Shown in pieces: positions 1 through 64,000 of a DNA stretch of 64,000 nucleotides. A program made the position numbers and the translations under genes. The stretch covers positions 174,831-238,830 of the forward strand of contig CBDCCX010000006.1 of NCBI GenBank assembly GCA_965215165.1. The letters run 5' to 3'. Within the stretch, counting starts at the first letter, position 1, and the number at the start of each line of letters is the position of its first letter. Origin of the DNA: Rhodothermales bacterium. GTDB taxonomy: Bacteria; Bacteroidota; Rhodothermia; Rhodothermales; JANQRZ01. The notes under the pieces were generated by a model, which worked only from the letters and a program-made list of their open reading frames with translations, made no database searches and was not told where the DNA came from.

Positions 1-2
1 GC

Positions 3-317
3 TGCGCCGTCTGCCCGCTCCCGCCGGGCTACAACTACCCGATCCACCTCCACGACCAGATGCCGGCCGCCGACCGGATTGACCACTTCCGGGACCTCCA
101 GGCGATCCACTACCACACCATTTTCAAGCCGCAGAACCGCCCCCACTACCGCAACCCGCTCGCCCGGTTCTCGATGCCGAAGGAGCAGCGCGCCTGGGTG
201 ATGAAGCAGACGCGCGAGACCGGCGTTTTCATGAACGAGTACGACGAACGCGTGGCCGAGGCAAAGGGCCTCGCCCGAAAGGTCCTCCGCCGACTGAAAG
301 GATCGCAAGGATCGTGA
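3..317 (+). CDS. C-terminal part of a gene cut by the window edge; function unknown
   Basis: Frame 3 is open from base 3 (CAVCPLPPGYNYPIHLHDQMPAADRIDHF...) to TGA at 315-317. No family recognised by eye. Confidence 0.35.
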   Translation, partial: CAVCPLPPGYNYPIHLHDQMPAADRIDHFRDLQAIHYHTIFKPQNRPHYRNPLARFSMPKEQRAWVMKQTRETGVFMNEYDERVAEAKGLARKVLRRLKGSQGS

Positions 318-354
318 GGCCAACTCCGTCGGCTGGCGTGCAACAGAGAGACGA

Positions 355-1140
355 ATGGAGCAGCTGAAGGACAGCTACCAGCTGAAGGACAGCTACGTCG
401 ACACCTTTGAGGCGCGGGGCGACCTCTACAACGAGGCCGCCCTGATCCACCCCTTCGCCCGCGACATCGAGCGGCAGGAGCTGATCGGCCTGCTGGACCT
501 CGAGCCAGGTCACCGGGTCTGCGATGCGCCGGCCGGCGGGGGCTACCTCGCCGACGGACTGCGCCCGCTCGTCTCCGACCCGAGCCAGATCACCTGCGTC
601 GAGCCGTCGGCGGCGTTTGCCGAGGCCACCGGCATGGGCTTTACGCGGCACACGGCCCCGCTCGACGCGCTGCCCCTGGCCGACGCCAGCCAGGACCGCG
701 TCGGGAGCCTGGCCGGGCTGCACCACCTGGGCGACAAGGCGGCGTTTTTCCGCGAGGCCCACCGCGTGCTCCTGCCAGGCGGCGTGTTCGCCGTCGGCGA
801 CGTGCTCGACGGCACCGACGTGGCGCGCTTCCTCAACGGCCCGGTGGACCGCTACACGGCCACCGGCCACCGGGGCGTATTTCTGCAACCCGGCGAGTGC
901 CGAAGCCGGCTGGCCGAGGCCGGGTTCGCCGAGGCGCGGGAGATCCATCGCCACTTCCACTGGACGTTCGAGAGCGAGGAGCAGCTCGTGCGCTACGTCC
1001 ACCGGCTCTTCGGGATGACCGAGGCGAGCGAGCGTGAGGTGCGGGCTGCCGTCGAGGCCCACTTCGAGCTAGAGCGCGAGGCCGGGCAGGTGCGCCTCCC
1101 GTGGTCGCTGGTCTACGGGGCGGGCGTGAAACCAGCGTGA
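355..1140 (+). CDS. Class I SAM-dependent methyltransferase
   Basis: 261-aa ORF. It has a motif-I-like block VCDAPAGGGYLADGL and a later LLPGGVFAVGD block, both typical of Rossmann-fold methyltransferases. Confidence 0.7.
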   Translation: MEQLKDSYQLKDSYVDTFEARGDLYNEAALIHPFARDIERQELIGLLDLEPGHRVCDAPAGGGYLADGLRPLVSDPSQITCVEPSAAFAEATGMGFTRHTAPLDALPLADASQDRVGSLAGLHHLGDKAAFFREAHRVLLPGGVFAVGDVLDGTDVARFLNGPVDRYTATGHRGVFLQPGECRSRLAEAGFAEAREIHRHFHWTFESEEQLVRYVHRLFGMTEASEREVRAAVEAHFELEREAGQVRLPWSLVYGAGVKPA

Positions 1141-2747
1141 CCCGCCCACCGATACCGACCGACTTCGCCGCGCTCGACGCGCTCTATCCGCTCCCTCCCG
1201 AGGCGCTGCCCCGGCAGTGGGTGCTGGCCCGCGAGGCGGCGCTGCTCCCGGCGGCCTGGACGGCCGAGGCGCTCGGCGGCTGGCACTTCGCCGCGCACTC
1301 CGAGGCCCGGGTCCACGCCCTCCGCGCGGCCGACGGCTCGGCGCTGGGCTGGGCCGTCGACGTGCTCGCCCAGCTCGGGCCGGACGGCGACGGCGTCCCG
1401 GAGGCCACGCTGACGCTGCCCGTCGGGGCAGACCCGTCGCCGGAGGATCTGGAGCGGGCGCTCTACGGCCGGGACGCCGCCGGGCTCAACGAGGACGGGC
1501 ACGGGCTGGAAGGGCGATGGGCGGCGCTCGTCATCGCCCCGTCGCTGCGGCGGGTCTACGTCAACCCGACGGGCAGCCTCGTCTACAGCCCGCAGCACCG
1601 CGCCGTCGCCACGTCGCACAACCTGATCCCCGGCCTGGAGCGCGACGAGGCCCTGAGCCGAGCCTTCGACCCGCTCGCCAAAGGCCATATCTACGGCTTC
1701 GGCTTGACTGCGCACCGGGGCCTGCGCCGCCTTCTGTCGAACCACGTCCTCGACCTCGATACGTTCGAGCCGCGCCGGCACTGGCCCGTCGGCGAGATGC
1801 CGGCCTACCCGAGCGGGCACGAGGGCGTCGGGCGCGTCGTGGCCCACACGCGCCGCCTGCTCCGCACGGTCTTCGCGGTGCACCCCAGAGTGGCGCGGCT
1901 CTCACTCACGGCCGGGCGCGACTCGCGGGCGATGCTCGCCATCCTCCGCCCGTTCCTGGCCGGGCAGGCGACGGGGCTGGCAGAGGCCCCCCTGGACGTG
2001 TTCGTGTTCACCAAGAGCGGGCCGACGCGGGGGCACCGCATGGACGTAGCTGCCGCGCGGCGCGTGGCCCGGCTCGCCCGGCTTCCGCACCACGTCCTGC
2101 CGAACGCGCCCCGAGACGGGAGCGACGTCCTGAAGCGGTTCGTCCGCATCGGCGAGGCGCGGGCGGGACCGATGCTCTTCCTCTCGCCGGTCGGGCGAGA
2201 TCCCGAGCGCCTCAGCCTGACCGGCATGAACGGGGCCATCGGACGGGGGATCTACTGGCCCCGCCTCGGCTTCACCACGGCCGACCTCGGGCCGGAGCTG
2301 TTCGCCCGGTTCGCAAAGGCCCCGAAGATTCCGGCGGTGTTCGCTGCCGCCGACGCGTGGCGCGACGGCCTGCCGGCCGCGATGCGCGATCACGTCCCGA
2401 CGGTGATGGAGCTCCTCTACGTCGAGCACCGCGAGGGCAGTTGGTCGGCCCCGCTGGCCTACATGCACGAGCAGGCCGGGCACAACCTCACCCCGTTCCG
2501 CGGTCCGCACAACATCGGGGCCATGCTGCGGCTTCCGGTGCCGTACCGCGCGCGGCGCGAGTTCCAGCACGACATCGTCCGGGCGGAGTGGCCGGAGCTG
2601 ATGGCGGTGCCGTTCAACGAACCCGTGGGCCGGCTCGCCGCCGAGGTGTGGCTCGGCGCGGCGGCAGAGACGCTGTCCCGGCGGCTGCCCTTCGCGCGGC
2701 TACCGGCGGGCGCGCTCCGCCGCCTCGCGCGCCTCGTCGGCCCCTAG
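1101..2747 (+). CDS. Hypothetical protein with a PP-loop-like block (asparagine-synthetase-like / adenine-nucleotide alpha-hydrolase-like?)
   Basis: 548-aa ORF. GTG 1101 overlaps the upstream gene, and GTG 1137 is an alternative start. The central block ARLSLTAGRDSRAMLAIL resembles the SGGxDS PP-loop. The rest is unrecognised. Confidence 0.5.
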   Translation: MVAGLRGGRETSVTRPPIPTDFAALDALYPLPPEALPRQWVLAREAALLPAAWTAEALGGWHFAAHSEARVHALRAADGSALGWAVDVLAQLGPDGDGVPEATLTLPVGADPSPEDLERALYGRDAAGLNEDGHGLEGRWAALVIAPSLRRVYVNPTGSLVYSPQHRAVATSHNLIPGLERDEALSRAFDPLAKGHIYGFGLTAHRGLRRLLSNHVLDLDTFEPRRHWPVGEMPAYPSGHEGVGRVVAHTRRLLRTVFAVHPRVARLSLTAGRDSRAMLAILRPFLAGQATGLAEAPLDVFVFTKSGPTRGHRMDVAAARRVARLARLPHHVLPNAPRDGSDVLKRFVRIGEARAGPMLFLSPVGRDPERLSLTGMNGAIGRGIYWPRLGFTTADLGPELFARFAKAPKIPAVFAAADAWRDGLPAAMRDHVPTVMELLYVEHREGSWSAPLAYMHEQAGHNLTPFRGPHNIGAMLRLPVPYRARREFQHDIVRAEWPELMAVPFNEPVGRLAAEVWLGAAAETLSRRLPFARLPAGALRRLARLVGP

Positions 2748-3358
2748 CGTGAGGGCCGCGGTGCGGTGGCAGCGGCGTGCTTCGGAGTCCGGCCCTCGAA
2801 GAAGGCGTGCATCGTTTTCAGGTCGGCCTCCAGGTCGCCCGACGGGACGAGGACCGGGCCGGCCACGACCTCCTTGCGGCCATAGTCGATCGTGACGAGG
2901 GAGATCGGGACGCCGGCCCCAAGCGCGATGTAGTAGAACCCCGTCCGCCACGCCGCCACCGCGCCGCGCGTCCCCTCCGGCGCGACCACGAGCAGGAACG
3001 CCTCGCGCGCCCGGAACGCCTCGACCGTCTGCTGGACCAGCCCGACCCCGGCGTCCCGCCGCACCGGGATCCCGCCGAACCACCGCATCACGAAGCCGAG
3101 CGGGGGTCGGAAGAGCGTGTGCTTCCCGAGGAACTGCGCGCCCATCCCCGTCGCCTGCCGCACCAGGACTCCGACGACGAAGCCCCAGTTCGACGTGTGC
3201 GGCGCAACGGCGATGACGTACTTGGGGGGGTTGGGAAAAGCACCGGTCAGCCGCCAGCCCATCAGCCGCAGCGCGGCCCGCCCGACGAGCCGCGTGAGGG
3301 CGTTGCCTCGGCGCGGCACCTGGTCGCCGAGGTCGGGCAAAGGGACGCGGTCGGCCAT
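2744..3358 (-). CDS. Lysophospholipid (1-acyl-sn-glycerol-3-phosphate) acyltransferase family protein
   Basis: 204 aa. The acyltransferase blocks VAPHTSNWGF and VVAPEGTRG are present. The HX4D block reads HTSNWG, with Gly at the usual Asp position. Confidence 0.7.
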   Translation of the reverse strand: MADRVPLPDLGDQVPRRGNALTRLVGRAALRLMGWRLTGAFPNPPKYVIAVAPHTSNWGFVVGVLVRQATGMGAQFLGKHTLFRPPLGFVMRWFGGIPVRRDAGVGLVQQTVEAFRAREAFLLVVAPEGTRGAVAAWRTGFYYIALGAGVPISLVTIDYGRKEVVAGPVLVPSGDLEADLKTMHAFFEGRTPKHAAATAPRPSR

Positions 3359-3362
3359 CGGC

Positions 3363-3527
3363 TAAGGCGTGTGGACAATGGCGAGGTCAGGCTCGCGCGA
3401 GGTCACGATTTCGGCCTCGCAAGAAGCGCGAGGAAACCGATGCCGTAGCATCGGACGACGAGTGCGACGTGGCGAGGATGGAATAGGGCCCGCGAGAGCC
3501 GATCTAGGTGAATGTCCACACGCCCTA
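3363..3527. mobile_element. MITE-like element copy A (TA-flanked, 13-15 bp terminal inverted repeats, non-coding)
   Basis: Left end TA-AGGCGTGTGGACA at 3363-3377; right end TGTCCACACGCCC-TA at 3513-3527. It has a central GATGCCGTAGCATC hairpin. It is homologous, in reverse orientation, to 49470-49649. It fills the whole gap between two minus-strand genes. Confidence 0.55.
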
Positions 3528-5033
3528 GAGCACGCTGACGAGCTGCGTCGCCTCGGCGCGTCCGGCCGTGAGGCGGCAGAGATAGGCCCCGGCTGCGCCC
3601 AGCCGGTCTGTGCTCACCGCGACGGTGTGCTCGCCCGCGCCCAATCGGCGGTCGTCCACGAGCCGGGCGCGGAGGCGGCCGACGAGGTCGTAGCACGCCA
3701 GCCGGACCGAAGTGGGGGCGCGCAGGTCGAAGCGAAAGGTGACCCCGTCGGTGGCCGGGTTCGGATACGGCACGAGGCGGAGCGAGGGGAGCGCGCCCTG
3801 GGCGTCCTCCAGGCTCGTCGTGCGGCCGGGCACGAGGGTGACGAGCATCTCGTCGAGCAGCGCCCGCCAGTTGCCCCAACTGTGGCCCTCGGGCACCTCG
3901 CGGTAGACGAGCGCGTGCTCGTTCGCCTCGAACACATCGCGCATCCGGCGTGCGCCATCTTGGGTGTCGTTGATGGTGCCGGTAGACAGGTAGACCTCGA
4001 ACCGCCCGGTCTCGGCCTCGGCCATCGCGTCGTAGATCGACGGCGAGGCCCAGAACGCAGGCGACTGGATCGCCAGCTTGCCGAACACCTCGGGGTAGCG
4101 CGTCCCGAGGTACGCCGAGAACAGCCCGCCCAGCGAGGTCCCGAGGATCACCCGCCCCTCGCGATCAGGCTGCGTCCGGTAGGCGGCGTCGACGACCGGC
4201 ACCAGCTCCTCGGCGAGGAACGCTGCGAAGTCCGGGTTGTCGACGTACTGCAGGGCCCGCCGGTTGTTGGCGTGATTGCCGACCTCGCGCGGGTCGACGA
4301 AGACGGCGATCACCGGAGCCGCCCGGCCGTCGGCGATCAGGTTGTCGAGCACGATGCGAAGGGCCCCGAGCCGGTCGTCGCTGTACTCGTGCCCGTCGGT
4401 GACGTAGACCACGGGAAGAGTCGCCGAGTCGCCGTAGCCAGCGGGCGTGTAGACGCGGTAGTGGACGGGGTAACCGAGGCGGGCGCTCTGGAGCGTGAGG
4501 TTCGGGGTGAAGGCTCCGGCGGGCACGGCCGGGTCGCGGACCGTCTCGGCGGGGAAGACCCAGGCGGGCATCCGCAGCTCGGAGTTCGGGCCGAAGCCGC
4601 TCCACTGTTGGTGCGGATTGGCGGGATCGAGGAGCCAGCTTCCGTCGCGGACCAGCTTGTAGTCGAGCCGGGCCGTGGCGGGGAAGCGCCGGACCCGGCG
4701 GCGCACGTCGCTCCGGCCGACGACGGCGAAGGCCGGCTCGGCGTTGGGGTTCCAGCCGTTGTGATCGCCCGCGAGGCGGACCGTCGTGCCCGGCCCCCGG
4801 TAGAGGTAGGCCACCGAGTCGCCGAGCGCGAACGGGATCTGCTCGGCGGCGACGAGGGCGTCCCAGAACAGGTCCATCGCGGCCTCACGCTCGTCGGGGT
4901 CGGGGATCGCGGCGACGGCGTCGAGGCTGTCGGTGAAAGCCTTGAAGGTCTCGAACGGGAGATTGCCCTGGGCGCAGACGGGGACGGCCAGAAGCGCGAC
5001 AGCGACCCCGAGGGCAGAGGTCGAGCGGAGCAT
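3525..5033 (-). CDS. Secreted esterase (enterochelin-esterase-like alpha/beta hydrolase) with a T9SS C-terminal sorting domain
   Basis: 502 aa. N-terminal signal peptide MLRSTSALGVAVALLAVPVCAQ. GTSLGGLFS nucleophile elbow. C-terminal LVPYPNPATDGVTFRFDL...LVSVL is typical of a Por/T9SS sorting domain. Confidence 0.75.
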   Translation of the reverse strand: MLRSTSALGVAVALLAVPVCAQGNLPFETFKAFTDSLDAVAAIPDPDEREAAMDLFWDALVAAEQIPFALGDSVAYLYRGPGTTVRLAGDHNGWNPNAEPAFAVVGRSDVRRRVRRFPATARLDYKLVRDGSWLLDPANPHQQWSGFGPNSELRMPAWVFPAETVRDPAVPAGAFTPNLTLQSARLGYPVHYRVYTPAGYGDSATLPVVYVTDGHEYSDDRLGALRIVLDNLIADGRAAPVIAVFVDPREVGNHANNRRALQYVDNPDFAAFLAEELVPVVDAAYRTQPDREGRVILGTSLGGLFSAYLGTRYPEVFGKLAIQSPAFWASPSIYDAMAEAETGRFEVYLSTGTINDTQDGARRMRDVFEANEHALVYREVPEGHSWGNWRALLDEMLVTLVPGRTTSLEDAQGALPSLRLVPYPNPATDGVTFRFDLRAPTSVRLACYDLVGRLRARLVDDRRLGAGEHTVAVSTDRLGAAGAYLCRLTAGRAEATQLVSVL

Positions 5034-5123
5034 GGTGCGGTCGGTGGGTCAGAGGGAGGTCGCGAGAAGGTACGGTGCGCTCGCGCGGGGCGGCGTAGCT
5101 TGCCGCTCGCCCACCGCCCGCCC

Positions 5124-6725
5124 ATGCCGGCTCCGATCTACCCCACCGATGCCATGCCCGTCGCCGAGGCGGCGGCGAGCGCCGAGACCGCCTCTGACGC
5201 CGTCCGGCTCTGCGTCATCGACATCGGCTCGAACTCGTTCCACGCCATCGTCTTCGACGCCTTCCCCGACGGGACCTTCGAGACGGTCGACACGCGCAAG
5301 GAGATGGTGCGCCTCGGCGAGGGCGGCTTCCGGTCGCACCGGCTCACCGAGGCCGCGCAGGCGCGGGGCGTCGAGGCGCTCCGCGCCATCAAAGACATGG
5401 CCGACGGCTACGGCGTCGCCGACACCGTCGCCTGCGCCACGAGCGCCGTCCGCGAGGCGTCGAACGGCGGCGCGTTCATCGAGCGCGTCCGCGCCGAGAC
5501 GGGCCTCTACATCCGCACCATCACCGGCGAGACCGAGGCCGAGCTGATCTACAAGGCCGTCCGCCAGGCCGTGGACCTCGCCGAGCCGGCCCTGCTCGTC
5601 GACATCGGCGGCGGGTCGACCGAGTTCATCACCGCCGACCGCGACGGGGCGCGCTGCGCCGTCAGCCTCAAGCTCGGCGCGGCGCGGCTGACCGAGGAGT
5701 TCGTCACGACCGATCCCGTGAGCGCCACCGAGTTCCGGGCGTTGCGGGCGCACATCCGCGCCGCGCTCGGGCCGGTGTTCCGGGCGGCGCACGACGCGGG
5801 CGTGAAGCGCGTCGTCGGCTCCTCCGGCACGCTCCGCAACATCGCCGAGCTGACGGCGGCGGCCGGGGGCGAGGCCGGCGAAATCTTCGGCTACGTCTTC
5901 GAAGCGACGGCCGTCCGCCGCGTGACCAAGCTCCTGATGACCTCGAGCCGGGCGCAGCGCCTCGCCATGCCCGGCATCCAGGAGAAGCGCGCCGACCAGA
6001 TCGTCGCCGGGGCGATCCTCATCGACGTGGTCCTCAAGGACCTCGGCATCCGGCGCTTCGAGGTCAGCCCGGACGCGCTCCGCGAGGGCATCGTGATCGA
6101 CTTCGTCGGGCGCAACTACAAGTGGATCCGGCGGCTCGCGCCGTTCCAGAGCGTCCGGCGTCGCAGCGTCTACGACCTCGCCATCCGGCTGCGGTGGGAC
6201 GAGGCGCACGCCCGCCACGTCGCCCGCCTCGCGCTCGAGCTGTTCGACGCCACCGAGCCGCTCCACGGCCGCGGGGCCGCCGCGCGCGAGCTGCTCGAGT
6301 ACGCCGCCGTGCTGCGCGACGTGGGCTACGCCGTCAGCCGCCGCAGCCACCACAAGCACTCGCTCTACGTCATCAAGCACGCCGACCTCAAAGGCTTCAC
6401 GCCGGACGAGACCGCGCTCGTGGCGAACGTCGCCCGCTACCACCGCGCCGGCCTGCCGACGGAGCGCCACGCCGACTACGCCCGCCTCTCCGGTGCCGAC
6501 CGCCGGCTGGTCGACGAGCTAGCGTCCCTCCTCCGCCTCGCCAACGGCCTCGACCGGAGCCACTTCCAGAACGTCATCCACCTCGAGGCCGCGCTCACGG
6601 ACGACGCGCTCCGCCTCGACGTGCAGACAAAATCCGACCCCCAGCTCGACCTCTGGGCCGCCCGGCGCGGTGCGGGGCTATTCCGCCGGACGTTCGAGCT
6701 GCCAGTGGCAGTACGGGTGAGGTGA
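5124..6725 (+). CDS. ppx: Ppx/GppA family exopolyphosphatase / guanosine pentaphosphate phosphohydrolase
   Basis: The 3' part of the artefactual 1118-aa ORF. Start taken at ATG 5124. CVIDIGSNSFHAIVFD and LLVDIGGGSTEF are ASKHA phosphate-binding blocks. The C-terminal HD-type region includes HHKHSLYVIKHADL. Confidence 0.85.
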   Translation: MPAPIYPTDAMPVAEAAASAETASDAVRLCVIDIGSNSFHAIVFDAFPDGTFETVDTRKEMVRLGEGGFRSHRLTEAAQARGVEALRAIKDMADGYGVADTVACATSAVREASNGGAFIERVRAETGLYIRTITGETEAELIYKAVRQAVDLAEPALLVDIGGGSTEFITADRDGARCAVSLKLGAARLTEEFVTTDPVSATEFRALRAHIRAALGPVFRAAHDAGVKRVVGSSGTLRNIAELTAAAGGEAGEIFGYVFEATAVRRVTKLLMTSSRAQRLAMPGIQEKRADQIVAGAILIDVVLKDLGIRRFEVSPDALREGIVIDFVGRNYKWIRRLAPFQSVRRRSVYDLAIRLRWDEAHARHVARLALELFDATEPLHGRGAAARELLEYAAVLRDVGYAVSRRSHHKHSLYVIKHADLKGFTPDETALVANVARYHRAGLPTERHADYARLSGADRRLVDELASLLRLANGLDRSHFQNVIHLEAALTDDALRLDVQTKSDPQLDLWAARRGAGLFRRTFELPVAVRVR

Positions 6726-6926
6726 GAAAAGGGCGAGACCTCAGTCTGAACCGGCAGGCGCAAAGAATGAGGGCTAGCCGTTTCCTCCCCGCCCATCATC
6801 CTCCCGCCCTCACTCATTCTTCCACGCTGCCGGTTGATGCTCTCGCGCCCATGCTCTAACTTCCGGCGATCCGAACCCGTCGGCCTCACCCCGCGCGCTG
6901 CTGCCTCCGCGCCCGACCTCACCCCC

Positions 6927-7436
<510 letters not shown>

Positions 7437-7507
7437 CAGTGGTTAGTGGGACGCTCGCTGTTGTTAGGCGCGATCAACCCACCACTAACAACTAACAACT
7501 AGCCGAC
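7437..7507 (+). repeat. AT-richer intercistronic inverted-repeat element ('word hairpin'), CCACTAAC family
   Basis: GGTTAGTGG and GTTGTTAG on the left are complementary to CCACCACTAACAACTAACAAC on the right. The element ends 7 nt before the nuoK GTG. It shares the 15-mer CACCACTAACAACT with 13536-13619. Confidence 0.45.
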
Positions 7508-7813
7508 GTGGAACTCACCCTCACCTGGTACCTCTCGCTCTCGGCGGTCCTGTTCGTGATCGGCGTGCTGGGCGTGCTGCTGCGGCGCAACGCGATCGTG
7601 GTCTTCCTCTCGATCGAGCTGATGCTGAACGCGGTCAACCTGACCCTCGTCGCCTTCAGCCAGGCCTTTGCGGACGTGGACGGGCTGGTGCTGGTCTTCT
7701 TCGTGATGAGCGTCGCCGCCGCCGAGGCCGCCGTCGGGCTCGCCATCGTGATCGCGCTCTTCCGCAACAAGACGTCCGTCAACGTCAACGAGTTCAACCT
7801 CTTTCGCGGCTGA
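7508..7813 (+). CDS. nuoK: NADH-quinone oxidoreductase subunit K
   Basis: 101 aa. [18 protein letters not shown] and [17 protein letters not shown] are characteristic of NuoK. Confidence 0.9.
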
Positions 7814-7831
7814 CGGCTGCGCCTTCGCCCT

Positions 7832-7859
7832 GTATGGGCGACCGGCCGGTCGCCCCTAC
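7832..7859. repeat. REP-like 28-bp palindrome (GTATGGGCGACCGGCCGGTCGCCCCTAC)
   Basis: One mismatch from the perfect palindrome at 11599-11626. Lies in the nuoK-nuoL gap. Confidence 0.7.
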
Positions 7860-7870
7860 CATCACCTCGC

Positions 7871-9946
7871 ATGGAAACCTCGGTTCGCCTCATCTTGCTG
7901 CTGCCGCTCTTCGGGGCCGCGATCAACGGCCTGATGGGGCTGTTCGCCCCGGCCTACCGGCGGCAGGAGACGGTCATCGGCGTGCTCGGGACGCTCGCCG
8001 TGGCGGTCCCGTTCGTGCTGACGGTGCTGCTGTTCCTGGGCGAAGGCCACGGCGCGCACGTCGTCCGCACCTACACCTGGATGGCGGCGGGCGACTTCTC
8101 GGTGTCGTTCGACTACCGGGTCGACCCGCTCTCGCTGCTGATGACGCTCATCGTCACCGGCATCGGGAGCCTGATCCACCTCTACTCGGCGGGCTACATG
8201 AAGGGCGACACGGGGTACTGGCGGTTCTTCGCCTACCTCAACCTCTTCATCTTCGCGATGCTCAACCTGGTGCTCGCCGACAACCTGCCGGTGCTCTTCC
8301 TCGGGTGGGAGGGCGTCGGGCTGTGCTCCTACCTGCTGATCGGGTTTTGGTACACCGACCTGAAGAACTCGGCCGCCGCCAACAAGGCGTTCATCGTCAA
8401 CCGCATCGGCGACTTCGCCTTCCTCCTGGCGATGTTCCTGCTGTATAGGGCCTACACCGCCGCCGGCGTGACGCCGTTCGGGCTGGACTTCGGGACGATG
8501 TTCGAGAACATGGAGGTGCTGACCGCCGGGACGATCACGGTCGTCGTCCTGCTGCTCTTCATCGGCGCGACGGGCAAGAGCGCCCAAATCCCGCTCTTCG
8601 TCTGGCTCCCCGACGCGATGGCCGGCCCGACGCCCGTCTCGGCGCTGATCCACGCCGCGACGATGGTCACCTCGGGCCTCTACCTCCTCGCTCGCCTCTC
8701 GCCGATGGTGCTCGAAGCGCCCGGCGTGATGATCCTCATCGCCTTCGTCGGGGCCGTCACGGCGATCATGGCGGCGACGATTGCGATCACCCAGAACGAC
8801 ATCAAGAAGGTGCTCGCGTACTCGACCGTGTCGCAGCTCGGGTACATGTTCGTCGCGGCCGGCGTCGGGGCGTTCTTCGTCGCCATCTTCCACGTGATGA
8901 CGCACGCCTTCTTCAAAGCCTGCCTCTTCCTCGGCTCCGGGTCGGTGATCCACTCGATGCACCACGTCGAGCACGAGCTACAGCACAAGGGCGTCCTGCC
9001 GGGCCACCCCGAACCGGGCACGCCACACGACGACGAGGCGCACGCAAATACGCTCCGCAACGATCCGCTGCCCTACGACGGGGCCTTCGATGCGCAGGAC
9101 ATGCGGACGATGGGCGGCCTCCGCAAGCACATGCCGATCACGGCGATCACGTTCCTGATCTCGACTCTCGCCATCGCAGGCATCCCGCCGCTGGCCGGGT
9201 TCTTCTCGAAGGACGAGATCCTGTTCAAGGCGTTCGAGCTCGGGTACGACGGGCACTTCTGGGCCTACATCGTCTGGGGCATCGGGATCGTGACGGCGCT
9301 GCTAACGGCGGTCTACATGACGCGTGCCTACGTGCTGACCTTCGAGGGCCGGGAGCGCTGGCCGCACGCGCTGGACGTCAAGCCGCACGAGAGCCCGTGG
9401 CAGATGACCGTCCCGCTCGTGATCCTCGCCATCGGTGCCCTCGCGGGTGGCTTCCTCGGGCTGCCGGCCGTCCTGGGTGAGAGCTGGATCCACCACTACC
9501 TCGGCGCGGCCTACGGTGGGCCGGTCGCCGAGGCCGAGGCGGTCCACCACGTCTCGCACGGGATCGAGTGGGCGCTGCTCGGGCTGGGCGCGGCCATCGC
9601 CGTCATCGGGGTGCTCGTGGCCTACTTCAGCTACCGCACGAGCGGCGTGCAGACCGACCGCACGGTCCGCCGCAAGCTCGGCGCGGTCTACACGCTCCTC
9701 GCCAACAAGTATTTCGTCGACGAAGCCTACGACGCGGCCGTCGTCAAACCGATCACCGAAGGCTCGCGCCGCGGCCTCGCGCCGTTCGACGAACGCGTGG
9801 TCGATGGGACGGTGAACAACCTCGCCAAGTCGGTGCGCGGGCTGAGCGGCTGGGGACGCGGGATGCAGACGGGCGTCGTGCAGAACTACGCGCTCGCGGT
9901 CGTGCTCGGCGTCGTCGTGGTCGTGGCCTTGATGATTTTCGTCTGA
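7871..9946 (+). CDS. nuoL: NADH-quinone oxidoreductase subunit L
   Basis: 691 aa. Antiporter-like subunit blocks are present (WEGVGLCSYLLIGFWY, GKSAQIPLFVWLPDAMAGPTPVSALIHAATMV). Lies in nuo gene order. Confidence 0.9.
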   Translation: METSVRLILLLPLFGAAINGLMGLFAPAYRRQETVIGVLGTLAVAVPFVLTVLLFLGEGHGAHVVRTYTWMAAGDFSVSFDYRVDPLSLLMTLIVTGIGSLIHLYSAGYMKGDTGYWRFFAYLNLFIFAMLNLVLADNLPVLFLGWEGVGLCSYLLIGFWYTDLKNSAAANKAFIVNRIGDFAFLLAMFLLYRAYTAAGVTPFGLDFGTMFENMEVLTAGTITVVVLLLFIGATGKSAQIPLFVWLPDAMAGPTPVSALIHAATMVTSGLYLLARLSPMVLEAPGVMILIAFVGAVTAIMAATIAITQNDIKKVLAYSTVSQLGYMFVAAGVGAFFVAIFHVMTHAFFKACLFLGSGSVIHSMHHVEHELQHKGVLPGHPEPGTPHDDEAHANTLRNDPLPYDGAFDAQDMRTMGGLRKHMPITAITFLISTLAIAGIPPLAGFFSKDEILFKAFELGYDGHFWAYIVWGIGIVTALLTAVYMTRAYVLTFEGRERWPHALDVKPHESPWQMTVPLVILAIGALAGGFLGLPAVLGESWIHHYLGAAYGGPVAEAEAVHHVSHGIEWALLGLGAAIAVIGVLVAYFSYRTSGVQTDRTVRRKLGAVYTLLANKYFVDEAYDAAVVKPITEGSRRGLAPFDERVVDGTVNNLAKSVRGLSGWGRGMQTGVVQNYALAVVLGVVVVVALMIFV

Positions 9947-9962
9947 CCTGAGGCATCACCCC

Positions 9963-9990
9963 GTACGGGCAATCGGCCGGTCGCCCCTAC
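9963..9990. repeat. REP-like palindrome copy (GTACGGGCAATCGGCCGGTCGCCCCTAC)
   Basis: Lies in the nuoL-nuoM gap. The right arm is identical to the 11599 copy; the left arm is degenerate. Confidence 0.6.
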
Positions 9991-10015
9991 CCGTCGTCCA
10001 ACCCCCAACCTCTCG

Positions 10016-11602
10016 ATGGACCTCTTCGCTGGCCTCCCACACCTCGTCTCGCTCGTGATCTTCCTGCCGGCGCTCGGCGCGCTCGCCGTGCTCCTCGCGC
10101 CGAGCGACAGCGCGGTGCGCTGGGTCTCGCTCGGCGTGACGGCGCTCACGTTCGTCGTCTCGCTCGGCCTGTGGGCGGGCTTCGATCCGGGCATCTCGAC
10201 GGCCGACGCGCCCCAGCTCGCCGAGGCGGCGCGGTGGTTTCCAGGCGTCGACATCAGCTACCTCGTCGGGGTCGACGGGCTGAACCTGCTGCTGCTGCTG
10301 CTGACCACGCTCCTGGGGCCGATCGTCGTGCTCTCGTCGTGGACCTACATCGGCAAGCACGTCAAAGGCTACTACGCGCTCCTGCTGATCCTCGAGACCG
10401 GCGTGCTCGGCGTCTTCGCCTCGTTCGACCTCTTCCTGTTCTACATCTTCTTCGAGCTGACGCTGATCCCGATGTACTTCATCATCGGCATCTGGGGCGG
10501 CGAGAACAGGATCTACGCCGCCGTCAAGTTCGTGATCTACACGCTCTTCGGCTCCCTCCTGATGCTGGTCGGGCTGCTGTGGCTCGGCTTCGCGGCGGGC
10601 GACGCGGTCAACGGCGGGGTCTTCACGACCAACTGGTACAAGCTCGTCTCGTTCGGCATCCCGCTCGGGTCGCAGACGTGGCTGTTCCTGCTCTTCGCGC
10701 TCGCCTTCTGCATCAAGGTCCCGCTCTTCCCGTTCCACACCTGGCTCCCCGACGCCCACGTGCAGGCCCCGACCGGCGGCTCGGTGGTGCTGGCCGGCGT
10801 GCTGCTCAAGATGGGGACCTACGGCCTGGTCCGCTTCTGCCTGCCCTTCTTCCCGAACGCCGCCCAGACCTTCGCGTGGCCGATTGCGATTCTGGCGCTC
10901 ATCGGGATCGTCTACGGCGCGCTCGTGGCGTACGCCCAAGAGGACGCCAAGAAGCTCGTCGCCTACTCGTCGGTGGCGCACCTCGGGTTCGTGGTGCTCG
11001 GCATCTTCGCCTTCACGACGGAGGCGCTCCAGGGCGCGATGATTCAGATGGTCAACCACGGCATCTCGACCGGCGCGCTGTTCCTGATCATCGGGATGCT
11101 CTACGAGCGGCGGCACACGCGCCTGATGGCCGACTACGGCGGCCTCGCCAAGTCCGTCCCGATCCTGACGTTCTTTATGGTCTTCAGCGTGCTGGCGTCG
11201 GTCGGGCTGCCGGGGCTGAACGGGTTCGTAGGCGAGTTCCTGATCCTGCTCGGGACCTTCAAGAGCAACGTCATCGGCGGCTGGGTGGTGACGGCGATTG
11301 CGACGAGCGGGGTCATCTTCGCGGCGGTCTACCTCTTGACGATGCTCTACAAGACGTTCTACGGGCCGCTCGACAAGCCCGAGAACGCGGCGATGCCGGA
11401 CCTCAACGGGCGCGAGATCGGCCTCTTGGTCCCGCTCGTGGTGCTTATGTTCTGGCTCGGCTTCGGGCCGGCCCCGTTCCTGGCGACGAGCGAGCCGGCG
11501 GTGCGCGACCTGCTGGAGACCGTCGAGACCAAACGCCTCGCCGCGATCGAGGCCGACCGCGAGGCCGTCGCCGTTCTGCCCGTGCCGAGCACGACGCCGT
11601 AG
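10016..11602 (+). CDS. nuoM: NADH-quinone oxidoreductase subunit M
   Basis: 528 aa. PLFPFHTWLPDAHVQAPTGGSVVLAGVLLKMGTYG is the NuoM/ND4 signature. Its TAG stop lies inside the palindrome at 11599-11626. Confidence 0.9.
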   Translation: MDLFAGLPHLVSLVIFLPALGALAVLLAPSDSAVRWVSLGVTALTFVVSLGLWAGFDPGISTADAPQLAEAARWFPGVDISYLVGVDGLNLLLLLLTTLLGPIVVLSSWTYIGKHVKGYYALLLILETGVLGVFASFDLFLFYIFFELTLIPMYFIIGIWGGENRIYAAVKFVIYTLFGSLLMLVGLLWLGFAAGDAVNGGVFTTNWYKLVSFGIPLGSQTWLFLLFALAFCIKVPLFPFHTWLPDAHVQAPTGGSVVLAGVLLKMGTYGLVRFCLPFFPNAAQTFAWPIAILALIGIVYGALVAYAQEDAKKLVAYSSVAHLGFVVLGIFAFTTEALQGAMIQMVNHGISTGALFLIIGMLYERRHTRLMADYGGLAKSVPILTFFMVFSVLASVGLPGLNGFVGEFLILLGTFKSNVIGGWVVTAIATSGVIFAAVYLLTMLYKTFYGPLDKPENAAMPDLNGREIGLLVPLVVLMFWLGFGPAPFLATSEPAVRDLLETVETKRLAAIEADREAVAVLPVPSTTP

Positions 11603-11626
11603 GGGCGACCGGCCGGTCGCCCCTAC
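11599..11626. repeat. REP-like perfect 28-bp palindrome GTAGGGGCGACCGGCCGGTCGCCCCTAC
   Basis: Perfectly self-complementary. Contains the nuoM stop codon at 11600-11602. Confidence 0.8.
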
Positions 11627-11650
11627 TACCATCACCCCATCTCACCCGCC

Positions 11651-13222
11651 ATGTACTCTCCCCTGAGCCTGCTTCGCCTTCTGCTCGTTGCGCTGCTGGT
11701 CGGCGCGGTCGCCGTGCCCGCACAGGCGCAGGTGGGGGAGACCGAGGAGGGCGTGCTCCAGGAGGAGCCGGTGGCCGACCCCGAGACGGAGCTGGGCTTG
11801 GAGGAGCCGGACGCCGCCGAAGAGGAAGCGATACAGGACGAGGCGGAGGCGCACGGGGAGGGCGAAGAGCACGGCGACGGGCACGGCGCGCCGCCGCCGA
11901 TCTGGCTCGTGCTCCCGTTCGCGGCGCTGCTCTTGATGATCGCTACGGGGCCGCTGTTCTACCTCCACCACTGGCACCACCACTACCCGAAGTACGCCCT
12001 CGCCTTCGGGGTCTTCGTGGCGGGGTACTACCTCTTCGTGCTCCACTCGCCGACCCCGATGGTCCACGCGCTGCAGGAGTACATCGCGTTCATCGCGCTC
12101 GTCGGCTCGCTCTTCGTCGCCTCCTCGGGCATCTTTATCAACGTCAACGCGAAGGGGACGCCGCTGGCCAACGTGGTGCTGCTGCTGGTCGGGGCCGTCG
12201 TGGCGAACCTGATCGCGACGACCGGCGCGGCCATCCTGTTCATCCGCCCGTTCCTGCGGCTCAACCAGGGGCGGCTGCGGCCCTACCACATCGTTTTCTT
12301 CATCTTCCTCGTGGCGAACGTCGGCGGCGGGCTGACGCCCATCGGCGACCCGCCGCTCTTCCTCGGCTTCCTGCGCGGCGTGCCGTTCTTCTGGCCGATG
12401 CTCCACGTCTTCCACATCTGGCTCCCGACGGTCGCCATCCTGCTGGGCATCTTCTACGTTCTCGACAAGCGCAACAAGGCCGTCAGCACGGCGACGGTCG
12501 ATCCGGACGCAGGCACGTTCTCGATCATCGGCAAGAAGAACTTCGTCTTCGTCGCCATCATCATCGGCAGCGTGTTCCTTGACCCCGGCGTGCTCGACTG
12601 GGTGCCGCGCCTCGACATCGGCGACATCCACATGCCGTTCGGCATCCGCGAGGTCATCATGCTCGGCGTCATGTTCGCCGCCTACAAGCTCGGCGACAAG
12701 GTGGCGCTCCAGAAGAACGAGTTCACCTTCGAGCCGATCCGGGAGGTGGGCTGGCTCTTCCTCGGCATCTTCGCCACGATGCAGCCCGCGCTCAGCCTGA
12801 TCTCGTCGTTTGCCCGCGACCACGCCGACGACCTCTCGCAGACCTCGTTCTACTGGGGCACGGGCATCCTCTCCGGCGTGCTCGACAACGCGCCGACCTA
12901 CCTCAACTTCCTCGCCGCCTCGATGGGCAAGTTCGGCCTCAACGTCGACGACCCCGCCGCCGTGCAGGCGTTCGCCAACGGCATCACCCCGTTCGGGCAA
13001 GAGACGCTGATCTATCTGGAGGCGATCTCGGTGGCGGCCGTGTTCTTCGGCGCGCTGACCTACATCGGCAACGCCCCGAACTTCATGGTCAAGGCCATCT
13101 GCGAGGCGAACGGCGCGGACGCCCCGACCTTTGGCGGCTACATCGCCAAGTATTCCGTCCCGATCCTGATCCCGGTCTACGCCATCGTCTGGTTCGTCTT
13201 CATCAGCGGCTACGTCGTTTGA
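11651..13222 (+). CDS. nhaD: NhaD/ArsB-superfamily Na+/H+ antiporter-like membrane protein with an acidic/His-rich N-terminal region
   Basis: 523 aa and polytopic. Signal-like N-terminus, then EAHGEGEEHGDGHG. The family call rests on overall resemblance and on the nuoM-nhaD-pcd-nuoN context reported for Rhodothermus marinus complex I genes. Confidence 0.6.
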   Translation: MYSPLSLLRLLLVALLVGAVAVPAQAQVGETEEGVLQEEPVADPETELGLEEPDAAEEEAIQDEAEAHGEGEEHGDGHGAPPPIWLVLPFAALLLMIATGPLFYLHHWHHHYPKYALAFGVFVAGYYLFVLHSPTPMVHALQEYIAFIALVGSLFVASSGIFINVNAKGTPLANVVLLLVGAVVANLIATTGAAILFIRPFLRLNQGRLRPYHIVFFIFLVANVGGGLTPIGDPPLFLGFLRGVPFFWPMLHVFHIWLPTVAILLGIFYVLDKRNKAVSTATVDPDAGTFSIIGKKNFVFVAIIIGSVFLDPGVLDWVPRLDIGDIHMPFGIREVIMLGVMFAAYKLGDKVALQKNEFTFEPIREVGWLFLGIFATMQPALSLISSFARDHADDLSQTSFYWGTGILSGVLDNAPTYLNFLAASMGKFGLNVDDPAAVQAFANGITPFGQETLIYLEAISVAAVFFGALTYIGNAPNFMVKAICEANGADAPTFGGYIAKYSVPILIPVYAIVWFVFISGYVV

Positions 13223-13244
13223 ACGCTATGAGTCTTTGAACGCT

Positions 13245-13535
13245 ATGAGTGACCGCGCGCCTCTGTCCGACGATGCTGTTCGCGACGCCCTCAGCGGGCT
13301 GCCGGGCTGGGCGCACCGAGACAACGCGCTTGCCAAGACCTTCACCTTCGACGACTTCCGCGCGGCGCTCGCCTTCATCGTCCGGCTCGGGTTCGAAGCT
13401 GAACAGCGCGACCACCACCCAAACCTGGCGAACGTCTATAACCGCGTCGAGATCGCCCTCACCACGCACGATGCCGGCAACCGGGTGACCCCAAAGGACG
13501 TGGACCTGGCGAAAGCGATAGAAGCGCTTGGTTAG
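13245..13535 (+). CDS. pcd: Pterin-4-alpha-carbinolamine dehydratase
   Basis: FTFDDFRAALAFIVRLGFEAEQRDHHPNLANVYNRVEIALTTHDAG is the classic PCD/DCoH core. ATG 13245 is preferred; TTG 13236 is the ORF-track start. Confidence 0.85.
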   Translation: MSDRAPLSDDAVRDALSGLPGWAHRDNALAKTFTFDDFRAALAFIVRLGFEAEQRDHHPNLANVYNRVEIALTTHDAGNRVTPKDVDLAKAIEALG

Positions 13536-13619
13536 TGGATAGTTGGTAGTGGATAGTCGTCTGTTTCCACACTCCGCTACTAATAACTCACCACTAACAA
13601 CTCACCACTGACTACCCCC
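13536..13619 (+). repeat. Word-hairpin intercistronic element, CCACTAAC family
   Basis: GTTAGTGGATAGTTGGTAGTGGATAG on the left faces CTACTAATAACTCACCACTAACAACTCACCACTGACTAC on the right. It ends at the nuoN ATG. Confidence 0.45.
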
Positions 13620-15101
13620 ATGTACGCTTCTCTCTTCTCTGACCTTGGTGCCGTTTTCCCGACGGTGCTCGTCGCGGTGCTCGGCGTCGTGGTCGTGCTC
13701 TACGACTCGTTCCGCAACGACGCGCCGGAGATCCCGTGGATCACGGCCGTCACCCTGGCCGTGGCGCTCGTCGTCGAGTTTCTGCGGCTCGGCGCGCCGG
13801 GCGACCCGGTGCTCTGGGGGCAGCTCTACGCGGGCGGGTTCGCGTCCTACGTCAACGCCGTCATCCTGCTCGGCGCGCTCGCAAGCGTGGTCCTCTCGGT
13901 GCCGTACCTGGCGCGGATCGGGCGCAACTACGGCGAGGTCCACGCCCTCATCCTCTTCGCCACGACGGGCATGATGGTGCTCGCGTCGTCGGCGAGCCTG
14001 GTGAGCGTCTTCGTTGGGCTCGAGACCATGTCGATCTGCCTCTACGTGCTCACTGGCCTCGTCCGCGAGGAACCGACGGCCAACGAGAGCGCCCTGAAGT
14101 ATTTCCTCTTGGGCGCGTTCTCGACCGGGTTCTTCCTCTACGGCATCGCCCTGCTCTACGGCGCGACCGGGACCTTTGTACTGGCCGAGATGCCGGCCGC
14201 GCTCCTCGTCACCGGCCGCACCGGGTTCATGACCGCCGGGCTGGGCCTGCTGCTGATCGGGTTCTTCTTCAAGGTCTCGGCGGTCCCGTTCCACATGTGG
14301 ACGCCGGACGTCTACCAAGGCGCGCCGACGACGATCACCGGCTTCATGTCGACCACCTCGAAGGCGGCGGCGTTCGCGGCGCTGATCCTGGTGCTCTCGG
14401 TCGGGATGATCGACCCCATGCTGGTCGAGCGGTGGACGGTCGTGCTAGCGGCGGTCGCGGCGGTGACGATGATCCTGGGCAACGTCCTCGCCATCAGTCA
14501 GACGAACGTCAAGCGGATGCTGGCCTACTCGTCGGTGGCGCACGCGGGCTACGTGCTGACCGGCCTCGCCACCGGCAGCGCCGAGGGCTACAGCGGCGCG
14601 CTCTACTACCTGCTGGCCTACACGCTGATGAACCTCGGCGCGTTCGGCGTGATGGCGGCGCTCGAGTGGGACGACGAGCAGGGGGCCGAGCAGACGCTCG
14701 ACTCGCTCGCCGGCGTTGGCTACCGCAAGCCGGTCCTCGGGGTGACGATGGGCGTCTTCATGTTCGCCCTCACCGGCTTCCCGCCGCTCGCGGGGTTCAT
14801 CGGCAAGTACATGGTCTTCGCCGCGGCCGTGGAGTCGGGCATGACGTGGCTGGCGTTCGTGGGCGTCGTGGCGAGCATCATCTCGGCGTTCTACTACCTC
14901 CGCGTGCTCGTGGCCTTCTGGATGCGCTCGGAGGACGAGAGCACGGACCGGGTTCGGGCCTCGGCGTTTCCAGTCTCGGCGCTCACGGCGGTCGTGCTCA
15001 TCGGCTGCGCCGTGGCGCTGTTGTTCTTCGGCGTGCTGCCGGGCAGCGTGCTGGAGACGACGCAGGCGTTCTTCGTGGACGCGGTTGTGGCAGGGAGATG
15101 A
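13620..15101 (+). CDS. nuoN: NADH-quinone oxidoreductase subunit N
   Basis: 493 aa. FKVSAVPFHMWTPDVYQGAPTTITGFMST is the NuoN/ND2 signature. Confidence 0.9.
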   Translation: MYASLFSDLGAVFPTVLVAVLGVVVVLYDSFRNDAPEIPWITAVTLAVALVVEFLRLGAPGDPVLWGQLYAGGFASYVNAVILLGALASVVLSVPYLARIGRNYGEVHALILFATTGMMVLASSASLVSVFVGLETMSICLYVLTGLVREEPTANESALKYFLLGAFSTGFFLYGIALLYGATGTFVLAEMPAALLVTGRTGFMTAGLGLLLIGFFFKVSAVPFHMWTPDVYQGAPTTITGFMSTTSKAAAFAALILVLSVGMIDPMLVERWTVVLAAVAAVTMILGNVLAISQTNVKRMLAYSSVAHAGYVLTGLATGSAEGYSGALYYLLAYTLMNLGAFGVMAALEWDDEQGAEQTLDSLAGVGYRKPVLGVTMGVFMFALTGFPPLAGFIGKYMVFAAAVESGMTWLAFVGVVASIISAFYYLRVLVAFWMRSEDESTDRVRASAFPVSALTAVVLIGCAVALLFFGVLPGSVLETTQAFFVDAVVAGR

Positions 15102-15177
15102 TGGTGCTGGTTCCTCGTTTCTCGTTGGGCACAATCGGTCGTTCCTGCTGAACTAGAAACTACAGACCAGAAACCCA
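15102..15177 (+). repeat. Word-hairpin element, GAAACCAG family
   Basis: CTGGTTCCTCGTTTCTCGTT on the left faces AACTAGAAACTACAGACCAGAAACC on the right. It ends at ATG 15178. Confidence 0.4.
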
Positions 15178-15759
15178 ATGCAGGACCTCCTCCACGAGTA
15201 CCTCCCGCGGGCTCCGCAGCACGGGCTCTACCGCGCTCCGTCGATCCCGGCCGACAAGCTCGGCGCAGCGATCCGGGACTACGCGCCGCAGATCGACCCG
15301 AAGGCGGTGCTCGCGCTCTACGACGCGACCCGCCTCGGCTCGGCGAAAGACGGCGCGCTGTTTCTCGCCGACCGGCTCGTCTACCAGAACAACGACCTCA
15401 CGCCCGCGCAGACGATCCGCTACGAGGACATCGTCCGGGTCTCGGAGAAGCGGGCGTTTCTCGGCGGACGGAAGGTTGAGCTGGACGTCAACCAGGGCCG
15501 GGCGACGACGACGCACGCGCTCGACTTCTCCGGCCGCGCCGACGCCGCCGAGTTCGTCGCCCGGTTCCTCAACGAGGCCATGCTCGCCTCCGCCCGCGCC
15601 GACGCCGGTGCCGACGCCGGTGCCGAGCGCTTCCCGGCGGAGCAGCCGGACGGCAGCACCGACGTCGAAGCGGTGCAACGCGCGCTCGCCGATCTCCGCG
15701 CCGCCGGCACCCTCGCCGAGGCCGACTACCGACGGTTGCTCGAGGCGCTCCGGGCGTAG
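15178..15759 (+). CDS. Hypothetical protein (PH-like N-terminal part, SHOCT-like C-terminus?)
   Basis: 193-aa ORF with plausible composition. The C-terminal TDVEAVQRALADLRAAGTLAEADYRRLLEAL resembles a SHOCT motif. Its TAG stop lies in the REP variant at 15756-15783. Confidence 0.55.
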   Translation: MQDLLHEYLPRAPQHGLYRAPSIPADKLGAAIRDYAPQIDPKAVLALYDATRLGSAKDGALFLADRLVYQNNDLTPAQTIRYEDIVRVSEKRAFLGGRKVELDVNQGRATTTHALDFSGRADAAEFVARFLNEAMLASARADAGADAGAERFPAEQPDGSTDVEAVQRALADLRAAGTLAEADYRRLLEALRA

Positions 15760-15783
15760 GGGCGAACGGCCGTTCGCCCCGTC
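15756..15783. repeat. REP-like palindrome variant GTAGGGGCGAACGGCCGTTCGCCCCGTC
   Basis: The arms stay complementary after paired changes (GAAC/GTTC instead of GACC/GGTC). Confidence 0.65.
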
Positions 15784-15818
15784 CGGGCTGACACCGTTCT
15801 GTTGAACGTTTCGCGGGG

Positions 15819-16547
15819 TTATTCCCGCGTGCAGGCCAGCACGGCGAGGTCCACCGTAGCGCCGTCGGCGCGCAGAGGAGCCGCGGCCGACACCACTGTC
15901 GCGCCCGTCGTGAACACGTCGTCCACCAAGAGGACGCGCTGCCCGGCCGTAGCTGGAGTCTCGTTCAGCCCGAACGCCCCCTCGACGTTTTGCCAGCGGG
16001 CGGATTGAGAGAGGGCCGTCTGCGAGCGCGTCGGCCGGGTTCGCGTCAGCAGGTCGGAGCGGAGCGGGACGCCGAGCGTCTCGGCGATGCCGGCGGCGAG
16101 GCGCTCGCTCTGGTTGTAGCCGCGCTCCAGGCGGCGCGGGCGGTGCAGCGGCACCGGCACGATCAGGTCCGGCAGAGGCAGCTCCTGGTCTCGCCACGCT
16201 TCGCCGACGAGCCGACCGAGTTTGAGGCCGAGGGTCGGGCGGTTGCCGTACTTGAGGGCGTGCTGGATCTGCTGGAGCGCGCCCGCCTCGTCGAAGAGCC
16301 AGAGCGCGAAAGCGTGCCCGAAGCCAGCGTTCGGGAGCCGGCTCAGGCGGGGGTCGAGCGTCTCGCGGCCGGCGCGCGGGAGGCGGCGCAGACACGCCGG
16401 GCAGAGCGGGAGCGAGGAGGCGTCGCTCGGCAACCGAGCCTCGCAGCCGAGGCAGAGGGGCGGATAGAGCACGCCGACGAGCGACCGGGCGAGACGCCGG
16501 AGCAGCAGGCTCGGTCCGGCGGTGGCCTTCACGGGTTTTTCCTCCAT
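15819..16547 (-). CDS. comF: ComF family phosphoribosyltransferase-domain protein
   Basis: N-terminal double CxxC (YPPLCLGCEARL...LPLCPACLRRL), PVPLHRPRRLERGYNQSE, and the PRTase motif VLLVDDVFTTGATV. Start taken at ATG 16547. Confidence 0.75.
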   Translation of the reverse strand: MEEKPVKATAGPSLLLRRLARSLVGVLYPPLCLGCEARLPSDASSLPLCPACLRRLPRAGRETLDPRLSRLPNAGFGHAFALWLFDEAGALQQIQHALKYGNRPTLGLKLGRLVGEAWRDQELPLPDLIVPVPLHRPRRLERGYNQSERLAAGIAETLGVPLRSDLLTRTRPTRSQTALSQSARWQNVEGAFGLNETPATAGQRVLLVDDVFTTGATVVSAAAPLRADGATVDLAVLACTRE

Positions 16548-16655
16548 CTCGCAGACCGTCTTCGGGCCGGGGGGCAGGGGCAGGGATATCTTAATCCTAC
16601 GATGCAGGACCCGCTTCCTGCAACTCTCTTTGCAGCTCCCCGACCCCGACGCGCT

Positions 16656-16886
16656 ATGGCCCGAGACCGACGCGGCATGCTCATCAAGAACCTCTCCGAG
16701 CGACCGCTCACGATCCGCATGGCGGCGCGAACCCTCGACCTCGGGGCCGGCGAGGAGACGGCCGTCACGGCCGAGGAGGTGCGCGACAGCGTGCTCCGCG
16801 AGCACTTGCAGATCCGCACCATCGCCGTCGTCCGCCCGACGACGAGCGAGGAGAACGAGCAGCTCGAGCAGGACCTGGCGGGGTAG
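16656..16886 (+). CDS. Small hypothetical protein (76 aa)
   Basis: The ATG-initiated tail of a longer ORF-track entry (MARDRRGMLIKNLSERPLTIRM...). Divergent from comF. No family recognised. Confidence 0.35.
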   Translation: MARDRRGMLIKNLSERPLTIRMAARTLDLGAGEETAVTAEEVRDSVLREHLQIRTIAVVRPTTSEENEQLEQDLAG

Positions 16887-16976
16887 GGCGTTTCTGGTTT
16901 ATAATTTCTCGTTTCTGGTTTGTTGAGAATGGCCGGTGTGCCAGCTAGAAACCAGAGCCCATAAACGAGAAACCGG
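16887..16976 (+). repeat. Word-hairpin element, GAAACCAG family
   Basis: TTTCTCGTTT-CTGGTTT on the left is complementary to AAACCAG...AAACGAGAAA on the right, giving nested 7+10 bp stems. It ends at ATG 16977. Confidence 0.45.
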
Positions 16977-18095
16977 ATGAACGTCCTCGCCCTGGAGCCG
17001 TGGTACGGCGGCTCGCACCGCCGCTTCCTCGACGGGCTGGCCCGGCACAGCGAGCACGCGTTCCGGCTCGTCACGATGGAGAACCGCTACTGGAAGTGGC
17101 GGATGCAGGGCGGGGCCGTCACGCTCGCCGCCAAGGCGCGGGACATCGCCGAGGGGGGCTTCCGGCCGGACCTGCTCTTCGCCTCGTCGATGGTCAACCT
17201 GCCGGCCTTCCTCGCGCTCACGCGCGACCTGTTCGCTGCGGTGCCGGCGGTGCTCTACTTCCACGAGAACCAGCTCACCTATCCCCTCCGGGAGAAGGAG
17301 CCGCGCGACTTCACCTACGCCTACGTCAACTACCTCTCGGCCCTCGCCGCCGACCGGGTCGTCTTCAACTCGGCGTTCCACCGCGCCGAGTTCTTCGAGG
17401 CGCTGCCCGAGCTGCTGCGCCGCTTCCCGGACTACACCCACCTCCGCACCGCGCAGCGCCTCCGCGACAAGAGCACCGTCCTCCACCTCGGGCTCGACCT
17501 CGACGCGCTCGACGAATACGCCGGGGACGAGCGCGACGATGGCCCGCCCATCGTCCTGTGGAACCAGCGCTGGGAGCACGACAAAAACCCCGAGGCGTTC
17601 TTCCGCACGATGAACCGGCTCGACGATGCCGGGTGCGCCTTCCGCCTGATCCTGGCCGGCGAGCGCTTCGAGGTGCAGCCGCCCGCCTTCGAGACCGCCT
17701 TCCGCCGCTACGCCGACCGGATTCTGCACTACGGCTACGCCGAGGACCTGGCCGAGTACGCCAGCCTGCTGCACCGCGCCGACCTCGTCGTCTCGACGGC
17801 GCGGCACGAGTTCTTCGGCGTCGCCATGATGGAGGCGATTCGGTGCGGCTGCCACCCGCTGCTGCCGAACCGGCTGACGTATCCCGAGCTGATCCCCGAG
17901 GCGCTCCACCGCCCGCTGCTCCACGCGCCGGTGCTCTACGACGACGAAGACGACCTGTTCGACATCCTCCGCCGCCTCCTCACCGGCGAGGAGCGGACGC
18001 TCCCCGAGAGCGTGCTCGCCGAGGTGCCGGAGCCGTTCGCGTGGCCGGTGCAGGCGCGCGCCTACGACGCGCTCTTCGGGGCCGTGGCGGCATGA
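16977..18095 (+). CDS. DUF3524-containing GT4 glycosyltransferase (GTDC1-like, tRNA-queuosine mannosyltransferase family)
   Basis: MNVLALEPWYGGSHRRFLDGLARHSEH...RYWKWRMQGGA is the DUF3524 N-terminal signature. The C-terminus has a GT4-like EFFGVAMMEA block. Confidence 0.7.
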   Translation: MNVLALEPWYGGSHRRFLDGLARHSEHAFRLVTMENRYWKWRMQGGAVTLAAKARDIAEGGFRPDLLFASSMVNLPAFLALTRDLFAAVPAVLYFHENQLTYPLREKEPRDFTYAYVNYLSALAADRVVFNSAFHRAEFFEALPELLRRFPDYTHLRTAQRLRDKSTVLHLGLDLDALDEYAGDERDDGPPIVLWNQRWEHDKNPEAFFRTMNRLDDAGCAFRLILAGERFEVQPPAFETAFRRYADRILHYGYAEDLAEYASLLHRADLVVSTARHEFFGVAMMEAIRCGCHPLLPNRLTYPELIPEALHRPLLHAPVLYDDEDDLFDILRRLLTGEERTLPESVLAEVPEPFAWPVQARAYDALFGAVAA

Positions 18096-18173
18096 AAAAG
18101 CGGAGACCCACGCCGCCGGTGACGGCCGCGAGCCTCCGCTCGGGAGCGGTGGGGGACCGCTCGAGGGTTGCGC

Positions 18174-18938
18174 TCAGGCGGCCGTGCGCGTAGCGATCAG
18201 GTGGCCGCGCAGCGTGCGGAGCATCTTCGAGAGGATCTGCGAGATGCGGGCCTCGGTGAGGCCAAGCTGCCCGGCGATCTCGCGGAGCGTGAGGTCCTCG
18301 AAGTAGTAGAGCGACACGATGCGCTGCTCGCGCTCGGGGAACTCCTCGAGCAGGCGGGCGACGTGCCCGTAGAGCGAGAGACGCTCGTAGCGCTCGTGCT
18401 CCTCGTCCGGCGTCGGGTGAGCAATCGTGTCGAGCGGGGCGATGCCGCGGCCGCGCTCGCTGCTGTGCTCGGCGTGGAGCGACATCGTGAAGCGGCGCTG
18501 CGCGTCCGAGAGCAGGCCGTGGTAGTCACCGATGCTGAGGCCGAGGTGCTCGGCGACCTGGGCGGCGCGCGGCTCCGTCCCGAGGCTCTGCTGGAGCTGG
18601 TCGGCGGCGAGCTGCGCCTCGGCCACGCGGCGGCGGCGGTCCCGGCTCAGCAGGTCGATGGTGCGGAGGAAGTCGATGAACGAGCCGCGGATGCGGGCGT
18701 AGGCGAACGACGCGAACGAGGTCCCGCGCTCGGCGTCGTAGCTGTCGAGCGCCTGGAGCATCCCGAACATGCCAGCGTTGACGAGGTCCTCGCGCGTGGC
18801 GAGCGGGTGGTCCGGCAGCGCGATGCGCCGCGCCATCGAGCGGACGAGCGGGTAGGCCGCGACGGCGACAGCCTGGCGGTTGGCGGGGGACGGGTCGGCG
18901 GCGTGGCGGACGGCGGCGGGCTGTAGCTCGTAGGCCAT
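18174..18938 (-). CDS. FliA/WhiG-family (group 3) RNA polymerase sigma factor
   Basis: Start taken at ATG 18938. Region 2 reads DLVNAGMFGMLQALDSYDAERGTSFASFAYARIRGSFIDFLR. Region 4 HTH reads LTLREIAGQLGLTEARISQILSKML. Confidence 0.8.
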   Translation of the reverse strand: MAYELQPAAVRHAADPSPANRQAVAVAAYPLVRSMARRIALPDHPLATREDLVNAGMFGMLQALDSYDAERGTSFASFAYARIRGSFIDFLRTIDLLSRDRRRRVAEAQLAADQLQQSLGTEPRAAQVAEHLGLSIGDYHGLLSDAQRRFTMSLHAEHSSERGRGIAPLDTIAHPTPDEEHERYERLSLYGHVARLLEEFPEREQRIVSLYYFEDLTLREIAGQLGLTEARISQILSKMLRTLRGHLIATRTAA

Positions 18939-18994
18939 GAAGGGGTGGGCTGGTGCGCGGCGCGAGCCGGGCGAGGGCGAGAGGGGAGGGGGAG

Positions 18995-19225
18995 TCAGGC
19001 GTCGGGACCGGTGGACGGCGCGTCCGTCACGGGAGCCTGAGCCAGTTCGCTGGAGGCAGCGGGGTGGCCGAGAGCCCGGTCGAGGACGAGGAGCGCCACG
19101 GCCGCTGTCGCCGTGGCGAGGAGGCCCGCCACGAAAGCGTCGCCGAGCGACGGGAAGACGTGCAGGCGGCCGACGAAGAGCAGGATGCCGGCGAGGACGG
19201 CGTAGTGGCAGAGGAAGTCGCGCAT
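18995..19225 (-). CDS. Small two-helix membrane protein (hypothetical)
   Basis: 76 aa with two hydrophobic segments. Lies 56 bp upstream of the sigma-factor gene and in the same orientation. Confidence 0.35.
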   Translation of the reverse strand: MRDFLCHYAVLAGILLFVGRLHVFPSLGDAFVAGLLATATAAVALLVLDRALGHPAASSELAQAPVTDAPSTGPDA

Positions 19226-19452
19226 AGTCTCCGGGGTCTAAGGGCGCTCGGCGGGTGGCTGCTCGTCCCTTTGACAAGGAGGATGCCACGCCGCCGGGCC
19301 CCTCGCCCCGAAGGCGGCCTCGACCCCCAGTTCCGTCCGCTCACAGCGACCGGATGGAGTCCCCCTCGACCGGCTTAAACGGGCCGGAGAAACGCGCTAC
19401 GCCCGTTACCAAACGCCGAACCTGAACCGCGACGGCTACAGCGAAGGCCTAC

Positions 19453-19496
19453 GAAAAATCCCGGTGCTGCTCCTTCGCCCCCGGCTCGGCACCGGG
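19453..19496 (-). terminator. Rho-independent terminator downstream of the PLP-enzyme gene
   Basis: On the minus strand: CCCGGTGC...GCACCGGG 8-bp stem (19460-19467 / 19489-19496), followed by ATTTTTCG. Confidence 0.55.
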
Positions 19497-19589
19497 TCTC
19501 GGCCGGTTCCAATCGTAACCGGCCGGGTAGTTTTGGGGGGTGGTCTGCGGAATGGAAGGCGAACGGGGAGGGCTGGCTTCCGCGCCCTC

Positions 19590-20819
19590 CTACGTCACCG
19601 GCCCGGCTTCGGCGGGGGCTTCGTGGTCGAGGTAGCTCCGGCTGCTCATGCCTTCGGCGACATGCTCGAAGGCGCGGTCCACCTCGTCGGCCGTATTCCA
19701 GACGAAGGGCGCGAGGCGGAGATAGCGGCCCCGCCGGCTGTCGGTGTAGACCCCTCGGTCCTTGAGCCACGCGCAGAGCAGGTCGGCGCGCTCGGCCTCC
19801 AGGATCACCATCGCGCCCCGGCGCTCGGCCTCGCGCGGCGAGCGGAGCACGAGGCCGGCCGCCTCGGCGCGCTCGATGCAGCGGGCGGTGAGCGCGAGCG
19901 AATGCTCCCGCACCGTCTCGAGGCCGAGGCCGAGCAGCAGGCGGACGCCCTCGACGGCGTGGTAGAGCGAGGCCACAGCGGTCGTCCCGCCGAGGAAGCG
20001 GCGTCGGACCTCCGGGTTGGGCTGCGGCGAGACGTTGAACGCGAACGGGTCGGCGTCGGCGAACCAGCCGGCGAGGCGCGGGGTCAGCTCGAGGCCGGGG
20101 CGGACCCAGAGGTACGCGTTGCCTGCCGAGCCGCACGCCTCCTTGAGGAGCCCGCCGAAGTAGACGTCGCAGCCCAGCGTCGGCACGTCGACGGGCATCG
20201 TCGAAGCCGCGTGGTAGCCGTCGAGGGCGAAGAGCGCGCCGTGCGCGTGCGCCCGCTCGGCGACGGCGCGGAGGAAGTCGCGCTCGAGCCGCTCGCCGGT
20301 CGTGAAGCCGACGTGGCTGAGCACGACCATTGCCGTCGCCGGGCCAATCGTACCGAGCACGGCGTCGCGGTCGAGAAACCCATCCGGGCCGGCGGGGACG
20401 ATGCGCGCGTCGAGGTCGCGCAGGCCCTGCCACTGCTGGACCGAGTGGAGGACGGACGGGAACTCGCTCTCGGTCACGACCACCTCGCGGCCGTGCGCGA
20501 ACGGCTCGTCGCAGGAGAGGAGGCACTGCACGGTCCAGTGGACGTGCGGCTGCATGATGCAGCTCCCCGGCTCCGCGCCGAGGAGGGGAGCCACGAAGGC
20601 ATCGCCGAGGTAGGCCGGCAGCGTCCACCACCCGACGGCCTCGCCCGACGCCGGCCGCCACCGGTTGGGGACCTCGTTCCAGGCGTCAACGCCGCGCGTC
20701 CGCCAGTCCTCGGCGAAGCCGTCCATCATCGCCGGGACCGTCTTTGGCATCAGGCCGTGCGTGAAGGCGCGGAGCTCGATGGCGGGGGCGTCGGGCAGGA
20801 AGAAGGCGTCGCGGAGCAT
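19590..20819 (-). CDS. Class V aminotransferase-fold PLP enzyme, kynureninase-like
   Basis: 409 aa. ALDGYHAAS...CDVYFGGLLKEACGSAGNAYLWV resembles the PLP-lysine region of kynureninases and class V enzymes. Confidence 0.6.
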   Translation of the reverse strand: MLRDAFFLPDAPAIELRAFTHGLMPKTVPAMMDGFAEDWRTRGVDAWNEVPNRWRPASGEAVGWWTLPAYLGDAFVAPLLGAEPGSCIMQPHVHWTVQCLLSCDEPFAHGREVVVTESEFPSVLHSVQQWQGLRDLDARIVPAGPDGFLDRDAVLGTIGPATAMVVLSHVGFTTGERLERDFLRAVAERAHAHGALFALDGYHAASTMPVDVPTLGCDVYFGGLLKEACGSAGNAYLWVRPGLELTPRLAGWFADADPFAFNVSPQPNPEVRRRFLGGTTAVASLYHAVEGVRLLLGLGLETVREHSLALTARCIERAEAAGLVLRSPREAERRGAMVILEAERADLLCAWLKDRGVYTDSRRGRYLRLAPFVWNTADEVDRAFEHVAEGMSSRSYLDHEAPAEAGPVT

Positions 20820-20930
20820 CGGCGATTCGGGGGTGCGATTTCGAAGGGCGGACGGCAGAATCTACGAGCCGGACATAGAGAAGCCGCGTCGGGAATCCCG
20901 GCGCGGCCTCTCGGGCTCTAGCTCGTGGAG

Positions 20931-23900
20931 CTACCGGAGCAGCGTGAGCTTCTGCGTGAACACCTGCGCCGCACGGCCCGTCGGCGCGACCTCCGCCCGG
21001 ATCACGTACACCCCCGAGGCCAGTCGCGCCGTCCCGAAGCGCGCCTCGTGCCGACCGGCTTCGTGCAGCCCCTCGGCCAGCACTGCCACCGTACGGCCCA
21101 AGAGGTCATACACCGCGACCCGCACCTCGGCCGCCGCCGGCAGATCGAACGGCACCGTCGCGCCGCCCGCCGTCGGGTTTGGATAGGCGGGGTGCAGCGC
21201 CACCTCGACCGGTAGCGCCACCGTGCCGCTTGCAGACGTAGGTGCCGTACCGGCTGCCTTGCCGGCGATGCCTGAGCTCGCTTCGGTCTCCTCCGCCCGG
21301 CGCTCCTCAATCAGCGCGGCGATCAGCTCCAGTTCGGCCGCCTCGTCTTCGGGCACCAGAAGCGTTGCCTCGCCGACGAGCACGAGCGCGTCGGCGTAGC
21401 GGCTGCCCTGCTCGTGGAGCGCCACGGCGCTCAGCAGCAGCGACAAGCGGCCCTCCTCCACCGAGCCGTCGCCGTAGGCCGCCAGCAGTGCCTCGGCTAG
21501 GTCGTAGTCCTCGCGCAAGAGCGCTTCGGAGACCTCGGCCCCGAGCGCGGCCTCGGCGGTGTGGCGGAGCGCGTCGGCAGGGTCGGGCAGATCGAGGTTC
21601 TGGCGGAGCGCGGTGATGAGTGCCATCGTCTCGGCGTACTGGCCGAGGGCATCGTCGTGGTCGAGGCGTTGCAGCAGATACAGCTCCCTCGTCCACCCAG
21701 GGGCCTCGGGATCGTCGGGCGTCTGGCTGAGCGAGTCCCGGAGCGCGAGCAGATCGCCGAGTAGAAGGTCGAGGTCGACCTCTCCACGCCGTATCTCCAG
21801 TGGGCTAGCCGTCCGGCCCGCCAGGGCGCTCTCGTCGGGCGGAGAAGCCCCGAAAGGCGGTACTTCGAGAAAGGGCTCGGCGTACACGGTGTCAGCCCCG
21901 GCGAACGACCCCGGCGGCGGGCCGGTGAGGTCCCCCCACCACGTCTTCTGGGCTGGCACCGGGCTACCGCTGTTGTTGCGGATGAGCGTCGTGCCGCCAT
22001 CTGGCCCAGCCGTGATCTTGTTGTTGGCCGGAAGGTGGGCTACGTTGCTGTGGGTACCGACGAGGAGGTAGCTGCCGCTGAGCGCGCGGAGCTGATCGCG
22101 GCTGTTGCCGCTGACGGTGTTGAGCCCAGAGGCGAACACTTGGCTCATCCGGAGGTCGCCGTTGGCGTGGATCAGGATGCCGTCCTTGCTCGCCGGGTTG
22201 CCGGCGGTCGGGAAGCCGTTGCCGGAGACGGTGTTGCCAGTGAAGGGCCACACGTCGGCGTTCCAGACGACGACCCCGTAGCCGTCGTTGCCGCTGATGG
22301 TCGTGCCGGTGACCTCGGCGTCGGTGTTGCGGAGCACGAGGCCGTGGCCGGTGAGGGCATTTGCTTGGGGATCAGCGACCGAGCCGGTGATGGCCGAGTT
22401 CGAGAGCGTGAGGTGGCTGCGTACAGGGGAGCACGGGCCCTCCTGCTCGCAGGGATCGTAGTCGGTGACGATGCCGCGGGCGTTGCCGCTAAAGGTGACG
22501 TTGTCGAAGACGATGCCACGGGCGCGGACGAGCGCACCGGTGGTGCCGCCCCCGATAAAGGCGTTGCGCAGGGTAAGGCTGTCGCCTTCGAAGGCGACCT
22601 GGTCCCACGCCTCGGCCGGGTCGAGACGGTGCACAGTGACAGGAGCAAGGGTGTAGCCGCCGTTCCTGAAGACGAGCTGTGCGCCTGCACCAAGTGCGAA
22701 GGTGGTGTCGGCGAATGTTGTGAACTGAGGCGCTGCCGCGCTTGGCTCGAAGACGAGCCGCGCCGAGGCCCCAAGCGTTGTCTGGCCCCATGTCGAATAA
22801 CGGCTCCCCCCATCGAAGCGAGCCGTGGTGCCGACTCCTAGTGCAAGTCTACCCCCGTTGCCCACGACGACTGCGGAGCTGTCGGAGACGGTGATGTCGC
22901 CGGCGACGAGAAGCGATGGGGGGTCCAGGTGAGAAGCATCATTGGTGACGTGCTCATCTGGACTGGGGGGTACGAAAACCACCTGCTGCCCCAGGAGTAA
23001 GCGACTGTGCCCCGAGACGGTAAGGTTACCGCTGAGAGCGAGAGGCTGCTCGGAGCGGCGGATGTCGAAGACACTTTCGCCCTCGATAACCACGTCGGTG
23101 ACGCCGCTGAGGTCCGTCCCGCCGGCGGTGACGAACTGCGCGCCGTTCAGGAGGGTGACGACGCCGGTGACGGTGACGTCCGCAGTGGGGAGAATGTAGA
23201 TGGCCTCGCCCGAGAACGTGGGGTTGGTGTAGGTGACGGGGCCCGAGCGCTCGTCGATCACCGTCGGCACGTTCTGACCAAGCTCACGCCTGATGCCATC
23301 CCGGATCTCCAGAATCTTTTGTCTCTGGCCTGGTGAGAACTCGGTCCTACAGCTTATGCTCGTATAGTTCATGTGGTTGAAGACGGGGTCCGGATAGCCT
23401 AGGTCGTTGTCGCAGGTGTCGTGCATGGGGTCTGTAGGACAGGTAAGAAAAACGATCTCCTGTCTTCCTGTATCCAAGATTCCATCGTCCTCCTCGCAGC
23501 TAGCGCCTCCTGGGAAGGTAGTCCCCCAGGTATGGCGCAGGTCCAGGTAGTGCCCCGTCTCGTGAACGGTGTTCTTCGCGAAGGAGGTGCCAATGTAGAA
23601 GTTCGATAGCCAGAAACCATCTTGGGGCGTACCCACGATGTGGGGTGGAGCTAACAGCGCCCCCCCATACACACCATCCTGAGCGTCACCCACATACACG
23701 TTCATCACGTGGCGCGGATCGACGTTCAACGTGGAGCTTATTTCGGATAGCCATCTGTCATCCATCTGGTCATACCACTGTTCGTTTTCGATGCGTGCTA
23801 TGCCAAGCAGCGAGAACGAGAGGCCGGTATCGGCGAACTCTTCGTTGAGCACATCGACCTGGGTTTCGATCTGCGAGCTAGGAATGTTGCCTACTTCGAC

Positions 23901-24128
23901 TCCAGGGGAAAGTGGGTCTTTTTTCCAGACGAGATGGAAGATGACGGGGATGGGAGTGCCCGTGATCAGCGTATCAGGTCGAAAGCCGGAGGGGACCGGC
24001 GCTGCGGGTCCCGTGTCCGGGGTACTGCACCAGTGGCCTTCTTGGGCGAACGCCTCTGGGCTGGCAGCGAAGAGGAGAACCGAGAGCGAAGCGCATAGAA
24101 GCGCCACGAACGATGAGAGATTTCGCAT
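20931..24128 (-). CDS. Large T9SS-secreted protein: M43 (pappalysin/cytophagalysin-like) zinc metalloprotease + right-handed beta-helix repeats + helical repeat region + Por C-terminal domain
   Basis: Start taken at ATG 24128, with signal peptide MRNLSSFVALLCASLSVLLFAASPEAFAQ. Zinc motif HETGHYLDLRHTW. Repeated NxxxxGN beta-helix turns. C-terminus HPAYPNPTAGGATVPFDL...LTLLR. Confidence 0.75.
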   Translation of the reverse strand: MRNLSSFVALLCASLSVLLFAASPEAFAQEGHWCSTPDTGPAAPVPSGFRPDTLITGTPIPVIFHLVWKKDPLSPGVEVGNIPSSQIETQVDVLNEEFADTGLSFSLLGIARIENEQWYDQMDDRWLSEISSTLNVDPRHVMNVYVGDAQDGVYGGALLAPPHIVGTPQDGFWLSNFYIGTSFAKNTVHETGHYLDLRHTWGTTFPGGASCEEDDGILDTGRQEIVFLTCPTDPMHDTCDNDLGYPDPVFNHMNYTSISCRTEFSPGQRQKILEIRDGIRRELGQNVPTVIDERSGPVTYTNPTFSGEAIYILPTADVTVTGVVTLLNGAQFVTAGGTDLSGVTDVVIEGESVFDIRRSEQPLALSGNLTVSGHSRLLLGQQVVFVPPSPDEHVTNDASHLDPPSLLVAGDITVSDSSAVVVGNGGRLALGVGTTARFDGGSRYSTWGQTTLGASARLVFEPSAAAPQFTTFADTTFALGAGAQLVFRNGGYTLAPVTVHRLDPAEAWDQVAFEGDSLTLRNAFIGGGTTGALVRARGIVFDNVTFSGNARGIVTDYDPCEQEGPCSPVRSHLTLSNSAITGSVADPQANALTGHGLVLRNTDAEVTGTTISGNDGYGVVVWNADVWPFTGNTVSGNGFPTAGNPASKDGILIHANGDLRMSQVFASGLNTVSGNSRDQLRALSGSYLLVGTHSNVAHLPANNKITAGPDGGTTLIRNNSGSPVPAQKTWWGDLTGPPPGSFAGADTVYAEPFLEVPPFGASPPDESALAGRTASPLEIRRGEVDLDLLLGDLLALRDSLSQTPDDPEAPGWTRELYLLQRLDHDDALGQYAETMALITALRQNLDLPDPADALRHTAEAALGAEVSEALLREDYDLAEALLAAYGDGSVEEGRLSLLLSAVALHEQGSRYADALVLVGEATLLVPEDEAAELELIAALIEERRAEETEASSGIAGKAAGTAPTSASGTVALPVEVALHPAYPNPTAGGATVPFDLPAAAEVRVAVYDLLGRTVAVLAEGLHEAGRHEARFGTARLASGVYVIRAEVAPTGRAAQVFTQKLTLLR

Positions 24129-24168
24129 GATAGACCTCGTTGGGTTGGTGAGTACAGGTGAAGAGCGA

Positions 24169-26028
24169 TTAGCGGACGACGACGAGGCGACGAGTGAGCG
24201 TGCTGGTCTGAGTGCGGAGGCGGAGGACGTAGACCCCCGCCGGCAGCGCCGCCGTCGCCAGACGCAGCGTGTGGTGGCCTGCCGCCAGAGGGCCATCGTG
24301 GAGCACCGCCACCCGACGGCCGAGCGCGTCGAAGAGCGCTACCTCGACTGGCTGCGACTGACCGAGCGTGACCGACACCGCGACTGGGCCGGACGCAGGG
24401 TTGGGGTAGACGGCGAGCGCTGCGCTCGCGCCCGATGGCTCCGCTTCGGCGGCGACCGTGACGGCACCCTCATAAGCCCCGAGGTCCACCGACGGCCCCA
24501 CCACGCGCGCCTCGTCGTCCAGGTCCACGGGCAACGCCTCGGCCGTGTCACCGTCCGAGTCGAGGTCGAAGGTGTCCGGTGGGAGGAAGCTGGTCAGGCC
24601 GAAGTCGAGCGCGGGGGAGGACTCTTGGAGGCGGAGGTCGCCGTAGTCGTCGTCGGCCGTGCCCCAGGTGCCGTCGGGGCCGGGGTCCGGAGGGCGCACG
24701 AACAGCGGGTCGGTGTCGAGGATCGACTCGCAAGTAGCGGTGCCGGAGCCGTCGGGCGGGCAGCCGCCTCGGATGAGAGTATGCTGGAGCGTGGCGAACC
24801 CGCCCAGGGCTTCGACCTCCTGGCTGTTGTTCCAGAACAAAGCGTTGCGCACCGTGGCTGAGGCACCACTGGTGACGCCGAGCCCACCCCCCACCTCTGC
24901 CTCGTTCGAGACGAAGGTGACGTTCGTGAGGGTGCCCACCGTACCGTTTCCCACTCTGAGCGCCCCGTCGAAATCGTCGACGGTGTTGCCAACAAAAGCG
25001 GCGTTCGTCAGGTCGACGCTCGAAGCCGAAGCGGTCATCCCACCGCCACTGCTGAACTCATCCTCGGGATCGACGACGTTGCCGTAGAAGCCGACGTTAA
25101 CGAAGTCCGCGCTCGACAGTAGGATCGTCATCCCCCCCCCCCCGTCGAAGGCGAAGTTGCGCTCGACGGTCGCACCGACTATGATGAGCGAGGCGAGGTC
25201 GACGGTCAGCCCCCCACCAAAGGCTGCTGTATTCTCGACGAACTCGACTCCCCGGAGCGTCGCCGAGAGCGCACCGCGATCGACAGCCTCCACTGTCGCT
25301 ATCGCCTCGCCTGCCAACTCTACCTCTAGCCGTCGCCGCTCGGCCTCCGACCCCCGCTCCAGGTCGCCCAAGAGCCACAGCCCGCCCCCGATCCCGTTCA
25401 GACCGTTGCGCTCGAACGCCACGCGCTCGAACACCACCCGCCCCGAGGCCCCGAAGAACGCCCCGCCGCCGCCGCCGAACCCGTCGGTCTGCACCACCGC
25501 GTTCTCTACGATCCGGCAATCGCGCACCGTCAGGCTCGCATCGACGCCGTAGATGCCCGCACCCCGGTTCCGCGGGTTGCCCCCGTTGCCGTAGCCATCG
25601 GTGACGGTAAACCCGTCGAGCAGTGTGCCCTCGGTCACCCCGCTCGCGGTGACCACGTGGAAGGCGTTGTCGGTGCTGTCGCCGGGCACCCCGATGTCGC
25701 CGGACAGGACCGTGGGGTTCGCCTCGGGGTCGCGCTGCTCCAGTGTGGCCTCGCTCCCTGAGAAGCCGCCGTAGAGCGCGGTGCCGCTCACCAGCACGAA
25801 CGAAGCGTCGCGGTCGGCCGTGTCGGTGGGGAAGTAGGTGCTCTCAGCAACCCAGACCTCGTCGCCGGCTGCGGCCACGGCGAGGGCCTCTTGCAGATCG
25901 GGGAAGGCGTCGGCCCACGAGGTGCCGTCGCCTGAACCGCGCGCGTCGGCGTCAACGAAGAGAACCTGTTGAGCGAGAGCTGACGGAGCCGCCAGAAACA
26001 GGGCGATCAGGAGGGAGAGCAAACGCAT
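24169..26028 (-). CDS. T9SS-secreted right-handed beta-helix protein (paralogue 2)
   Basis: Start taken at ATG 26028, with signal peptide MRLLSLLIALFLAAPSALAQ. N-terminal block FVDADARGSGDGTSWADAF...DEVWVAESTY. C-terminal VYPNPASGPVAVSVTL...RRLVVVR. About 80% amino-acid identity by eye to 26075-27961. Confidence 0.75.
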   Translation of the reverse strand: MRLLSLLIALFLAAPSALAQQVLFVDADARGSGDGTSWADAFPDLQEALAVAAAGDEVWVAESTYFPTDTADRDASFVLVSGTALYGGFSGSEATLEQRDPEANPTVLSGDIGVPGDSTDNAFHVVTASGVTEGTLLDGFTVTDGYGNGGNPRNRGAGIYGVDASLTVRDCRIVENAVVQTDGFGGGGGAFFGASGRVVFERVAFERNGLNGIGGGLWLLGDLERGSEAERRRLEVELAGEAIATVEAVDRGALSATLRGVEFVENTAAFGGGLTVDLASLIIVGATVERNFAFDGGGGMTILLSSADFVNVGFYGNVVDPEDEFSSGGGMTASASSVDLTNAAFVGNTVDDFDGALRVGNGTVGTLTNVTFVSNEAEVGGGLGVTSGASATVRNALFWNNSQEVEALGGFATLQHTLIRGGCPPDGSGTATCESILDTDPLFVRPPDPGPDGTWGTADDDYGDLRLQESSPALDFGLTSFLPPDTFDLDSDGDTAEALPVDLDDEARVVGPSVDLGAYEGAVTVAAEAEPSGASAALAVYPNPASGPVAVSVTLGQSQPVEVALFDALGRRVAVLHDGPLAAGHHTLRLATAALPAGVYVLRLRTQTSTLTRRLVVVR

Positions 26029-26074
26029 GGCAGCATCTCGATAGGTGTCGAAGGAGAAGATAGCGGAGGAGAAG

Positions 26075-27961
26075 CTATCGCAGGACGACGAGGCGGCGGG
26101 TGAGCGAGCCGGACACGCTTCGGACGCGCACGACGTAGACCCCCGCCGGCAGCCCCGCTGTTGCCAGGCGCAGCGCGTGCGTCCCCGCCGCGAGCGGGCC
26201 GGCGTGCGGCAACGCCACCCGGCGGCCGAGCACATCGAAGAGTGCTACCTCCACCGGCTGTGACCAACCGAGCGTGACCGACACCGTGACGGAACCGCGC
26301 GCAGGGTTGGGGTAGGCTGCGAGCGCTGCGCCGGTAGCCAACGGCTCCGGCTCAGCGGCGACCGTGACTCCCCCTTCGTAGGCCCCGAGGTCTACTTCAC
26401 TGCCTACGACCCTCGGCTCGCCGGCCAGGTCTACTGGCAGTAGCTCAGCCGTGTCGCCGTCCGAGTCGAGGTCGAAAGCGTCCGGCGGTAGGAAGTCCGA
26501 GCGGCCGAAGTCGAGCGCGGGACTCTCCTCTTGGAGGCGGAGGTCGCCGTAGTCGTCGTCGTCGGTGCCCCAGGTGCCGTCGGGGCCGGGGTCGGGAGGG
26601 CGCACGAACAGCGGGTCGGTGTCGAGGATCGACTCGCAGCTAGCGGTGCCCGAGCCGTCCGGCGGGCAGCCGCCTCGGATGAGGATGTGCTGGAGCGTGG
26701 CGAACCCGCTCAGGGCTTCGACCTCCTGGCTGTTGTTCCAGAACACAGCGTTGCGCACCGTGGCTGATGCTCCACTCGTGATGCGGAGCCCGCCCCCCAC
26801 CTCTGCTTCGTTCGAGACGAGGGTGACGTTCGTGAGGGTGCCCACCGTACCGTTCCCCAATCTGAGTGCCCCGCTGAAATCGTCGGCAGTATTGCCAACA
26901 AATGCGGTGTTCGTCAGGTCGACGCGCGAAGCCGAAGCGGTCATCCCGCCGCCACTGCTCAAATCGTCCTGGGGATCAACGACGTTGCCGTAGAGGCCGA
27001 CGTTGACCAAGTCAACACTCGCCGATAGAATGGATAGACCCCCTCCCCCGTCAAAGGCATAGTTCCGCACGAACGTCGCCTCGACTACATCGACGGTGGC
27101 GCGGTCCGCGTCCATCGCCCCACCGAAGCTCGCGGTGTTCTCGACGAACTCGACCTCGCGCAGCACCGCTGACAGCGTGCCGCGCTCCACAGTCTCGACT
27201 ACCGCCATCGTCTCGCCCGCGATCTCCGCCTCTAGCTGCCGCCGCCGCTCGGCCTCCGACCCCCGCTCCAGGTCGCCCAAGAGCCACAACCCGCCCCCGA
27301 TCCCATTCAGCCCGTTGCGCGCGAACGCCACGCGCTCGAACACCACCCGCCCCGAGGCCCCGAAGAACGCCCCGCCGCCGCCGCCGAAGCCGTCGGTCTG
27401 CACCACCGTGTTCTCCACGATCCGGCAGTCGCGCACCGTCAGGCTCGCGTCCACGCCGTAGATCCCCGCGCCGCGGTTGTTTGGGTTGGCCCCGTTGCCG
27501 TAGCCATCGGTGATGGTGAAGCCGTCGAGCAGCGTCCCCTCGGCCACGCCGCTCGCGGTGATGACGTGGAAGGCGTTGTCGGTGCTGTCGCCGGGCACCC
27601 CGATGTTGCCGGACAGGACCGTGGGGTTCGCCTCGGGGTCGCGCTCGTTGAGCTGCGCTTCGGTGCCGTCGAAGCCACCGAAGAGCGCGGTCCCGCTGAC
27701 GAGGATGAACGAGGCGTCGCGGTCGACCACGCCGCTCTCGGCCGGGAGATACGTCCCGTCGGCGACCCAGATCTCGTCGCCTGCTTCGGCCGCGGCAAGC
27801 GCGTCTTGCAGATCGGCGAAGGCGTCATTCCAGGACGTGCCGTCGCCAGCCCCGGTAGCGTCGGCGTCGACGAAGAGCACGGGCTGTGCGGTGGCCGGGA
27901 AACAGAGCAGCGCAGCGACGAGGAGCGCGAAGCTCGGTAGGCGTGGGAGCAGAAAAGTCAA
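26075..27961 (-). CDS. T9SS-secreted right-handed beta-helix protein (paralogue 1)
   Basis: 628 aa with a TTG start. Signal peptide MTFLLPRLPSFALLVAALLCFPATAQ. Same architecture as 24169-26028. AT-rich putative promoter region at 27962-28096. Confidence 0.75.
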   Translation of the reverse strand: MTFLLPRLPSFALLVAALLCFPATAQPVLFVDADATGAGDGTSWNDAFADLQDALAAAEAGDEIWVADGTYLPAESGVVDRDASFILVSGTALFGGFDGTEAQLNERDPEANPTVLSGNIGVPGDSTDNAFHVITASGVAEGTLLDGFTITDGYGNGANPNNRGAGIYGVDASLTVRDCRIVENTVVQTDGFGGGGGAFFGASGRVVFERVAFARNGLNGIGGGLWLLGDLERGSEAERRRQLEAEIAGETMAVVETVERGTLSAVLREVEFVENTASFGGAMDADRATVDVVEATFVRNYAFDGGGGLSILSASVDLVNVGLYGNVVDPQDDLSSGGGMTASASRVDLTNTAFVGNTADDFSGALRLGNGTVGTLTNVTLVSNEAEVGGGLRITSGASATVRNAVFWNNSQEVEALSGFATLQHILIRGGCPPDGSGTASCESILDTDPLFVRPPDPGPDGTWGTDDDDYGDLRLQEESPALDFGRSDFLPPDAFDLDSDGDTAELLPVDLAGEPRVVGSEVDLGAYEGGVTVAAEPEPLATGAALAAYPNPARGSVTVSVTLGWSQPVEVALFDVLGRRVALPHAGPLAAGTHALRLATAGLPAGVYVVRVRSVSGSLTRRLVVLR

Positions 27962-28096
27962 GGGGAGCCTGGTAACATGACAAGGTCTGGCGCATCTCAG
28001 TATAGGACCTACCCCTATGAATATCCAAACCTTGTTGGAACGAACATCTTGCTATTCTCCAATTGAATCTATATATCTATTTCTTTCTTCCAGTCT

Positions 28097-28263
28097 CTAG
28101 TGCTGCGACACAGCGATCCTGATGGGTTCTCGCCGGCCCGTGTGCCGCGCGTCGGCGTTGGTCTCGTCGCCCGATGCTACGGCATCTGGCTCTTCGGCTG
28201 CCTTAGCACACAGCACCCGACCTCGTCGATTTATCCGTCATTCTTCTCGTGTCGAAGCACTAG
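28097..28263. mobile_element. MITE-like element copy C (related family with different TIRs)
   Basis: TIRs TA-GTGCTGCGACAC (28098-28111) and GTGTCGAAGCAC-TA (28249-28262). Shares the central ~30-nt core CGCCYGATGCTACGGCATCTGGCTC with copy B. Confidence 0.5.
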
Positions 28264-28365
28264 GGACTGTGATCATTTGTGACTGCGCGGCAAGAGTGAT
28301 CGTCCGCGTCTAGACCGACTAGGTAAGTCCTATACCGACTAGGTAAGTCACTGCTGAGGACGGAG

Positions 28366-28400
28366 ACAAAAGAAGCCGCGCCGGGCATCCCGACGCGGCC
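28366..28400 (-). terminator. Rho-independent terminator of the rplU-rpmA operon
   Basis: On the minus strand: GCCGCG...CGCGGC stem with an inner GGG/CCC extension, followed by TTCTTTTGT. Confidence 0.65.
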
Positions 28401-28473
28401 TCTGTGCTCGTCTGCGCTCAGCGGTCTCAGACCGGCTGCGACCGATCCCAAATCCCCACTCTAAAATCCACCA

Positions 28474-28728
28474 TCACGCAGGGTCGATGTGGACGACCTT
28501 GCGGTCCTGGCGGCCGCGCGCGAAGCGGACGGTGCCTGCCGTCTTGGCGAAGAGCGTGTCGTCGTTGCCGCGGCCCACGTTGAGGCCGGGGTGGAACTTG
28601 GTGCCGCGCTGCCGGACGATAATCGAGCCGGCGGGGACGGTTTCGCCGCCGTAGGTCTTGACGCCGAGCATCTGCGGGTTCGAGTCGCGGCCGTTCTTGG
28701 AGGAGCCTACGCCTTTCTTGTGTGCCAT
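28474..28728 (-). CDS. rpmA: 50S ribosomal protein L27
   Basis: [29 protein letters not shown]...[13 protein letters not shown] is canonical L27. Confidence 0.95.
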
Positions 28729-28746
28729 GAGTCTGGAGGGCTGGGG

Positions 28747-29058
28747 TTAGTTGAGGGTGAGCGCGTCGATGGAGAGCTTGGTGTAGGGCTGGCGGTGGCC
28801 GTTCTTGACGCGGTAGCCCTTGCGACGCTTCTTCTTGAAGACAATCACCTTGTCGCCCTTCAGGTGCTCGAGGACGGTCGCCGTCACGGTCGCGCCGGCG
28901 ACGGTGGGCGCGCCGATGTGGACGTCGTCGCCGGAGACGAGCAGGACGCGGTCGAGCGTGAGGGTGTCGCCGACCTCGGCCTGCTGGCGGGGGGCGTAGA
29001 GCGTGGTGTTCTCCTGGACCTTGAACTGCTTGCCGGAGACTTCGACGATGGCGTACAT
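28747..29058 (-). CDS. rplU: 50S ribosomal protein L21
   Basis: [14 protein letters not shown]...[26 protein letters not shown] is canonical L21. Lies directly upstream of rpmA. Confidence 0.95.
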
Positions 29059-29286
29059 GCGAGTGCGGGCTTGAGGACCCTCGGCGCGGCGGGCTGGTCT
29101 TCCGCTCGGCCGAGGAGCGCGGTGGGCAAAGAACCGGTAAGGTACGGCATGGCGTGTCCGGTTGCCAGTCTCCGGTCTCGTTGGAGCACGCTTCGCGCCC
29201 TGAATTCAAGCAGGCTTGACGCGCTACGGCCTCCGCGTAAATCGCCGGGCGGCGTACTCTGCACGGCTCACCCACCGCGCCGCCCG

Positions 29287-29955
29287 ATGTTCATCCTCTC
29301 GCTCCCGCCCTCGGGCCTTAGCCTCTCGCCCGGCAAGGTGCTCTGCATCGGCCGCAACTACGCCGAGCACGTCCGCGAGATGGGCGACGTGGCCGACCTG
29401 CCGACCGAGCCGGTGGTCTTTCTCAAGCCGTCCACGGCGCTCGTCGCCACCGGCGGGGAGGTCGTGATCCCGCCGCAGAGCAAGGACGTGCACCACGAGG
29501 TCGAGATCGTCGCCGTCATTGGGCGCGGCGGCAAGGACATCCCGGAGGCTCGTGCCCTGGAGCACGTCGGGGCCTACGCGCTCGGCCTCGACATGACGGC
29601 GCGCGACGTGCAGCGCCGGGCGAAAGACGCGGGCAAGCCGTGGACGGTGGCGAAGGGCTTTGACACGTTCGCGCCGCTTGGCCCGCTCACTGCTGCGGCC
29701 GACGTGCCCGACCCGCAAGCGCTCGGCCTCCGGCTGACCGTCAACGGCGAGACGCGGCAGGACGGGCACGCGAGCGCCATGATCTTCCCGGTCGCCTTCC
29801 TCGTGGCCTACCTCTCGCGCATCTTCACCCTCGAGCCGGGTGACCTGATCTACACCGGCACCCCGGAGGGCGTCGGCCCCGTCCGCTCCGGCGAGGTGCT
29901 GGAGGCGACGACCGAGGGGGACGCGCTGGCTCCGCTGCGCGTGACTGTGGTGTGA
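29287..29955 (+). CDS. Fumarylacetoacetate hydrolase (FAH) family protein
   Basis: Start taken at ATG 29287. KVLCIGRNYAEHVREMG, HHEVEIVAVIGRGG and GDLIYTGTPEGVGPV are FAH-family blocks. Confidence 0.8.
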   Translation: MFILSLPPSGLSLSPGKVLCIGRNYAEHVREMGDVADLPTEPVVFLKPSTALVATGGEVVIPPQSKDVHHEVEIVAVIGRGGKDIPEARALEHVGAYALGLDMTARDVQRRAKDAGKPWTVAKGFDTFAPLGPLTAAADVPDPQALGLRLTVNGETRQDGHASAMIFPVAFLVAYLSRIFTLEPGDLIYTGTPEGVGPVRSGEVLEATTEGDALAPLRVTVV

Positions 29956-30161
29956 GGAGGGAATGGAATAAAACCGGGAAAGGGAAGGAGGCGTCGCGCT
30001 CTGCCTACCGTCGGCAGGTGCACTGGAACGGGACTTGCATATCTGGGACGGCAGTGCCATCTTTAAGGCGTTTCCGACGCTCGACGCCTGTTCCGACTCG
30101 CTGCTGTCGGTGTGGTCCTCCTTCACCGACCAGCATCTTCGACACCCAATCCCCTCCCGAC

Positions 30162-30620
30162 ATGAACCGACTGACCCGTTTCGGCCTGCTCACGCTGGCC
30201 TGCCTGTTCGCCTCCACCGCCTTCGCGCAGAGCCCCGTCGGGCAGTGGCGCACGATCGACGACGAGACCGGCGAGCCGAAGTCCATCGTCGAGATCTACG
30301 CGCAGGGCGACGAGCTCTACGGCCGGATCGTCAAGGTGCTGCCCGACGATGGGTCGCTGCCCGCCGTCTGCGAGATCTGCGAGGGCGAGTTCAAGAACAA
30401 GCCGCTCGAAGGGGCCGTCATCATCAAGGCCATGGAGCGCGACGGCGACGAGTGGGAGGACGGCACGATCACCGATCCGAAGAACGGCAAGACCTACAGC
30501 GCCAAGATGGAGCTCAAGGACGCCAACACCCTCGAGGTGCGGGGCTTCATCAAGGTGCCCCTGATGGGGAGCGCGCTCGGCCGCACGCAGACCTGGTACC
30601 GCGTCACGGCCGGTTCCTGA
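30162..30620 (+). CDS. DUF2147 domain secreted protein
   Basis: Signal peptide, then GQWRTIDDETGEPKSIVEIY...CEICEGEFKNKPLEGAVII...ITDPKNGKTYSAKMEL...LEVRGFIKVP..GRTQTWYR, matching the DUF2147 pattern. Confidence 0.75.
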   Translation: MNRLTRFGLLTLACLFASTAFAQSPVGQWRTIDDETGEPKSIVEIYAQGDELYGRIVKVLPDDGSLPAVCEICEGEFKNKPLEGAVIIKAMERDGDEWEDGTITDPKNGKTYSAKMELKDANTLEVRGFIKVPLMGSALGRTQTWYRVTAGS

Positions 30621-30642
30621 GCAGATCACCATGCTGTGAGGA

Positions 30643-30679
30643 GCGGTCCGCGTGCTGTCGCGCGGGCCGCTTTTGTTGT
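30643..30679 (+). terminator. Rho-independent terminator after the DUF2147 gene
   Basis: 10-bp stem GCGGTCCGCG / CGCGGGCCGC (one G-U pair), 8-nt loop, then TTTTGTTGT. Confidence 0.65.
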
Positions 30680-30790
30680 ATACTCTCGCCGTCCCCCGCA
30701 CGCAAACCCTCGCCGCGTCTTCCCAACGTTGGACTCTGACATAGGCACCGCTCGCACGCGCCCGACCGCCGTCGGTGGGAGGGCCTCTTC

Positions 30791-31300
30791 GTGAGCGCCC
30801 TCAGCGGACACGTCCTCGTCCTCAATCAGGACTACCGCGCCCTCAGCGTGTGCAGCGTCGAGCGGGCCGTGGTGCTGCTCTTCCTCCACAAGGTCGAGCT
30901 GGTCCACGCCCGGTCCGACCGGCGGCTGCACTCGGCGCGCGCCGAGTACCCGTGGCCGAGCATCATCCGGCTCAAGGCCTACGTGCACGTGCCGTACAAG
31001 CGGATCATGCTCTCGCGCAAGAACGTCCTCCGCCGCGACGCCCACCGCTGCCAATACTGCGGCAGCCGAGACCGCCTGACCATCGACCACGTCATGCCGA
31101 AGTCGCGCGGCGGCAAGGACACCTGGGAGAACCTGGTGGCGGCGTGCGTGCCGTGCAACAACCGCAAGGGCAACCGCACGCCGGAGGAGGTCGGAATGCC
31201 GCTGCGCCGCCCGCCGTTCCGGCCGAGTCACGTCATGTTCATCCGCGACTACATCGGCCGCCTCGACGAGCAGTGGAAGCCGTACCTGTTTCTGGCGTAG
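30791..31300 (+). CDS. HNH endonuclease family protein
   Basis: 169 aa with a GTG start. CQYCGSRDRLTIDHVMPKSRGGKDTWENLVAACVPCNNRKGNRTP is the HNH motif. Confidence 0.8.
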   Translation: MSALSGHVLVLNQDYRALSVCSVERAVVLLFLHKVELVHARSDRRLHSARAEYPWPSIIRLKAYVHVPYKRIMLSRKNVLRRDAHRCQYCGSRDRLTIDHVMPKSRGGKDTWENLVAACVPCNNRKGNRTPEEVGMPLRRPPFRPSHVMFIRDYIGRLDEQWKPYLFLA

Positions 31301-31438
31301 GGACGTGCGTGAGGAATCGGCGAGGCCGGGCGGTGAGGTGAACGAGACGAGGCGTGGTGAGTGGAACGCAAAGGTGCCCGTAGCGAGGCGCTGGAGCAAC
31401 GCGCCCTTACGTTTCACGCATCGCGCCTTAGCCGTCCT
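31301..31438 (+). repeat. Word-hairpin-like intergenic inverted repeat
   Basis: GTGAGTGGAACGCAAAGG on the left faces CCCTTACGTTTCACGC on the right. It ends about 20 nt before ATG 31439. Confidence 0.3.
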
Positions 31439-31936
31439 ATGAACTTCCTCTCGAACCCAATCGTCGCCCGCCTGCTGTGGGCCGCGCCGGCGCTGCTGCT
31501 CGGCATCGCGGTCTACCTCCTGTGGGCCGGGCTCGGGCAGCGCGAGGCAGCGACGGTCGGCGTGCCGGTCGAGGCCGAGGTGCTCGGCGTCACCACGCGC
31601 GAGCGGGCCGAGATCACGCTCGGGCAGGTCGAGCTCCGCTACGTGCCGCCGGGCGAGACGGCCGCCGTCGAGCGGAGCATCGAGCTGCCGCTGACGCTGC
31701 TCAAGAGCATCGAGGCGCGGGAGCTGGAGACCGTCACGGTCCGCGTCGTACCCGGCAGCGAGCAGATCGTGCTCGACCCGTACAAACGCTCGCAGTGGAT
31801 CCTCAGCCTCAGCTTCGCCGCGATGGCGCTCTTCGGCGCACTCGCCCTCGGGGTGATGGTCCGCGGCTGGAACCGGTTCCTCGGTGAGCACGGCGACCCC
31901 TCCGAGGGCGACCCCTCCGAGGCGGCCGTCGCCTAG
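31439..31936 (+). CDS. Hypothetical membrane protein
   Basis: ATG 31439 (MNFLSNPIVARLLWAAPALLLGIAVYLLWAG...). One N-terminal and one C-terminal hydrophobic helix. No family recognised. Confidence 0.5.
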   Translation: MNFLSNPIVARLLWAAPALLLGIAVYLLWAGLGQREAATVGVPVEAEVLGVTTRERAEITLGQVELRYVPPGETAAVERSIELPLTLLKSIEARELETVTVRVVPGSEQIVLDPYKRSQWILSLSFAAMALFGALALGVMVRGWNRFLGEHGDPSEGDPSEAAVA

Positions 31937-32013
31937 CTCGGGCAAACGATCGTCCCCCTCTTGCCCCGTGGGCCGCGCCGTCGTAGTCTTGGGCTCGACC
32001 AACCTCCGACGCC

Positions 32014-33315
32014 ATGCGTATCGCCTGCCTCGCCCTGTTCGCCTGCCTCGTTGCCGCCTCCGCCTCCGGGCAGGAGGCCGGAACGTGGAGTCTCCTGCCA
32101 GCCTCCCCCGAGCACAGCTACCGGTTCGAGGACGCCAGCTTCGTCGACCCGCAGACCGGCTGGATCGTCAACGGAAGCGGCGAGGTGTTCCGCACCGACA
32201 ATGCCGGCGCGGACTGGACGCTCCAGGCCACGCTGCCCGCCTACCTCCGCTCGGTCGCCTTCGTCAGCGAGCGGCGCGGCATCATCGGAACCCTCGACCA
32301 GGAGGACGTGCTCTACGCGACGACCGACGGGGGCGAGACCTTCGTCGACCTCACCGACCGCATCAGCGGGCCGCGGCCGAAGGGCATCTGCGGGCTGTGG
32401 GCCGTCAACGAGCAGGTCATCTACGGGGCCGGGTGGTTCGCCTCGCCAGCGCACCTCGTCAAGACGACCGACGGTGGGCAGACGTGGACGTCGCGCTCGA
32501 TGGCCGAGTACGCCGGTTCGCTGGTGGACGTCTACTTCTGGGACGAGCAGCGCGGCCTGGCCGTGGGCGGAAGCGAGGGGACGAGCGGGGCCTCGCAAGC
32601 CGTCGTGCTGATGACGGAGGACGGGGGCGACACCTGGACCGTCCGCCACACCAGCAGCGACTTCGGCGAGTGGTCCTGGAAGATCACCTTCCCGACGCCG
32701 AGCACGGGCTACGTCTCGGTCGAGGGCACGGCCTTCCCGGCAAAGGTCTTGAAGACGACCGACGGCGGGTTCACCTGGACCGAGCTGGCAATCCCCGGCA
32801 GCACCGACCTCCAGGGCCTCGGCTTCATCACCGAGGACATGGGCTGGGCGAGCGGGCGCGGAACGACCTCGGTCACGACCGACGGCGGCGCAACCTGGGA
32901 GCCTATCACCCTCGACGGCGGCATCAACCGCTTCGCGTTCTTCGGCGACTCGCTCGGCTATGCGATGGGGGGGCGGATCTACGCCTACACCCCGCCCACT
33001 GGCACGAGCATCGCTGGTGAAGCCGCGCCCGGCAGCGGGCTTTCGCTCGGCGCACCCTACCCGAACCCGTTCGCGCAGACGGTCACGGTCCCGTTCTACC
33101 TCGACCGGCCCACCGAGATTAAGTTGGCCGTCTTCGACGTGCTTGGGCGGCGCGTGGCGGTGCTGGCAGAGGAGTATCGGGGAACAGGCGAGCACACCGT
33201 CGTCTGGCGAGGCACCGACGTGAGCGGTCAGCCCCTCGCGCCGGGGGCCTACGTCGTCCGTCTCACGGCCGCCGGCCAAAACGTGTCGCGGACGCTCCTT
33301 CGTGTGCGACCGTAG
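32014..33315 (+). CDS. T9SS-secreted BNR/Ycf48-like beta-propeller repeat protein
   Basis: Signal peptide. Six repeats of the TTDGGxTW type (TDNAGADWT, TTDGGETF, TTDGGQTWT, TEDGGDTWT, TTDGGFTWT, TTDGGATWE). C-terminal PYPNPFAQTVTVPFYL...LLRVRP sorting domain. Confidence 0.75.
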   Translation: MRIACLALFACLVAASASGQEAGTWSLLPASPEHSYRFEDASFVDPQTGWIVNGSGEVFRTDNAGADWTLQATLPAYLRSVAFVSERRGIIGTLDQEDVLYATTDGGETFVDLTDRISGPRPKGICGLWAVNEQVIYGAGWFASPAHLVKTTDGGQTWTSRSMAEYAGSLVDVYFWDEQRGLAVGGSEGTSGASQAVVLMTEDGGDTWTVRHTSSDFGEWSWKITFPTPSTGYVSVEGTAFPAKVLKTTDGGFTWTELAIPGSTDLQGLGFITEDMGWASGRGTTSVTTDGGATWEPITLDGGINRFAFFGDSLGYAMGGRIYAYTPPTGTSIAGEAAPGSGLSLGAPYPNPFAQTVTVPFYLDRPTEIKLAVFDVLGRRVAVLAEEYRGTGEHTVVWRGTDVSGQPLAPGAYVVRLTAAGQNVSRTLLRVRP

Positions 33316-33351
33316 CGCGCTGCGAAGGCGCAGGTACTCCTCATCCGAGAG

Positions 33352-33579
33352 CTAGGCCAGATCACGCCGCGCTCCTGCCACGAGAAGGACGGCGTCGTTC
33401 ACCGTTGCATTGGCCCGCTGCATCGGCATCGACGGCTATGAGATCAGGCCAGTCGCTGGGATAGCGGGCGTCTACAGCGTACTCGGAGAGCGCAGAGAGA
33501 TCGGCATGTCTTCGGCTTGGCACAGGTCTTCCTCCGCGAACCGGAGCCAGCGGTGCGCCTCAGCGATCCGGGCCGTCAC
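33352..33579 (-). pseudogene. HEPN-domain toxin relic (frameshifted, internally deleted)
   Basis: GTG overlaps the MNT stop (GTGA). Frame 1 gives VTARIAEAHRWLRFAEEDLCQAED...*. A second frame gives ADLSALSEYAVDARYPSDWPDL. A third gives RANATVNDAVLLVAGARRDLA*. The total is only about 76 codons, and the central Rx4-6H region is missing. Confidence 0.5.
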
Positions 33580-33860
33580 GGTGCAGCCTCACGCTCGTAC
33601 ACCACGCGCCCCTCGCGCAGTGCCTCGTGCAGGAGGGTGCCGACGAGCTCGCCGCGCCGCTCGATCTCCTCGGGCGTTGTCACGACCACGTCCTTTGGGA
33701 CGGGGAGGTCGGCTAGCGCCCGGCGCAACGAGATAGCGGCCTCGCGTTTGTTCTCTACGTGCGGAAGCACGACGAGGAAGTCGAGGTCGCTTCCGGGCCG
33801 AGCCGTAGCCCGCGCGTGGGGGCCGAAGACGAGCACCCGGAGCGGGCCACACGCCTGCAC
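33576..33860 (-). CDS. MNT-type nucleotidyltransferase (antitoxin of HEPN/MNT pairs); start uncertain
   Basis: LRVLVFGPHARATARPGSDLDFLVVL is the minimal NTase G[SP]x9-13DxD core. The only canonical in-frame start is GTG 33860. The frame stays open upstream into thiC remnant R3. Confidence 0.55.
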   Translation of the reverse strand: MQACGPLRVLVFGPHARATARPGSDLDFLVVLPHVENKREAAISLRRALADLPVPKDVVVTTPEEIERRGELVGTLLHEALREGRVVYEREAAP

Positions 33861-33929
33861 GAGCCGACGGGTCGCCGCTTCAACGTGGGAGGTGCCGGGA
33901 ATGAGCAGCGGCCTGACATCCGCACTGTG

Positions 33930-33995
33930 CGCTCGGCCGCGTAGTCGCGCCCGTCTTGGGTGATCTCCATCGAGTAGGGCTTCGGCCCCCGCAGT
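33930..33995 (-). pseudogene. thiC 3'-end remnant R3
   Basis: Translates MEITQDGRDYAAERTV, versus resident Thi[17 protein letters not shown]. The nucleotide run CCGCGTAGTCGCGC.CGTC.TGGGTGATCT.CATCGAG matches 36681-36720 of thiC. Confidence 0.65.
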
Positions 33996-34018
33996 ACGGC
34001 CGCGCCGGGGCGAGGCTC

Positions 34019-34885
34019 CTAGCCGGCTGTGGACCGGAGGTACCGATGGAGAAAACCGAGTACGCGGGTCCGGTAGGCGCTGGGGGCAAGGGCGAGGTAA
34101 TCCTCGTGCTTGCCTCCGTCCACCCACCATAGTGCCTTCGGGCGGTGAGCAGCTTGGTAGAGACGCCAGGAGTCGGCAGGCCGGGTGAGCCGGTCCCTCG
34201 TACCGGCCACGATGAGGACCGGAGCATCCAGTCTACCGATCGCTTCGGCGGGGCGGAGGTCGGCGGGTCGGGCACCGGTCCGTGCGGGCATGGACCGGAG
34301 GAGGAGCGGCGCGAGAGGCGGTCCGAGGGGGCCGAGCCAGCGACGGAGTCGGTTCTCGGTCGCGGATTCGATATCGGCGTAGACGGACTCGAGCACGACG
34401 GCGTCTGCGTCCAGGTGCTCGCCCGCGAGGGCTACGGCGGCCCCTCCGAGCGAGATGCCGACGGCGCCCACGCGCTCTCCGGGAAACCGGTGGCGGGCCT
34501 CGGCGACGGCTGCGACGGCGTCGAGCCGTTCGTGGTACCCCAGGGTGATCCGGTCGCCCGTGCTCTCTCCGTGCGCCTGGAGGTCGACAGCCAGCACCGC
34601 GTAGCCCGCATCGTGGAACAGCACGGCGCGGTCGCGTAGCGCATCGCGGCTAGACCGGATGCCGTGCAGGAGGACGATGGCACCACCGCCGGGGACCCCC
34701 TCCGCAGCCCACGCTGCGAGCGAGGCCCCGGAGCCGCTCGGGAAGCGCACGACCTCGGCGTGGAGTGCCGACGGCGGGGGCGCTACCTCAGTGTGTGCCG
34801 GCCGGGTCACCGCTGCTCCGACGAGCGAGCATCCCGCTCCCATGCTCAGCGCGCCCACCCACACAGCGACAGCGAGGAGACGCAC
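34019..34885 (-). CDS. Alpha/beta hydrolase (probable lipoprotein or exported)
   Basis: IVLLHGIRSS, the GISLGG nucleophile elbow, and C-terminal VDGGKHED. GTG 34885 gives a signal-like VRLLAVAVWVGALSMGAGCS. The ORF-track start 35035 would read through thiC remnant R2. Confidence 0.7.
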   Translation of the reverse strand: MRLLAVAVWVGALSMGAGCSLVGAAVTRPAHTEVAPPPSALHAEVVRFPSGSGASLAAWAAEGVPGGGAIVLLHGIRSSRDALRDRAVLFHDAGYAVLAVDLQAHGESTGDRITLGYHERLDAVAAVAEARHRFPGERVGAVGISLGGAAVALAGEHLDADAVVLESVYADIESATENRLRRWLGPLGPPLAPLLLRSMPARTGARPADLRPAEAIGRLDAPVLIVAGTRDRLTRPADSWRLYQAAHRPKALWWVDGGKHEDYLALAPSAYRTRVLGFLHRYLRSTAG

Positions 34886-34953
34886 CTGGGGCGGGGTGAG
34901 TCGCGGCCAGCCCCTTCCCGGCGCTGGGGTTCTGGTGATGAGTCTGCGTCGCG

Positions 34954-35022
34954 TCACGTTCCCTGGTAGAGTTCGCCGCTCCCCGCGCCGAGCCGCTCGG
35001 CCTTCTGCCTCATGCCGCTCGC
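34954..35022 (-). pseudogene. thiC 3'-end remnant R2
   Basis: Translates MRQKAERLGAGSGELYQGT*, versus resident Thi[20 protein letters not shown]. Confidence 0.6.
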
Positions 35023-35051
35023 AGTCCATGATCACAAATCCGAACAGCTTC

Positions 35052-35558
35052 TCACGAGGTCACGGTCTTCGGGAACGAAGGCGCGAACCCAGAGCCGGGG
35101 CGCTCTCCCGAAGCGTCGTAGAACGAGAGACCGCCTTCCACGTCGCAGAGCCACACCTCGCGCGCGCCACCGGCGAGGTAGAGTCGGATCTTCTCCTCCA
35201 TCGCCCGCTTCGGGTTGGACCGAGAGAGAACCTCGATGACCAGCTCGGGCATCACGGGACTAGCCTCGGCGTCATCTAGGATCTGCACGGCCCGCTCGTC
35301 GGAGATCCAGACCACGTCCGGCACCTTCACCCCCTCCGGCGTCTCGACCGCGAACTCTACAGTGGGTTCGCCCTCGCCCCGGACGTGCTCGAGGAGCAGC
35401 CGGATGAGGCGGCTCTGGTGAAAGCTGTGGCGCGGCTTGTGCGGACTCAAGATGATCTGGTCGGGTTCGGCGGTCTCGACCTTGAAGGGTAGATCGCATA
35501 GCTGGGGGTCCGTGAGCACACGGTGCCACAGGGAAGTCGTTGTAGTCGGAGCAGGCAT
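35052..35558 (-). CDS. Uma2 (DUF820) family putative endonuclease
   Basis: 168 aa. PDVVWISDER...VMPELVIEVLSRSNPKRAMEEKIRLYLAGGAREVWLCD is the PD-(D/E)xK Uma2 pattern. Confidence 0.75.
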   Translation of the reverse strand: MPAPTTTTSLWHRVLTDPQLCDLPFKVETAEPDQIILSPHKPRHSFHQSRLIRLLLEHVRGEGEPTVEFAVETPEGVKVPDVVWISDERAVQILDDAEASPVMPELVIEVLSRSNPKRAMEEKIRLYLAGGAREVWLCDVEGGLSFYDASGERPGSGFAPSFPKTVTS

Positions 35559-35599
35559 GGGGGCCAGGCACAGTCAGCGGGACGTGTAGCCCGTGAACG

Positions 35600-35800
35600 T
35601 TAGATCTCCTGGTACAGTTCGCCGCCGCCGTTGCGGAACTGCTCGGCCTTCGCCCGCATCCCCTCGGGAATCGCTGCCTCGACAGCCACGCCGTGCTGTT
35701 GGGCGTAGTCGCGCACCCCAGTGATCTTTATCGAGCAGAACGTCGACCCGTACAGCGAGCAGCCCGGCTACCTTCACGCTGTCCTTCGGAAGCGTCTACT
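35600..35800 (-). pseudogene. thiC 3'-end remnant R1 (about 200 bp)
   Basis: Translates [53 protein letters not shown], versus resident [54 protein letters not shown]. It has a one-codon deletion and, at its upstream edge, a 1-nt deletion. Confidence 0.8.
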
Positions 35801-35843
35801 CCTGAGCGTGTTGCAGCACATGGTCGTAGAGAGCTTGGCCGAT

Positions 35844-36281
35844 CTAGAATCCCGCGTCCCGCCGCAGCGCGTCCATCAGCGGCCTGACGGCGGGAATCAG
35901 CGAACGCTCCTTCGCCTTCGCCAGCGCGCCGAGCAAACCTGTGTGGCGGAGGCCGAGTGAGGCGGCCAGCCGTCGCGCCGCCCGCTCGTCGAGCAGAATC
36001 CAATCGGCCTCCAGCTCCAGCGCGAGGGCCAGCGCTTCGGCTTCGCCCGCGTGAACGTCAGCCTCGAACGCGCGGACCAAGCGAGTCGACTGCACAGACC
36101 GCGTCTCGATCCAATCCGCCGTCTCCACGTCGGCGGCTCCGGGCCGCTTGGCTCCTCCGACTACGATTTCCCGATACACCGTCTCGGGAATCGTGAGGGA
36201 GCCGAACAGATCACGCAGCAGATGCAGGTGGCCGATAGCCGCGAGATTGACGATGGGCGACGTGTCGCTGACGACCGTCAC
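35844..36281 (-). CDS. PIN-like (DUF3368 family) toxin, possibly C-terminally truncated by an in-frame TAG
   Basis: MTVVSDTSPIVNLAAIGHLHLL...EAEALALALELEADWILLDERAAR is the DUF3368/PIN pattern. It sits 2 nt after the UPF0175 gene. Past the TAG the frame continues as IGQALYDHVLQHAQE*. Confidence 0.7.
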   Translation of the reverse strand: MTVVSDTSPIVNLAAIGHLHLLRDLFGSLTIPETVYREIVVGGAKRPGAADVETADWIETRSVQSTRLVRAFEADVHAGEAEALALALELEADWILLDERAARRLAASLGLRHTGLLGALAKAKERSLIPAVRPLMDALRRDAGF

Positions 36282-36283
36282 GC

Positions 36284-36514
36284 CTAGAGCGATTGCAGCG
36301 CGTCGAGGTCCGCGTCGAAGTCCTCAGCGTCGTAGTGGACCGGACTCTCCCGGCTTGCGAGCAGGTGCTGAAACGCGAAGCGGTCTAGCTGCGCGACCTC
36401 GGCTGCCTTCATCAGCGACAGGCCTTTCCGGAAGAGCATGACGGCGGTCTCCTGGCGAAACTCGCTCTCGGAGATGCGCGCGGCGCGTAGCGTGTCCTCG
36501 GTGATGGCAACCAT
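36284..36514 (-). CDS. UPF0175 family antitoxin
   Basis: 76 aa from ATG 36514. AVMLFRKGLSLMKAAEVAQLDRFAFQHLLASRESPVHY matches the UPF0175 HTH pattern that pairs with DUF3368. Confidence 0.7.
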   Translation of the reverse strand: MVAITEDTLRAARISESEFRQETAVMLFRKGLSLMKAAEVAQLDRFAFQHLLASRESPVHYDAEDFDADLDALQSL

Positions 36515-36573
36515 GGCGATTTCGACTGAATGGAAACATTCTTCACCGTCCCAGCCCGAAACGGTTCCGGGGG

Positions 36574-38660
<2,087 letters not shown>

Positions 38661-38696
38661 GTTTAAGATACGGCGGGCCGCGTGCGCGTCAACACC

Positions 38697-39479
38697 CTAC
38701 ACCTCACGGCGCGTGCCCGCCTTCGCCGTTTCGTGGTGGACCGGGTAGAACCGAGCGACGCGCTCGGGGGCGACGCCGACGCACCACGCCCCCCACAGCG
38801 CCCAGTTGCGGAGCTGCTGCCGCAGCGCGCCGACGGCCTCGAACCGCCGCGCACTCGTCACGACGGCCTCGGTCAGAAACGCGAACCGCCCTTGTTGCCG
38901 CAGCGACTGCACGATGTCGAGGTCCTCGAAGATGGGCTGATCTGGGAAGCCGCCGGCGGCCTCGAAGGCTGAGCGCCGGACGAAGAGGGCGCGGTCGCCA
39001 AAAGCCCAGCGGTGCCAGTGCATCCAGACTGGGCGCGTCCAGAGCCGGAGCCAGAACCCGTCGCGGTCGAAGCGCAGTCGGAAGCAGCCGGCGACAGCCC
39101 CATCAGAGGTGAGGACCTCGCGGACGCGGTCGAGCGCGCTGTCGGGCAGGACGGTGTCGGCGTGAAGGAACAAGAGCGCGTCGCCTGTCGCGGCCTCGGC
39201 CCCGGCGTTCATCTGCCGCGCGCGGCCGCGCGGGGCGCATACGACCGTCACCCCCGCCTCGGCCGCGATCTCGCGCGTGGCGTCGCCCGAGCCGCCGTCG
39301 GCGACGATGACCTCCTTCGGACCCGGTTGCCTGAGCGCGCTCTCCAGCGCCGCCGGCAGCGCGTCTTCCTCGTCTAGCGCCGGGACGATGACGGAAACGA
39401 CGAGCGCCGAGTGACGAGCGACGGGTGATTCGCCGCCCCCGCTCGTCGCTCGTGCCTCGTCGCTCGTAGCTCGCCTCAC
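38697..39479 (-). CDS. Family 2 glycosyltransferase (TIGR04283-like)
   Basis: VSVIVPALDEEDALPAAL...VIVADGGSGDATREIA...ALLFLHADT. The only in-frame start is GTG 39479, which overlaps the upstream TGA (GTGA). Confidence 0.7.
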   Translation of the reverse strand: MRRATSDEARATSGGGESPVARHSALVVSVIVPALDEEDALPAALESALRQPGPKEVIVADGGSGDATREIAAEAGVTVVCAPRGRARQMNAGAEAATGDALLFLHADTVLPDSALDRVREVLTSDGAVAGCFRLRFDRDGFWLRLWTRPVWMHWHRWAFGDRALFVRRSAFEAAGGFPDQPIFEDLDIVQSLRQQGRFAFLTEAVVTSARRFEAVGALRQQLRNWALWGAWCVGVAPERVARFYPVHHETAKAGTRREV

Positions 39480-40366
39480 CAGTACATCAGCTTCATGCAG
39501 AAGACCGAGCCGCCGGACTTCAGAAACTCGCCGGTGTCGACCTCGATCACCTGGTAGCCGGACTCTTGGAGCGCCGCGTTGGTCTGGGTGCAGCCGCGCT
39601 GGATGATCACGTGCTCGCCGTCGGGCGAGTGGGCGTTGCAGGCGAAGAGGCCGCGCGCCTCGTCCTCCGGGGCTTCGATGACGCGCTCGAAGTAGTAGTG
39701 GAGCAGGCCCAGGCCGTCGTCGTCGAACGCACCGGGGTAGATCAGCGCCGTGTGCTCGTCGAGCGGGCAGAGGCAGGTGTCGAGGTGGTAGAAGTCCGGG
39801 TCGGTGAGGCTGAGCGCAGCGATGGGGAAGCCGAGGGCGCTGGAGAGGCGCTGGTAGATTTCGGGATCGGTGCGGTAGCCGTGCCCGCCCCACAGGAGGT
39901 AGCGGCCGGGGTGCCAGAGCGCGTCGCCCATGCCCTCAAAGTCGCCTCCGAGGTCGGCGTCGAGGTGATGGACCTCGTAGTCCTGGCCGCCGAAGAAGCG
40001 GGCATAGTGCTCGACCTCGGGCTTGCGCTGGGGCGCGTGCATCCGGCTGAGCACGACGCCGCGCGCGCCGCCGGGGGTCTGGTACGGGAGCGTCTGGTTC
40101 GCGCAGAACACCATGTCCGGCAGGCCCTCCGCCCCCTCGGCGGTGGCGACCTCGACGCCGAGGCCGTCGTAGGCGTCGCGCAGCGCCTCCCACTGCTGCC
40201 GCGCCGCGCCGGCATCGACGGTGCCGATGTTGCCCGCCATGTGGGGGTTGATGACGTAGGCGACCCGGAAGTGCGCCGGGGTCGTCATCAGGACGCGGTT
40301 CGGGCGCGGAATCTCGGGGAGGGCGTCGAGCGGGGGGAGGCCGTCGCCGGCGTGCGTGTAGACCAT
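39476..40366 (-). CDS. Amidinotransferase-superfamily protein (dimethylarginine dimethylaminohydrolase / arginine-deiminase-like)
   Basis: Start taken at ATG 40366. VLMTTPAHFRVAYVINPHM, PDMVFCANQ, and the C-terminal GGSVFCMKLMYW with the catalytic-Cys context of the guanidino-modifying fold. Confidence 0.6.
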   Translation of the reverse strand: MVYTHAGDGLPPLDALPEIPRPNRVLMTTPAHFRVAYVINPHMAGNIGTVDAGAARQQWEALRDAYDGLGVEVATAEGAEGLPDMVFCANQTLPYQTPGGARGVVLSRMHAPQRKPEVEHYARFFGGQDYEVHHLDADLGGDFEGMGDALWHPGRYLLWGGHGYRTDPEIYQRLSSALGFPIAALSLTDPDFYHLDTCLCPLDEHTALIYPGAFDDDGLGLLHYYFERVIEAPEDEARGLFACNAHSPDGEHVIIQRGCTQTNAALQESGYQVIEVDTGEFLKSGGSVFCMKLMYW

Positions 40367-40484
40367 GAGCGTGCGTTGGTGAGCGGCGCAGAATCTACGC
40401 ACGGCCGCGACGCCGCCGCTCCCTTCGACGAAAAACCCCCGCCGGCCAGAGCTGACGGGGGCGGGTCTCAAACCAGCGGCGCGG

Positions 40485-41453
40485 TCAGGCGTCGCCCTGG
40501 GCGCGCATCGCCCGCAGCGCCGCCTCGTTCAGAAAGGTCTCGACCTCGACCCCACCGCGCGTCTCGCGCACCTTCACCCGGTCGAGCGCGTCCAGCACCG
40601 CGGGGTGCGACTTAGCGGACATCTTGATGGTCGCCACCGTGCCGCGCACCAGGTCGGCCATGTCGCCGGAGGCGGTTCCGGCGCGCGGCGTGCCGACGGC
40701 CCGGACCCCGAGGCCGTCGCTCTCGAACCCGACCGACATCACGAGGTCGCGCATCATCCGGCCGGCCTGCCCGAAGGGATCGTCGCCGCCGTCTGCGCCG
40801 TGCTGCTCGATGTTCCGCATGGCGACCCACAGGTCGTCGGGGAACCCGGCCTGCCCGATGAGCGCCATCATCTCGGCGTCGCCGCTGAGGCCGGCGGTGC
40901 CGGCAGCGATCCGGTCGAGCATCTCGCGGACGCCGGGCGCGGACGACGCCACGATCATGTCGTCGTTGACGAGCGCGAAGGACATCTCCTCGCCGTCGCC
41001 CTTCGCCGTGTAGATGGGCACGTCGGCGTAGGTCGAGCGGGCCAGGTCGAGGTCGGGCTGCTCGTCGATGTACGCGTCAAGGCGGACGCGGTCGTAGTCC
41101 GCATAGACGACGAAGTACGGGACGCCTTCCTTCCCGTTCTGCCCGGCGAAGCCGAAGTAGACGCGGTGCAGGTCCTCGTCCGGGTCGAACCCCGTGGCCG
41201 CGATGAGGTCCTCGAAGCGCGCGCCGTGCTCCCCCGTGACGCGGTCGAACGAAAGCTCGGTGCCGCCGGCGAGCTCAAAGGCTTCGGAGTCGCGGGCCTC
41301 GTCGAGGTTGATCATGCCCGCCGTCTGGACCGTGGCCGGCAGCACGTCGAGCGCGTCGCGGGTCTGGAGCGTGAGCTCGCCGGGGGACTGCACGTTCTCG
41401 CAGCCGACGGCGAGCAGAACGAGAACGGGGAGGCACAGAAGGAAGCGTCGCAT
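40485..41453 (-). CDS. Hypothetical lipoprotein
   Basis: MRRFLLCLPVLVLLAVGC is a lipobox signal. 322 aa. Last gene of the ABC ATPase-permease cluster. Confidence 0.55.
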   Translation of the reverse strand: MRRFLLCLPVLVLLAVGCENVQSPGELTLQTRDALDVLPATVQTAGMINLDEARDSEAFELAGGTELSFDRVTGEHGARFEDLIAATGFDPDEDLHRVYFGFAGQNGKEGVPYFVVYADYDRVRLDAYIDEQPDLDLARSTYADVPIYTAKGDGEEMSFALVNDDMIVASSAPGVREMLDRIAAGTAGLSGDAEMMALIGQAGFPDDLWVAMRNIEQHGADGGDDPFGQAGRMMRDLVMSVGFESDGLGVRAVGTPRAGTASGDMADLVRGTVATIKMSAKSHPAVLDALDRVKVRETRGGVEVETFLNEAALRAMRAQGDA

Positions 41454-41613
41454 CGGTAGAGGTCAGAGTCGGGAGAGGGCCGTGCGAGGCTTGTTCGTGG
41501 CGCGCGGGGGAAAGTTGCGGCGAGGGGGAGAAAGGGAATGGAGGGAATGGAATAAAACCGGCAAAGGTAACCCTCATTGGCGTGCGTTCGGCGGCACAAC
41601 CCACAACCCACCA

Positions 41614-42504
41614 TCAGAAATCCTTCCGTTGGAAGAGCGCGAACGCGCCGGCGTAGCAGGCCGCGCCGAAGAGCAGGGACGAGGCCAGAGGGCCCCACGA
41701 CCCGACCGGCTCGCCGCCGGTGAGCTGCCACGTCATGACCGTTCCGCCGGGAAACTTCGGGAAGACGTGGTAGAGCGCGACGTAGACCTGCCGCCACGGC
41801 TTCGCGATCTGAGTCGTCGCCTCCGGGCTGACCCCGGCTGTCATCAGCACCAGCGACGCCACGATCACCCCGAGCGCCACGATCAGCGCGAGCGCGTTGC
41901 TCTCGGTCCACACGCTCACGAGCGTCACGACCCCGTAGAGCACCGCGAAGAAGGCCAGCACCACCCCGACCCCGAGCAGAAACCCGCCGTTCCAGATGCC
42001 GCTCTTGAGCGACATCACGAGCCACACCGCCCCGAGCACGTACACCACCAGCGCCGACACCACCACGAGCACGCCGAGCAGCCGGCCCCCGAGCAGGGTC
42101 GAGCGCGCGACCGGCTTCGAGAGCAGCAGGTCCACCTGCCCGCGCTCCATCAGGCTCGTCACGAGCGAGCCGGTGGCGAACAGCCCGAGCAGCAGCACCA
42201 CCCAGAACGTGATCCCCGCGACCACCTGCTCGACCGTCACCACGATCTCCTCGAGCGGGTTCTCCCCGAACGGCTGTACGGTCTGCGTCTCGACGGCCCC
42301 GGTCTCTTCGTCCTCCACCTGCACCTCGTGCTCCAGCGCCGTCTCCTGCCCGAAAATCTTCATCCCCGCCAGCGCGCCGTCTACGATGTCGAGGTTGAGC
42401 GCGAAGGTCAGCATCACCCACACGAACGTCGCCACGCCGAAGAGGCCGACGATGATGAACTTGGACCGCAGCTCGCGGAGGGTCAGCAGGAGAATGCCGA
42501 GCAT
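41614..42504 (-). CDS. ABC-2 type transporter permease
   Basis: 296 aa and polytopic. Directly downstream of the ABC ATPase. Confidence 0.65.
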   Translation of the reverse strand: MLGILLLTLRELRSKFIIVGLFGVATFVWVMLTFALNLDIVDGALAGMKIFGQETALEHEVQVEDEETGAVETQTVQPFGENPLEEIVVTVEQVVAGITFWVVLLLGLFATGSLVTSLMERGQVDLLLSKPVARSTLLGGRLLGVLVVVSALVVYVLGAVWLVMSLKSGIWNGGFLLGVGVVLAFFAVLYGVVTLVSVWTESNALALIVALGVIVASLVLMTAGVSPEATTQIAKPWRQVYVALYHVFPKFPGGTVMTWQLTGGEPVGSWGPLASSLLFGAACYAGAFALFQRKDF

Positions 42505-42566
42505 GGGGAGGGGGGGTGAGACGAGACGGCAGACAGCAGGACGGCCGGGTGAACGGCCGTTGGCCT

Positions 42567-43529
42567 CTACGTTTCTGATTCCTGCGGGTCGCCGGTCGGG
42601 GTGACGACCTCGACGAAGAAGTCCTCGAGGCTCTGCCGGAGCGGCTGCACCGACTCGATCTCGACCCCGTCGGCGCGGAGCGCGTCGAGCGCGGCGTTGA
42701 GGTCGGCACGGTCCTCGACGGCGAGGCGGTAGCGGATCAGCGGCGTGTCGGGACCGCCGACTGTCTTGGAGGCGTCGTGCTCAACGGCCCGGAAGTCGCC
42801 GCGCACCCCGGCCGGGAGCGCGGTGCAGCGCAGCTCGTAGACCCGGTCCTGCGCCGTCAGCTCCTCGACCGTGCCATGGCGCGCGAGCTCGCCGTTCTTC
42901 AGAATGGCGACGCGCGTGCAGACCTGCTCGACCTCGCTCAGGAGGTGCGAGTTGAGGAAGATGGTCGTGCCCTCGCCGCTGATCTCGAGGAGCAGGTCGC
43001 GGATCTCGCGGCGGCCGACGGGGTCGACGCCGTCCGTCGGCTCGTCAAGGAAGAGGAGGTCCGGCGTGTTCATCAGCGCCTGCGCCAGGCCGAGGCGCTG
43101 CATCATGCCCTTCGAGAAGGTGCGGACCTTGGTGTCGGCGCGCTCGGCGAGGCGAACGCGGGCCAGGAGCTCGGGCACGCGGCGGGCCCGCTCGGCCGGT
43201 CCGACGCCGGCGACGCGGGCGTAGTGGTCGAGCGTCTGCGCCGCCGTGAGGTAGGGCGGGAAGCGGTGGCTCTCGGGCAGGAAGCCGACCGCCCGCCGCG
43301 CCTCGGCCTCGCCGATGTCGCGGCCGAGGAGCCGCCCCTCGCCGCCGCTCGGCCGGACGATCCCGAGCAGCAGCTTGACGAGCGTCGTCTTGCCTGCGCC
43401 GTTCGGCCCGAGCAGCCCGAAGATTTCGCCCTGCGCCACCGTCAGGTCGAGCGGCTTGAGCGCCTCGACGCGCGCGCCGAAGAGGCTGGTATACGTCTTG
43501 TGCAGGCCGAGGGTCGAGAGGGCAGGCAT
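42567..43529 (-). CDS. ABC transporter ATP-binding protein
   Basis: Walker A GPNGAGKTT, signature FSKGMMQRLGLAQAL, Walker B LLFLDEPTDGVD. Confidence 0.85.
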   Translation of the reverse strand: MPALSTLGLHKTYTSLFGARVEALKPLDLTVAQGEIFGLLGPNGAGKTTLVKLLLGIVRPSGGEGRLLGRDIGEAEARRAVGFLPESHRFPPYLTAAQTLDHYARVAGVGPAERARRVPELLARVRLAERADTKVRTFSKGMMQRLGLAQALMNTPDLLFLDEPTDGVDPVGRREIRDLLLEISGEGTTIFLNSHLLSEVEQVCTRVAILKNGELARHGTVEELTAQDRVYELRCTALPAGVRGDFRAVEHDASKTVGGPDTPLIRYRLAVEDRADLNAALDALRADGVEIESVQPLRQSLEDFFVEVVTPTGDPQESET

Positions 43530-43632
43530 CGGTCGGTGGGACGGTGAGACGGAGGTGGGGGCGAATGGCCGTCCGCCCGAGGGCTGGCACCGCGCCTCGC
43601 TGATCGCACCAGACGAATGAACCGTGTCGAGG

Positions 43633-44586
43633 TTACACCGGTGCGGGGCTGTCCGCCGGGGGCACGGGCTTGGTCGAGCGGGCGGGCACCTCGGTCTCCT
43701 GCCGCATGTAGACCGTCCGGCGCGGGAACGGGATCTCGATGCCGCGCTCGTCGAAGCGCCGCTTGATCGCGGCCCGGAGGTCGCGCTCGGCCGGGAACTG
43801 CTCGCCGGGGATCACCTGCACGATGATGCGCGCCGTCACCGACGACTCGCCGAGGTCGGTCACGGCCTGCACCGTCGGGGCCTCCTCCAGCATCACCTCT
43901 TTGTTCTCCGGGATGGCCGCCCACTCGGCGGCGATCTCGCGCAGCGCCTCTAGGATGTCGTCTAGGTCCTGCTCGTAGGACACCCCGACCGGCACCACGA
44001 CGCGGGCGAAGCCGACGCTCTTGTTGCCGAACGTCCGCAGCTCGCCGGCCGGGATCATCACCAGCTCGCCGTCGAACTTGCGGACCTTGATGAGCCGCAG
44101 GCTGATCCCCTCGACCGTCCCGGTGGTCGAGCCGAAGGTCACCAGGTCGCCGACGTGGATGATGTCGTCGAAGAGCAGGAAGATGCCCGAGATGACGTCC
44201 TTGACGAGCGTCTGCGCGCCGAAGCCGATAGCGAGGCCCGCGATGCCGGCCCCGGCCAGGAGGGGACCGATGTCGAGCCCGATCTCAGCCAGGATCGTGA
44301 TGAGTGCCATCGTCCAGACGACGTAGCGCGTCGCCGACATCAGCAGGTTCGAGACGGTGAACGCCCGCTGCCGGCGCGGGTCGATGGCCGGCAGGTCCTC
44401 GGTCTCCTCGCGCCAGCGCAGCATCAGCCGCCGCACCAGCCCGATCACGAAGAACGCGAGGGCGAAGACGACGACGACGTGCAGCACCGTCGTCCCGAGG
44501 CCGAGCCAGAAGTCCCACCCGGCCAAGTCGGCGAGGGAGAGGTCGGCGTCCGCGTCGGTGATGACGGCAGTGGTGTCAGCTTGCAT
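43633..44586 (-). CDS. Small-conductance mechanosensitive channel (MscS family)
   Basis: LAGAGIAGLAIGFGAQTLVKDVISGIFLLFDDIIHVGDLV is the MscS TM3/beta-domain signature. Confidence 0.8.
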   Translation of the reverse strand: MQADTTAVITDADADLSLADLAGWDFWLGLGTTVLHVVVVFALAFFVIGLVRRLMLRWREETEDLPAIDPRRQRAFTVSNLLMSATRYVVWTMALITILAEIGLDIGPLLAGAGIAGLAIGFGAQTLVKDVISGIFLLFDDIIHVGDLVTFGSTTGTVEGISLRLIKVRKFDGELVMIPAGELRTFGNKSVGFARVVVPVGVSYEQDLDDILEALREIAAEWAAIPENKEVMLEEAPTVQAVTDLGESSVTARIIVQVIPGEQFPAERDLRAAIKRRFDERGIEIPFPRRTVYMRQETEVPARSTKPVPPADSPAPV

Positions 44587-44765
44587 AAGGATCAGGGTGG
44601 AGGGCTTGGTCTAGCTCGGGGCTGGGAAACGAGTACGCAGCTTGAGGATGCTTGCCTTTCCCTTCTGCAAGTCATTCCCGCCTCTCCTCGAGAAGATATC
44701 CAGCTCGCTTCGAGGTCAAGTCAGGGCACACCATAGCCACGAGTCGACCTCGAGCCTCACGCTAC

Positions 44766-45962
44766 TCACTTGTCCGTCAGCGCCGCGATGCCGGGCAGCT
44801 CGTCGCCCTCGATGAACTCGAGCATCGCGCCGCCGCCGGTGGAGACGTGCGAGACGGCGTCGGCGTAGCCGGCCTGCGTGACGGCCGCCACCGAGTCGCC
44901 GCCGCCGACGACCGAGAGGGCGTTCTTCTCGCGCGTCGCCTCGACCGTCGCCTCGGCGACGGCGAGCGTGCCGGCGGCGAAGTTCGGCATCTCGAAGACG
45001 CCCATCGGCCCATTCCAGAGGATCGTCTGCGCGCTCTTCAGGATGCTCCGGTACTGGGCGCGCGTGTTCGGCCCGATGTCGAGCGCCAGACCTTCGGTGA
45101 TCTCGCCGCTCACGATGCGCCGCCGGGCGTCGTTGTCGAAGGCGTCGGCGACGACGTGGTCCGAGGGCAGCACGATCCGGTCGCGCGCGCCGTCGTAGAG
45201 GTCGAAGGCCTCGTCGATCCGGTCGTCCTCGACCTTCGAGTCGCCGACGTTGTGGCCGAGGCTCTTGAGGAACGTGTAGCTCATCGCCCCGCCGACGAGC
45301 AGGCGGTCCACCTTCCCGAGGAGCGCGCGGATGACGCCGATCTTGTCCGACACCTTGGCCCCGCCGAGGACCGCCACGAACGGACGCTCCGGCTCGCCGA
45401 GCGCCGCGCCGAGCACCTCGGCCTCGCGCCGAAGCAGGAGGCCCATCGCCGAGCGGGCGACGAACTCGGTCACGCCGACCGTCGAGGCGTGCGCTCGGTG
45501 CGCCGCGCCGAAGGCGTCGTTGACGTAGACCTCGCCGAGCGCGGCGAGCTGCCGGGCGAAGCCGGGGTCGTTGCTCGTCTCGCCGGGGTGGAAGCGCGTG
45601 TTCTCGAGCAGGACCACCGAGCCGGCCGGAGCCTCGGCGATTACCCGCTCCGCTTCGTCGCCGACGGTCGCTGGGGAAAACGCTACGGGCGCGTCGATCA
45701 GCCCATTGAGGTGCTCGGCGACGGGCGCGAGCGAGAAGGCCGGATCGGGCGTGCCCTTCGGGCGGCCGAGGTGGCTCATCAGGACCGCCGTGCCGCCGGC
45801 CTCGGTGAGGGCGCGGAGGGTCGGGAGCGCGGCGCGGATGCGCGTGTCGTCGGCGATGGTCCGGCTCCCGTCGGGAGCCGCGTCGAGCGGGACGTTGAAG
45901 TCCACGCGGACGAGCACGCGGCGGCCCGCCAGGTCGAGGTCGTCGAGCGTCAGCTTGGGCAT
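44766..45962 (-). CDS. pgk: Phosphoglycerate kinase
   Basis: Start taken at ATG 45962. MPKLTLDDLDLAGRRVLVRVDFNVPLD, HLGRPKG, and GGGDSVAAV. Confidence 0.95.
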   Translation of the reverse strand: MPKLTLDDLDLAGRRVLVRVDFNVPLDAAPDGSRTIADDTRIRAALPTLRALTEAGGTAVLMSHLGRPKGTPDPAFSLAPVAEHLNGLIDAPVAFSPATVGDEAERVIAEAPAGSVVLLENTRFHPGETSNDPGFARQLAALGEVYVNDAFGAAHRAHASTVGVTEFVARSAMGLLLRREAEVLGAALGEPERPFVAVLGGAKVSDKIGVIRALLGKVDRLLVGGAMSYTFLKSLGHNVGDSKVEDDRIDEAFDLYDGARDRIVLPSDHVVADAFDNDARRRIVSGEITEGLALDIGPNTRAQYRSILKSAQTILWNGPMGVFEMPNFAAGTLAVAEATVEATREKNALSVVGGGDSVAAVTQAGYADAVSHVSTGGGAMLEFIEGDELPGIAALTDK

Positions 45963-46036
45963 GGCGAGGGGAAAGGGGGAGGGGGCACACCGCCGGCGTG
46001 CCCCCACGGTCCGAAAAGGCGGGGCGTTGATGCGTG

Positions 46037-47197
<1,161 letters not shown>

Positions 47198-47290
47198 CTA
47201 TCTTTGCGCCCCGCTCACGCCCGGCCCTCGGCTTGGGCGTTTTCTCTCTGACCCGCTCGCGGCGCGCCCGCGCACCAGAACGCCCTCGCT

Positions 47291-48001
47291 ATGTCCTCGA
47301 TGCTCAAGCCCCCGAAACCGGTCAGCCGTCGCCAAGAGCTGCGCGAAGACAAGGTCGTCACGGCCTACGCGCGGACCATGGCGATGGCCGACGAGAACAA
47401 GGGCGCGATCATCGCCGCCGTCGCTGGCATCGTGGTGATCTTCCTCGGGGTCCTCGGCTTCACCTACTACCAGGCCAACCAGGGCAACCGGGCCGACGAC
47501 CTCCTCGGCGCGGCCCTCCCGGCCTACGAGGCGGGCTCCTACCAGGAAGCCCTCGACGGCACCGCCGACGCTCCGGGCCTGCTCGGCATCGCCGACGAGT
47601 ACGGCTCGACCGGCGCGGGCAACCTCGCCCGGTTCTACGCCGCGAGCGCGCTCTTCGAGCTAGGCCGCACCGAAGAAGCCGCCGAGATGTGGGAGGCCTA
47701 CGACGGGGGCGACGACCTCCTGGGCGCGAGTGCCGTCGCCGGCCGCGCCGCCGTGGCCGAGCTCAACGGCGAGCGCGCCGAAGCGGCCGACCTCTACCGC
47801 CGCGCTGCCCGAGCCTACGAGAGCGCGGCGACGGCCCCGGCCTACTACCTCGACGCGGCCCGCAACTACGAGGCGGCCGGCAACTTCGACGCCGCCCGCG
47901 CCGCCTACGACGCCATCGCCGACGACTACGCCGACGCCCCCGAGGCCGCGACGATCGCCGCGATGAGCGCCCGCCTCGACGCGCTCTCAAACGCCGAGTG
48001 A
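47291..48001 (+). CDS. Membrane-anchored TPR-like protein (YfgM-like)
   Basis: 236 aa. One N-terminal TM helix (AIIAAVAGIVVIFLGVLGF), then an Ala-rich helical repeat region. Confidence 0.55.
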   Translation: MSSMLKPPKPVSRRQELREDKVVTAYARTMAMADENKGAIIAAVAGIVVIFLGVLGFTYYQANQGNRADDLLGAALPAYEAGSYQEALDGTADAPGLLGIADEYGSTGAGNLARFYAASALFELGRTEEAAEMWEAYDGGDDLLGASAVAGRAAVAELNGERAEAADLYRRAARAYESAATAPAYYLDAARNYEAAGNFDAARAAYDAIADDYADAPEAATIAAMSARLDALSNAE

Positions 48002-48089
48002 CGAGCACCGAGCGACGAACGCACCTCGTGTACCACTTGCTCGCTCGTCCTCGCTCGTCATCCGACCCTCGTCACTCGACGCTCCCCTC
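48002..48089 (+). repeat. Word-hairpin element, GAGCGACGA family
   Basis: GACGAGCACCGAGCGACGAACG on the left faces GCTCGCTCGTCCTCGCTCGTC on the right. It ends at ATG 48090. The same words recur at 39400-39479. Confidence 0.4.
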
Positions 48090-49472
48090 ATGCCTTCCAT
48101 TCTGATCGCCGACGACGAGCCGAGCATCCGCCGGACGCTGCGCGACATCCTCGAGTACGAAGGCCACGAGATCGGCGAGGCGGTCGATGGGGACGACGCC
48201 TTCGAGCAGGCCAAGAACGGCAAGTTCGACCTGGTGCTGCTCGACATCAAGATGCCCAAGCGCGACGGCCTCGACGTGCTCGAGGCGCTCGGCGACGCCG
48301 AGGTCGGCGTCCCGATCATCATGATCTCCGGGCACGGCACGGTCGAGACGGCCGTCGAGGCGACCCGGCTCGGAGCGACGGACTTCATCGAGAAGCCGCC
48401 CGACCTCAACCGGCTACTCGTCTCGGTGCGCGGTGCCCTGGAGCGCGGCTCGCTCAAGACCGAGAACCGCCGCATGCGCCAGGCCATCGCCGACGTGGGG
48501 CAGTCCGACCTGACGCCCATCGTCGGCGAGAGCGCGGCCATCGGCAAGATCACGGCGACCGTCGAGCGCGTCGCCCCGACCGAGGCCCGGGTGCTCATCA
48601 CCGGCGAGCCAGGCACCGGCAAGGAGCTGGTCGCCCGGTGGGTCCACCACCGCTCGCACCGCGCCGACGGACCCCTCGTCGAGGTCAACTGCGCCGCGAT
48701 CCCGTCGGAGCTGATCGAGAGCGAGCTGTTCGGCCACGAGAAGGGCAGCTTCACCGGGGCCACCAAGCAGCGCACCGGCAAGTTCGAGCAGGCCGACGGC
48801 GGGACCCTGTTCCTCGACGAGATCGGGGACATGTCGCTCAGCGCCCAGGCGAAGGTCCTGCGCGCGCTCCAGGAGAACAAGATCACGCGCGTCGGCGGCG
48901 ACCGCTCGATCGACGTGAACGTCCGCATCGTGGCGGCGACCAACAAGAACCTCCTGGAGGAGGTGGAGGCCGGGCAGTTTCGCGAGGACCTCTACCACCG
49001 GCTCTCGGTGATCCTGATCCACGTCCCGCCGCTGCGCGAGCGCCGGAGCGACGTGCCGCTGATCGCCTCGTTCATCCTCGGCCGCGTGACGCGCCGCAAC
49101 GGCCTCCCCAAGAAGGACTTCACCGACGCCGCGCTCGACCGGCTCCAGCGCTACGACTGGCGCGGGAATGTGCGGGAGCTCTACAACGTCGTCGAGCGCC
49201 TGCTCATCCTCTCCGAAGGCGACGCCGTGACCGAGGGCGATGTCGAGCAGTTCGTCCGCCCCGGCGGCGCGACGCAGGACCCCCTGGCCGGATTGATGGA
49301 CCAGTACGACCAGTTCGCCGACTTCCGCGACCAGGCCGAGAAGCTCTTCATCGAGCGCAAGCTGGACGAGTTCGGCTGGAACGTCTCGCAGACCGCCGAG
49401 GCCATCGGCATCCAGCGCTCGCACCTCTACAACAAGCTCAACAAGTACGGCATCGCGCGCGAGGAGGGCTAG
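48090..49472 (+). CDS. Sigma-54-dependent response regulator (NtrC family)
   Basis: Receiver domain (DLVLLDIKMPKRDG). AAA+ domain (GEPGTGKELVARWVH, GAFTGA-like GSFTGA, ESELFGHEKG). C-terminal Fis-type HTH. Its TAG stop is formed at the edge of element copy B. Confidence 0.9.
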   Translation: MPSILIADDEPSIRRTLRDILEYEGHEIGEAVDGDDAFEQAKNGKFDLVLLDIKMPKRDGLDVLEALGDAEVGVPIIMISGHGTVETAVEATRLGATDFIEKPPDLNRLLVSVRGALERGSLKTENRRMRQAIADVGQSDLTPIVGESAAIGKITATVERVAPTEARVLITGEPGTGKELVARWVHHRSHRADGPLVEVNCAAIPSELIESELFGHEKGSFTGATKQRTGKFEQADGGTLFLDEIGDMSLSAQAKVLRALQENKITRVGGDRSIDVNVRIVAATNKNLLEEVEAGQFREDLYHRLSVILIHVPPLRERRSDVPLIASFILGRVTRRNGLPKKDFTDAALDRLQRYDWRGNVRELYNVVERLLILSEGDAVTEGDVEQFVRPGGATQDPLAGLMDQYDQFADFRDQAEKLFIERKLDEFGWNVSQTAEAIGIQRSHLYNKLNKYGIAREEG

Positions 49473-49649
49473 GGCGTGTGGACAAGTACCGATATCCGCT
49501 CTCCCGGTCCAGATTCCGCTTTGGCTGCGTTGCACTCGGCGCCTGATGCTACGGCATCTGGCTCCTACGGGACGCGTCCCTCGCGCGCCTTGCCAAGTTG
49601 AAATCGTGACCTCGTGCGAGCATGAGCCTGCAAATGTTCACACGCCCTA
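49470..49649. mobile_element. MITE-like element copy B
   Basis: TIRs TA-GGGCGTGTGGACA (49470-49484) and TGTTCACACGCCC-TA (49635-49649). Internal GATGCTACGGCATC hairpin and GGGACGCGTCCC palindrome. Roughly 70% identity by eye to the reverse complement of copy A. Confidence 0.6.
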
Positions 49650-49806
49650 GCGCATCGGGGGATTGAGGGGTCGGGGGAGTGAAGAGCGCCCCCCTCGGCA
49701 TTGGGTACCGCTGACGCATTGCGAAAGGAGCGCACGACCGTTCATGGATCCTACAACGCCTGAGCCGGCACCCAATCCTCCGGTCCTCCGATCCCCAAAT
49801 TCCCCG
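49650..49806 (+). repeat. Word-hairpin-like inverted repeat preceding lolD
   Basis: GGGGATTGAGGGGTCGGGGG (about 49657) faces CCTCCGATCCCCAAATTCCCC (about 49782-49803). The right arm ends at ATG 49807. Confidence 0.3.
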
Positions 49807-50478
<672 letters not shown>

Positions 50479-50551
50479 GGCTCGGGGGCAGAACCCGCCC
50501 CCGCATCGCCCGTTTATCCCGGCCCATTCGCTGAACCCACCTGCGCCGCCG

Positions 50552-51559
50552 ATGACCGAGACCCTCGACCTCCTCGCCCCGGAAGCGCTCGCCACCGTCG
50601 GCTACGTCCGCGAGCCCATCGACCCGGCGCTCGACCTCTTCGACGAGATCGAACGGCTGAAGCGGGAGAAGAACGCCGTCCTCCTCGCGCACTACTACCA
50701 GGAGCCGGACATCCAGGACATCGCCGACTACATCGGCGACTCGCTCGGCCTGGCGCGCGAAGCCGCCGCGACGGACGCCGAGATCATCGTCTTCGCCGGC
50801 GTCCACTTCATGGCCGAGACCGCCAAAATCCTCAACCCGCAGAAGAAGGTCTTGCTGCCGGACTTGCACGCCGGCTGCTCGCTGGCCGATAGCTGCCCGC
50901 CTGACGCCTTCGCCGCCTTCCGCGACGAGCACCCGGATCACATCGTCATCTCGTACATCAACTGCACCGCCGCGATCAAGGCGCAGACCGACATCATCTG
51001 CACGTCCTCGAACGCCGAGCACCTCGTCCGCCAAATCCCCCCGGACCAGCCGATCATCTTCGCGCCCGACCGCAACCTCGGCCGGTGGCTCGTCGAGCAG
51101 ACCGGCCGCGACATGGTGCTCTGGGACGGAAGCTGCATCGTCCACGAGGTGTTCTCCGAGCAGGAGATCGTCCGCCTCAAGGTCCGCCACCCCGGCGCAC
51201 CCGTGCTCGCCCACCCCGAGTGCGAAGAGGCGGTCCTCCGCCACGCCGATCACGTCGGCTCGACCTCGTCCATTCGTCGCTTCGCGACCGAGAGCGACGC
51301 CGCGTCGTTCATCGTCGCGACCGAGTCGGGCATCCTGCACCAGATGCAGAAGGACAACCCGGAGAAGACGTTCATCCCGGCCCCGCCCTCGAACGGCTGC
51401 GCGTGCAACGACTGTCCACACATGAAGCTAAACACCCTCGAAAAGCTCTACCTCTGCCTCAAGCACGAGGCCCCGGAGATCGTCATGGACGAGGCGATCC
51501 GGCTGCGCGCGCTCCAGCCCATCGAGCGGATGCTGGCGATGAGCGAGGGCGTGAGTTGA
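50552..51559 (+). CDS. nadA: Quinolinate synthase
   Basis: 335 aa. [34 protein letters not shown], and [10 protein letters not shown]. Confidence 0.9.
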
Positions 51560-51595
51560 GGAAGCTCTCCGTCCTCTGCCGCACTCCGAGTCAGG

Positions 51596-51754
51596 TCATG
51601 TGCGATGCGACCGGACTCGCGTGGCGAGGTGCCATCCACCGCCAATGGCAATCAGCAGCAAGGGAATGCCACCAGGTTCGTTCTCTGTAGAGATCATATA
51701 GACCAAGAGTGCGACTCCGATCACAAGGGTTAGCACCGGGAATAGCTTACTCAT
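51596..51754 (-). CDS. Small two-helix hydrophobic protein in a low-GC islet (hypothetical)
   Basis: MSKLFPVLTLVIGVALLVYMISTENEPGGIPLLLIAIGGGWHLATRVRSHRT from ATG 51754. The surrounding ~300 bp is clearly less GC-rich than its neighbours. Confidence 0.3.
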   Translation of the reverse strand: MSKLFPVLTLVIGVALLVYMISTENEPGGIPLLLIAIGGGWHLATRVRSHRT

Positions 51755-51896
51755 CTCTGGCTTCTTTTTGGTGTCCTGTACGGAGTGCCCGCATTCGTTG
51801 CTCTCCGAAAGCTGCCGAAAGTATAAAGTAAAGGTACAGTGTATGTTGCTGCTACCTGACAGCCCCAAGCCCCTAGCCTCCTAGCCTGTCCTCGCC

Positions 51897-54224
51897 GTGC
51901 CCCACTCCGACTCCGTCGCCGACCTTTCGCGCGGCAGCGCCTCCGTCCTCCCGTTCCTCTACGTCGCCTGGGCCGACGGCCTCCTGGTGCCGTCCGAGAT
52001 CGACGCCCTCCGCGACCGCATTGCCGCGCAGGACTGGCTCCCGGACGCCGACCGCGACCAGCTCACGGCGTGGCTCGACCCCCAGAACCCGCCGGACGCG
52101 ACGACCTACTTCCGCTGGGTGCGGACGATCCGCCGGGCGGCGCGGGACATCCCCGATGCCGAAGACAAAACCCTGGCCGAGCTAGGAGTCGAGCTGGCGA
52201 AGCTCGCGGGCGAAGAGGACGGCGTGACGTTCTCGACCCCCGAGGCGCACCGAGCGCTCGACGAGCTGGAGGCCGCGCTCGGGATCGTCGGGCGCGAGGC
52301 CGTGCGCGACTTGGTCGAGCGGACGCTCCCGCCGGGCGACGGGGCTGCGACGGAGGTCCCGAGCGCCGAGGTCCCGGCCGGCTTCGACATCGAGGGAATG
52401 GGCAGGATCATTGACGGGCCGCGAGCCGACCTCCGCCGCCGCATCTTCCGCCTCCTCCGCGACGACGCCTTCCAGCGCCCCGACCCCCACGTCCGCGACG
52501 ACGCCTACCGCGACATCGTGCTCGGCTGGACCCGGCACCTCGCCGAGCAGGGGATCGGCGCGCTCGCCTACCCGGATTATGCCGGCGGCGAGGGCGACAT
52601 CGGGGCCTTCATCGCTGCCTTCGAGACGATCTCGTTCCACGACCTCGACCTCGCGATCAAGTTCGGCGTCCAGTTCGGTCTCTTCGGCGGGAGTATCAAC
52701 CAGCTCGGCAGCGAGGCGCAGCGCAGGCAGTATCTCCCGGCCGTCGGCACGCTCGAGCTGCCCGGCTGTTTCGCCATGACCGAGCGCCGGCATGGCTCGA
52801 ACGTCCGCGACCTCCAGACGACCGCCGTCCTCGACCGCGACACCGACGAGTGGGTGATCACGACGCCGACGCAGGACGACCACAAAGAGTGGATCGGGAA
52901 CGCTGCCCGCCACGGCCGGATGGCGACGGTCTTCGCCCAGCTCGTGATCGACGGCGAGGGCTTCGGCGTGCACGCCTTCCTCGTCCCGATCCGCGATGCC
53001 CAGGGCGAGCCGATGCCGGGCGTCCGCATCGAGGACTCGGGCCACAAGATGGGGCTCAACGGCGTAGACAACGGGCGGCTGTGGTTCTCCGACGTGCGGA
53101 TCCCGCGCGCGAGCCTCCTCAGCCGGTTCGCCCAAGTCGGGGAGGACGGGGTCTACCAAAGCGCGATTCCGAGTGCCTCGAAGCGGTTCTTCGTGATGCT
53201 CGGCACGCTCGTCGGCGGGCGGATCGCGGTCGGCTCGGGGGCGAACGCGGCGGCCAAGTGCGGCCTCGAGATCGCCGTGCGTTACGGGGCGCGGCGGCGG
53301 CAGTTCGGACCGGCCGGCGGGGACGAGGTGCCGCTCTTGGACTACCTCAGCCACCAGCGCCGCCTGCTCCCGCTCGTGGCGACGAGCTACGGCCTCGGGT
53401 TCGCCCTCCACGACCTCGCCGAGACCTTCGCCGCGCTCCCGCACGGGGCCGACACGCGCGAGATCGAGGCCGAGGCGGCGGCGCTCAAGGCGATGGCCTC
53501 GTGGCACGCCACGCGCTCGCTCCAGGAGGCCCGCGAGGCCTGCGGCGGCGAGGGCTTCCGCTGGACCAGCCGCATCGCCTCGCGCAAGGCCGACTCCGAC
53601 ATCTTCACCACCTTCGAGGGCGACAACACGGTCCTCCAGCTCCAGGTCGCCAAGGGCTTGCTCGCCGGCTACCGCGAGGAGTTCGAGAGCCTCAACGCCT
53701 GGGGCATGCTCCGCTACGTCCGAGACCTGGCCGACGTGCGCTTCGGCGAGGTCAACCCCCTGGCCCGGCGCGAGACGGACAAGCTCCACGACCCAGCCTG
53801 GCACGCCGCCCTCTTCGAGCGCCGCGAGCGGCAGCTCCTGGTCACGGCCGCCCGCCGGATCAAGCACCGGCTCGACGGCGGGGTCGACTCGTTCGACGCG
53901 TTCGTCGAGGTGCAGGACCACCTGCTGACGCTCGCCACGGCCCACGCCGAGCGGCTGGTCTACGACCGCTTCCGGGCGGCGGTAGACCGGACCGAGGACG
54001 CCCATCTCCGCTCGGTCCTCGACCTCGTCTGCACGCTCTACGGACTCTGGCACCTCGAGCGCGATCGGGGCTGGTTCCTGGAGCAACACATCTTCGAGGG
54101 GAACGTGGCGAAGGCCACTCGCACCGAGGTCAACGCGCTGCTGCATCGGCTGCGCCCGCTCGCCGTGGACCTCGTCGCGGCATGGGGTGTCCCCGAAGAG
54201 GTGCTGGCGTCAGACTTGGTCTAA
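51897..54224 (+). CDS. Acyl-CoA oxidase/dehydrogenase family protein with an extra N-terminal domain
   Basis: 775 aa with a GTG start. ACAD/ACOX blocks are present (GCFAMTERRHGSNVRDLQT, FEGDNTVLQLQVAK). The first ~150 aa (LPFLYVAWADGLLVPSEIDAL...) look TerB/DjlA-N-like. Confidence 0.8.
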   Translation: MPHSDSVADLSRGSASVLPFLYVAWADGLLVPSEIDALRDRIAAQDWLPDADRDQLTAWLDPQNPPDATTYFRWVRTIRRAARDIPDAEDKTLAELGVELAKLAGEEDGVTFSTPEAHRALDELEAALGIVGREAVRDLVERTLPPGDGAATEVPSAEVPAGFDIEGMGRIIDGPRADLRRRIFRLLRDDAFQRPDPHVRDDAYRDIVLGWTRHLAEQGIGALAYPDYAGGEGDIGAFIAAFETISFHDLDLAIKFGVQFGLFGGSINQLGSEAQRRQYLPAVGTLELPGCFAMTERRHGSNVRDLQTTAVLDRDTDEWVITTPTQDDHKEWIGNAARHGRMATVFAQLVIDGEGFGVHAFLVPIRDAQGEPMPGVRIEDSGHKMGLNGVDNGRLWFSDVRIPRASLLSRFAQVGEDGVYQSAIPSASKRFFVMLGTLVGGRIAVGSGANAAAKCGLEIAVRYGARRRQFGPAGGDEVPLLDYLSHQRRLLPLVATSYGLGFALHDLAETFAALPHGADTREIEAEAAALKAMASWHATRSLQEAREACGGEGFRWTSRIASRKADSDIFTTFEGDNTVLQLQVAKGLLAGYREEFESLNAWGMLRYVRDLADVRFGEVNPLARRETDKLHDPAWHAALFERRERQLLVTAARRIKHRLDGGVDSFDAFVEVQDHLLTLATAHAERLVYDRFRAAVDRTEDAHLRSVLDLVCTLYGLWHLERDRGWFLEQHIFEGNVAKATRTEVNALLHRLRPLAVDLVAAWGVPEEVLASDLV

Positions 54225-54470
54225 CCCTATTGAAGTAGGATGTAACGGGTGCTGCGGGGAGATTGCGTACGGGTTCTGGTCGAGTGCGCTCGTCTGGCGC
54301 TCGGCAACGAAGGCGGCGGATGTCAAGGGATCGTGTCAATAGGTCCGTCCTTTGGGCAAGGGGGGAGCGGCGAGCGGCGGGGCATCGGTGGACGCGGCGG
54401 GCGGCGGACTATTTGCGGGAGCGCTTCGACGGAAGACGCCCTCTCTTTCCCGCCCAAACGTCCTGCGCCC

Positions 54471-57230
<2,760 letters not shown>

Positions 57231-57249
57231 CGCGGAGAAACCCGGCGAC

Positions 57250-57298
57250 GGACGCTGCTTGTACCGGACGCTGCTTGTACCGGACGCTACTTGTACCG
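57250..57298. repeat. 3 x 16-bp tandem repeat overlapping the infA 3' end
   Basis: GGACGCTGCTTGTACC, GGACGCTGCTTGTACC, GGACGCTACTTGTACC. Only the third copy carries CTA, which is the infA TAG. Confidence 0.8.
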
Positions 57299-57505
57299 GT
57301 AGACGATCCGGCCCTTCGTCAGGTCATAGGGCGACATCTCGACGTCGACCCGGTCGCCGGGGAGAATGCGGATGAAGAACTTCCGCATCTTGCCCGAGAG
57401 GAGGCCGAGGATCTCGTGCCCGTTGTCGAGCTGGACACGGAATTGGGCGTTGGGGAGCGCGTCGGTGACGACGCCTTCTTGCTTGATCGGTTGCTGCTTA
57501 GCCAT
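57287..57505 (-). CDS. infA: Translation initiation factor IF-1
   Basis: [72 protein letters not shown] is canonical IF-1. Confidence 0.95.
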
Positions 57506-57654
57506 ACAGAGTGCGCGGGGCGCATTGGTGGTCGCAGCGGGAGGGCGTGCCGAGCGCACACCGCGAGGGTACCGCTGCTGGAAGAGGAGTGTACGCGCGA
57601 AGAGGCCGTCGGGTCCGCCCGGCGACCGGCCGGGTGCCGTCGCCCGCCGGGGAG

Positions 57655-59169
57655 CTAGTGCTCGTTCTCCTCCTTCGCCACCCCGCGCTCCACCGGGACC
57701 GGGTAGTTGGAGGTGAAGCAGGCGTTGCAGAAGCCGTCGTCGCCGCTGGCCTCGCGGACGGCCGCCATCATCCCGTCCACCGACACGTAGGCGAGCGAGT
57801 CCACGCCGAGCCACGCGCCCATCTTCGCCACGTCGCGGTCGTACTGGTTGGCGAGCAGCTCAGTCTCGGTCGGGAAGTCCATGCCGTAGAAGCACGGCGA
57901 AATCACCGGCGGGGCGGCGCTGCGGAAGTGGACCTCGCGCGCGCCCGCATCGCGGACCATCTGGACGAGCAGCTTGGCCGTGGTCCCGCGCACGATCGAG
58001 TCGTCGACCATGATCACGACGCGGTCCTTGAGGAGCCCTTCAACCGGGTTGAACTTGGTCCGCACCTTCATCTCGCGGGCGTCCTGGCCGGGCGAGATGA
58101 AGGTGCGCCCGACGTAGTGGTTGCGGATCAGCCCGATCTCGTAGCGCACGTCGTAGCCCATCTTCTGGCACTCGGTGACGTAGCCGAGCGTCGCCGTGTT
58201 GGACGAGTCTGGGACCGAGATCACAATGGGCCGCCGGTCGCCGTCGATGCGGTGGGGCGGCGGGGCGTCGTGCGCGAGGGCCTTGCCGATCTTGCGGCGG
58301 ACCTTGTCGACCATCGCGCCGAAGATCTTGGAGTCGGGGCGGGAGAAGTAGACGTACTCGAAGACGCACTGGCTCACGCCGTGGTTGCGCGGCAGACAGA
58401 CGGCTCCGAACGCCTCGCCGTCCGGCTCGTCGGTGCGCTCGGCCTGTTCGATGGCGGCGCGGTCGATCACCAGGATTTCGCCCGGTTCGACGTCGCGGAC
58501 GTAGCTGGCCCCGATGATGTCGAAGGCGCAGGTCTCCGACGCCACGCAGTAGGCCACGCCGCCGTCGTGCTCGAGCCGGCCGAGGGCGAGCGGGCGGAAG
58601 CCGTTGGGGTCGCGGACCGCGATCAGCGCGTCGTCGGTGAGCAGCACGAGCGAGAACGCGCCGCGGCACTGGTGCAGCGCGTCGATGATGCGCGGCACCG
58701 GCCCGTCCTCCCGGCTCTGCGCCACAAGGTGGAGGATCAGCTCCGAGTCCGAGGACGAGTTGAAGAGCGTGCCCTTCGCCACCAACTCGTCGCGGATCGA
58801 GCGGGCGTTGGAGAGGTTGCCGTTGTGGGCGAGCGCGAGGTTGCCCTCCTGGTAGTGGACGACGAACGGCTGGATGTTGGCCGGGTTGTCGGCGGCCCCG
58901 CTCGTCGAGTAGCGGGTGTGGCCGATGGCGGCGTCGCCGAGGAGCTTGGTCTCGAAGAGGTCGGGCTCGTCGAACACGTCGAGCACGAGCCCGAAGTCAC
59001 GGTGGGTCGGCATGGTCGGCCGGCCGCGCGCCTCGTCGTAGGTGGCCGTGACGATGCCGGCGGACTCCTGCCCGCGGTGCTGGAGCGCGTGGAGGCCGAA
59101 GTAGCTCAGCCGCGCCGCCTCGGGGTGGTTGAAGATGCCGACGATGCCGCAGTGGTCTCGGACGCTCAT
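57655..59169 (-). CDS. purF: Amidophosphoribosyltransferase
   Basis: [12 protein letters not shown]... is the N-terminal Cys of an Ntn amidotransferase. PRTase motif [14 protein letters not shown]-terminal Fe-S cysteines. Confidence 0.95.
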
Positions 59170-59303
59170 GTCAACGGACGGCCTTAGGACGAAGGAAGAA
59201 GGGCGTCAACCCCGCGCGCTCGGCACGGTTCGGTGAATTCCGGTGGGACGACGGGGCAGAGGACAGAGCAAGCTGGCAAAAGTATTCTCCTGTGGCGCAT
59301 CCC

Positions 59304-59334
59304 CGTAGGGGCGCAGCGGTGCTGCGCCCCGAGG
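59304..59334. repeat. REP-like palindrome variant (GTAGGGGCGCAGCGGTGCTGCGCCCCGAG)
   Basis: The arms GGGGCGCAGC / GCTGCGCCCC are complementary. Same GTAGGGGCG head as the nuo copies. Confidence 0.55.
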
Positions 59335-59357
59335 TCTGGCACGGGTCCCCCTTATCC

Positions 59358-59900
59358 TCACAGCAGAATCAGCCCGACGGCGAGCACCACGCCGACGGCG
59401 TCCGCCACCAGGTCGCGCGTGCTGAAGAGCGGGCCGACCGGCCGGCGGCTGTCGGCCACCTCTTTGGCGAGGCCGAGCGAGAGCGTCACGCCGGCGGCGA
59501 GCGGCACGGCCGTGCCCTCGTCCGTGTCGAGCTTGGCCGTCAGGACGTACTGCGCGCTGAGCGTCAGCAGGAAGCTGCCCGCCGCGTGGAGCGCCTTGTC
59601 GCGCCCGAGCCACGAGTCGGCAAGGGTGGTATCGACCTGTAGCGAGCGGCGTTCGCCCTGTGCCCGCTCGATTGTCAACACCCCTCGTAGGGGCGCAGCC
59701 TGCGGCACCCAGATAGCGGGCTGTGCCTGCTCCACGTCCTGCACCATCCCGTCGTACAGCATCGCCCCCCGCAACGCCACCGCATCCTGCCCCGCCGCCG
59801 GCTGTGCCCCTGCCAAGAGTAGGAGCAGCGCGCCTGCGAAGGCGCACTCGCCGCGAACCGGAAATCTCCCACCCATTCCTGAGCTCCACCCCTGACTCAT
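59358..59900 (-). CDS. DUF2279-like membrane/lipoprotein (hypothetical)
   Basis: ATG 59900 overlaps the upstream TGA (ATGA). DKALHAAGSFLLT...AKEVADS...FSTRDLVADAVGV resembles the DUF2279 pattern. Confidence 0.5.
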   Translation of the reverse strand: MSQGWSSGMGGRFPVRGECAFAGALLLLLAGAQPAAGQDAVALRGAMLYDGMVQDVEQAQPAIWVPQAAPLRGVLTIERAQGERRSLQVDTTLADSWLGRDKALHAAGSFLLTLSAQYVLTAKLDTDEGTAVPLAAGVTLSLGLAKEVADSRRPVGPLFSTRDLVADAVGVVLAVGLILL

Positions 59901-60313
59901 GTGTCCGGCAGGTCTTCCGGCACGAGCCGAGGCGCGCCGCCGCTGAAGAGCTTCGCCATCGCCCACGCCGCGCCGCCGAACAGGATCAGCCCAGCCACGA
60001 TCAGCACCAGGATGCCACTGAGGGGCGTCTCGCTGAAGCGCACCGACAGGTTCTGGCTCGCCCCGCTTGGCAACCCGATCTGCACCACCCCGGCCCGCTC
60101 CGGCGTCCACTTCATCGACGCTGACTCGCCGAGGCGAACCGTGTCGCGCCGGGCGACGGCGCTGTTCGGCCGGTACGTCACGAAGACCGTGTCCACCGGC
60201 GCGTCGAAGCGCAGCGTCATCGGCACGCCGACGACCGGCTTCTCGGTGGACGGCGTGATCGGCTGCGCCGCGACGGGCAGCGCGAGGAGCAGGAAAAAGG
60301 CGAGAGCGCGCAT
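59897..60313 (-). CDS. Hypothetical exported protein with a C-terminal TM anchor
   Basis: MRALAFFLLLALPVAAQ signal peptide and C-terminal GILVLIVAGLILFGGAAWAMA helix. The start overlaps the SNF gene stop (TGATG). Confidence 0.5.
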   Translation of the reverse strand: MRALAFFLLLALPVAAQPITPSTEKPVVGVPMTLRFDAPVDTVFVTYRPNSAVARRDTVRLGESASMKWTPERAGVVQIGLPSGASQNLSVRFSETPLSGILVLIVAGLILFGGAAWAMAKLFSGGAPRLVPEDLPDT

Positions 60314-61881
60314 CAGACGACGGGGGTTGGCTCGGCGGGCGTCCGGCGGCCGAACGTGAGGTAGGCCGCGAGCGCGACCGAGGCGACGAGCCACACGATG
60401 GGGATCACCGTCGGCAGCCAGTCCAGCCCGCTCAGGTCGTAGAGCGAGCCGTAGAGCCCGCCCTCCTGCGTCAGGTCCTCCCACAGCGTTCCGACGAGCA
60501 CATAGCCCAGCAGAGCCGGGATGACGAGCTTGATGAGCCAGTTGAACCACGGCCCGAGGTGGAACTTCGAGTAGCGGTTCGCCGCCTGCCTCAGCTTGTC
60601 TGCGCCGAGCACCCAGCCGATCAGGATGCACTGCATGAAGCCCGAGAAGATCAGCGCGTAGCGGAAGGCCCAGTGGTCGAGGATGTCGAGCAGCGTCAGC
60701 CCGAGCGTGCCGTTGCCGCTCAGGCCGGGGTCGATGACGGTCGGCAGCGCGAAGGCGAGCGAGCCGAGGATGCCCGGCACCAGCACCATCTTGAGCGCCG
60801 TCGCGCGCGCGACCCCGAGCTTGTCGATCAGCGGCGCGGCGAAGCCCTCGACGAGCGAGACCGCGCTCGTCAGCCCGGCGATCACGAGCAGGAAGAAGAA
60901 CAGCGCGCCGAACGCCTTCACCCCGAACGGGAACGCCGCGATGCCCTGGGGGATCACGAAGAACGAGAGCGAGAGCGTGCTCCCGGCCGGGTTGAGCGCG
61001 AAGACGAACAGCATCGCGAAGATGGCGACCCCGGCGATGTACTCGAACCCGCAGTTAAGGAAGCTCACCAGGAGGGAGTTGTTGATCTGGTCGGCGTCCT
61101 TCGGCAGGTAGCTCGCGTAGGCCGTCATCGTGCCGAGCCCGAGCGAGAGCGAGAAGAACATCTGCGCGAAGGCCCCCTGCCACACGTTGATGTCGCTGAT
61201 CCCCTCGAGGTTGGGGGTGAAGAGGTAGAGCACGCCGTCGGTCCCGCCGTCGAGCGTGAGGCCGCGCACGATCAGGACCAGCATGAACACCCACATCAGC
61301 GGCACGAACACCCGCACCGCCGCCTCGATCGTCGCCGTGCCGCGCCACAGGATCAGGATCGTCAGCGTCCAGATCACCCCGACCGAGAGCATCGGCCACC
61401 ACGTCGCGATCAGCCCGAAGAAGAAGACCGTCGCGTTCGGCCCGTCGGTCGGGGTCTCCATGCCGGTGAACGGCGCGGCGGCCGGGTCGGTCAGCAGCCC
61501 GCCGAGCGCACCGACCATCATCGAGAGCGCCCACCCGAGGATGGTGATGTAGTACATCGTGATGAAGAGCGCGCTCGCCGCCGTGAACCACCCGACGAAC
61601 TCGCCCTTGCGCCCGACCAGCCGGCCCAGCGCCATCGGGAACGACTGCCCGGTCATGGTCCCGAGTGAGAACTCCATGATCATCACCGGAATCCCGATCA
61701 CGAAGAGCGCCACGAAGTACGGCAGGTAGAACGCGCCCCCGCCGTACTGGTAGGCGTTGGAGGCGAAGAAGACGATGTTGCCCAGCCCGATGGCCGACCC
61801 GCTGGCGGCGAGGATGAACCCGAGCTTGGACTTCCACGCCTCCCGCTCGGCGGGGGCGACCTCCGGAGAACCGTTCGACAC
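60313..61881 (-). CDS. Sodium-dependent transporter (neurotransmitter:sodium symporter, SNF family)
   Basis: KLGFILAASGSAIGLGNIVFFASNAYQYGGGAFYLPYFVALFVIGIPVMIMEFSLG is the NSS TM1-TM2 signature. 522 aa. Confidence 0.85.
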   Translation of the reverse strand: MSNGSPEVAPAEREAWKSKLGFILAASGSAIGLGNIVFFASNAYQYGGGAFYLPYFVALFVIGIPVMIMEFSLGTMTGQSFPMALGRLVGRKGEFVGWFTAASALFITMYYITILGWALSMMVGALGGLLTDPAAAPFTGMETPTDGPNATVFFFGLIATWWPMLSVGVIWTLTILILWRGTATIEAAVRVFVPLMWVFMLVLIVRGLTLDGGTDGVLYLFTPNLEGISDINVWQGAFAQMFFSLSLGLGTMTAYASYLPKDADQINNSLLVSFLNCGFEYIAGVAIFAMLFVFALNPAGSTLSLSFFVIPQGIAAFPFGVKAFGALFFFLLVIAGLTSAVSLVEGFAAPLIDKLGVARATALKMVLVPGILGSLAFALPTVIDPGLSGNGTLGLTLLDILDHWAFRYALIFSGFMQCILIGWVLGADKLRQAANRYSKFHLGPWFNWLIKLVIPALLGYVLVGTLWEDLTQEGGLYGSLYDLSGLDWLPTVIPIVWLVASVALAAYLTFGRRTPAEPTPVV

Positions 61882-62002
61882 GTGGCCTGCTGCTTCGTGA
61901 AAGGATCGAGAACCGGCCGGAAGCTACGACAAGCAGGGGAAACAGAAGGGGAACTGCAGAGACCGTGCAACGCAGGATCGGAGGCTCCGTGCCAACGGTC
62001 GC

Positions 62003-62452
62003 TTACTCCGGCGGGCCTCCGAGCCGCTCGATGTCTGCCTTGTCCTGCGTGCGTCCCACGGCGCGTTTGTTCTGAATGAGGTGCTCCCGGCTGATCACTG
62101 GCACGACGAGCGATCCGAGGTGCACCTTCATGCGGTCCGCCCACGCAGCCTCGAACGCTACGCCATCAATCGATGTCAGAATATCAACTCGGCGCGGCGA
62201 GACGCCGAGTTGGAACACGACCTCGGGCTGCTCGAAGTCTTTCTGATTGACCTCCGAAAGCGGAGCGCCGAACGCGGCCAGCGCGCGCATCACGCGGCCG
62301 GCATTGTCCGGAGCAGGGTTCACCCACAGGTCGATATCGCCCGTAGCGCGCGGCTGTCCGTGGGCGGCCATCGCATAAGCCCCGACAAGCAAGTACTCAA
62401 CGCCCGCGTTTCCGAAAGCGGACAAGATGTCGCGGAAGTCGGGATTGAGCAT
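62003..62452 (-). CDS. Minimal nucleotidyltransferase-fold protein (TA/Abi-like)
   Basis: 149 aa. VEYLLVGAYAMAAHGQPRATGDIDLWV is an NTase-fold GxxA...DxD-type core. Overlaps the upstream ORF. Confidence 0.55.
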   Translation of the reverse strand: MLNPDFRDILSAFGNAGVEYLLVGAYAMAAHGQPRATGDIDLWVNPAPDNAGRVMRALAAFGAPLSEVNQKDFEQPEVVFQLGVSPRRVDILTSIDGVAFEAAWADRMKVHLGSLVVPVISREHLIQNKRAVGRTQDKADIERLGGPPE

Positions 62453-62900
62453 GGGAGACCTCTCTCTCGCTGCGTTCCGCCGCTTCTTTGAACGCCCACA
62501 CGGACTCGGTGAGCGGCCAGACCATTTCGATCAGCTCGGCGGGGGTTCGGTCGGTCAAGTCGTCGTTGGAGCGCTGATCCTTCAGGCGGCGGACCGTGAC
62601 GGTGCGCTCTGCTCCCACAGGATTGGTGCGGACGTAGGTGGCCCGCCAGATTTCGCCGCGCACCTCGGGAGAGAAACACCAAGTCCCTACGGTGTCCCAG
62701 AGGGCAACGGGACCGGCGAGGCTGTCTTCCAGTTCACGCGCCAACTCAGCAGAGTCCTTCTCAGTCCAGTCCTCTGGCCCATCGAATCCGTCAGCCCAAG
62801 CCTGGGGAGCGTCTCGCCATGACGAGGCCTCGACTTGCCGAACATAGGACCCGCCATTGAACTCGAAAATGAAGGTGAACAGCTCCATACGGGAGGACAC
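62397..62900 (-). CDS. Hypothetical protein; the C-terminal third resembles small partners of minimal nucleotidyltransferases
   Basis: 167-aa ORF overlapping 62003-62452 by 56 nt. The C-terminal ...DRTPAELIEMVWPLTESVWAFKEAAE is reminiscent of the TPxERL helix of such partners. Confidence 0.4.
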   Translation of the reverse strand: MSSRMELFTFIFEFNGGSYVRQVEASSWRDAPQAWADGFDGPEDWTEKDSAELARELEDSLAGPVALWDTVGTWCFSPEVRGEIWRATYVRTNPVGAERTVTVRRLKDQRSNDDLTDRTPAELIEMVWPLTESVWAFKEAAERSEREVSHAQSRLPRHLVRFRKRGR

Positions 62901-62915
62901 GTCCTCGAGGGTTCG

Positions 62916-63812
62916 CTAGGCCGTCGTCTCGGCTGGGACCGGCTCCGGCTCGTCGGGCGTGGTCTGCTTGTCCTCGAAGAGCATGTCGAGCATGTGAATC
63001 AGCGAGCGGCGCAGGAGCGGGCGCGGGACGATGTCGTCGAGGAAGCCCTGTTTCAGCAGGAACTCGGCGCTCTGGAAGCCCTTCGGGAGGTCGCGGCCGA
63101 TGGTCTCCCTAATCACGCGCGGCCCGGCAAACCCGATCAGCGCGCCCGGCTCGGCGATGTTGAAGTCGCCCAGCATGGCGAACGAGGCGGTCACGCCGCC
63201 GGTCGTCGGGTACGTCATCAGCGAGATGTACGGCAGCCCGGCCTCGTCGAGCACGGCGAGGTTGGCGCTCGTCTTCGCCATCTGCATCAGCGAGAGCGCG
63301 CCCTCCATCATGCGCGCCCCGCCGCTCTGCGAGACGATCATCAGCGCGCACTCGTGCTCGACGGCCCGCCGCACCGCCCGCGTCACGATCTCGCCGACCA
63401 CAGACCCCATCGAGCCGCCGATGAACGAGAAGTCCATCGCCGCCAGCGAGAGCGTGTGCCCGCCGACGGTCCCGAGCGCGGCGACGGCGGCGTCGTTGAG
63501 GGCGGTCTTCTTCTGCGCGGCCTTGAGGCGCACGTCGTAGGGCTTGCGGTCCTCGAACCCGAGCGGGTCGGTCGAGACGAGGTCGGCGTCGTAGCGGGTG
63601 AAGGCCCCGTCGTCGAAGAGCATCCGGCAGTAGCCCAGCCCGCTGAGCGGGAAGTGGTAGCCGGAGTCGGTGACCATGTGGCGGTCTTCGAGGACCCGGA
63701 GGCTGACCATCTGCCCGGTCTTGGGGTCCTTGCGCCAGTAGCCCTCGGGCGTCTCGTTCTGCTCGGTGCGGTTGGTCTTGATGCCGGCACTTTTTCGCTG
63801 AAACCAGGACAT
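62916..63812 (-). CDS. accD: Acetyl-CoA carboxylase carboxyltransferase subunit beta
   Basis: 298 aa. FSFIGGSMGSVVGE, ALMIVSQSGGARMMEG and GFAGPRVIRETIG are canonical AccD blocks. Confidence 0.9.
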   Translation of the reverse strand: MSWFQRKSAGIKTNRTEQNETPEGYWRKDPKTGQMVSLRVLEDRHMVTDSGYHFPLSGLGYCRMLFDDGAFTRYDADLVSTDPLGFEDRKPYDVRLKAAQKKTALNDAAVAALGTVGGHTLSLAAMDFSFIGGSMGSVVGEIVTRAVRRAVEHECALMIVSQSGGARMMEGALSLMQMAKTSANLAVLDEAGLPYISLMTYPTTGGVTASFAMLGDFNIAEPGALIGFAGPRVIRETIGRDLPKGFQSAEFLLKQGFLDDIVPRPLLRRSLIHMLDMLFEDKQTTPDEPEPVPAETTA

Positions 63813-63874
63813 GGCGGCGGGGGAATGAGGGAGGGGAGAGCGAGATCGAACGGCCGGCCGGAGGCCGGGTTCGC

Positions 63875-64000
63875 CTAGTTCGGTAGCCGGTCAAAGATAG
63901 GACGGCCGCGCTTGGCGACGAAGGCTTTCAGGTACTCCGGCTCGAAGCCAGCCACGTCCACCGTCTCTCCGGCGCGCCAGCGCGACCAGCCGAGCACCCC
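63875..64000 (-). CDS. 3' end of a gene continuing beyond the window; unknown function
   Basis: The minus frame is open from the window edge to TAG at 63875-63877 (...ETVDVAGFEPEYLKAFVAKRGRPIFDRLPN*). Confidence 0.35.
   Translation of the reverse strand, partial: GVLGWSRWRAGETVDVAGFEPEYLKAFVAKRGRPIFDRLPN

Follow-up and report, generated by a model that had tools for sequence, protein, structure and literature searches.

The movement of small toxin-antitoxin (TA), restriction and other defence modules between genomes without mobility genes is an open question. In Escherichia coli, e14 and phage 21 insert at icd: the insert starts within the 3' end of this essential metabolic gene, to which it gives a functional alternative end, e14 beginning 165 nt ahead of the icd stop, and the displaced end persists downstream as the 165-nt pseudogene icdC. 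At the 3' end of fda in Streptococcus thermophilus, cis-mobilizable elements of the ICESt1/ICESt3 family undergo tandem accretion and depend for their mobilisation on an integrase encoded by an adjacent integrative conjugative element. Homology-facilitated illegitimate recombination, reportedly described in transformable bacteria by de Vries and Wackernagel in 2002 and by Prudhomme et al. in 2002, joins foreign to recipient DNA, and a literature search for its combination with partial duplication of the anchor returned nothing relevant. Restriction-modification genes that lack mobility genes are known to undergo insertion with long target duplication (Nobusato et al. 2000; Furuta, Abe and Kobayashi 2010, PMC2853133), in which the repeats measure 30-500 bp. 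Some of these insertions overlap the 3' end of a gene, and the process, described in 2000, is still without a known mechanism (PMC2853133). The initial annotation of the DNA studied here stated that no similar description was known; this was too strong, and the nearest precedents of the thiC array are e14/icd and the insertion with long target duplication of the Kobayashi group.

We analysed a window of 64,000 nt from a Rhodothermales bacterium (GCA_965215165.1, contig CBDCCX010000006.1, positions 174,831-238,830 of the forward strand). The anchor gene is an intact thiC (36574-38505, minus strand) encoding a 643-aa ThiC that shares 92-94% identity with its counterparts in Rhodothermales MAGs. 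The TPP riboswitch postulated ahead of it was confirmed (Rfam RF00059, 38564-38659, minus strand; 68.4 bits, gathering score 54.3). Distally the hot spot is bordered by a convergent BNR gene with a T9SS sorting tail (32014-33315, plus strand; Pfam), and the 3.2 kb between the two genes is, on balance, probably a stack of small accessory units that arrived by successive insertions. The last ~203 nt of thiC (36574-36776, minus strand), here called the live tail, lie within the blastn query region, recur downstream, and are the positional counterpart of a remnant, Ra, in the related locus L175. No terminator-like site was found, so transcriptional read-through from thiC into the units is possible.

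The last 327 nt of thiC were compared by blastn with the whole 64-kb window, and tblastn was also run. Three extra copies of the thiC 3' end lie downstream in the same orientation, as had been claimed, and tblastn gave the peptides previously read from them; blastn found no further match with E < 0.01 in the window. R1 (35600-35797, minus strand) extends from position -203 to a TAA stop (35600-35602), and its match (35606-35797, E 8e-45) is 79.7% identical over 197 nt, that is 80% and not the roughly three-quarters estimated by eye. R1 is chimeric: its 5' part is decayed, with a 2-nt and a 3-nt deletion and one Cys lost, and its 3' part is nearly intact. The one-codon deletion had been reported correctly; the upstream deletion, reported as 1 nt, is 2 nt in the alignment. 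At columns invariant in nine functional alleles, the 5' part mismatches at 16/64 and the 3' part at 3/59, and both deletions are also present in remnants Ra and Rb of L175, where the two TA units, TAa and TAb, are only ~52% identical. This asymmetry, together with deletions common to R1, Ra and Rb despite such divergent cargo, speaks for an arm travelling with its unit. R2 (34954-35016, minus strand) comprises the last ~20 codons and an in-frame TGA stop; its match (34962-35009, 79.6% over 49 nt, E 1e-3; tblastn E 5e-3) is marginal alone, and it also matches the tails of L085 (E 1e-5) and L175 (E 1e-6). R3 (33931-33993, minus strand) covers ~-153 to -95 and is truncated on its 3' side (33931-33988, 86.2% over 58 nt, E 2e-14). 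It had been described as frameshifted, but its similarity simply ends at ~-95, at a deletion junction with the MNT gene. The proposed stepwise decay from R1 to R3 therefore holds for truncation and for cargo decay, but not for identity, which is not monotonic (R3 86%, R1 80%, R2 80%).

The cargo annotations were upheld by Pfam, except that the HEPN pieces of unit 4 gave no match. Unit 1 (35798-36573, minus strand) consists of a 59-nt spacer, a UPF0175 antitoxin gene (36284-36514; E 1e-17) and a DUF3368/PIN toxin gene (35844-36281; E 4e-6); the adjacent small genes match PF03683 and PF11848, as in type II TA pairs of this kind, and in both L175 and L176 the homologues are paired in this way. 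Aligned with homologues of 161-164 aa, the toxin proves to be cut short by a nonsense codon (TGG to TAG at codon 146). Its ancestral ORF terminates at 35798, flush against R1, and the motif GAGACG is common to the end of the PIN gene and to thiC at -203. Unit 1 is 80% identical in nucleotides to TAb of L175. Unit 2 (35052-35558, minus strand) is an intact Uma2/DUF820 nuclease-like gene of 168 aa (Pfam E 3e-17), with 79% amino acid identity to a Uma2 protein encoded directly behind thiC in L085; it is also found in L175. Unit 3 (34019-34957, minus strand) encodes an alpha/beta hydrolase with a lipoprotein-like signal peptide (Hydrolase_4, E 3e-17), for which there are two candidate GTG start codons, one overlapping the R2 stop and one further downstream, and is present in neither L175 nor L085. 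Unit 4 (33352-33860, minus strand; Pfam and ORF map) combines an MNT nucleotidyltransferase gene without a canonical start codon (33576-33860; NTP_transf_2, E 9e-8) and a broken HEPN relic (33352-33579). All units share the thiC orientation within the window, as had been noted, but not as a rule, since L071, L088 and L101 carry cargo on the opposite strand.

Comparison with relatives, which had been suggested as a check, showed that unit content varies from an empty site through single units to a longer stack. At L084, the empty site, the orthologue of the convergent BNR gene directly adjoins thiC. L085 has the order thiC-Uma2 and is collinear with R1 and Uma2 of the window, and L082 and L088 contain one unit each plus a remnant, with restriction-modification or HipA/GmrSD cargo (a methylase unit in L082, GmrSD in L088). 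L175 holds a window-like array and one more TA unit inserted beside thiC; window positions 36739-35051 are collinear with its Ra, TAb, Rb and Uma2 (81% over 1694 nt), and the segment that serves as the live tail in the window is the dead remnant Ra there. In L140 and L171 the live tail is followed, after only 62 and 85 nt without cargo, by a complete remnant. The extra TA unit of L175 supports the earlier suggestion that the newest unit lies closest to thiC, for the proximal unit only; the place of the hydrolase unit in the order is ambiguous, because it is missing from L175 and L085. Of 169 thiC loci, 8 carry remnants, and these are spread across phyla. A test of 983 long ORFs, thiC included, gave seven matches at other genes, five tandem-paralogue-like and two short, which are not clear 3'-end remnants. 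The 3' end of thiC is thus a hot spot, with remnants at almost no other gene, and offers a concrete target used in several phyla, together with a graded natural series of empty, single, stacked, lineage-specifically extended and nearly cargo-less states.

The differences between live tails and remnants reveal where the tails came from. The thiC genes of L082 and L084 are 95-98% identical up to the tail and ~76% identical within it; it is the L082 remnant that resembles the L084 tail, with 90% identity. Expressed as synonymous and non-synonymous differences per site (pS and pN), the live tail and R1 of the window differ by 0.51 and 0.074 (dS 0.84, dN/dS 0.09, the same as for true orthologues). 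The corresponding pS/pN values are 0.35/0.088 in L082, 0.28/0.037 in L071, 0.19/0.019 in L073 and 0.046/0.013 in L088. All remnants that reach the gene 3' end, which leaves out only the 3'-truncated R3 and Rc of L175, retain an in-frame stop, and the stops of live tail and remnant are often unlike, even in the youngest pairs (L088 TGA/TAG, L073 TAA/TGA). Mostly synonymous differences and often differing stops indicate that each insertion brought in a foreign functional tail and displaced the old one. These sequence comparisons show that the incoming DNA each time brought cargo behind a functional thiC-tail allele of a relative; once it is inserted, the reading frame of thiC runs on into the imported tail, and the tail that the recipient had before stays downstream, dead. 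In the window, the live tail probably came in together with unit 1. The central claim of the initial annotation, repeated insertion at the thiC 3' end with a replacement end pushing the old one downstream, is thus supported by L084, L085, L082, L175 and the synonymous-dominated divergence. That the incoming DNA had its own functional gene end in every case reaching that end points to homology-anchored capture from relatives and not to transposition.

We favour, with some reserve, host recombination anchored on thiC without a dedicated recombinase, the units being stacked by successive insertion. Insertions would land in the last 60-200 nt of thiC, with a left join produced by ordinary homologous recombination inside the gene; ThiC, at 75-85% protein identity even between phyla, makes a good one-sided anchor for diverged donors. 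When a unit first forms, the right join may be an illegitimate event, microhomology-guided or by templated end-joining, inside the recipient's tail. When an existing unit spreads, it may be homologous recombination between the unit's decayed thiC-like far end and the recipient tail, which would yield chimeric remnants. No dedicated recombinase would be required at either step. Stacks could enlarge by repeated insertion and shorten by recombination between direct repeats, and addictive cargo (TA, restriction-modification) would favour persistence. A further idea, possible though on present evidence rather doubtful, is that the TA and nuclease cassettes of Rhodothermales, and perhaps more widely, carry a decayed copy of the thiC 3' end that acts as an inherent homology arm, and home by host recombination alone. 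If so, the live tail and the decayed copy would be two arms matching one universally conserved target, the cassettes would home to thiC of any related genome regardless of downstream sequence, and the thiC-tail repeats would do the job of integron attC sites in a cassette system without its own recombinase.

The main competitor, which we consider unlikely, holds that the units are what is left of site-specific integrative elements for which the thiC 3' end is attB and whose attP contains the replacement tail, the array growing by tandem accretion; the units would then be either eroded elements or integrase-less cis-mobilizable elements served in trans by a recombinase from elsewhere. Besides the classical precedent of e14/icd, it draws on the junctions. 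Remnants start at the same nucleotide (G|AGAC, -203) in R1, L088 and L171, and GCTCGATGAAG (-140) is the start in L082 and in a Nitrosomonadales MAG, position -140 being used in L082 and L071; such recurrence is predicted by a sequence-specific enzyme and not by pure end-joining. Other remnant starts, at ~-470, -180, -166 and -72, fit it less well. A similar, decayed thiC-like right arm with common indels stands beside different cargoes and resembles an att site, in the manner of a P arm, and L081, a P4-like viral contig (DUF3987, CHC2 primase and terminase-like genes), has an intact, free thiC tail without the thiC body. Recurring starts, the att-like arm and the L081 tail are also points against the mechanism that we prefer. 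In L082, the 30-nt stretch that borders the remnant on its upstream side repeats the remnant's -80..-50 segment in inverted form (27/30), a snap-back, templated copy of the target on the far side that speaks for an illegitimate join and against site-specific integration; the anchor side is mosaic thiC. Cargo-less units of 62 and 85 nt likewise speak against integrative elements, as does the absence of thiC-tail fragments of the -140 class from 2.9 million viral contigs. The absence of an integrase or recombinase ORF from the 3.2-kb array, asserted earlier, was corroborated: all ORFs in 33352-36576 were accounted for by ORF map and Pfam, and no unit contains a recombinase. All ORFs of 100 aa or more in the 64-kb window, the part of this genome that was searched, were compared by phmmer with six single-protein seeds, not profile models (five tyrosine and one serine recombinase: intE, intA, intS, intD, xerC and pinE), and no tyrosine or serine recombinase was found. 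The same seeds found no integrase in or beside any of the nine remnant-bearing loci, and only two of ~170 thiC loci have a recombinase within 10 kb, neither linked to a remnant. Should a recombinase nevertheless act in trans, thiC would be a new attachment site of wide occurrence, at which the mobilisable cargo is very small.

Strict insertion with long target duplication, in which cargo devoid of thiC sequence enters, the recipient tail is duplicated so as to lie on either side of it and the downstream duplicate decays, is quite improbable. Restriction-type cargo of the kind known from such insertions occurs in L082 and L088, and the TA pair of L176, related to that of the window, lies between the copies of a direct repeat, 22 to ~55 nt long, from a different target. 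For the window, however, this reading is contradicted by the orthologue-like, mostly synonymous divergence of R1, by the differing stops, by the foreign origin of the live tail in L082, and by a duplicate-then-decay simulation in which R1 was matched in 1 of 2039 runs. An integron-like cassette array with the thiC-like repeats as folded single-strand recombination sites analogous to attC, suggested by small, mostly promoterless-looking units with TA cargo that all point one way in the window, with a repeated element between them, is extremely unlikely, the remnants folding as single-stranded DNA no better than shuffled controls (z -0.9 to +1.05), phmmer finding no integron integrase or other tyrosine recombinase in the 64-kb window, and cargo of L071, L088 and L101 lying on the opposite strand.

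Compared with the known systems, the thiC array shares with the ICESt1/ICESt3 family at fda integrase-less tandem units bounded by repeats from a gene 3' end, which at fda are att repeats, but a neighbouring integrative conjugative element or integrase was not found at it. With homology-facilitated illegitimate recombination it would share a homologous anchor and a microhomology join that import foreign DNA without a recombinase; that process is described with deletion of recipient DNA, and is not known to involve partial duplication of the anchor. As at icd, direct repeats made of the 3' end of the gene lie on both sides of the insert, the gene is intact through an imported end and the displaced end persists; e14, however, is 15 kb long with its own integrase and excisionase, whereas the thiC units measure 0.06-3 kb, are stacked several deep, and have no tyrosine or serine recombinase in element or array (ORF map, Pfam, phmmer). 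The resemblance to insertion with long target duplication lies in small accessory or selfish units (<20 kb) without mobility genes, in flanking direct repeats tens to hundreds of bp long (>30 bp; here 49-197 nt) that are single-copy at the empty site, L084, and in the restriction-type cargo of L082 and L088. The thiC system differs in that the two repeat copies do not both derive from the recipient target, being diverged functional alleles, in that the cargo of the window consists of TA, nuclease and hydrolase genes, and in that the same gene end is used repeatedly, giving stacks, in several phyla.

The initial annotation had proposed that the 3' end of thiC (36574-38505, minus strand) recurs three more times downstream in the same orientation. 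Comparison of the last 327 nt of thiC with the whole 64-kb window yielded three matches with E <0.01 beyond thiC itself and no others, all on the thiC strand: R1 at 35606-35797 (79.7% identity over 197 nt, E 8e-45), R2 at 34962-35009 (80% over 49 nt, E 1e-3), and R3 at 33931-33988 (86% over 58 nt, E 2e-14). R2 is weak when taken alone; the tails (the last part of the live gene) of relatives match it too, and it has an in-frame stop at its end. The remnant peptides described previously were recovered by tblastn, while three details were corrected. The upstream indel of R1 is 2 nt and not 1 nt in the alignment, R3 stops at a deletion junction rather than frameshifting, and the claim that each copy is more degraded than the last does not hold for identity, which is not monotonic with distance from thiC.

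Pfam matches bore out most of the cargo assigned to the stacked units (33352-36576): a UPF0175 antitoxin with a DUF3368/PIN toxin in unit 1, between thiC and R1, followed by Uma2, an alpha/beta hydrolase, and an MNT nucleotidyltransferase, separated by the remnants. The HEPN pieces reported beside the MNT gene had no Pfam match. The PIN toxin of unit 1 carries a nonsense mutation (TGG to TAG) at codon 146, with homologues of 161-164 aa, and past this codon (35798-35846) its frame contains 15 more sense codons and then a second stop directly abutting R1. Judged from the reading frames, this toxin may be inactive; its antitoxin is intact. A hydrolase start overlapping the R2 stop was considered and is not compelling, because a GTG further downstream yields a better signal peptide. 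The units have 63-74% G+C, much like the DNA on either side of them, consistent with donors of comparable base composition. A search of the window located a TPP riboswitch at 38564-38659, and no terminator-like site was found between thiC and the array end. Read-through from thiC into the units is possible; promoter scanning is ill-suited to this phylum. Exact-protein look-ups with the ThiC and Uma2 of the window gave no match.

A ThiC search retrieved Rhodothermales relatives at 84-94% identity, in which the interval behind thiC was found in many states. At locus L084 the gene abuts a convergent BNR gene, i.e. an empty site, and at L086 it abuts a convergent peptidase gene. In other relatives thiC is followed by Metallophos (L083), Uma2 and Metallophos (L085), a 172-aa gene and an acetyltransferase (L087), a DUF3368 relic (L089), an Eco57I/TaqI-like methylase, a 240-aa gene and a 140-nt remnant (L082), or HipA and GmrSD on the opposite strand and a 201-nt remnant that matches the live tail at 98.5% identity (L088). 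The live tail and Uma2 of L085 are collinear with R1 and Uma2 of the window (76.5% over 746 nt). After Uma2, L085 contains a weak, decayed thiC-like stretch (11530-11570) that has the derived string GCCCTACTCG in common with R3 (33960-33990), which hints that this stretch and R3, the latter located after the hydrolase, could be one old remnant in different contexts. The sequences that follow the L088 remnant and R1 share a match, too short to judge common descent.

L175 contains the closest homologue of the window PIN toxin (84% aa), in an array with the order thiC, TAa, Ra, TAb, Rb, Uma2, Rc, where TAa and TAb are toxin-antitoxin (TA) units and Ra, Rb, and Rc are remnants. Window positions 36739-35051, comprising the live tail from -166 (counted in nt before the thiC end), unit 1, R1, and Uma2, align end to end with Ra, TAb, Rb, and Uma2 of L175 (81% over 1694 nt). 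L175 therefore corresponds to the window arrangement plus one more unit adjoining thiC, and in L175 the counterpart of the window's live tail is a dead remnant. At the level of sequence, this comparison is direct evidence of proximal stacking. TAa and TAb have only ~52% nucleotide identity, so TAa is no recent duplicate of TAb. The earlier suggestion that the newest unit is closest to thiC holds for the proximal unit, given the extra unit beside thiC in L175; the order of the hydrolase unit, which is absent from both L175 and L085, is ambiguous.

The conserved C-terminal half of ThiC was used for a census that gave 80 thiC loci from many phyla; these included no close relative and were therefore not used for synteny. 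The tail of each locus was compared with its own flanks, and remnants were present at 8/169 thiC loci, leaving out L175, which was found via its cargo. Remnants accompanied two Bro-N genes in a Nitrosomonadales MAG (L071), a ParE toxin-antitoxin pair within 660 nt in Georgfuchsia (L073), and a DsbA-like thioredoxin candidate, identified by eye, in metagenome contig L101, whose remnant extends to about -470 and has an internal deletion. In metagenome contig L171 the remnant follows an 85-nt spacer. In another, L140 (2136-2700), a 62-nt spacer precedes a complete remnant (-165 to the stop) and a candidate Phd/RelE-like pair (by eye), so the latest tail replacement brought almost no cargo. A DNA pattern of the tail specific to the clade had no match in metagenome contigs. 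As a control, 983 long ORFs of these loci, including thiC, were put through the same test. The five strongest remnant matches were all thiC, and the other genes gave seven matches, two of them short and five spanning the whole query; the latter look like tandem paralogues. Within the window, a 658-aa ORF (26075-28051, minus strand) has its last 256 nt repeated 1.65 kb further downstream (80% identity over the whole query), probably as a tandem paralogue pair and not a 3'-end remnant. Across phyla, thiC seems often to be followed by small TA-type genes. Directly behind thiC in a Verrucomicrobiota MAG (L011, 2815-3320) are an MNT gene and a candidate DUF559-type relic (by eye), with no thiC remnant detected there. 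A 68%-identical UPF0175/PIN pair was further observed at a locus without thiC (L176), flanked by a 22-nt direct repeat (95%) at 3266-3287 and 4152-4173. With weaker similarity included, this repeat reaches ~55 nt. Its second copy, downstream of the pair, falls within the 3' end of a convergent gene of 144 aa, so that insertion with long repeats may occur at other gene ends in this TA family as well.

The main rival explanation is that a site-specific recombinase acting in trans inserts the units. In its favor, remnant starts coincide to the nucleotide in unrelated lineages, at -203 (between G and AGAC) in R1 and Rb, L088, and L171, and at -140 (GCTCGATGAAG) in L082 and L071; the units also share a thiC-like arm. 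Further remnant starts lie at about -470, -180, -166, and -72. A 12-nt direct repeat, TTCTGCTCGATG, occurs twice in thiC (36700-36747, 24 nt start-to-start) and corresponds to the pair of FCSM motifs; the L101 internal deletion and several remnant starts are at or beside its copies. Besides the recurrent starts and the shared arm, a viral contig with a thiC tail, L081, speaks for the rival explanation. Among 2.9 million viral contigs, scans for the tail, tail alignments and the -140-class pattern found only L081 to have a thiC tail without the gene body. It is a P4-like IMG/VR contig with DUF3987, CHC2 primase, and terminase-like genes, incomplete and ending before any integrase could appear, and its in-frame, intact tail (965-1140, no thiC body upstream) may be an attP. 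In phage and plasmid records, nearly all tblastn matches were full-length thiC. A phmmer screen covered all ORFs of 100 aa or more, in the window as well as in all loci. Its seeds, five tyrosine recombinases of E. coli plus a serine recombinase, were preferred to regular-expression motifs, which would miss lambda-type and P4-type integrases. No recombinase was found in any unit, in agreement with the initial annotation, and none elsewhere in the window. The only two hits, tyrosine recombinases in L055 and L047, lie 6.5-7 kb from thiC, with neither a remnant nor a tRNA gene nearby. Unit ends showed no terminal inverted repeats or other shared motifs, and the remnants had no unusual single-strand fold; attC-like folding was not seen.

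The origin of the repeats is clearest in L082. Its thiC is 95-98% identical to that of L084 over 400 nt before the tail and ~76% thereafter, and its remnant matches the L084 tail at 90% identity; thus L082 carries a foreign live tail, and its native tail is the remnant. Five tail-remnant pairs were compared, and in each of them differences per synonymous site (pS) exceeded those per non-synonymous site (pN) by far: R1 (0.51 vs. 0.074), L082 (0.35 vs. 0.088), L071 (0.28 vs. 0.037), L088 (0.046 vs. 0.013), and L073 (0.19 vs. 0.019). The dN/dS of R1 (0.09) is comparable to that of true orthologue pairs (0.02-0.07). Every remnant reaching the gene end (all but the 3'-truncated R3 and Rc) has kept an in-frame stop, and in several pairs the stop codon differs from that of the live tail. 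Duplication followed by neutral decay of one copy fits R1 poorly, as simulations matched it in 1/2039 runs. The repeats are therefore diverged functional alleles and not a copied target. The presence/absence states of the relatives, the L175 stack, and the L082 tail support the stacking interpretation proposed earlier, i.e. repeated insertion at the thiC 3' end with displacement of the old end downstream.

We favor recombinase-free, homology-anchored insertion as the mechanism. The donor would be DNA of a relative with cargo already behind thiC, entering by homologous recombination within thiC. When a unit first arises, its far end would be joined inside the recipient's tail by end-joining; for an established unit, recombination would occur between its attached thiC-like segment and that tail. 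Such a process would account for the imported alleles, cargo-free units, cargo on either strand, small unit size, absence of recombinases, and preference for thiC, a highly conserved gene. It would also account for chimeric remnants and the snap-back junction. R1 is chimeric, with mismatches at 16/64 invariant columns (the same in nine functional alleles) from -203 to about -118, and 3/59 from there to the stop. Its decayed part has 2-nt and 3-nt deletions in common with Ra and Rb, and Ra, Rb, and Rc share an additional 6-nt deletion; the upstream remnant parts are therefore related by descent or gene conversion and are not fresh independent displacements. In L082, a 30-nt inverted repeat (27/30; 10676-10705 and 10764-10793) lies at the cargo-remnant join, and its upstream arm, just 5' of the remnant, is an inverted copy of the remnant's own -80 to -50 segment. 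This snap-back junction is a hallmark of templated end-joining; no inverted tail copy was found upstream of the other remnants. Homology-anchored insertion does not explain the same-nucleotide remnant starts in unrelated lineages.

Our literature search found no paper naming thiC as an integration or insertion site, only chance word matches. The footprint of the thiC units is the same as that of e14 at icd, but e14 has an integrase. Insertions of restriction-modification genes that lack mobility genes and are flanked by long direct repeats of the target, by an unknown mechanism, were described by the Kobayashi group (PMC2853133). In contrast to those insertions, the repeats at thiC are foreign alleles, most of the cargo is of the TA or nuclease type, and insertion has repeatedly struck one gene end, in several phyla.
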